Shown here piece after piece: positions 1 through 32,000 of a DNA stretch of 32,000 bases. The first letter of the stretch is position 1. Each line of letters starts with the position of its first letter. This stretch comes from Promethearchaeota archaeon (lineage in GTDB: Archaea; Asgardarchaeota; Lokiarchaeia; Sigyniarchaeales; SOKP01). The translations under genes and the position numbers were made by a program. The DNA lies in contig JAUWGH010000004.1 of the NCBI GenBank assembly GCA_030606485.1, forward strand, positions 120,001 to 152,000. Reading direction: 5' to 3'. Under the pieces are notes generated by a model. The model saw only the letters and a list, made by a program, of their open reading frames with translations. It made no database searches and had not been told where the DNA came from.

Positions 1-3
1 GAA

Positions 4-861
4 ATGAGTGATATCTTTGGACGAATCTGGGAAGTGATGAACAATGAAGGTAATTTCTTTCCGTTCTATAAATATGGAACTCTGAATTCGCTCGAAAAAT
101 GGGAAGTGCTCAAGAAAGATTTAGAAGAGACTTTAACAGATAAATATTGTAAGATGGCCAAAAAATTTTATAGGCGAATTAATAAAAAACATAAGGATAA
201 GATTTTCGTTTTTGTAACTAACGATTTAGCCGGTATTTTTGAGTCAGTATGGCAAGGAATGGGAATTGAGCATTTTTCAAAGCAACTCCATAAGAATCCG
301 AGTTTTATTAAAGAAGTATATGATGTTTATGCTGATTTTAACATTGCTTTAGCTAACACTTATATGGATGTAGGTATGGAGGTTTGGATTGAATCAGGAG
401 ATTTGGCGTACAGATCCGGTCCAATGATGTCGCCAAAAAAATTTAATGATTTGCTTTTGCCTGCTTATAAGAAATTAGTGGATGTAATTCATGAACGAGG
501 GCAAAAAATTGTACTTCATACCGATGGTCAAATTACTCCTTTATTAGATTTTACAGTAAGTTGTGGTTTCGATGGCCTTCATGCGCTCGAACCAACTGCG
601 GGAGTTGATTTGGCATTAGTTAAGAGAAAGGTGGGGGACAAACTCTGTCTTTTGGGTAATGTTGATGTTTCACATGTGCTTACAGCTAATGGAACAAAAG
701 AAGATGTAGAAGCTTGGGTTAAAAGTGCAATTAAAACAGCGGGACCTGGTGGAGGTTATATTTGTTCTGCTACTAATATACATCCAGGTGTTGAACCAGA
801 AAATTTAAAATGGATGGTTGAGGCAGCACACAAGTTTGGAACATATCCGCTCAATTTATAA
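4..861 (+). CDS. Uroporphyrinogen decarboxylase (URO-D)/MtaA-CmuA family protein, possibly 5'-truncated by the window edge
   Basis: C-terminal family motifs LHTDG, GFDGLHALEP, LLGNVD, GGGYICSATN; ORF begins at base 4, so the true start may lie upstream. Confidence 0.8.
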   Translation: MSDIFGRIWEVMNNEGNFFPFYKYGTLNSLEKWEVLKKDLEETLTDKYCKMAKKFYRRINKKHKDKIFVFVTNDLAGIFESVWQGMGIEHFSKQLHKNPSFIKEVYDVYADFNIALANTYMDVGMEVWIESGDLAYRSGPMMSPKKFNDLLLPAYKKLVDVIHERGQKIVLHTDGQITPLLDFTVSCGFDGLHALEPTAGVDLALVKRKVGDKLCLLGNVDVSHVLTANGTKEDVEAWVKSAIKTAGPGGGYICSATNIHPGVEPENLKWMVEAAHKFGTYPLNL

Positions 862-922
862 TTGGGTTGTTTTTTTTTGATTTTAATTTTTTTATTTATA
901 ATAACAAATTTTTATCCGTACA

Positions 923-1351
923 TTATTGTTCCCAATGCATGAACATTCCTGGCATATCTGGAGATCGTTCGATAAATCCATACTTTTCGTAAAGCTTAGC
1001 AACTCCCTCCGCTGCCATTAAACCAATAAAAGAATTGGTGTAAACATGTTCCTTAAAATAATCCATGATGGCATTCATAATGCGTTTGCCAATTCCTTTT
1101 CTTTGATACTCAGGCAATACTATTACATCTTGAATATAGAAATAAATAGCCCCATCTCCAATTATTCTCCCACATCCAATAACTTCATTATTGAGGATAA
1201 CACATATCGAAAAAAGGGAGTTATTTAAACCAATTTCCACTACTTTAGGCTCTTTTTTCCCCCATCCAACAGCTTTTCGGAGTTTTTGGTATTCTTCTAC
1301 AGTCGGTAAGCGTTCAACTAAAATATATTTATCGCTCATATTTATTATCAT
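923..1351 (-). CDS. GNAT family N-acetyltransferase
   Basis: Motif A YIQDVIVLPEYQRKGIGK (Q/RxxGxG/A) and C-terminal LYEKYGF. Confidence 0.9.
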   Translation of the reverse strand: MIINMSDKYILVERLPTVEEYQKLRKAVGWGKKEPKVVEIGLNNSLFSICVILNNEVIGCGRIIGDGAIYFYIQDVIVLPEYQRKGIGKRIMNAIMDYFKEHVYTNSFIGLMAAEGVAKLYEKYGFIERSPDMPGMFMHWEQ

Positions 1352-1465
1352 TTTTAAAAGAATTTGTAACTATGATTTATTATTATAGTATATTTAAATT
1401 TTAAAAGATTCTATAGTAATTAAATTACAATGACTTAGAAATTTAACAACATACAAAAGTAAAGT

Positions 1466-2338
1466 TTGATACAACATATAAATATTCTAACAACGGGTGG
1501 AATTCCTATTCTTTTCCGAAATTATGGAGAAGCAGAAGTTAGTGAGGAGTTAATTGCAGGTTTCATAAGTTCTATCTCAACTTTTTTTTCACATATTAAC
1601 CATTCAAAAATAAAATCTAGTGAAACTGAAGATAATAAATATTTCTATAAATCTACACAAGATATAATATTTGTAGTAGGTGCAGATAAAAGTGATGATG
1701 ATTATGAAGTTATTAATAAACTGCAATTAATCTCTAAGAAATTTTTACAAACATATGGAGAATTATTTCGAGATAATAAATGGCGTGGTGATAGCACAAC
1801 CTTTAAGAACTTTTTCGGAGTGCTTGATAACATTATAATGGGTTCAATAAAAATTTCGATAATTGGATTCGATGGAGTCGGAAAAACAACTCTACTTCAT
1901 TTAATTTGTGGAAAAGAAATAAATTTAGAATATAGACCAACAATTGCCACAGATATTGCTATCTATGATGGTTTGGGTGGAGATAGGGAAGTTATTTTTT
2001 GGGATTTCGCTGGTCAGAAAAATTTTCGCAGTTTATGGAAGAATTTATTAATTAATACAAAAATTGCCTTGCTCGTTACAGATTCCACTTATGAGAACAT
2101 AAATGGTGCAAAGCAAATTATTCATGATATACTAGATAAATATTATAAAGATACTTTAATTATTGGGATTGCAAATAAACAAGATTTAGATAATAGATTA
2201 ACCCCTAATTTTTGTGAAAAATTACTATCCACAGATACAAGAAAAATAAAAACTCATGGTATGGTTGCTATTGACCCTATGTATCGTGAAAAAATTCATA
2301 AGATTTTAAGAAATGCAATTAATGAGATTGAGAAATAA
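1466..2338 (+). CDS. Longin-like domain fused to an Arf/Rab-like small GTPase
   Basis: N-terminal ~125 aa with longin pattern (ILTTGGIPILFRNY...ELIAGFISSISTF); C-terminal G1 GFDGVGKT, G2 Thr in YRPTIA, G3 WDFAGQ, G4 NKQD. Confidence 0.85.
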   Translation: MIQHINILTTGGIPILFRNYGEAEVSEELIAGFISSISTFFSHINHSKIKSSETEDNKYFYKSTQDIIFVVGADKSDDDYEVINKLQLISKKFLQTYGELFRDNKWRGDSTTFKNFFGVLDNIIMGSIKISIIGFDGVGKTTLLHLICGKEINLEYRPTIATDIAIYDGLGGDREVIFWDFAGQKNFRSLWKNLLINTKIALLVTDSTYENINGAKQIIHDILDKYYKDTLIIGIANKQDLDNRLTPNFCEKLLSTDTRKIKTHGMVAIDPMYREKIHKILRNAINEIEK

Positions 2339-2413
2339 TGAATTAGACTAAATTCTCAATAAATGTAAAAATTACATATATTTTTTTATATTTCTTTCCC
2401 TTTTTATTTTTGT

Positions 2414-3340
2414 ATGGATGAAATAGATTTTTCAATATGCATGATGTTGATGTGGAATTCTAGAATTCCGTATCGAGAATTAGCTGAAACCTTCAACATG
2501 AGCGTCAATTCCATCCATAAACGTATAAAATCCATGGTTAATATGGGTATCATCCAAAATTTTAACACAAAAATTAGTAGGGCATATTTAAAAGTTATTA
2601 ATGTAGTTATGTTTGGGATATCAAAGGCAAAAAATCGAGATGAACTATTAGAAAAACTCGGTGAGAAAGAATATATCTATAATGTTACTTATGCGAGTGG
2701 TAATTTAATTTATATCCACACTATTATTCGAAATTTAAATGAATTAAATTCCTTAGTTTCATTTGTAAGAAAGGAAGGTGAAATTAATGAACTTACCGTG
2801 GGTTTGGATAGCAATTCTCCAAGTAGTGGTTTGGAGGATTTTGGAGATATCTCATTTTCTGAGTTAGATTTTTTGATTATTAATGCCTTGAAGAATAATT
2901 CACGAAAGACCGTATCTGATATAGCATACGAGGTCGGGATTTCTACGAAAACCGTTACACGCCATTTAAACCGATTAATAGAGAGAAAACTTATAGAGTT
3001 TAGCATCGATTGGTACCCTGATAAATCTGCAATAGTAATGTCCATCATTAATTTACAATTGAATCCTAGCGCCAATGTTGATAGGTTGAAGTTGATAGAA
3101 GAGTTTCGTGCAAAATTCGGTAATAAAGTATTATTTTCATGGATTTTTAGTAATTTGCCAAATACGATGCTTGTATTGGTTTGGACTAATAAAATGCAAG
3201 AACTTCAAGAGTTAGAAACATCTTTAAGGTCTGAGACTATCGATTCGGTAAATATGACTGTATTACTCAAAGGTATGATGTTTTCTACATGGCAAGATAA
3301 ATATCTTGAAGAAAAAATTAAGAAAATTGAGGGCAAATAA
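2414..3340 (+). CDS. Lrp/AsnC family transcriptional regulator with two tandem wHTH-AsnC units
   Basis: Two HTH starts: MDEIDFSI...NSRIPYRELAETFNMSVNSIHKRIKSM and SELDFLIINALKNNSRKTVSDIAYEVGISTKTVTRHLNRL. Confidence 0.85.
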   Translation: MDEIDFSICMMLMWNSRIPYRELAETFNMSVNSIHKRIKSMVNMGIIQNFNTKISRAYLKVINVVMFGISKAKNRDELLEKLGEKEYIYNVTYASGNLIYIHTIIRNLNELNSLVSFVRKEGEINELTVGLDSNSPSSGLEDFGDISFSELDFLIINALKNNSRKTVSDIAYEVGISTKTVTRHLNRLIERKLIEFSIDWYPDKSAIVMSIINLQLNPSANVDRLKLIEEFRAKFGNKVLFSWIFSNLPNTMLVLVWTNKMQELQELETSLRSETIDSVNMTVLLKGMMFSTWQDKYLEEKIKKIEGK

Positions 3341-3511
3341 AAATAAACGTTTTTTTATAGGATACTATTCTTCACCTACTAAGCTTTAAAATGGGAACAA
3401 ATGGTCTAAAAATTATTTAAATACGATATTTTATAATCTTAATTTAAAACGTATAGTGAATTATTAAAATGATTTCGTGTCAAAATTCATATTTTAATGT
3501 GTATAGTTTTT

Positions 3512-3525
3512 CACCCGATCGGGTG
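3512..3525. promoter_or_regulatory. Perfect 14-bp palindrome, candidate operator upstream of the ABC exporter operon
   Basis: CACCCGATCGGGTG is its own reverse complement and GC-rich within an AT-rich intergenic region; function is inferred. Confidence 0.4.
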
Positions 3526-3645
3526 TTGAATCACCCAATTTTTATGTTTTTCTTTCCCATTTTACACCCAAGCATATACCGTCAAAATAATAAACAATTC
3601 AAGAAATAATTATTTCAGAGAATAACTCTCGGTAATAGAAATAAT

Positions 3646-3840
3646 ATGAAAAAAAAGGTGATAAAAAATATGGATGTTAAAGAAAATATTTTAGCAATAA
3701 TTTGTTATGCTGTTGCTTTAGGTATGGGAATTGTAAGTATAGTACTTAGTATTATGGGTGAGCCTGTTGATGTTATACTGCTCGGCATAGGTGTGGCTGC
3801 TTTGGGATTAGCTGGACTAGATTCTATTGATAAAGAATAG
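3646..3840 (+). CDS. Small membrane protein with two predicted TM helices
   Basis: 64 aa, two hydrophobic stretches (ILAIICYAVALGMGIVSIVLSIM; VILLGIGVAALGLAGL); co-oriented with the ABC genes. Confidence 0.65.
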   Translation: MKKKVIKNMDVKENILAIICYAVALGMGIVSIVLSIMGEPVDVILLGIGVAALGLAGLDSIDKE

Positions 3841-3879
3841 TTTATGAGAATATTGATAAAATCATGGAGTAGATAAAAA

Positions 3880-4686
3880 ATGTTAGCAAAATCAAACATT
3901 AAAGATAAACCACAAAAACCTGAGGATGTATTCAATCCAGATAATAACTCAGCAATAATAATCAAAGATCTCGTAAAACAATTTGAAGACGTTACCGCCG
4001 TCAATGGATTGAACCTTGAAATAAAAAAAGGCGAACTTTTTGGCCTTTTGGGACCTAATGGTGCCGGTAAGACTACAACAATAAACGTACTTTGTGGGTT
4101 ATTAAAACCAACAAAAGGAACTGCTATTGTTGGTGGTTATGATGTAAGAAAAAATCTAAAAAAGGTTAAAGAGTTAATTGGTGTATGCCCCCAAGAACCT
4201 GCAGTTTTTAAATTTCTAAATGCTAGGGAAAATATAGAACTCTTCGGAAATCTACACGCAATGCCTAAGAAAAAAATAAAAGAACGTACTGATAAACTTT
4301 TAGAATTATTAGACTTAACTGAAGCCAGTAAAAGGAAGACAAAAGGTTATAGTGGAGGCATGCGTAGAAAATTAAATATGATAATAGCATTAATCAGCGA
4401 TCCAGAAATTGCATTTCTTGATGAACCTACGGTAGGAATGGATCCTCGTGTCCGTCGTTCAACTTGGGAATTTATTGGTTCCCTCAAAAATCAAAATAAA
4501 ACAGTTATCCTAACAACTCATTATATCGAAGAAGCGGAAGCTCTCAGTGATAGAGTAGGTATTATTGATTATGGAGAACTGATAGCACTTGGACCTCCTA
4601 AAGAATTAATGGAAAAGTATGAATCTAAAAATTTAGAGGAGGTTTTTATGAAAATAACTGGTAGAAGAATAGTGGAGGGAATATAA
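3880..4686 (+). CDS. ABC transporter ATP-binding subunit (DrrA/multidrug-exporter type)
   Basis: Walker A GPNGAGKTT, signature YSGGM, Walker B IAFLDEP, H-loop TTHY. Confidence 0.95.
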   Translation: MLAKSNIKDKPQKPEDVFNPDNNSAIIIKDLVKQFEDVTAVNGLNLEIKKGELFGLLGPNGAGKTTTINVLCGLLKPTKGTAIVGGYDVRKNLKKVKELIGVCPQEPAVFKFLNARENIELFGNLHAMPKKKIKERTDKLLELLDLTEASKRKTKGYSGGMRRKLNMIIALISDPEIAFLDEPTVGMDPRVRRSTWEFIGSLKNQNKTVILTTHYIEEAEALSDRVGIIDYGELIALGPPKELMEKYESKNLEEVFMKITGRRIVEGI

Positions 4687-4687
4687 A

Positions 4688-5428
4688 ATGAATCTACAAA
4701 GAATAATGGCTCTTGTAAAAATGGAGCTGAAAAAGTTGATTAGAGAACCAGCTTATTTGTTTTTAATGCTATTGTTCCCTGCAGTCCTTACATTAGCATT
4801 TGGAATAGCTTTTGGAGATCCTGCACTTGGAATGGATTTTAGTGTAATGACACCTGGTTTAATCTCTTATGCTTGTATTTTTATAATAATGACCGTAGCT
4901 ATGTCTTTTACTGAACAACGGGAACAAGGATTGCTAAAAAGAATTAATGTAACACCTATGACGTCTGGTGAATTCATGGGAAGTCATATGATATCAAATA
5001 TGTTTATAGCCATTTTACAAGTGGTAATAGTTTTGGTAATGGCTCTTTTTTTTGGTTTTAGACCACTCAGTGATATTGTCGGATTTATTTTAGCATTTCT
5101 TATAATTGTATTATTTTCACTATGTTCAGTTGGATTAGGACTTATTACAGCAACAATTGCGAAAAGCGCTGGAGCCGCTACTGGAATTTCATTCATTTTC
5201 ATTCTTCCTCAGATGTTTTTTGGAACTTTTATACCAATAACCGACACCACTAGAATAATAGCAATGTTCCTCCCAAGTTATTACGTAGTAGATGCTTTAG
5301 CATCGATTTTCGGGGGCGCCCCATTAACAAGTGAAAATCTTTTGATAGACTTTGCTGTTATATCAATAGTTAGCGTTGCAATTATAATTATTGGAATACA
5401 GTTATTTAAAAAATATGGAAATAAATAG
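4688..5428 (+). CDS. ABC-2 type permease
   Basis: About six TM segments, EREQGLLKRINVTPM motif, starts 1 nt after the ATPase stop. Confidence 0.92.
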   Translation: MNLQRIMALVKMELKKLIREPAYLFLMLLFPAVLTLAFGIAFGDPALGMDFSVMTPGLISYACIFIIMTVAMSFTEQREQGLLKRINVTPMTSGEFMGSHMISNMFIAILQVVIVLVMALFFGFRPLSDIVGFILAFLIIVLFSLCSVGLGLITATIAKSAGAATGISFIFILPQMFFGTFIPITDTTRIIAMFLPSYYVVDALASIFGGAPLTSENLLIDFAVISIVSVAIIIIGIQLFKKYGNK

Positions 5429-5883
5429 AATAAAACTTGATTAAGACATTTAATGGAATAAAATTTTAAATTAATTTATTTTTTTTATTTATTTAACAAA
5501 ATATCCTTATATTTTTTCAGTAAATTTATATTATTACAAGATAATAAAGTAATAGGGACTCGATGACGGAGCTATTATACATTTATCGAGGACACGTACG
5601 ACAAACTTATGACTATGTGTGCATAATAATGTAGACATCCTGAGTGTATAATCAGAAATTACTGCAATAGAAAATGGGCTCTTGATTGAATGATGGAGTG
5701 TATCCAATATAATGATATGGAGCCAGTACCCAGCGTTGCAACATGGTTATTTTCCCTAATATAGCATAGAGTTTAAAGCCCTGCACGAGAGAACTTTTTT
5801 GATTTATGGAAAATCCTAAAAATGAGAAAATGTGTTAGTGTTTTGGGCTAAATCTATGCTCCCTTTTTCTTAAAAAAGAGTAT

Positions 5884-6363
5884 TTATATAAATTTAAAAT
5901 CTTCAGAACCAAATAACGATTTGAGCTCGCTGCTAATAACTTTGTGGTCAGTATATAAATATCTTTTTAATACTTCTTTTATTTTAGGAGCCCATTTTTG
6001 TAAAATCATTTTTAAAATACCTATTTGGACATCCACATCTGTAACAACGCAAGCAATTCCATCATCAAGTTTCATACCAAATAAAAAACCTTTATCATAT
6101 TCAGTTATTTGAATTTTTATTTTACCAAAACCCAAAATTTCTCCTTGTTCTTCTCCTGCTTGAAATACAGCTCCTCCAATAGCACCAATTCTTTCAACCG
6201 TTCCTTCCACTCCCTCAACTGCAAATTTTGAAACACTCATTAGAGTTATTCCAGAACTATCCATCAAAATAACGTGTCTAATTCCGATTGTAGAATTCAT
6301 TATTTTCTCAAGTATTAATTTGAGATTACGTTCATCTTTTGAACGGTCTATAGCAATACTCAA
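5884..6363 (-). CDS. Roadblock/LC7 (MglB-like) domain protein
   Basis: GIRHVILMDSSGITLMS...ERIGAIGGAVFQAGEEQG...IQITEYDKGFLFGMKL matches the Roadblock pattern; TTG start. Confidence 0.85.
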   Translation of the reverse strand: MSIAIDRSKDERNLKLILEKIMNSTIGIRHVILMDSSGITLMSVSKFAVEGVEGTVERIGAIGGAVFQAGEEQGEILGFGKIKIQITEYDKGFLFGMKLDDGIACVVTDVDVQIGILKMILQKWAPKIKEVLKRYLYTDHKVISSELKSLFGSEDFKFI

Positions 6364-6503
6364 ATCCTAATTACTCCCTTATCTTTAAATTTGAACTTCA
6401 AATAAGTTTTCTTTTCTTTATTTAAAAACCCTAATATAATAAATAAACAACTAACTTTAATATACTATTTAGGAGGAGGAGGTTAAAAAATTTAACCATA
6501 TTT

Positions 6504-6839
6504 TTAGAAAAGAGATTGTTTAGAGAGTATTTCATTTAACTGTTTAAATTTATGCGAATATTTTGCTGATTTCTTTAATAAAACCAACAATTTTATTTTC
6601 TCTTTTTTTCCAATTTCTTTCACAACTTTTATGTATTTTGAGAAATCCATAAAATCATTCGCAATTCTTACATCAGTCGCAGCTAATGCAAAAAAATCCT
6701 CATCAATTTTTAACTTTTTTGGAATCTTTGATGCAATTGGGAATCCATTCTCATCGGATAAAACTCCTGCAATAAAATTTGGAAAGGTTTTTTTAATTTT
6801 TTTTAAGAGTTCATCAACCATTTGCTGAGTTATGAGCAT
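6504..6839 (-). CDS. Divergent Roadblock-like protein
   Basis: N-half DELLKKIKKTFPNFIAGVLSDENGFPIAS resembles the Roadblock alpha1-beta1-beta2 start; C-half is divergent. Confidence 0.6.
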   Translation of the reverse strand: MLITQQMVDELLKKIKKTFPNFIAGVLSDENGFPIASKIPKKLKIDEDFFALAATDVRIANDFMDFSKYIKVVKEIGKKEKIKLLVLLKKSAKYSHKFKQLNEILSKQSLF

Positions 6840-7074
6840 AATTAAACAGACTAAATTTTAATTTAAATTTTCGATAATGTTATAATTAAATCAACTTTGA
6901 TCGATTTTTTTAATCTGTATAATATGAAGATAATATAATGCGAAGAAAATGAGATATTAGATAAATTTATGCTGAATCAGAATTTTATGCTAAGCTACAT
7001 TCTTTAAAGGAGATGTAATAAAAATGAAGGTTAAACTGAGATTTGTAAAAAAATTAAAGTTGATTTTTTAAAAA

Positions 7075-7344
7075 TTAGAGTTTTATATTTAAACTCCTTA
7101 TTAATTCTCTAAAACGTTTTTGAATAGATATATCCGATATATTTTTTTCTTTTGACAATTTATTTGCCATAAATATGGCTGCCGCTGCCAAAATTCTCGT
7201 TGGGTCATGATCTGATATAATTTCATGTGATTTTTTAATTTCTTTAGTATGTTTCATATACTTTAAGAATTTAATAACACTTTCCTCATTAATATCATCT
7301 AGATTAAGTAAATCCTTAATCAATTTGATATTTTCTCCATTCAT
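7075..7344 (-). CDS. Small protein resembling a single TFIIB/TFB C-terminal cyclin-like repeat (mini-TFB)
   Basis: ISDHDPTRILAAAAIFMANKLSKEK...ISDISIQKRFRELIRSLNIK aligns by eye with [24 protein letters not shown]...[20 protein letters not shown] of the adjacent TFB. Confidence 0.6.
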   Translation of the reverse strand: MNGENIKLIKDLLNLDDINEESVIKFLKYMKHTKEIKKSHEIISDHDPTRILAAAAIFMANKLSKEKNISDISIQKRFRELIRSLNIKL

Positions 7345-7569
7345 TTTTTCTTAACTTTCTTGAGAACTAAATTTTCTATTATAATAGCCTTGAGCTAATC
7401 AAATTTAATCTTCCTTTTAAAATAAAAGAATATGAAGATAATATGTAATTGAAAGACGTAAATTAAATTAATGAGTTTAAATTCATTGCCTTCAATTTTT
7501 TTTGAAGAAAAATATTGGAGTTAAGATATTTTATGACATTACAAGAAAGTCAAAAATCACTTCTCTTTT

Positions 7570-8541
7570 TTAATATGTATTTCTTCTGAAAGGAGGTTTA
7601 AAATTTAAATTTTCAGCTAATTCTTTATATCTATTCCTGACTGTTACCTCTGTGACTTGACTAATTCGAGCAATATCCCTTTGGGTGCGTTTTTCTTTCG
7701 ATAAAATAGAAGCGAAATAGATAGCTGCAGCAGCGACTCCAGTTGGGCCACGTCCTGAAATTAAACCTCGAGATTCTGCAATTTCGATAATTTTCATTGC
7801 AATTTTTAGACAGCTTTGAGACAATTTTAGTTCAGAGGTAAAGCGTGTTATATAATCAAAAGGTTTTGTTGGATTCAGATTTAAGTGTAATTCATTGGAG
7901 ATAAATCTGAAGGAGCGCCCAATCTCTTTTTTATTTACTCTTGCAATTTCAGAAATTTCGTTTAGAGTTCTTGGTATTTTATATATTCTACACGCTGCAT
8001 ACAAGGAAGCTGCAGCAACGCCCTCAATACTTCTTCCACGTATTAGATGAGCATCTACTGCATCACGATAGATTTTCGCGGCAGTTTCCCTTAAATTTTT
8101 AGCTAAATCTAAATTTGATGCCATTCTATCTAATTCACTTAATGCAAATGTTAGATTTCGCTCTGTAGCATCCGATACACGTATTCTACTTTGCCATTTT
8201 CTTAATCGATAAATTTGCCCACGAAGTTTAGCCGGTATTTCTTTTCCATAAATATCTTTGTTTTTCCAGTCAATCATGGTACTGAGCCCCATATCATGAA
8301 TAAGATATGTCATGGGTGCTCCTACACGAGTTCGTTTCTTTTTTTGATCTGCATCAAAGGCTCGCCACTCTGGGCCTTTATCAATATATTTTTCTTTTGT
8401 AACTAATCCGCAGTGTTCGCATATCATTTGTCCTCTATTTTCATCATAAATAATTCGTTTACTATTACATTCAGGGCAAATATCATCAAATAAAGATTGA
8501 TTTTGAAATTTTAATTTCCAAGTTCCGATGTTTTTTAACAC
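7570..8541 (-). CDS. tfb: Transcription initiation factor IIB (TFB)
   Basis: Zn ribbon CPEC...CEHCG, B-reader GPEWRAF, two cyclin repeats ([14 protein letters not shown]; [13 protein letters not shown]), C-terminal HTH TQRDIA...[13 protein letters not shown]. Confidence 0.98.
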
Positions 8542-8580
8542 CTTTTTTAATTTTAGGGGGATAATTTTTTTTTAAGTCGG

Positions 8581-8850
8581 CTACTTTTTTCTTGATTTCT
8601 TCATTTTTGTAAAAAGAGATTGAGAGGAGAAGTCAAAATCAACTTGTTTAATGTTTGTATCCAGTTGAATAGAAACAAATGGCATATCTACCGGGCCAAA
8701 AACATCTTTTATATGTCCAATCATATTCATTTTTTTATCGAATACTGGACTATAAATATTAAATTGTCCCTTTTTAAATGCTCTTGACCTAAAAATCTGA
8801 TTTTTTTTGGAAGTTCCAATGAAATTTAAGTTTAATTTGATCCAAGTCAT
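8581..8850 (-). CDS. gar1: H/ACA RNP protein Gar1/Naf1
   Basis: VFDKKMNMIGHIKDVFGPVDMPFVSI motif; typical gar1-tfb adjacency. Start placed at the ATG at 8850; the ORF track extends to 8901. Confidence 0.85.
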   Translation of the reverse strand: MTWIKLNLNFIGTSKKNQIFRSRAFKKGQFNIYSPVFDKKMNMIGHIKDVFGPVDMPFVSIQLDTNIKQVDFDFSSQSLFTKMKKSRKK

Positions 8851-9141
8851 GTAAGGGGAATGCAAAAGTATTGTTAGAATGAATAACATATGAGTAAGCA
8901 CTTTTTTATTTAAATTTTATGAAATGGTAGAATAGGAACAAAAATTTGAGTAGGTTTTATCTCTGAAGTTCTTACATCTAATTAATGGTATTAAACTAAT
9001 ATTAAAGAAAAATATATGTCCTTAAATTATTCGTGTTAATTTAATTTAATTTTCACTATTATCCGACAATTTTATTTTTATTCCCAAATCATTTTATCTT
9101 TAAAAAATACCATTTATTATTATGTATTTAAAATATAGATT

Positions 9142-10227
9142 TTATTGAAGTAAATTGAGTTTATATCGTTTCTTACAAAAACATTGGGGTGAATAATTTA
9201 ACTCATTTATATCTTGGGATAATGTGAAATTTTTAATGATTTCTAAATTTTGTTTATTACAGTCTGAATTAAGACAGTTATGAACCCCACGATTTGTTCC
9301 TGCTCCAGATGGATCACACAAGATTCGCGTTGTTTCAAAGTCTTTATCTTGTAAAGATTCTTTTAAACAAGTAATAATCGAATATATCCATGGAGGTCTA
9401 TATCTATTTTGAAACCAGAGATATTCCACAAGGGTTCCTTTTTGAATATTAACTGGATTTATTGAAATAGAATTAATTTTTATTTCTAACAGTTTTTTGA
9501 TTGATTTTTTACAATCATCTATTGCTGCTTGTTCTGAAAGAAAGGGTGGTTTAAATAAAAGGTAGGCTTTTACTCCAACCTTATATTCTCTGCACAGATT
9601 AAGAGCCTCTTGGAAATCATTGAATTTAAAACCTTTATTTATATAATTAATTCGAATATAATCATTTACGGTTTCTAAGCCAATACCAATTTCTACATAT
9701 TTATTTGGCAAAAATTTTTTTATTTCACCCAGATTTTCATGGCTTAGATATTCTGGTCGTGATTCTATTACAAATTCTTTAATATTTTTAGTTGAGGTAA
9801 TTTTTTTATATATATACTCCCTAGCTCTTTTAGGCATTTCGGTGTCGTCTAAAAAACTTCCTGAATTAAAGATTTTAACAATCCATGGTTCTGTATTACT
9901 TTGAATTTTATCTAAGGAATTTTTAAATGCAAAATCGAATTGATTTATAATATTTTGGGAATTAACATGGTCAATATTTGCATCTCTAATATATCCGCAC
10001 ATTGAACACCCCCCATTATCTCCTAAAGCCCATTCACATCCACGAGTTCTCAAAATAATAGTTAATTCATTTCCTACTTCATTTAATAATCGATCTGGTT
10101 TTGTCCAAAAAGCAACTGGTTTATTCAAATCATTATTAGGAGATCTAATTTTGACTTTTTTGATTGTATCTTGCCTAATTTTTCTTATTTTCTCTTGTAT
10201 TATGGGTTGTTTATTTATTTGATTCAT
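9142..10227 (-). CDS. Archaeosine biosynthesis radical SAM protein RaSEA
   Basis: IILRTRGCEWALGDNGGCSMCGY, KIFNSGSFLD, ESRPEY, EIGIGLET, YRPPWIYS; adjacent to arcS. Start moved to the ATG at 10227 to cut the overlap with arcS to 17 nt. Confidence 0.9.
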   Translation of the reverse strand: MNQINKQPIIQEKIRKIRQDTIKKVKIRSPNNDLNKPVAFWTKPDRLLNEVGNELTIILRTRGCEWALGDNGGCSMCGYIRDANIDHVNSQNIINQFDFAFKNSLDKIQSNTEPWIVKIFNSGSFLDDTEMPKRAREYIYKKITSTKNIKEFVIESRPEYLSHENLGEIKKFLPNKYVEIGIGLETVNDYIRINYINKGFKFNDFQEALNLCREYKVGVKAYLLFKPPFLSEQAAIDDCKKSIKKLLEIKINSISINPVNIQKGTLVEYLWFQNRYRPPWIYSIITCLKESLQDKDFETTRILCDPSGAGTNRGVHNCLNSDCNKQNLEIIKNFTLSQDINELNYSPQCFCKKRYKLNLLQ

Positions 10228-12301
10228 AGATATCAACAATTCTCCCTGTTTTTGAATTTTTAATAAAATCAGTTCCAACTAACATTGTGCCCATTCCAAT
10301 AACTTTATCCCTTGAATTATTTAATATGACAACTAAATCGTTAGGTTGTAAGTCAGAACCATATTCTAATATACCCGGTCGAAAAATGGTATTACCTTTT
10401 ATGAGATCTCCATTAAAAACAATAAAATTATTGATTTTTTCTAAAGGTAAAAGGTCCTCCACAGATTTAACTGTTAAGAAAATTTGACCTGTTGATTGCC
10501 GAAATTTTCCAATCAATTTGTTTGTATTCTTATCATAGACAAATTGAAGATCTTTATTTTTATGTCTGATGATTTTAACATTTTTTGTTATTATTTCCTT
10601 ACTAAAGTTTTTACCGAAATAATAATCAATTATTGCCGAAATTTTTCTAGTTTCTGAACTTGTTTTTTTACTTAAAATCGGTGTTTTTTCCTTTACATCG
10701 AATGTTCCGATAAATTTCCCAATCATTTTCTCCAAAGAAATTAAAGCTTTTTCGTTAGTTATACCCATTGAAGTATTAGTGTAATAAATATCGAATTGTA
10801 GATGCTTTTGAGCTCTCTCTATTATTGATCTATAATTTTCTTCTACATGAGCTATAATTGGAATAGCATTGGGATACTTAGATAACAAAGCAATTAAAAT
10901 ATCAGAGGTTATTTGTATTTCTTCCTCGCTCCATAAACCTGTTACTGAAATATCGTAAGAATTTGCGGGATATATATTTTCTAGTTGTCTTGGAATAACA
11001 CCCAATGGAGAAGTTAAAATAAATTCTTGGATTTTAGGAAATTTAGATTTAGCAGTATCTCTCAGAACTTTCAATAATTTTTTATGAGATTTAGAACTCG
11101 AGTATGGTTTTTTTGCAGAGCAAGGAAATAAAACAATTACTTTAGTAAATTTCTCTGGTATAAAATTACTTACAATTCTTCTTCTAAATTCATGAAAATC
11201 TGGGCGATAAAATGAGAGTTCACTAAGACAATTAACTTTTTTTAGTTTTTGATATAGAGGTGTGTATTGTCGAATAGTTTCAAAATATGCTTTATCTAAA
11301 ACTTTTAACATGGACGTTAAGTAGGAATCGTTTAAAGAAGATTTTTCTACTAATTCTCTGAAATCTTCAGTGGCCAAATATTGTTTAACTTTATTCATAT
11401 AAGATAATGCTGATAAGAGGTTATGTCTATATAAAAACACTAAATCCTCTTCATTTTTTTTTTGTTGTAGCATCTCTGGTGAGATAGATTGACAAAATTT
11501 ACAAGAACAAGGTAAAAATTTCATTTTATATAAAGGAATAAGCTTCTCATCAAGATTATAAAAATTATCACTTGATAGAATAAATAAATAGGTTGCATCA
11601 ATGACATCAAACCCTAAATAAACAAGCATTGGATAATACTTAGGTAAAATTTTGCCTGAAGCAATATATAGAAGATTGTTATCTAACTCCTTTCTAAATG
11701 CTACAATAACTTTTATTATATTCCGAAAATTCTTCAAATTATCAAAAAGATCTAAAAAATTGAGTGCTTTGATGTTTTTATGCTTTTTAATAAACTCAAC
11801 ATAGTAATCTAATAAAGAAATATTATCAAAAAACTTAATACTAAGACCAAAATTAAAGTTTTGATATTTTTTAAAGAGATTTTCACATTGTGATAAATAA
11901 TTTTGTAGTTCTGAAATTGCAAAATCAAGACTCATCGCAGTAGTGGGGACATTAAATGGAATGATGAGAAATACATTATTTATCTTCTCTTTTATGAAAT
12001 TATCTTCCAAATTGTCTTGAAAGGTCTCAAATGTCCCACTATTGGAAAAAAAGAATCCCTTATCCTTAAAAAATTGCTCATGGAAAAAATTAATTTCTTT
12101 TAATTCATCAAGATTTAAAATTTTAAAAAGATCATAATTTTTCAGAAAATCTAATAGTTCTTTATCATTAAATAATAAATCATTTAAAGGAACTATCAAT
12201 TTTGGAGTATGAATATATACTTTTCTTTCTTGAATTAGATTCATACGGGAGATTTTTCCAAATCCGCCCTTGAAATTTAAAATTTCGAAAAAACCTTTCA
12301 T
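10211..12301 (-). CDS. arcS: Archaeosine synthase subunit ArcS (degenerate TGT domain, DUF5591-type domain, C-terminal PUA)
   Basis: LFPCSAKKPYSSSKSHKK, ILTSPLGVIPRQLE..YPANSYDISVTG, and PUA-like TIFRPGILEYGSDLQPNDLVVI. Confidence 0.88.
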   Translation of the reverse strand: MKGFFEILNFKGGFGKISRMNLIQERKVYIHTPKLIVPLNDLLFNDKELLDFLKNYDLFKILNLDELKEINFFHEQFFKDKGFFFSNSGTFETFQDNLEDNFIKEKINNVFLIIPFNVPTTAMSLDFAISELQNYLSQCENLFKKYQNFNFGLSIKFFDNISLLDYYVEFIKKHKNIKALNFLDLFDNLKNFRNIIKVIVAFRKELDNNLLYIASGKILPKYYPMLVYLGFDVIDATYLFILSSDNFYNLDEKLIPLYKMKFLPCSCKFCQSISPEMLQQKKNEEDLVFLYRHNLLSALSYMNKVKQYLATEDFRELVEKSSLNDSYLTSMLKVLDKAYFETIRQYTPLYQKLKKVNCLSELSFYRPDFHEFRRRIVSNFIPEKFTKVIVLFPCSAKKPYSSSKSHKKLLKVLRDTAKSKFPKIQEFILTSPLGVIPRQLENIYPANSYDISVTGLWSEEEIQITSDILIALLSKYPNAIPIIAHVEENYRSIIERAQKHLQFDIYYTNTSMGITNEKALISLEKMIGKFIGTFDVKEKTPILSKKTSSETRKISAIIDYYFGKNFSKEIITKNVKIIRHKNKDLQFVYDKNTNKLIGKFRQSTGQIFLTVKSVEDLLPLEKINNFIVFNGDLIKGNTIFRPGILEYGSDLQPNDLVVILNNSRDKVIGMGTMLVGTDFIKNSKTGRIVDIYESNK

Positions 12302-12375
12302 CTTACTAAAGAATGATGTAAGGAAAAAAAAATAAATTTTATGATTTAAATTTATTTTGAATTAATAGATAGTTT

Positions 12376-14274
12376 TTAGAGTTGGATTTCCACCATAACT
12401 GCAGGGTGATCTGAGGCAGTTCCTCCAAAATATCGACATGAGGATACAGTTATTCCGGGAGATACGAACATATGGTCTATTCTCTCTGCTGGTAATCGAG
12501 GGATCCAGGATGTTGGGAGAGTTCCCAGAATTGAATTATCTGCAACTTCCCAGCAGTCATTTAAAACAGCAGTAGTAATATTGTATTGTTCGGTATTCAG
12601 AATAAAATTAAAATCACCCATTAATATCACATTACTTTTTCCTTCTATCCTACTTAGAATATTTTCTTGCTGAATTATTTGAGCTCGACTAACTGAAGTA
12701 TTAACATAATCTCCAAGATGGGTTATAAATATATTATATGTAGTTGTTCCGACTGTTATTTCTGCTTGTATTGTCGCAGTTTGCTCGCATCCTTCGCTAT
12801 ACATATAAAATGTCATAGCATTTTTGATCGGATATTTCGAGAGCAATGCCAATCCAAAAGTTCCTGTAACAGTTTTCGGTCCAAAATATGAATACATTTT
12901 TAATTTACTATTCATGAATCTTACTATATCCGTGTTTCCACTTGAAATCCTGCATGTATCTGATTCTTGCAGTCCAATAATATCGGGATCTGCTTGTATA
13001 ATTACATTAAATTGGCTATCAAAGTCTTTATTGGCTTGCTCATTAATTCCTTGCTGGATATTATAAGATAAGACTTTTATGGAATTTCCTGGCGTTGCTT
13101 GTTCAATTGAATATGGTTCAGTTATGATTGCGCTAAAAATTGTTCCTATACTAATAATTCCTAATATTACTATAATAATTATTTTGGGCTTCATACCATT
13201 TATAGCTTTTTTGAAAATCAACGAGGATTTCTTTATGAGAAGGACCGGTAAAAAAATAATAATTCCAACTATTAGAAACACAAACCAAATCATATCTCTA
13301 AAAAATGGACCAACTAAGGGGATGTAATCCGACACTATTGTAAATACAGCCGATAAGACCATTATTATGAAAAATCCTGAAGCTATAGTAAAACTTCCAC
13401 CTATTTTCCATGTAGAAGGTCTGCTTTTTATTAACTCTCTTGATAAGAGCGTGAAATCAATTAAAATTATGGGTGATAGAATTAACATTAGGATTACTGG
13501 TATTTGCTGTATTATATTGGTTGGAGGAACAACAACTGGATAGGCGCCTTCAACAGGAGGGAAAGATATTTGGTGGCAATATATTGTTAATACCAGGGTT
13601 AGTACGAATAAACCGTTCCAAAGTAAAATAATCCAAAGTTTAATTTTTACAAAAAACTCTGGTTTAAATATTGTAAATATAGTAAATAGAGCAATCATAA
13701 TTATTAGTATAACTAAAATTGCAACATAATCAAATTCTGTCCATCTGGTAATTATTGTAGGACTAGAGAATGAAAAATAAATCAATACAAAAATGCTAAT
13801 TAACCCAAGAGTCAAGCCTAAAACTTTCCATATACTAGCAGGTTTTTCATTTATTGTTATCTCTTCAATTTTTATATTTCGTCCTATATTTAGCTGATTA
13901 ATTATCATAATTGCAGCTATTACAGCCAGAATCCAACCTATACACTGAAACCAACTATAAGTAGAAAGATCAAGTCCAGTACCTAGAGTTCTAAATAAAA
14001 TTGAAAACACAATAGCAAAACCGAGTCCCAGTCCTAATGTCTTGCTATCTTGCTCCTGATTACGCAAATCTTTTTTCTGAAGAAATACTGGAAAAAAAAT
14101 CAGGAAACACCCAACACCAAGTCCTGAGATGATCATTTTAAATTGAACTTCAAGCATTACTTCTACAACTCTGCAGAAAATCATAATTTCTCCAATTATT
14201 ACCATCAATTTGTCCGGGAAGCCTTTTCTAAAAAGAAAGAGAATGGCTGGTGATAAAAAAAACAGGAGTGCCAA
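12376..14274 (-). CDS. Multi-TM membrane protein with C-terminal endonuclease/exonuclease/phosphatase (EEP) domain, CWH43/PGAP2IP-like; 5' end appears frameshifted
   Basis: Many TM helices followed by SYNIQQG, DIIGLQES, THLG, LMGDFN, RIDHMF and SDHPAV; frame stays open to 14349, and a probable N-terminus lies in another frame from the ATG at 14401. Confidence 0.8.
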   Translation of the reverse strand: MALLFFLSPAILFLFRKGFPDKLMVIIGEIMIFCRVVEVMLEVQFKMIISGLGVGCFLIFFPVFLQKKDLRNQEQDSKTLGLGLGFAIVFSILFRTLGTGLDLSTYSWFQCIGWILAVIAAIMIINQLNIGRNIKIEEITINEKPASIWKVLGLTLGLISIFVLIYFSFSSPTIITRWTEFDYVAILVILIIMIALFTIFTIFKPEFFVKIKLWIILLWNGLFVLTLVLTIYCHQISFPPVEGAYPVVVPPTNIIQQIPVILMLILSPIILIDFTLLSRELIKSRPSTWKIGGSFTIASGFFIIMVLSAVFTIVSDYIPLVGPFFRDMIWFVFLIVGIIIFLPVLLIKKSSLIFKKAINGMKPKIIIIVILGIISIGTIFSAIITEPYSIEQATPGNSIKVLSYNIQQGINEQANKDFDSQFNVIIQADPDIIGLQESDTCRISSGNTDIVRFMNSKLKMYSYFGPKTVTGTFGLALLSKYPIKNAMTFYMYSEGCEQTATIQAEITVGTTTYNIFITHLGDYVNTSVSRAQIIQQENILSRIEGKSNVILMGDFNFILNTEQYNITTAVLNDCWEVADNSILGTLPTSWIPRLPAERIDHMFVSPGITVSSCRYFGGTASDHPAVMVEIQL

Positions 14275-14437
14275 GACATTTTCATTTAATTCGACTTCGA
14301 TTAAATTTAGAGCATATATTGCCTCAAGGAAATCTGAACATAATTGAAACTAGCACTAATTCTGAATAGATATGGTTAAAAAATTTTTTGTTGGAAGACA
14401 TGAATACTTAAATGATAATGAAGTTTAAAAAGATTTA

Positions 14438-15394
14438 TCAAATTACAAAATTTTGATAACTTTTGTGCTCATCCAATATAAAGGTTGTAAAAGTATCTTC
14501 AATTTCTTCAGAGTCATAAAGTCCTTTCATGAATTTACCAAAATTCTCAATTTCTTTAACTCTAATTACAGCAAATAATCCATATTGTTCTCCAATCCTA
14601 AATAAGTCAGTTATTTCTTCTTTTTTCTCTAATTTCAATGCGATTTTATTATATTTTGAAGAATCTTTTGGTTTAATTCGTACGATAAATTTCCCATTAT
14701 ATCCTATTTTTTTGGGGTTAAAATTAATCGCATAATTAAGAATTATGCCGTGATCTTCAAGTTTTTTTATTCTATGATATATAGTTGATTGAGAAATATC
14801 TCTTTTGTAATTATTTTTTAATATTTTCGTTATATCATAAGTAGAAATTAATTTTAAGCCTTGATCTTGCTGAAGTATTTTCAGGATTAAATAATCATTT
14901 TCATCTACTTTATAACTTTGATTTAAATTGACTTCAGACAATTTAATTCCATTTGTTTTGAATACTTTTATAGTATCTACGATTTGATATTTCTTAAACC
15001 TTGAATAAGCAAGCACTTTATCTAGTAAATTTAACACCTTGTTAAATTCATCAGTATTTTTAAAAATAAAAAGTCCAATTAGTGAAAATTCTCCTAAAAT
15101 GCCGTCTAACATTTTTAATTGGGGGATTTTTAATAGTTCCTCCAAAATTTGTGGTTCATTTGGATTTGTCTTGATCTCTACGATAACATATTTTAAGTTT
15201 GGTTGTATATGGGGATTAATATTGATTGTAAAATTATTAATTATATTATTTAACTTTAAATTATTGAAGTTATTTATAATTGTTTTTCTAGCTAGTTTTA
15301 AATCTTTGGAAATCTTTGATATTATTGGTTTTGTCTTAGAATTTAACTTTCTTAATAAATTTATATGTTTATTTTGAATCTTGATATTTTCCAT
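14438..15394 (-). CDS. Lrp/AsnC family regulator with two tandem wHTH-AsnC units
   Basis: Second unit DENDYLILKILQQD...ISQSTIYHRIKKLEDHGIILNYAINFNPKKIGY; degenerate first unit at the N-terminus. Confidence 0.82.
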   Translation of the reverse strand: MENIKIQNKHINLLRKLNSKTKPIISKISKDLKLARKTIINNFNNLKLNNIINNFTININPHIQPNLKYVIVEIKTNPNEPQILEELLKIPQLKMLDGILGEFSLIGLFIFKNTDEFNKVLNLLDKVLAYSRFKKYQIVDTIKVFKTNGIKLSEVNLNQSYKVDENDYLILKILQQDQGLKLISTYDITKILKNNYKRDISQSTIYHRIKKLEDHGIILNYAINFNPKKIGYNGKFIVRIKPKDSSKYNKIALKLEKKEEITDLFRIGEQYGLFAVIRVKEIENFGKFMKGLYDSEEIEDTFTTFILDEHKSYQNFVI

Positions 15395-15524
15395 ACTAAT
15401 TCAATTAATTAATTGTGTAGATATATCTCCTATTATGTATGATTTTTCTAAAATCATATTTAAATATTATCATTAAATTATTAGACTAATAAAAAAAATT
15501 TCAAAATAATAAAGTGATTAAATT

Positions 15525-16787
15525 ATGGTAAAATATAAAGTTGCAGACGAGAGTTTAGCGGAAAAAGGGAAAGAAGCATTATATATTGCCGAACGGAAAA
15601 TGCCAGTAGTAGCTAAAGTAATAAGAGAACGTTTCGAAAAAGAAAAACCGCTTAAGGGAGTTACAATTGCTGGATGCCTTCATATAACGAAGGAGACGGG
15701 AATTTTAGCTCGAACTTTAATGGCTGGAGGGGCAGAAGTAGCGTTATGTGGATCAAACCCACTATCTACACAAGATGATGTTGCTGCAGCCTTAGCAGAA
15801 GAGGGAGTTAATGTTTTCGCATGGCATGGAAATACTAATGAAGAATTCTATTGGTGTATAAGGCAATGTCTAGATTTAAAACCAAATATTCTTATTGACG
15901 ATGGAGCGGATCTTATCGTAACCGCACACCAAGAATATCCCAATTTACTTGAATTAGGAACTTTCTGGGGATGTCAAGAAGAAACTACAACCGGAGTAAA
16001 GCGATTTAAAGCTATGGAAAAACATGGAGCATTAAAGGTTCCACTTTTTCCTGTAAATGATGCAAGATGCAAGAATCAGTTTGATAATGAACTGGGAACT
16101 GGTCAAGGTATTATTTCAGCAATCTATGGAATGCATATCTTAATGGCAGGAAAAAATTGTGTAATTGCAGGATTTGGTCATTGCAGCTCTGGAATGGCAC
16201 TTAGAGCAAGTGGATTGGGAGCTAATGTAACTGTTACAGAAGTAGACCCAATTAAAGCATTAAAAGCAAAATATACTGGCTATAATGTTATGCCTATAGA
16301 TGAGGCAGTAAAAAATGCGGATGTTATTTTCACTGCTACTGGATGTAAAAATGTCATTGATGAGAGACATTTTAAAGATTTTAAAGATGGTTTAATCTTG
16401 GGGAATTTGGGTCATTTTGATGTCGAAATAAATGTAGCGAAGTTGAGAGAATTTGCAAAAAGTGTAAAACCTATTCGACAAGACGTAGAGGAGTTTACTT
16501 TACCAAATGGAAATCGTGTTTACCTTTTAGCTCAAGGGAGACTTGCCAACTTGGTTATCTCAGAAGGACATCCAAGTGAAGTTATGGATATGAGTTTTGC
16601 ATTACAAGCATTAGTTTCAGAGTATATAGTGAAAAATAAGCAAGATTTAAAGCCTGGAATGATAACGAGCCCAGAGGATATTGTTGATCAAATTGGTTAT
16701 CTTAAATTGCAATCTATGGGAATTAAAATTGATAAATTAACTGAAGAACAATATAACTATATCCATGGCTATGCCGAGGGAACTTAA
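15525..16787 (+). CDS. ahcY: Adenosylhomocysteinase (SAH hydrolase, short archaeal type)
   Basis: GCLHITKET, SNPLSTQDDVAAAL, IDDGADL, EETTTG, PVNDA.CK..FDN, GHFDVEI, GRLANL...GHPSEVMDMSFALQ. Confidence 0.95.
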   Translation: MVKYKVADESLAEKGKEALYIAERKMPVVAKVIRERFEKEKPLKGVTIAGCLHITKETGILARTLMAGGAEVALCGSNPLSTQDDVAAALAEEGVNVFAWHGNTNEEFYWCIRQCLDLKPNILIDDGADLIVTAHQEYPNLLELGTFWGCQEETTTGVKRFKAMEKHGALKVPLFPVNDARCKNQFDNELGTGQGIISAIYGMHILMAGKNCVIAGFGHCSSGMALRASGLGANVTVTEVDPIKALKAKYTGYNVMPIDEAVKNADVIFTATGCKNVIDERHFKDFKDGLILGNLGHFDVEINVAKLREFAKSVKPIRQDVEEFTLPNGNRVYLLAQGRLANLVISEGHPSEVMDMSFALQALVSEYIVKNKQDLKPGMITSPEDIVDQIGYLKLQSMGIKIDKLTEEQYNYIHGYAEGT

Positions 16788-17107
16788 TTTTTTTTCATTT
16801 TTTTATTTTTTTTAATTATTTTAAAAAAAAACCGCAACCAAAAACTAGAACACAACATACACTTATCCATAGACTTAATTCGATATAGTCAAGAAAATCT
16901 AATTTTACATCATATTGACTTATTACTTCAAGAAACAACAATTAGCCCACACTTCAAATTTGATTCTTTATTATAAGTTAAGATCTATCAAAGATCCTTA
17001 TAACAATTTCTTATTTTTAATTTTATTTCTATACGGCACTTAAACGAGTTAAAGAAGAAAATAATAAAATAAGAATTCCAGTAATTAAGTTTGAAGATTT
17101 CATTATT

Positions 17108-17647
17108 TCATTCCTTTTCTTTCATTTCTAACCGTGGTAACCTATCTTTAATTGCTTCCAGCTCGCCCTTTAATTCCTTTTCTCTTATTTCTAACCCTGC
17201 TAACCTTTTTAACCCTTTCCTTTCTAATCTTGTTAAAATTTTTAACCTTTCTTTAATTGCTTCCATCTCGCCCTTTAATTCTTTGTGGCGTTCCTCGTCT
17301 CTTGCTTTTCCATCGTCTTTGGATATTTTATCGAGCGGTCGTGCTATTAGTGAATTAATTTTTTCCCATATGGAAGATCGTATGAATTCTGACTGAGATT
17401 TGCGGTCTAAGCGGGCGTATTTCTTGATTTCGGCTAATTCTTTCTCTGTTGCTAAAAATTTTACTTGCTTACCCCTGATCGCTTTTTCAACTTCTTCCAA
17501 TTCTTTTTTACGACGCTCCCTTTCTGCTTCTCGCTCTTTCATTTCTTCTTCGCTAGGCTCTTCGAGAAATTCACCCTTATTATGAATTCCCAATTTATCT
17601 TTTAAATCACCCATAACTGCTTTCCGAAGCAACTTTTTTTTTGCCAT
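17108..17647 (-). CDS. Ribbon-helix-helix (CopG-like) protein flanked by charged coiled coils
   Basis: QVKFLATEKELAEIKKYARLDRKSQSEFIRSSIWEKI fits the RHH strand-helix-helix layout; E/K/R-rich helices on both sides. Confidence 0.6.
   Translation of the reverse strand: MAKKKLLRKAVMGDLKDKLGIHNKGEFLEEPSEEEMKEREAERERRKKELEEVEKAIRGKQVKFLATEKELAEIKKYARLDRKSQSEFIRSSIWEKINSLIARPLDKISKDDGKARDEERHKELKGEMEAIKERLKILTRLERKGLKRLAGLEIREKELKGELEAIKDRLPRLEMKEKE
17146..17281. repeat. Intragenic direct repeat, 31 nt x 2, period 105 nt (35 aa)
   Basis: CTTTAATTGCTTCCA[G/T]CTCGCCCTTTAATTC at 17146-17176 and 17251-17281, one mismatch; encodes ELKGE(M/L)EAIK. Confidence 0.9.
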
Positions 17648-17720
17648 TTATTCCATCATCTCCTTTTAGTTATTTTTTTGATTTTCGATTCTTAATAATA
17701 TAATAGAAAAACTAGTATAT

Positions 17721-17743
17721 ATATGTACCAGATAAGTACATAT
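17721..17743. promoter_or_regulatory. 8-bp inverted repeat with 7-nt spacer in a divergent promoter region
   Basis: ATATGTAC-CAGATAA-GTACATAT between the RHH gene (start 17647, minus) and the MFS pseudogene (start 17799, plus). Confidence 0.35.
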
Positions 17744-17798
17744 CAGATCAAAATACCCAAAACTATGATTTTAAATAGTTTGCAAACTGAAAATATTT

Positions 17799-19242
17799 AT
17801 GATTGAACCAGTTATTGACGATTTTTCGGAACAACCACTAACTAAAAAAGTAAAACTGGTACAGGGGGTTCAAGCGCTTCAATATATTTATTAATGTCGC
17901 TCTCGATGAATCCAATAACATTTTACTATAATATTAATCTTGGATTAGATACTGGACTTATCACGTTTGTGTGGCTAATTTTTACGGTCTGGAACGCCTT
18001 AAACGACCCATTATTCGCAGTTTTCCAAGAGAGGTTTATTTCAAAAAAATATGGTCGAAGAATTCCGTATATTTGATTTGGGGCTCCTTTATTAGCGCTT
18101 ACTTTTATCCTGCTCTGGATGCCGTTTTTACTTATAGATACTAACAATGAAATTGCTTTATTTGTCTATTTATTGGTTATTCTACTCGCATTTGATACCG
18201 TTTACACCTTCATGAGTTCTGCAAATTTCGTGTTGGGGTACGAAATCGCTTTTACTAAAAAAGAGAGGGCTAACTTATCCATTTACGCTAATCTCTTTAA
18301 CGCTATTGCCACGGGTATAGTAATGGCTGCGACTTTAATCTTTCTCTATGGTCAAGATGGGGGAACCAATCCTATGTTGTATCCTGCTTTATTCATACTA
18401 AGCATGATAACAACGACAGTAATAATCACGGCAAGTTTCATTGTAAAAGAAAAACCCTACCTTAAATTTGAAGAGCCATTAGGGCTTAAAGAAGGTATTA
18501 TGTTGTGTTTTAAAAATAAACCATGGCTCATCGCATCGTTCGTAACTTTCTTTACAACGATAACTAATACAATTTTGCTAACCGGACTTCTCTATTACAT
18601 CACCATTATTCTAACACCACCAATACCACTAGTCATTGTTGCTCTCTTAGGGATTTTTGCATCTTTTATTGTGTTTATTGGTTTGCTTAATAAGATGCTG
18701 GAAAAGTACGGCCTCAAATATACTTTTATGATATGTATTACAATTGGGATTATTGGATTTTTTTCAATATTTTTTATTGGGTGGAACATATTTCCTGGTT
18801 GGAACATTTATTTTGCTTTTATCCCACTAATCCTTGTGGCAGTTGGATACGGATCACTTTCTATTATCAATCCGACAGTGACCGGTGAATGTATCGATTA
18901 TGACGAAAAAGAAACGGGAAAACGGCGCGAAGTTACTTATGGAGGCATTGGTGCTCTGATTACTAAGCCCGCAATTTCTATTGCTAATGCGCTCTTCTTA
19001 TTTATGATTGAATTCTTTGTTTTGATCCAGATGCAGGAGGGGGACAATCTTTTAACGCAGAACTGGGACTAATGATTTCTTTTGCGTTAATACCTGTTAT
19101 ATCTTTAGTAATTGCAGCCGTTTTAATGTATTTCTGGCCACTTCATGGACCTGAATGGGATAAAACTAAGGAGGAGTTAAAACAAATTCATTTAGAGAAA
19201 GAAAAGGCGTTCCTTCAAGAATTGAAAAAGAAGGAATTATAA
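17799..19242 (+). pseudogene. GPH/MelB-type MFS transporter disrupted by two -1 frameshifts and one in-frame TGA
   Basis: ATG at 17799; frame change at the G5 run 17864-17868; TGA at 18074-18076 within GRRIPYI*FGAP; frame change near 19019 continues FDPDAGGGQSFNAELGLMISFALIP...ELKKKEL to TAA at 19242. Motifs WNALNDP and ECIDYDEKETGKRRE are present. Confidence 0.85.
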
Positions 19243-19459
19243 TTAAAAAATTTTATTATATAATATGGGTTTTAAAGACTTAAAACTACTAAAGGAAAAG
19301 GAAAATTTTTTTATTTTTTTTAATTATTCTAAGGTTATAATTTTAATAATTTGAAGACTCTCCGTGGATTTTAGAAATAATTGAGCGAATTAGATGTCTC
19401 TTCAAATGATCTACAAATCAGATTTATAATTCCCGGTAATAAGGAAAAAAAGTTAGAAA

Positions 19460-20719
19460 TTAATTAGATGAATCTATCAATTTTATATAATTTAAGCAGA
19501 TATCTAATACTTGTCCCAAAGATTCTTTATCAACGACTTCTGGTGTATCTTCTCTGGTATGATAAAAGGGTGGAAGTTCTTCTTTAAGATCAAGTCCAGA
19601 TATTGTCACAGCAGGTAATCCTTTACGAACAAAAGCAGCTCCATCAGTTGCACCAAAAGAGAGAGGACCAGTTTTAATATTTAATTTTAAATCGCTCGCT
19701 ATTTTTAATATTGGGTTATAAATTTCTGGGTTATATTTAGCACCAATAAAGGGTTCTTTACTAATTATCAATAATTTTTCGGTTTTAGCAATTCCATCCA
19801 TATTGACAATTATTGTGCCATTTTCTTTCAATTCATCATAATGCGCTTTTACATAACGTTTTGAGCCTCTTAGTCCCGCTTCTTCTGCAGCAAAGGATAC
19901 TAAATGGATCTTGGTGTGTTTTGGAAAGATTTTCTCATTATTTTTATTTTCATATAAGTATTTACCTATCCCCAGTAAAATCACTACTCCTGATAAATTA
20001 TCAAATGCTCCCAAGACTGGATTATAGCTGTGAAAAAACATAAAAAGAACTGCGACGGGTAATAGAGTTAAAAAGGCTATGCCGAACCCAAAAAAGATCA
20101 TCGTTATATCTATAGGTAAGAAATAAAAAATTAATTTCAAAACAACTAAAATAAAGAGCAAAAATACTTCAAGTAATCCGATATTGATCATCAATTGCCC
20201 TATTCTTTTTAGATAATAGAATAGATTAAATTCATAAGCAGAATCATGATGTCCAGAAAAGATTATTGTATTTTTAACTTTATTTGTTGGGTTTATCGTT
20301 CCAATGACATTTTTCGATTTTTTTTTTTGGAACATGAAATCGTAAAATTCATAGTACCTTATTATTTCGAATATAAAGTATGGAACCGTAATTCCAAGCA
20401 GTATTACTGCAATAACTATGAAAATTAAACTAAAGATAGTATCTATTTGGAGCCATCCAAGATCAACTAAAAGAGAGAGCCAATAAAATATGACTGAAAA
20501 CAATGCCATTATGGCTCCATATCTAACAAAACCCAAAAAAGCTGTTGGACTACATATAAACTCTTCTTGATGCGTTTCATCACAAAATTTTTTTAACTCC
20601 TCTTCAATTTTATTGCCTGCAAGCTCTTCTTGTTTCGTACCAGCTTCCCGTGGTCCGATTTTATTACAAATATCTACAATGAATCCATGCATGTAATCAT
20701 TTAATTTCTTTTCGACCAT
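19460..20719 (-). CDS. M28 family metallopeptidase with inserted TM segments
   Basis: Metal-ligand motifs SGHHDS, GAFDNLSG, AAEEAGLRGS, VNMDG, YHTREDT. Confidence 0.9.
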   Translation of the reverse strand: MVEKKLNDYMHGFIVDICNKIGPREAGTKQEELAGNKIEEELKKFCDETHQEEFICSPTAFLGFVRYGAIMALFSVIFYWLSLLVDLGWLQIDTIFSLIFIVIAVILLGITVPYFIFEIIRYYEFYDFMFQKKKSKNVIGTINPTNKVKNTIIFSGHHDSAYEFNLFYYLKRIGQLMINIGLLEVFLLFILVVLKLIFYFLPIDITMIFFGFGIAFLTLLPVAVLFMFFHSYNPVLGAFDNLSGVVILLGIGKYLYENKNNEKIFPKHTKIHLVSFAAEEAGLRGSKRYVKAHYDELKENGTIIVNMDGIAKTEKLLIISKEPFIGAKYNPEIYNPILKIASDLKLNIKTGPLSFGATDGAAFVRKGLPAVTISGLDLKEELPPFYHTREDTPEVVDKESLGQVLDICLNYIKLIDSSN

Positions 20720-20900
20720 TTTGTTTCCCTAAGTAAATTATTTATTTTACTTTTCAAATTTTGAAAAGAAAATATAATTTAATTTATAATGTAATTGAAA
20801 ATATTCAATCGAATTTTAATTTTAAAGGTTTCTTCTACAAAAAATTCAATTATATCTTTTTATGTGCAATAAAAAGTTCTTAAGCCTAGTACCATTAATT

Positions 20901-21944
20901 TTATTTCTCTTTTTTAAAGGGATTTAATATTTCATTTACATCGTTTATAGAAGAGTAGATCTCATCTGCTAAGGTTCTTAATCCATCTATTCCGATTGGT
21001 TCAATTCCCAATGAATTAGATTTCCAAATTTTTAAATTTTTAAATTCTTGTTCAATTTGTTTAATATATTTCTGCTGTTTTTGACGTTTATTTTTACAAA
21101 AATTGCAATGATCTGCTGCATCTTCTGGAATCAACATATTTATATGAATCCCGTCGGTGTTAATATATTTCTGAGTTAGCTCATATGCTCTTTTAATTTC
21201 TTCATAACTTGGTTTTTCGGCGATAGAAACCAACCTTAAGGAGCCATAATTCTTAATCAGATCGGCAATTCTTTCCCCTCTTTCTTCAATTTCATTTAAC
21301 ATTTCCAAAAGTTCTTCAACAAGTCCCTTTCTTTCTTCAGTGGAGCCCCTCCCAAATGGAAATAAAAATTTTGCAGCTTTAGTAAATTTTTGCATAGCCT
21401 TTCGAATTTCTGATATGATACGTAAGCTATATTTCATAATACCTTTAACATGGTCTTCGGGAATTTCAAAGAGAGCTACCATATTAGCCGTTGGTGGAAA
21501 ATCACAGATAATTATATCGAATTGAAGGTTTTGAGTTGTATCTTCTGCGTCTAAAATTTGTTGGAAAAAAATAGCATTTTTTAAAGCGATCGGAATTGAA
21601 TCTGCATTAAAGGTATTATCAATGTATTCTTCCAATTTTGGAATTAAATTCACAATAGGAGTCATTTTCATTAATTTTCTTGACTTTTCAGCAAATTCTT
21701 TTGTATATTTTTCAGCATAAATATGAGGATCTGGTTCGATTGCCCATAGATTGTCTTTTATGGGAGTTATATTGTTCCCTATCTTAATTCCAAATAAATC
21801 AGTCAAATTGTGAGCAATATCAAAAGAGATCAAAAGAATCTTTTTATTTGGTAATAAATCAGATACTTTAACCGCAGTCGCACTGCTAATAGAACTTTTT
21901 CCTACGCCTCCTTTCCCACCAAACACTAGTAAATATTCTATCAA
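20901..21944 (-). CDS. ArsA/Get3 (TRC40) family ATPase, single domain
   Basis: P-loop GKGGVGKS, switch I-like SFDIAHNLTD, switch II-like DFPPT, CxxC (HCNFCK) near the C-terminus. Confidence 0.85.
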   Translation of the reverse strand: MIEYLLVFGGKGGVGKSSISSATAVKVSDLLPNKKILLISFDIAHNLTDLFGIKIGNNITPIKDNLWAIEPDPHIYAEKYTKEFAEKSRKLMKMTPIVNLIPKLEEYIDNTFNADSIPIALKNAIFFQQILDAEDTTQNLQFDIIICDFPPTANMVALFEIPEDHVKGIMKYSLRIISEIRKAMQKFTKAAKFLFPFGRGSTEERKGLVEELLEMLNEIEERGERIADLIKNYGSLRLVSIAEKPSYEEIKRAYELTQKYINTDGIHINMLIPEDAADHCNFCKNKRQKQQKYIKQIEQEFKNLKIWKSNSLGIEPIGIDGLRTLADEIYSSINDVNEILNPFKKEK

Positions 21945-22472
21945 ATTATTTCCGGTTATATATAATTACTTTATTGGAATAAAAAAGAGGTGAATCTATA
22001 AAAATTGTTTCCTAATTTTAAGATTGTTATTTTTTATTACTGGTTTAAAAAAATATTAGTAAAATTTCAATAAGATGAGGGAAAAAAAACAACTCTACCA
22101 GTGATTTCATTTTCATTATCCTTTTTAAAATAGAAATAGAATCTACCAAAATTTGTTTTATATATTGTCTTAAAATTTTTATGAATATGAGTTGTAAATA
22201 TCTTTTCAATTATTTTCTCATCCCAACACATAATATTAATGTTTTCATTTAAAAATTAAATAATAGAATAATACCTAAATATTAGGTAGATTTGAATTTA
22301 AATTCCAAAAAAATAAATTTGAAAATTTCTATATCTATATCATTAAAAAATAATTTATATGACGAGTTTAGTGTAAATCAATTATTATATCACTATTATA
22401 TATGTTATTTATTTAAAAATTGAAAAATTTAGATAAAAATTTAATTACAAAAAATAGGAGTGTGATTATATA

Positions 22473-23722
22473 ATTACAGATAATGGTCATTATACTTCTA
22501 ATTTCACTACGAAATACCATATCATAGCAAATTATAAAGTAAATGGAGTGGTTGAAAAGAGCGATATTGTCGGTGCCATTTTTGGGCAAAGATAAATAGC
22601 CACTTCGGTCATATCGCCTAAACCGAAGGTCTTTTATCGGATTTAGACTTAAGGGATTTACAAAAAAGTGGGAGAATAGGAAGAATTGAGGTCGAATTAA
22701 CGACCGAAGAGGGAATATCTAAAGGAACAATAATTATTCCTTCAAGTCTAACAAGAAAAGAGACCGTTTTATTGGCAGCGACAATAGAAACCGTGAGTCG
22801 AGTAGGTCCTTGTTCCGCACAAATTGACCTAGAAGATATCAAAGACATTCGCGAAGACAAAAGAAAACAAATTATCAAACGAGCAACGGAATTATTAAAA
22901 AAATGGGATGAGAATAGTCCCGAACCTAGGGAAATTGAAGAACAAATTTCTCAAGATATAAGACTTAGTGAAATTAAAAAATGGGGGCCTGAAAATTTAC
23001 CTGCAGGTCCTAATGTTGATATTAGCCCAGATCTCATAATAGTTGAAGGAAGAGCAGACGTCTTAAATTTAATGCGTATAGACATCAAAAATGCTATTGC
23101 AGTGGAAGGCACTCAAATACCTAAGTCAATAATTGAATTAATTCGTAATAAAAGCCCAATTACTGCTTTTTTAGATGGAGACCGGGGAGGCACAATAATC
23201 TTAAATGAATTATTACAAGTGGCACACCTTGATTATGTTGCAAGAGCTCCTGATGGGCTTGAAGTTGAAGAATTAACAAGAAAACAGATGGTTAAAGGTC
23301 TTCAAAATAAGAGACCAGTTTCAGAGATAGTTAATAATAAAAATTTATCAGTAGATATACCGCGTAAGGGGAAAACAGTAATTGAAAAAAAAATAAAAGA
23401 TTCGAAGAATAAATATAAAAATATTTTAAAAATATTGAAGCTCAATAAAGGGTCAAAAATTGCTGAGTATATTTCTAACTCTAAAATAACAAAAAAAGCA
23501 ATTGGAATTGACTCAGAGGAAAATATTCTTTTTGAATTAGATACTTCGGAAGTATTTGATAATTTGAGTGAATTTTCCACTATTAAATACTTAATATTGG
23601 ATGGTATTTTATCTAAAAGACTAATTTCCTTGGCAATAAAAATGAAAATAGATGCAATCATTTGCGTTGGAACAGAAGAAAATTTAAAAATTCCAAGACA
23701 AATAAAAGTTATAAAAGTTTAA
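22473..23722 (+). CDS. dnaG: Archaeal DnaG (TOPRIM, exosome-associated), two exons: 22473-22589 and 22622-23722, about 405 aa after splicing
   Basis: Exon 1 TTKYHIIANYKVNGVVEKSDIVGAIFGQ; exon 2 TEGLLSDLDLRDLQKSGRIGRIEV...IETVSRVGPC...IIVEGRADV...FLDGDRGG. Start inferred at ATT 22473 (or ATA 22470) downstream of AGGAGTG. Confidence 0.92.
22590..22621 (+). other. Candidate 32-nt BHB (tRNA-type) intron in the dnaG mRNA
   Basis: Insert AGATAAATAGCCACTTCGGTCATATCGCCTAA; central helix GGGC 22584-87 with GCCT 22616-19; AAA bulges 22588-90 and 22620-22; inner helix GATA/TATC. Cutting after the second base of each bulge restores CAA|ACC. Confidence 0.8.
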
Positions 23723-24135
23723 TAATTCACTTTAACATCAATGGGTAATCCTCTTATAAGAGAATTTGAAATTATGCAATATTCTCTAAAAATTTCAATG
23801 CATTTATCAAATTTTTTCTTGTTTTTTCCTTCAAAATCGATAATATTTAATTCTACACTTACATTAACTATTTCTAAATGATTATAAGGTTTTCTATGAG
23901 TCATTTTACCATCTACAACAATATTTAGTTCTTTTATTTCAAAATTATTTTTTTCTAAACAAAAAATAAAACTAGAGCCAAGGCATCCACCTATTCCAAC
24001 TAAAATATATTCAACGGGACTTGGTCCTCGATCATTTCCCTTAAAAGAGCGAGGCTCATCTATTAATATTTTTTTAAAGTGTCTAACCTCCGCTCTAAAT
24101 CCAAAATTATCAATCCAATTTATATTAACTTTCAT
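23719..24135 (-). CDS. OsmC/Ohr family protein
   Basis: ILIDEPRSFKGNDRGPSPVEYILVGIGGCLGS and second Cys in EYCIISNSL; start set to the ATG at 24135 because the longer ORF overlaps secE. Confidence 0.85.
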   Translation of the reverse strand: MKVNINWIDNFGFRAEVRHFKKILIDEPRSFKGNDRGPSPVEYILVGIGGCLGSSFIFCLEKNNFEIKELNIVVDGKMTHRKPYNHLEIVNVSVELNIIDFEGKNKKKFDKCIEIFREYCIISNSLIRGLPIDVKVNY

Positions 24136-24239
24136 AAAAATCGTAACTTTTTCTAAATTCCAATCAATTATATATTTTACAAAAATTCTATATAATCTTT
24201 TAAAATGAAAAAAAAATATGGTAATTAAAAAAAGGAAGA

Positions 24240-24467
24240 TTAACCAAAACCCAGCATTCCAGCTAAAAGTGAGAATAATAACTGAATAACGTAAGATACA
24301 GCTCCGAGTATTACCATTCCAATCAGACAAATTTTCGTGACAAGCCAATAATCTTTTCTGGATGGCTTAGTAGCAACTTTAATTATTCTTTTTGTACTTT
24401 GAAGGAACTTTTTTACACGAGCTTTAATCGAAGTCTCAGAAATTCTTGTTGCTTCATATTTACTCAT
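24240..24467 (-). CDS. secE: Protein translocase subunit SecE/Sec61-gamma
   Basis: RIIKVATKPSRKDYWLVTKICLIGMVILGAVSYVI; directly downstream of ftsY. Confidence 0.92.
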   Translation of the reverse strand: MSKYEATRISETSIKARVKKFLQSTKRIIKVATKPSRKDYWLVTKICLIGMVILGAVSYVIQLLFSLLAGMLGFG

Positions 24468-24565
24468 AATTTATCATTAAGGTTTATCGTAATTTAAATT
24501 TATTTTTTATAAAAGTAATTATAACCTATAATTTAAATTAATTTCTGAAATGTTTTATTATTTTT

Positions 24566-25480
24566 TTAGGTCGATTCTAAACTAAATATTTTATCAAGGA
24601 AAATATTTACATCAAATAATTCCAAATCATTATAACCTTGACCGGTACCAACTGCGAGAATAGGTTTCTTAGTTTCAAAAACAATTGATAATGCTGCACC
24701 TCCTTTTGCATCTGCATCTAATTTGGTTAAGATTGAGGCATCAATTCCAACTTCTTCATTAAACTTTTTGGCTTGTTGTAAGGCATCATTTCCAGCAAGA
24801 CTATCTCCTATAAATAGAACCAAATGAGGCTCAACAACTCTCACAATTTTCTTCATTTCAATCATAAGATTTTTATTACTTACTTGTCTGCCACTAGTAT
24901 CTATCATAACAACATTTATACTTTTTGCAGTCGCATGTTCTACAGTATCATATGCTACTGAAGCAGGATCTGATTTGTAATTATGTTTAATTACCTTAAT
25001 TCCAACGTTATTCATATGTTCTAATAATTGTTCAATTGCTCCAGCTCGAAATGTATCACTAGCAGCTACAACGCATCTCAAACCGTGTTTCTTTAAATAT
25101 GTTCCAAGCTTAGCAATTGTGGTAGTTTTGCCTGTTCCATTAACACCAAGAAAACATATAATATATGGCTTGCCTTGATTATTTACTTTTTCAATATCAT
25201 TTAGTAAATCTATAGGTTTCACATCAAGAATTTTAAAAATAGCATCTTTAAGTGCAAAATTCACTAAATTTTTAGTAGATTTAAATCGGCCAACAATTTC
25301 ATTTTCAAGAGTTTCATTCATTAATGCACAAACCCTCTCTGCAACATCTAAGGCAACATCATTTTGCAATAAAATTAGTTTTAAGGTGTTAAGCGGTTTT
25401 TCTGTCTTTTCAAGTGATAAAGTTTTTTTTGAAATTTTCTCAACAAAAAAGGACAAGCTTTTTTTTAGGTTTTCCAGCAT
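24566..25480 (-). CDS. ftsY: Signal recognition particle receptor FtsY
   Basis: GVNGTGKTTT, DTFRAGAIEQL, DTSGR, TKLDADAKGG, GTGQGY. Confidence 0.97.
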   Translation of the reverse strand: MLENLKKSLSFFVEKISKKTLSLEKTEKPLNTLKLILLQNDVALDVAERVCALMNETLENEIVGRFKSTKNLVNFALKDAIFKILDVKPIDLLNDIEKVNNQGKPYIICFLGVNGTGKTTTIAKLGTYLKKHGLRCVVAASDTFRAGAIEQLLEHMNNVGIKVIKHNYKSDPASVAYDTVEHATAKSINVVMIDTSGRQVSNKNLMIEMKKIVRVVEPHLVLFIGDSLAGNDALQQAKKFNEEVGIDASILTKLDADAKGGAALSIVFETKKPILAVGTGQGYNDLELFDVNIFLDKIFSLEST

Positions 25481-25522
25481 GATTTAAATTGGTTTCTTAC
25501 TCTAAAAAATATCATTTTTTTT

Positions 25523-25963
25523 TTATTTTTGAAGACCATCTTGAAATTGGCTCAGTTGTTGTTGTACTCTCGGTGTTAATGATTTTATATGGGAATCTAA
25601 CTGTATATATTGATTTACTAATGACTCTCTTTGTTCGTTATGACGTTTTATTAACTCATCAATGTAATCAGTACTTTCTTCATAGTTTTTTTCAATTATA
25701 ACATCCGAGCCTATATACATAAGAATTTTATTAGATTCTAAAATGTTAGCTTTAATATAAGCCATTCCTCCAATTGGAACAACTAGCTCATCTCCCGATT
25801 TAAGTTCTGTAAGACCTTCTATTGTTTTTTTTGTGGTCTTTACTAATTGTAGAGAATTATCGATAATTTCAATCTGATTTTTTAAAAACTCAAATTGCTG
25901 TTGTAGGAAATTTAGGCTTTGTAGTTGACGCTGGAGATCCTGTTGATTTTTCATTCTATTCAC
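25523..25963 (-). CDS. pfdA: Prefoldin alpha subunit
   Basis: Coiled coils flanking ELVVPIGGMAYIKA...KILMYIGSDVIIEK; canonical operon position. Confidence 0.93.
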   Translation of the reverse strand: MNRMKNQQDLQRQLQSLNFLQQQFEFLKNQIEIIDNSLQLVKTTKKTIEGLTELKSGDELVVPIGGMAYIKANILESNKILMYIGSDVIIEKNYEESTDYIDELIKRHNEQRESLVNQYIQLDSHIKSLTPRVQQQLSQFQDGLQK

Positions 25964-25991
25964 AAAATTTTTTATTAAAATAATAATTTAT

Positions 25992-26225
25992 TTATTTGGT
26001 AGTGGAAATTTCTCTTAAAACCATATCACTTATTTCCTCTGGCTTAATTACCTTAATCTTTTCAATTTTAATCTGCCTTCTTAATAAACCTGTTGAAGTT
26101 ATTAAAGTCAAGACTTTTTCAAGTGCATCTTCTTCTTTTATAGCCCGAACATCTTTCCGAAATAAGTATTTAACTCGGTTCCTAGTATAGAATCCCGAAA
26201 TTCTAAAGATTTTTACTTCACTCAC
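25992..26225 (-). CDS. rpl18a: 50S ribosomal protein L18a/LX (eL20)
   Basis: VKIFRISG...FRKDVRAIKEEDALEKV...RRQIKIEKI; GTG start; position between eIF6 and prefoldin. Confidence 0.9.
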   Translation of the reverse strand: MSEVKIFRISGFYTRNRVKYLFRKDVRAIKEEDALEKVLTLITSTGLLRRQIKIEKIKVIKPEEISDMVLREISTTK

Positions 26226-26329
26226 TGTAATTTCAACGATATTTGATTGATTCGATTATTTTAATTTAATTTTTTGTATTTTTTTAAACATTAAAATTTT
26301 GGTAATTTGTAATACAAATAAGATACAGA

Positions 26330-26995
26330 TTAAAGGTGGAGAACATTTGTTAGTCTCATCAATTCAGGACCAGTTGAGAGTAAGCCAAAAATTCCAGTTG
26401 TATCATTTACGATCGCCCCAGAACCTAAATAAGGAATCCCCCGATTGATCGTACTGAGATCAACGTGTACCTTCAAATAATCAGAGACAACATCAACATT
26501 TTCATCGGTAGAGAGAGGGTGAATACAACAACCGTGATTGTTAGTAATCCCATTAGAACCGGGGAGATGGTTACCTCCGAATTCAAATACGTTAACTTCT
26601 ACATCTAGAACATCTTTAATGATCTTTTGATGGCTTTTAAGAAAAGAGCTTATAATAGCACCTTTATCGTTACATAAAATCATATTTCCTAATGCGTTGT
26701 CCAATGAGTTAACAACTTCAATCTGAACAGAATCTCCAACTTCTCTTTTTAGTTTTTTAAATTCCTCGTCATATACTATTCTCGGTAAGAGTATTCCCTT
26801 ATTATTTAATGCAACATAGACACCAAGAAGTGGAGATCTATTAATATTTATGGGAATTAAAAGATCAAAATTTTCCTTTAATTTTAAAAGTAAATTTTGG
26901 TCAATATTCAGCGGGTATAAGACCCAAGAATTATTTGCTGCTAAATAGACACCTATAGAATTGACTCCAAAAATTTTAGACTTTATTGCTGTAAT
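26330..26995 (-). CDS. eif6: Translation initiation factor 6 (aIF6/eIF6), about 221 aa
   Basis: Frame is open well upstream of the track ORF: KIFGVNSIGVYLAANN...SPLLGVYVALNNKGILLP...NALGNMILCND...GSNGITNNHGCCIHP...TINRGIPYLGSG...TGPEL. Start inferred at ATT 26995. Confidence 0.9.
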   Translation of the reverse strand: MTAIKSKIFGVNSIGVYLAANNSWVLYPLNIDQNLLLKLKENFDLLIPININRSPLLGVYVALNNKGILLPRIVYDEEFKKLKREVGDSVQIEVVNSLDNALGNMILCNDKGAIISSFLKSHQKIIKDVLDVEVNVFEFGGNHLPGSNGITNNHGCCIHPLSTDENVDVVSDYLKVHVDLSTINRGIPYLGSGAIVNDTTGIFGLLSTGPELMRLTNVLHL

Positions 26996-27058
26996 GATGT
27001 CCAGCTCCGTGCTATTTGGATAACCAATCAGTTCACTTTTCTTGTCTAAATAGTAGAA

Positions 27059-27538
27059 TTAGGCTAAATAACAAACTACAAGCCCGTCGAGATTTTTTGT
27101 TGCTCTTATTTTGATTTTTCTTGGGGGTTTGCTTATACCTCGAGACCATATTTTTTCATTAACATCTTGAGATATAATCAAAGCTTCAGGTTTAAAGTGG
27201 CGAGTCATAAATTTTCTTAAATATCTAACAGATTTTTTAGCCCATTTTGTTCTGGGTCCATGTCTAGCTTTATATAATGGAACAATATAAATTCTCTCAT
27301 CGATAATTTCTTCTTCTTTCGGAATTTCTTCAATTTCTTCTTCTCGCTCAATTCCTTCTTCTTCCGCAAATAATTCCTTAATTTCTTCTTTCTCAGCTAC
27401 TTCATCTAAACTAAATTCTTCGATTTCCTCGATTTCTTCTTCCTCCTCTACTACTTCCTCTCCCGTTTCTTCTTTTTCTTCGATTAATTCTTCCTCTAGA
27501 TCGTCAAGACTAATTTCTTTTTCCTTTTTTTTACCCAT
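27059..27538 (-). CDS. rpl31e: 50S ribosomal protein L31e with long acidic N-terminal extension
   Basis: Core ERIYIVPL...RTKWAKKSVRYLRKFMTRH...VNEKIWSRGISKPPRKIKIRA. Confidence 0.95.
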   Translation of the reverse strand: MGKKKEKEISLDDLEEELIEEKEETGEEVVEEEEEIEEIEEFSLDEVAEKEEIKELFAEEEGIEREEEIEEIPKEEEIIDERIYIVPLYKARHGPRTKWAKKSVRYLRKFMTRHFKPEALIISQDVNEKIWSRGISKPPRKIKIRATKNLDGLVVCYLA

Positions 27539-27555
27539 ATTTCACACCATTCTTG

Positions 27556-27717
27556 TTATCCTTTCTTTAATTTCTGATTTCTCCAATGTCGTTGGGAATA
27601 AGGAGAACTTTTTATTTTTGAACGTGTTTTCATCGTTACCCACGTTGGCACTGAGCGATTTTGCTTAAGTGCTTTACCTCTGCGGAGTTTATGGGCTAAA
27701 TCTTTATTTCTGCTCAT
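27556..27717 (-). CDS. rpl39e: 50S ribosomal protein L39e (53 aa, absent from the ORF track)
   Basis: Hand translation MSRNKDLAHKLRRGKALKQNRSVPTWVTMKTRSKIKSSPYSQRHWRNQKLKKG; canonical position before rpl31e. Confidence 0.95.
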   Translation of the reverse strand: MSRNKDLAHKLRRGKALKQNRSVPTWVTMKTRSKIKSSPYSQRHWRNQKLKKG

Positions 27718-27755
27718 GATTTTCAGCTTTAATATCTATTTTACTTAATTTTTAA

Positions 27756-28103
27756 TTAGAAATGTTTAATCTTAAAATCTCTTTTTTTCGAACTTTGGGT
27801 TAATTGCTCTAACAATTTTTTAAATTGTTCATCAGATAATGGTATTTGACCTCTAAGTCTTCCTGTTTGAAAAAGTTGAATTAATTGTAACTCAATCATT
27901 TGAGCAAATTCTGGTTTTACTAATTTAATATTTTCTAAGCGTTGTCTTCCTTCTTGTGAAAGAATTTGTCGCATTATATTATATTTTTTTAGTTCGAGTT
28001 CTTTTTGTTGATATTTTGCAAGTTCTTCTTGTGCAGCTTGTTGTTGAATCTGTGTTAATTTTTCTCGTTTAATTCTTTCCAGTTCTTCATCTTCATTACT
28101 CAT
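27756..28103 (-). CDS. PDCD5-like DNA-binding protein
   Basis: DEELERIKREKL...IMRQILSQEGRQRLENIKLVKPEFAQMIELQLIQL...LSDEQFKKLL. Confidence 0.95.
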   Translation of the reverse strand: MSNEDEELERIKREKLTQIQQQAAQEELAKYQQKELELKKYNIMRQILSQEGRQRLENIKLVKPEFAQMIELQLIQLFQTGRLRGQIPLSDEQFKKLLEQLTQSSKKRDFKIKHF

Positions 28104-28163
28104 TAATTATTACACCCTTTAATTCTAAGTTTATAGACCCTGCAAAAAAATGTGTTCGGGTTG

Positions 28164-28586
28164 CTACTTTTCTCGTAGGAGCCAATGGGCAGTTCGTTCT
28201 AGAAGCGATATACCTTCGGGAGACACTTTTCTCCCACCTTTTTCTGTTTTCTCAAGTAATTTTGCATTCTCTAATTGCTGGATTGCTACTCTAATTATTT
28301 TACCACTACCCTTTGCACTATGTGCAGGTTTTGAACCCCTTCGATTTTTTCCACTATACTTTTTTCTCATTCGATTTACGCCGATTGGACCAAACTTCCA
28401 GATCTTTCGCAAGACGGATGCAGATCTAACATACCAAAAATTTTCTTGGTCTAAAGGTGCAATTTCTTTATAGAAAGCGGTCTTCCAGAATTCACTACCT
28501 TCTGGGGGTTTTATTTCTGAGTATTCCTTTAATTTTTCGGATACGGCTTGTATCAATTTTATTGGTTCTACACTATAAATCGACAT
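28164..28586 (-). CDS. rps19e: 30S ribosomal protein S19e
   Basis: FWKTAFYKEIAP...NFWYVRSASVLRK...PIGVNRMRKKY...GSGKIIRVAIQQLE. Confidence 0.97.
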   Translation of the reverse strand: MSIYSVEPIKLIQAVSEKLKEYSEIKPPEGSEFWKTAFYKEIAPLDQENFWYVRSASVLRKIWKFGPIGVNRMRKKYSGKNRRGSKPAHSAKGSGKIIRVAIQQLENAKLLEKTEKGGRKVSPEGISLLERTAHWLLREK

Positions 28587-28700
28587 AACTTCTATATTGC
28601 TAGAGCAAAACTTGATATTTTATGAATATTTTAATTTATTTATTATTTGTAAAAACATACAGAAATTAAAAAATTTTCGGAAATTTTATAATTTAAGATA

Positions 28701-28997
28701 ATGAATCTGAGAAATAAGTATTTTGATGTATTACATAGCAAAGCGCTAGTTAATATTGGAAAATCAGGGTTAAATTCTGAAGGGTTGATTAATCATATAT
28801 CTAAAATGCTTAAAAAAGAAAAGATATTAAAAATTCACGCCCTTAAATCAGCCTTGGTTTTAATAGAGATTAAAGATATAGCCGAGCTAGTCAAAAACAA
28901 AACCAACTCTTTTTTACTTGACGTACGAGGACACACCTTCATCATTTCAAAATCTGATATTAAAAAAAAAATATATTCTCCTAAAAATTCAATATGA
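28701..28997 (+). CDS. yhbY: YhbY/CRM-domain RNA-binding protein
   Basis: ALVNIGKSGL...ISKMLKKEKILKIHALKS...LDVRGHTFIIS. Confidence 0.85.
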   Translation: MNLRNKYFDVLHSKALVNIGKSGLNSEGLINHISKMLKKEKILKIHALKSALVLIEIKDIAELVKNKTNSFLLDVRGHTFIISKSDIKKKIYSPKNSI

Positions 28998-29353
28998 AAA
29001 AAAATAAACAAATTATTAAAAAAATCGCATTATCTCGGATAAGATTTTTATTTGAAAGAGCAGATGAAATATTTCCGCAAGATCAAGATCTTGCAAATAG
29101 ATATATAGATCTCTGCCAAGCTTATAGTCGGCGTGCAAATTTAAAAATACCTAAGGAATTAAAAAGACGAATTTGCCATTCTTGTAAGAGATTTCTTGTT
29201 CCAGGAGTGAATTGTCGTTATCGAATGCAATCACGTCGGGGAAAAGGTTCTCATGTGACCTTAACCTGTTTTATTTGTAATAATAAAACTCGTTATTATA
29301 TTAAAAAGAAAAATCCAAAAATAAGAAAAGAAAAAAAAGAAAATTCTCCATAA
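28994..29353 (+). CDS. rnp4: RNase P protein component 4 (Rpp21)
   Basis: IALSRIRFLF...ANRYIDL, Zn ribbon RRICHSCKRFLVPGVNCRYR...LTCFICNNKTRY. Confidence 0.95.
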   Translation: MKKNKQIIKKIALSRIRFLFERADEIFPQDQDLANRYIDLCQAYSRRANLKIPKELKRRICHSCKRFLVPGVNCRYRMQSRRGKGSHVTLTCFICNNKTRYYIKKKNPKIRKEKKENSP

Positions 29354-29375
29354 AGAGCTGAGAAATCTTACGCCA

Positions 29376-30047
29376 TTGATTATAATTCTTGCAGAAACTG
29401 GACTTGAATTAATACCTGATGAATTAAAACCAGAAAAAATCACTAAAAAAAATTATGATCCTAATTATTATCCCTCTATGATCCTTGATAATGCAATATA
29501 TCATCCAATTATGAATAAACTTCCCAATGCTGGAAAAAGGGGGAGACCTGATATCGTCCATCAATTCCTACTTAATTCCTTAGGCTCTCCATTAAATAAA
29601 AAGGGGCTTTTACAACTCTATATTCATACTATAAATAATAAAATTTTTAAAATTAATCCACGGCTACGGATTCTACGTAATTATGAGAGATTTAAAGGTC
29701 TTATAGCAAAATTATTAATTGAGCGAAATATCAAATCCGAAAGAGAAACTTTAATATCCGAATATTTTGGCTCGTTAAAAGATTTAATTATTGAAATAAA
29801 TCCTTATGAAAAATTTTTACTCTCAAGTAAAGGTAAATTAACCAAAAATCCAATTACCTTATTTTCTTCAGATTTAACTAAAAAAATATTAGTTCTTATT
29901 GGCGGTTTCCAAAAAGGAATGTTTAATGAAGATATTTTATCTTTATCTAACAACTTAATTTGCCTCTATAATGAAAGTCTAGATTCATGGATTATCGCAA
30001 GTAGAATAATTACATTCTATGAATTGGCTATTGAATTATATGAATAA
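29376..30047 (+). CDS. nep1: Nep1/Emg1 rRNA pseudouridine N1-methyltransferase (SPOUT)
   Basis: ILAETGLELIP, ILDNAIYH, RGRPDIVHQFLL, INPRLRILRNYERFKGL, IGGFQKG. Confidence 0.93.
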   Translation: MIIILAETGLELIPDELKPEKITKKNYDPNYYPSMILDNAIYHPIMNKLPNAGKRGRPDIVHQFLLNSLGSPLNKKGLLQLYIHTINNKIFKINPRLRILRNYERFKGLIAKLLIERNIKSERETLISEYFGSLKDLIIEINPYEKFLLSSKGKLTKNPITLFSSDLTKKILVLIGGFQKGMFNEDILSLSNNLICLYNESLDSWIIASRIITFYELAIELYE

Positions 30048-30109
30048 ATTTCCCAAAAATTAAAAAAAAATAGATAATTCTTAATAATATTATATTAAAA
30101 AATTAATGC

Positions 30110-30180
30110 GCGTTCGTTGTATAGAGGTAGTATTCAGGCCTTCCAAGCCTGTGGCCCGGGTTCGATTCCCGGCGGGCGCA
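30110..30180 (+). tRNA. tRNA-Gly (anticodon TCC)
   Basis: Acceptor GCGTTCG/CGGGCGC (two G-U pairs), anticodon arm CAGGC-CTTCCAA-GCCTG, T arm CCGGG-TTCGATT-CCCGG, discriminator A; CCA not encoded. Confidence 0.95.
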
Positions 30181-30313
30181 TTTTCTTCTTATATTATTAA
30201 ATCGTTTAGGGGACAAAACAATTATTACATAATTTTTTAAAATATTTTTAATTAATCAATAAAATATAATAAAAGAATAAATAAAAAAGAAAAATAAAAA
30301 AAGAAAAACATAA

Positions 30314-30416
30314 GCCAAGGTGGCGTAGCCCGGTAATGCTGGAGACTCCCAGTGTTGGGTATGAACGCACCAGACTGAAGATCTGGGTATCGCGAGTTCA
30401 AATCTCGTCCTTGGCA
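30314..30416 (+). tRNA. tRNA-Phe (anticodon GAA) with a D-loop intron
   Basis: Acceptor GCCAAGG/CCTTGGC, D stem GCGT/ACGC, anticodon arm CCAGA-CTGAAGA-TCTGG, T arm GCGAG-TTCAAAT-CTCGT; 29 extra nt in the D loop. Confidence 0.95.
30334..30362 (+). other. 29-nt tRNA intron at a non-canonical D-loop position (after the conserved GG)
   Basis: Central helix GCCC/GGGT, bulges GG^T and AT^G, 8-bp inner helix AATGCTGG/CCAGTGTT; excision gives the normal D loop AGCCCGGGA. Confidence 0.88.
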
Positions 30417-30493
30417 TTTAATCTAATTTATTCTTGTCCAAGTTTAAAATAAATACTTAGTATAAATTAAAACAAGTTATAAAAATTAAATAA

Positions 30494-31081
30494 TTAGAGA
30501 TCTACACCAAACTCCTTGAAGAGTTGTTGTATCTCTCGATCTGTAATGAAGCCTTTATGGTCAACGACTTCTTGGATTTTCTTTTGAACACCTTCATAAG
30601 TATGTCCGACCGACAGATCAGACATCAGAGTTTTAATTTTATGTCTGAGTTCATTAACTTCATTTGATTTTTCATCTATAATTTCCTTTAATTTTTGTAC
30701 TTCTCGATATCTTGATGATGCCTTTTCTTGCAATTCAGATGTATCTTCAGATTCTTTTTTTAATTGCTCTTCCATTTTAGAGATTTTTGCAATAGCATCA
30801 TTTAAATCTGATTTAGCTGATTGTATCTCAGATTTAAGTTCAGTTATTTTCTTATCTGAATCATCATTTTCTTCTTTAAGAGCATTCAAACTATTTTCAG
30901 TAGATGATAATTTTTCTTTGGTTTCATTTAAATCATTATTAGTTTTTTCTAAATTCATCTTAGCTGCAGAGAGTTGTTTTTCCAGATCATACGTTTTCTC
31001 TCGTAAATTTAATAACATATGACCTTCAATTTTATATTTTTTAGATGGACCCGATTCAATTTTAGGCCATTCAATACTCAT
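30494..31081 (-). CDS. Coiled-coil protein with conserved head and tail motifs (paralog 1)
   Basis: Heptad-rich middle; head PKIESGPSKKYKIEGHMLLNLREK; tail IQEVVDHKGFITDREIQQLFKEF. Confidence 0.8.
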   Translation of the reverse strand: MSIEWPKIESGPSKKYKIEGHMLLNLREKTYDLEKQLSAAKMNLEKTNNDLNETKEKLSSTENSLNALKEENDDSDKKITELKSEIQSAKSDLNDAIAKISKMEEQLKKESEDTSELQEKASSRYREVQKLKEIIDEKSNEVNELRHKIKTLMSDLSVGHTYEGVQKKIQEVVDHKGFITDREIQQLFKEFGVDL

Positions 31082-31202
31082 TTGTAATTTCCCATCTTAA
31101 TATTATTATCAATTTTTTTATAAACGTTATAAAAATATATTAAACGAATTTCTATAAAAGATTAATGAAAAAAATCAAAATAAGATTTTTAAAATTAAAT
31201 TA

Positions 31203-32000
31203 TTAAAGCGATACGTTAAACTCACGAATTAACTTTTCAATTTCCTTGTCTGTAATGAAACCTTTCGAATCAACCACTTCCTGTATTCTGATCTGAACTT
31301 TCTGAAGCGTTTCTCCTACTGATAATTCGGACATTAATGTTTTAATTTTATGGTTAAGTTCATTTACCTCATTTGATTTCTCTTCTAATTCAGATTTTAC
31401 TGCATCTAAATCTCTCTCTTTAGATAATACTTTTTGCCCCAAATCAGATGATTTACCAAAAGTCGATTGTAATTGTTTTTCTAATTCTAAAGTTTTTAAT
31501 TTTGAAGCTTCAAGTTGCTTTTCCAAATCAAAATTTTTATTTCTTGTGTCATGTAATACTGATTTTGTTGATTCTAAGGTAGATTCAAGTTCAGTTGATT
31601 TATTAGTTAAAGCTTGTTTCTCTCCTTTAAATACATTTAAATTTTGTTCAAGAGAATCAATCTTTTCAGACGCTTCATTCAATTGCTGTCCTGTGGAAGA
31701 AAATTTTTCTTGAGTTTCACTTAGACTCTTCTCAGTAGAATTCAACTTTTCGTTTGTTTCATTTAAAATACTTTCAGTACTAACCAATTTTTCATTAACT
31801 TCATTTAAACTCTTTTCAGTTTTAGATAATTTTGTTTCAGTCTCTAATAATTTCGATTTAGTTTCATTTAATTCATCACTTGTTTTTTCTAAACCCGCTT
31901 TAGAAGATGTTAGCTGATTTTCTAAACTAGTTATTTTTTTTCGGAGATCCAAAAGCAAACTCCCATCAACTTTTCTTTTCTTACTTGGATTTGCTTCAAT
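31203..32000 (-). CDS. Longer coiled-coil protein (paralog 2), 5'-partial at the window edge
   Basis: Frame is open to 32000 (IEANPSKKRKVDGSLLLDLRKK); tail IQEVVDSKGFITDKEIEKLIREF; internal 7/14-aa repeats such as LNETNEKLNSTEKS. Confidence 0.8.
   Translation of the reverse strand: MEANPSKKRKVDGSLLLDLRKKITSLENQLTSSKAGLEKTSDELNETKSKLLETETKLSKTEKSLNEVNEKLVSTESILNETNEKLNSTEKSLSETQEKFSSTGQQLNEASEKIDSLEQNLNVFKGEKQALTNKSTELESTLESTKSVLHDTRNKNFDLEKQLEASKLKTLELEKQLQSTFGKSSDLGQKVLSKERDLDAVKSELEEKSNEVNELNHKIKTLMSELSVGETLQKVQIRIQEVVDSKGFITDKEIEKLIREFNVSL

Follow-up and report, generated by a model that had tools for sequence, protein, structure and literature searches.

Evidence for a tRNA-type (bulge-helix-bulge) intron in the dnaG pre-mRNA of a Promethearchaeia archaeon

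In a Promethearchaeia archaeon (Asgard, Loki type), the one dnaG gene contains a 32-nt insert that is very probably a tRNA-type (bulge-helix-bulge, BHB) intron of the pre-mRNA. The insert occupies positions 22590-22621 (+ strand) of the window, the whole 32,000-nt stretch that was analysed, which corresponds to G000:C2:120001-152000 in a genome of 3.75 Mb (13 contigs, 100% complete, 29% GC). This explanation is preferred because of the split itself, the conservation of the insert, its covariation with the exon, a spliced form in RNA data and the presence of the enzyme genes. A BHB intron in the dnaG of an Asgard-like archaeon had been proposed by an earlier sequence-only reading, and both parts of that proposal hold. 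The nearest named relatives by DnaG are almost all Promethearchaeota or Promethearchaeia MAGs, i.e. Asgard archaea of the Loki type.

In the proposed mechanism, GGGC in exon 1 would pair with GCCU at the 3' end of the intron to form a 4-bp helix. This helix would be bordered by two 3-nt AAA bulges on opposite strands, together with a hairpin in the intron. A heteromeric (alpha-beta type) EndA would cut after the second base of each bulge and RtcB would ligate the exons, giving ...GAIFGQ-TEGLL... and a DnaG of about 405 aa. The predicted spliced junction is GGGCAA joined to ACCGAAGG, and the predicted junction-spanning peptide is IVGAIFGQTEGLLSDLDLR. Unspliced RNA, with an intron opening AGA-UAA, would yield only a peptide of about 40 aa.

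The split dnaG gene and its start

Exon 1 of dnaG (22473-22589, + strand) comprises 39 codons from a probable ATT start and ends ...GGT GCC ATT TTT GGG CAA, with its last base at 22589. The frame restarts at 22622 with ACC GAA GGT CTT TTA on the same strand. Exon 2 (22622-23722, + strand) translates as TEGLLSDLDLR... and is free of stops for 366 codons, followed by the stop codon; the Toprim domain is located in this exon. The insert lies at a codon boundary, between GAIFGQ and TEGLL, and opens with AGA TAA. The unspliced frame therefore reads ...VGAIFGQR and stops two codons into the insert.

The archaeal DnaG equivalog profile NF003108 (NCBIfam) is matched on both sides of the insert (E = 2.9e-112). 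Exon 1 covers profile positions 1-26 and exon 2 covers 27-418, so the break falls exactly between the neighbouring positions 26 and 27. Jointly the exons cover 1-418 of 419 positions, and exon 2 reaches 376 bits where the cut-off is 300. The sequence, the translations and the profile thus agree with the earlier claims that a conserved DnaG motif is split at a codon boundary by 32 nt and that the unspliced message encodes a peptide of about 40 aa. A six-frame search of the 100%-complete genome gave no second dnaG, with this gene as the one match.

The start of dnaG appears to be non-canonical. The exon 1 frame opens after a TAG at 22455-57, and there is no ATG, GTG or TTG start upstream of the conserved region of exon 1. 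A Shine-Dalgarno-like sequence, GGAGTGTGAT, can be read at 22457-22466 (+ strand) and may serve as a ribosome-binding site; a GGAGTGAT-like block upstream of dnaG is conserved in relatives. About 7-10 nt after GGAGTGTGAT stands ATA ATT ACA, of which ATT-ACA is also conserved. The apparent GTG of the relatives sits within the Shine-Dalgarno-like GGAGTGAT. At 10 loci or more this GTG is in another frame or has a stop after it, whereas every relative compared offers the ATT of ATT-ACA. Translation of dnaG therefore probably starts at an AUU codon, 22473-75, as judged by comparison of the upstream sequences.

The bulge-helix-bulge element and its covariation in relatives

The junctions of the insert can be folded as a BHB element with all of the parts that had been described for it. 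The 5' strand of the central 4-bp helix is GGGC (22584-22587, + strand), which consists of a Gly codon and the first base of a Gln codon, and the 3' strand is GCCU (22616-22619, + strand), which lies inside the intron. The 5' bulge AAA (22588-22590, + strand) has a predicted cut between 22589 and 22590, and the 3' bulge AAA (22620-22622, + strand) has a predicted cut between 22621 and 22622; both bulges are based on the sequence and the RNA joint. The inner helix is formed by GAUA (22591-22594, + strand) and UAUC (22612-22615, + strand), the latter placed with the alignment covariation analysis. A cUUCGg tetraloop hairpin in the intron (22603-22608, + strand) is read from the sequence and the constrained fold. 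Cutting after the second base of each bulge excises 22590-22621 and restores GAIFGQ-TEGLL. The A runs leave four equivalent placements of the junction, from 22587 joined to 22620 up to 22590 joined to 22623. The BHB rule selects 22589 joined to 22622, and the exact cut positions are thus predicted within a 3-nt ambiguity.

The outer, exon-exon helix is relaxed, in line with the imperfection that had been pointed out from the sequence. Its 5' strand AUUUUU (22578-22583, + strand) pairs with GAAGGU (22625-22630, + strand; helix 1 of the covariation analysis) when AAACC is left unpaired. It can be drawn either with two U.C mismatches followed by 3 bp, or with 6 bp and a 5-nt 3' bulge. In the alignment 88% of the cells of this helix are paired, mostly fixed by Ile-Phe and Glu-Gly codons. 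Since these pairs are largely set by conserved codons, they carry little evidential weight. In terms of the strict hBHBh' form, the inner helix has at least 3 bp in nearly all sequences, and the outer helix is mismatched or needs the 5-nt bulge and is codon-fixed.

The BHB conformer has an energy of -11.5 kcal/mol in a constrained in silico fold, compared to -18.9 kcal/mol for the free minimum-energy fold. The latter pairs intron CUUCGGU with its exact complement in exon 2, ACCGAAG, over 7 bp (22603-22628), and in this model the helix would mask the 3' splice site. Since the BHB is not the minimum-energy fold, the case from one sequence alone is suggestive but open. The CUUCGGU/ACCGAAG helix was rejected as a conserved structure, with 70% of its cells paired and 49-151 of 500 shuffles reaching the observed covariation. 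By sequence comparison it may be either a by-product or a lineage-specific competitor.

Evidence beyond the single sequence comes from related dnaG genes. Exon 2 was used to search 40 related genomes, and an alignment of N-terminal halves of DnaG to search a public genome collection; 110 loci resulted in all. An insert of 29-43 nt is present at the same boundary, between GQ and TE, in 47 of 109 resolved loci (32 distinct sequences), and the other 62 read straight through. A 37-nt Loki-type form of the intron was confirmed. The central helix is paired at four of four positions in all 32 distinct introns. The third pair involves the wobble base of the Gly codon, which changes together with its partner in the intron. 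The codon GGG occurs with GCCU or GUCU, and GGA with GUCU, GUUC or GUUU; both GGC and GGU occur with GGCU. For the corresponding column pair 17-59 of the MAFFT alignment (A2), the counts are 17 C-G, 5 A-U, 5 U-G, 3 G-C and 2 G-U.

Taken over the whole structure, the covariation score is 0.198, compared with 0.127 in shuffles, and none of 500 shuffles reaches 0.198. Slid controls score 0.055 or less. When the 3' partners are slid by one to three columns, pairing drops from 89% to 33-56%. With 32 of 32 central helices paired, five pair types and 0 of 500 shuffles, the BHB element is beyond chance. The first three pairs of the inner helix form in 88-100% of the homologous introns. Among the homologues the 5' bulge varies (AAA, AAU, AGA or AAG), and 30 of the 32 have AAA as the 3' bulge. 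The same-site inserts with covarying helices that the sequence-only reading had named as a check are thus present, and their BHB core covaries.

The homologous introns also share an early stop. All 32 distinct introns have an in-frame stop within the first three codons, mostly as AGA-UAA, and only two have a length divisible by three. Since every intron stops the frame early, the unspliced message is always truncated. The early stop may have been selected to end the translation of unspliced RNA at once. Alternatively, it may simply follow from an A-rich bulge plus the GAU of the inner helix.

A stop directly after the 5' junction, followed by a hairpin, would also suit ribosomes that hop over the 32 nt without any RNA splicing, in the manner of phage T4 gene 60, as a stop codon and a hairpin are features of the gene 60 gap as well. 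However, dnaG has no matching take-off and landing codons, with CAA or GGG ahead of the gap and UAA ahead of ACC. Nor does such bypassing predict that the Gly wobble base covaries with the 3' end of the intron, and the RNA contig described below physically lacks the 32 nt. Bypassing is therefore barely credible, and splicing of a BHB intron is the preferred reading.

Other classes of insert were also considered. A group I or group II intron would have a ribozyme core of hundreds of nucleotides, whereas this insert has 32 nt. No Rfam family matches the dnaG insert at the gathering score. A direct repeat of the target-duplication type, exon TTCGGCC versus intron ATCGGCT, was rejected; the likeness reflects a GGCC palindrome, and the strands GGGC/GCCU and GGAC/GUCU are complementary, not repeated.

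DNA, RNA and enzyme evidence for splicing

The stretch was found in metagenome runs from 11 studies, and contigs were aligned to 22300-23800. Contigs from X6 and X12, DNA runs of two studies that are not the probable source, continue through the insert with no gap. Since independent DNA contigs keep the insert, the misassembly against which the earlier reading had cautioned is excluded. A related explanation is that the 32 nt are an inactivating insertion in a dnaG pseudogene, or an artefact of assembly. The stop two codons into the unspliced frame and an exon 1 without a canonical start codon would suit this explanation. It is nevertheless extremely improbable, as the same insert occurs in independent assemblies and in the DNA runs of other studies, and more than 30 genomes, down to 57% identity, have both exons intact and conserved. 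In addition, the gene is the only dnaG match in its genome, the ends of the insert covary with the exon, and an RNA contig lacks the insert.

This contig is 530 nt long, has a word depth of 34 and belongs to metatranscriptome run X19. It joins 22587 to 22620 and skips exactly 32 nt; three letters at the joint fit either side, and the BHB-predicted joint of 22589 to 22622 is included. The spliced junction that had been predicted is thereby seen in RNA data, and the removal is precise, with the same 32 nt kept in the DNA contigs. Over 440 positions the contig has 7 differences from the window; it derives from a strain about 98% identical. The support is direct but thin, consisting of one assembled contig from one run. 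At one end of the contig a piece of 25 nt is inverted, and an RNA library can include DNA. Run X20 is labelled RNA-Seq but is probably DNA; its unspliced contig (depth 2.6) counts neither way. In the RNA runs X24 and X29-X36, next to none of the sampled window words are present.

The remaining serious doubt is that the X19 contig is DNA from a very close intronless strain, in which case the BHB element would be real and its splicing unproven. Intronless alleles do occur within genera of the same family, so precise loss takes place, and the seven differences together with the possible carry-over of DNA into RNA libraries leave room for such a strain. Still, the intron is kept in five of five genomes of the genus, the most distant of which has 72% protein identity. 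Of the six variants listed for the contig, four to five match G003 and G002, two genomes of this genus with the identical intron in their DNA. The coverage of the contig is also local (about 22498-23059), unlike that of whole-stretch contaminating DNA. An intronless DNA origin is therefore very unlikely. Even if it were correct, a conserved single-copy gene with a covarying BHB element would still need to have the insert removed.

The enzymes expected for splicing of a BHB intron are encoded in the genome. Two genes of the tRNA-intron endonuclease family (PF01974) are above the Pfam cut-off. The EndA alpha gene (G000:C10:66737-67336) encodes 199 aa with the catalytic Tyr, His and Lys present, and a beta-like subunit gene (G000:C10:670247-670867) encodes 206 aa in which the catalytic His is absent. 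By sequence, the two look like an alpha subunit that is catalytic and a beta subunit that is structural. There is a single RtcB gene, around G000:C6:118950-120257. EndA and RtcB would be the enzymes that process the dnaG mRNA. The Asgard EndA is reported to be an (alpha-beta)2 enzyme with an L1 loop, a feature associated with broad specificity and with cleavage of relaxed BHB motifs (Kaneta et al., PMC5829648). An enzyme of this type fits the weak outer helix of dnaG.

A structure-only scan of the genome for open reading frames split by BHB elements was run with the real pairing rule and with a decoy pairing rule. A scan for further frameshifted genes with BHB junctions had been suggested by the earlier reading. 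The present one recovers dnaG and a MoxR-like gene, but its 3830 candidates compare with 3866 under the decoy rule, and it has no specificity in a 29% GC genome. Consequently, no count of mRNA introns can be taken from it.

The MoxR-like gene, which encodes an AAA+ ATPase, has a 31-nt mRNA BHB intron at G000:C1:76174-76204 (+ strand; locus L144:674-704). This intron splits the Walker A motif between GEPG and TGKT. Its central helix is formed by CUGG/CCAG, its bulges are AAA and AGC, and its inner stem has 10 bp. The start of exon 2 in this gene falls at position 10 of the Pfam AAA profile.

The window also holds a weak tRNA-like match at 30348-30416 (+ strand), which scores 31.2 bits with RF00005 against a gathering score of 29. 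It has acceptor-stem mismatches, is not called by ARAGORN and lies 170 nt after a normal tRNA-Gly(UCC) (30110-30180). It may be an unusual or interrupted tRNA.

Distribution of the intron and comparison with known systems

The distribution of the intron was followed with a covariance model (R1) built from alignment A2. In the window's own genome the dnaG site is the sole match. Among 151 genomes of the order, 53 have full-length matches of 69-83 nt with more than 52 bits, and in most of the others the matches are 40 nt and consist of the two exon flanks only. Besides the genus of the window, some other genera have the intron throughout, while in two large genera some members have it and others do not. 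Sampling across the phylum showed inserts at the same boundary, with unrelated interiors, in two further Asgard families. The first insert, of 32 nt, has GGCC/GGUU and bulges of AAA; the second, of 31 nt, has one mismatch besides 3 bp in its helix.

In a tree of 99 distinct DnaG proteins, the intron is present in every early-branching lineage of the family, with the intronless forms at nested positions. The intron label changes at least 10 times on this tree, and at least 5 of the changes are forced by well-supported branches. The introns of the family resemble one another (AGAUAA...AUCGGCUAA), which argues for one old intron. The family therefore probably inherited the intron from its ancestor and lost it precisely on repeated occasions; as the tree is in principle unrooted, this direction is deduced from the branching of the sequences.

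Several MAG records, including L036 (DATKTW010000002.1), L047, L057 and L082, have a DnaG that is 70-76% identical to the Loki-type protein of the window. Their labels are Nanopelagicaceae bacterium, Hodarchaeota, Thorarchaeota, Odinarchaeota and Hermodarchaeota. Their DnaG proteins fall inside the Promethearchaeia family in the tree, and the labels or the binning look unreliable.

A broader reading is that the dnaG intron is one of a genome-wide set of EndA-spliced Asgard mRNA introns, that it is old and that it gates translation. Here old would mean that it goes back at least to the ancestor of this family, and other Asgard families also have inserts at the site. As a whole, this reading is rather unlikely. 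If true, full-length DnaG would be made only from spliced RNA. The gate would consist of a weak AUU start, an immediate intron stop and the competing intron/exon-2 helix, which could hide the 3' splice site.

The preferred reading is the narrower one, that this is in all likelihood an mRNA BHB intron of the cbf5 type, with strong comparative support and first support from RNA. On this reading, dnaG is a second, unrelated archaeal core gene that needs such splicing, with cbf5 the sole other in the searchable literature, and the splicing occurs in the archaeal group closest to eukaryotes. Endonuclease/ligase splicing of mRNA would be part of normal gene expression in these archaea. In Asgard genomes, dnaG and genes like it will come out of standard gene callers as truncated or broken. 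With a 32-nt intron, known enzymes and natural intronless alleles, dnaG is a tractable case. It would be useful for studying the gain, retention and loss of introns in protein genes among relatives of the eukaryotic ancestor.

The cbf5 pre-mRNA of Crenarchaeota was reportedly found to contain a BHB intron by Watanabe in 2002, with further work by Yoshinari in 2006. The intron lies in the coding sequence of cbf5 (Yokobori 2009, PMC2738675). The 5' UTR of HVO_1309 in Haloferax volcanii also has a BHB intron, for which cbf5 was given as the only other archaeal mRNA case (Schwarz 2020, PMC7714728). Abundant tRNA introns, but no mRNA introns, are reported for Asgard genomes in PMC11291895. The searchable literature yielded no description of an intron in dnaG or of BHB introns in Asgard mRNAs.

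The dnaG and cbf5 introns are both short BHB introns within a coding sequence, occur in lineages with a hetero-oligomeric EndA and have a patchy distribution with gain and loss. They differ in the gene and the phylum (Asgard/Promethearchaeota for dnaG) and in that the dnaG intron lies 39 codons from the start. Another difference is that a Gly codon provides the 5' strand of the helix in dnaG, and the wobble base of this codon covaries with the intron. The evidence for splicing of dnaG is also of another kind than RT-PCR or an enzyme assay, namely one metatranscriptome contig.

The BHB introns of archaeal pre-tRNA and pre-rRNA share with dnaG the 4-bp helix and the two opposite 3-nt bulges. They also share the cut after the second bulge base and the EndA and RtcB pathway, which for dnaG would be the predicted route. 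Unlike in these RNAs, the host of the dnaG intron is an mRNA, the outer helix is relaxed and coding, and there is an early in-frame stop. HVO_1309 resembles dnaG in that an mRNA is the substrate of EndA (presumptively so for dnaG). Its intron, however, is in an untranslated leader, so no reading frame is interrupted.

A more distant comparison is the unconventional cytoplasmic splicing of HAC1/XBP1 in eukaryotes, in which the endonuclease is Ire1 and the reaction is regulated by stress. That system differs from dnaG in the use of Ire1 at small stem-loops, which are another RNA motif, and in its stress regulation. A protein endonuclease, two cuts and a tRNA ligase are common to both systems (for dnaG as predicted), and in both the removal of a short intron changes the reading frame; RtcB has also been connected with HAC1 splicing (cited in PMC5829648).
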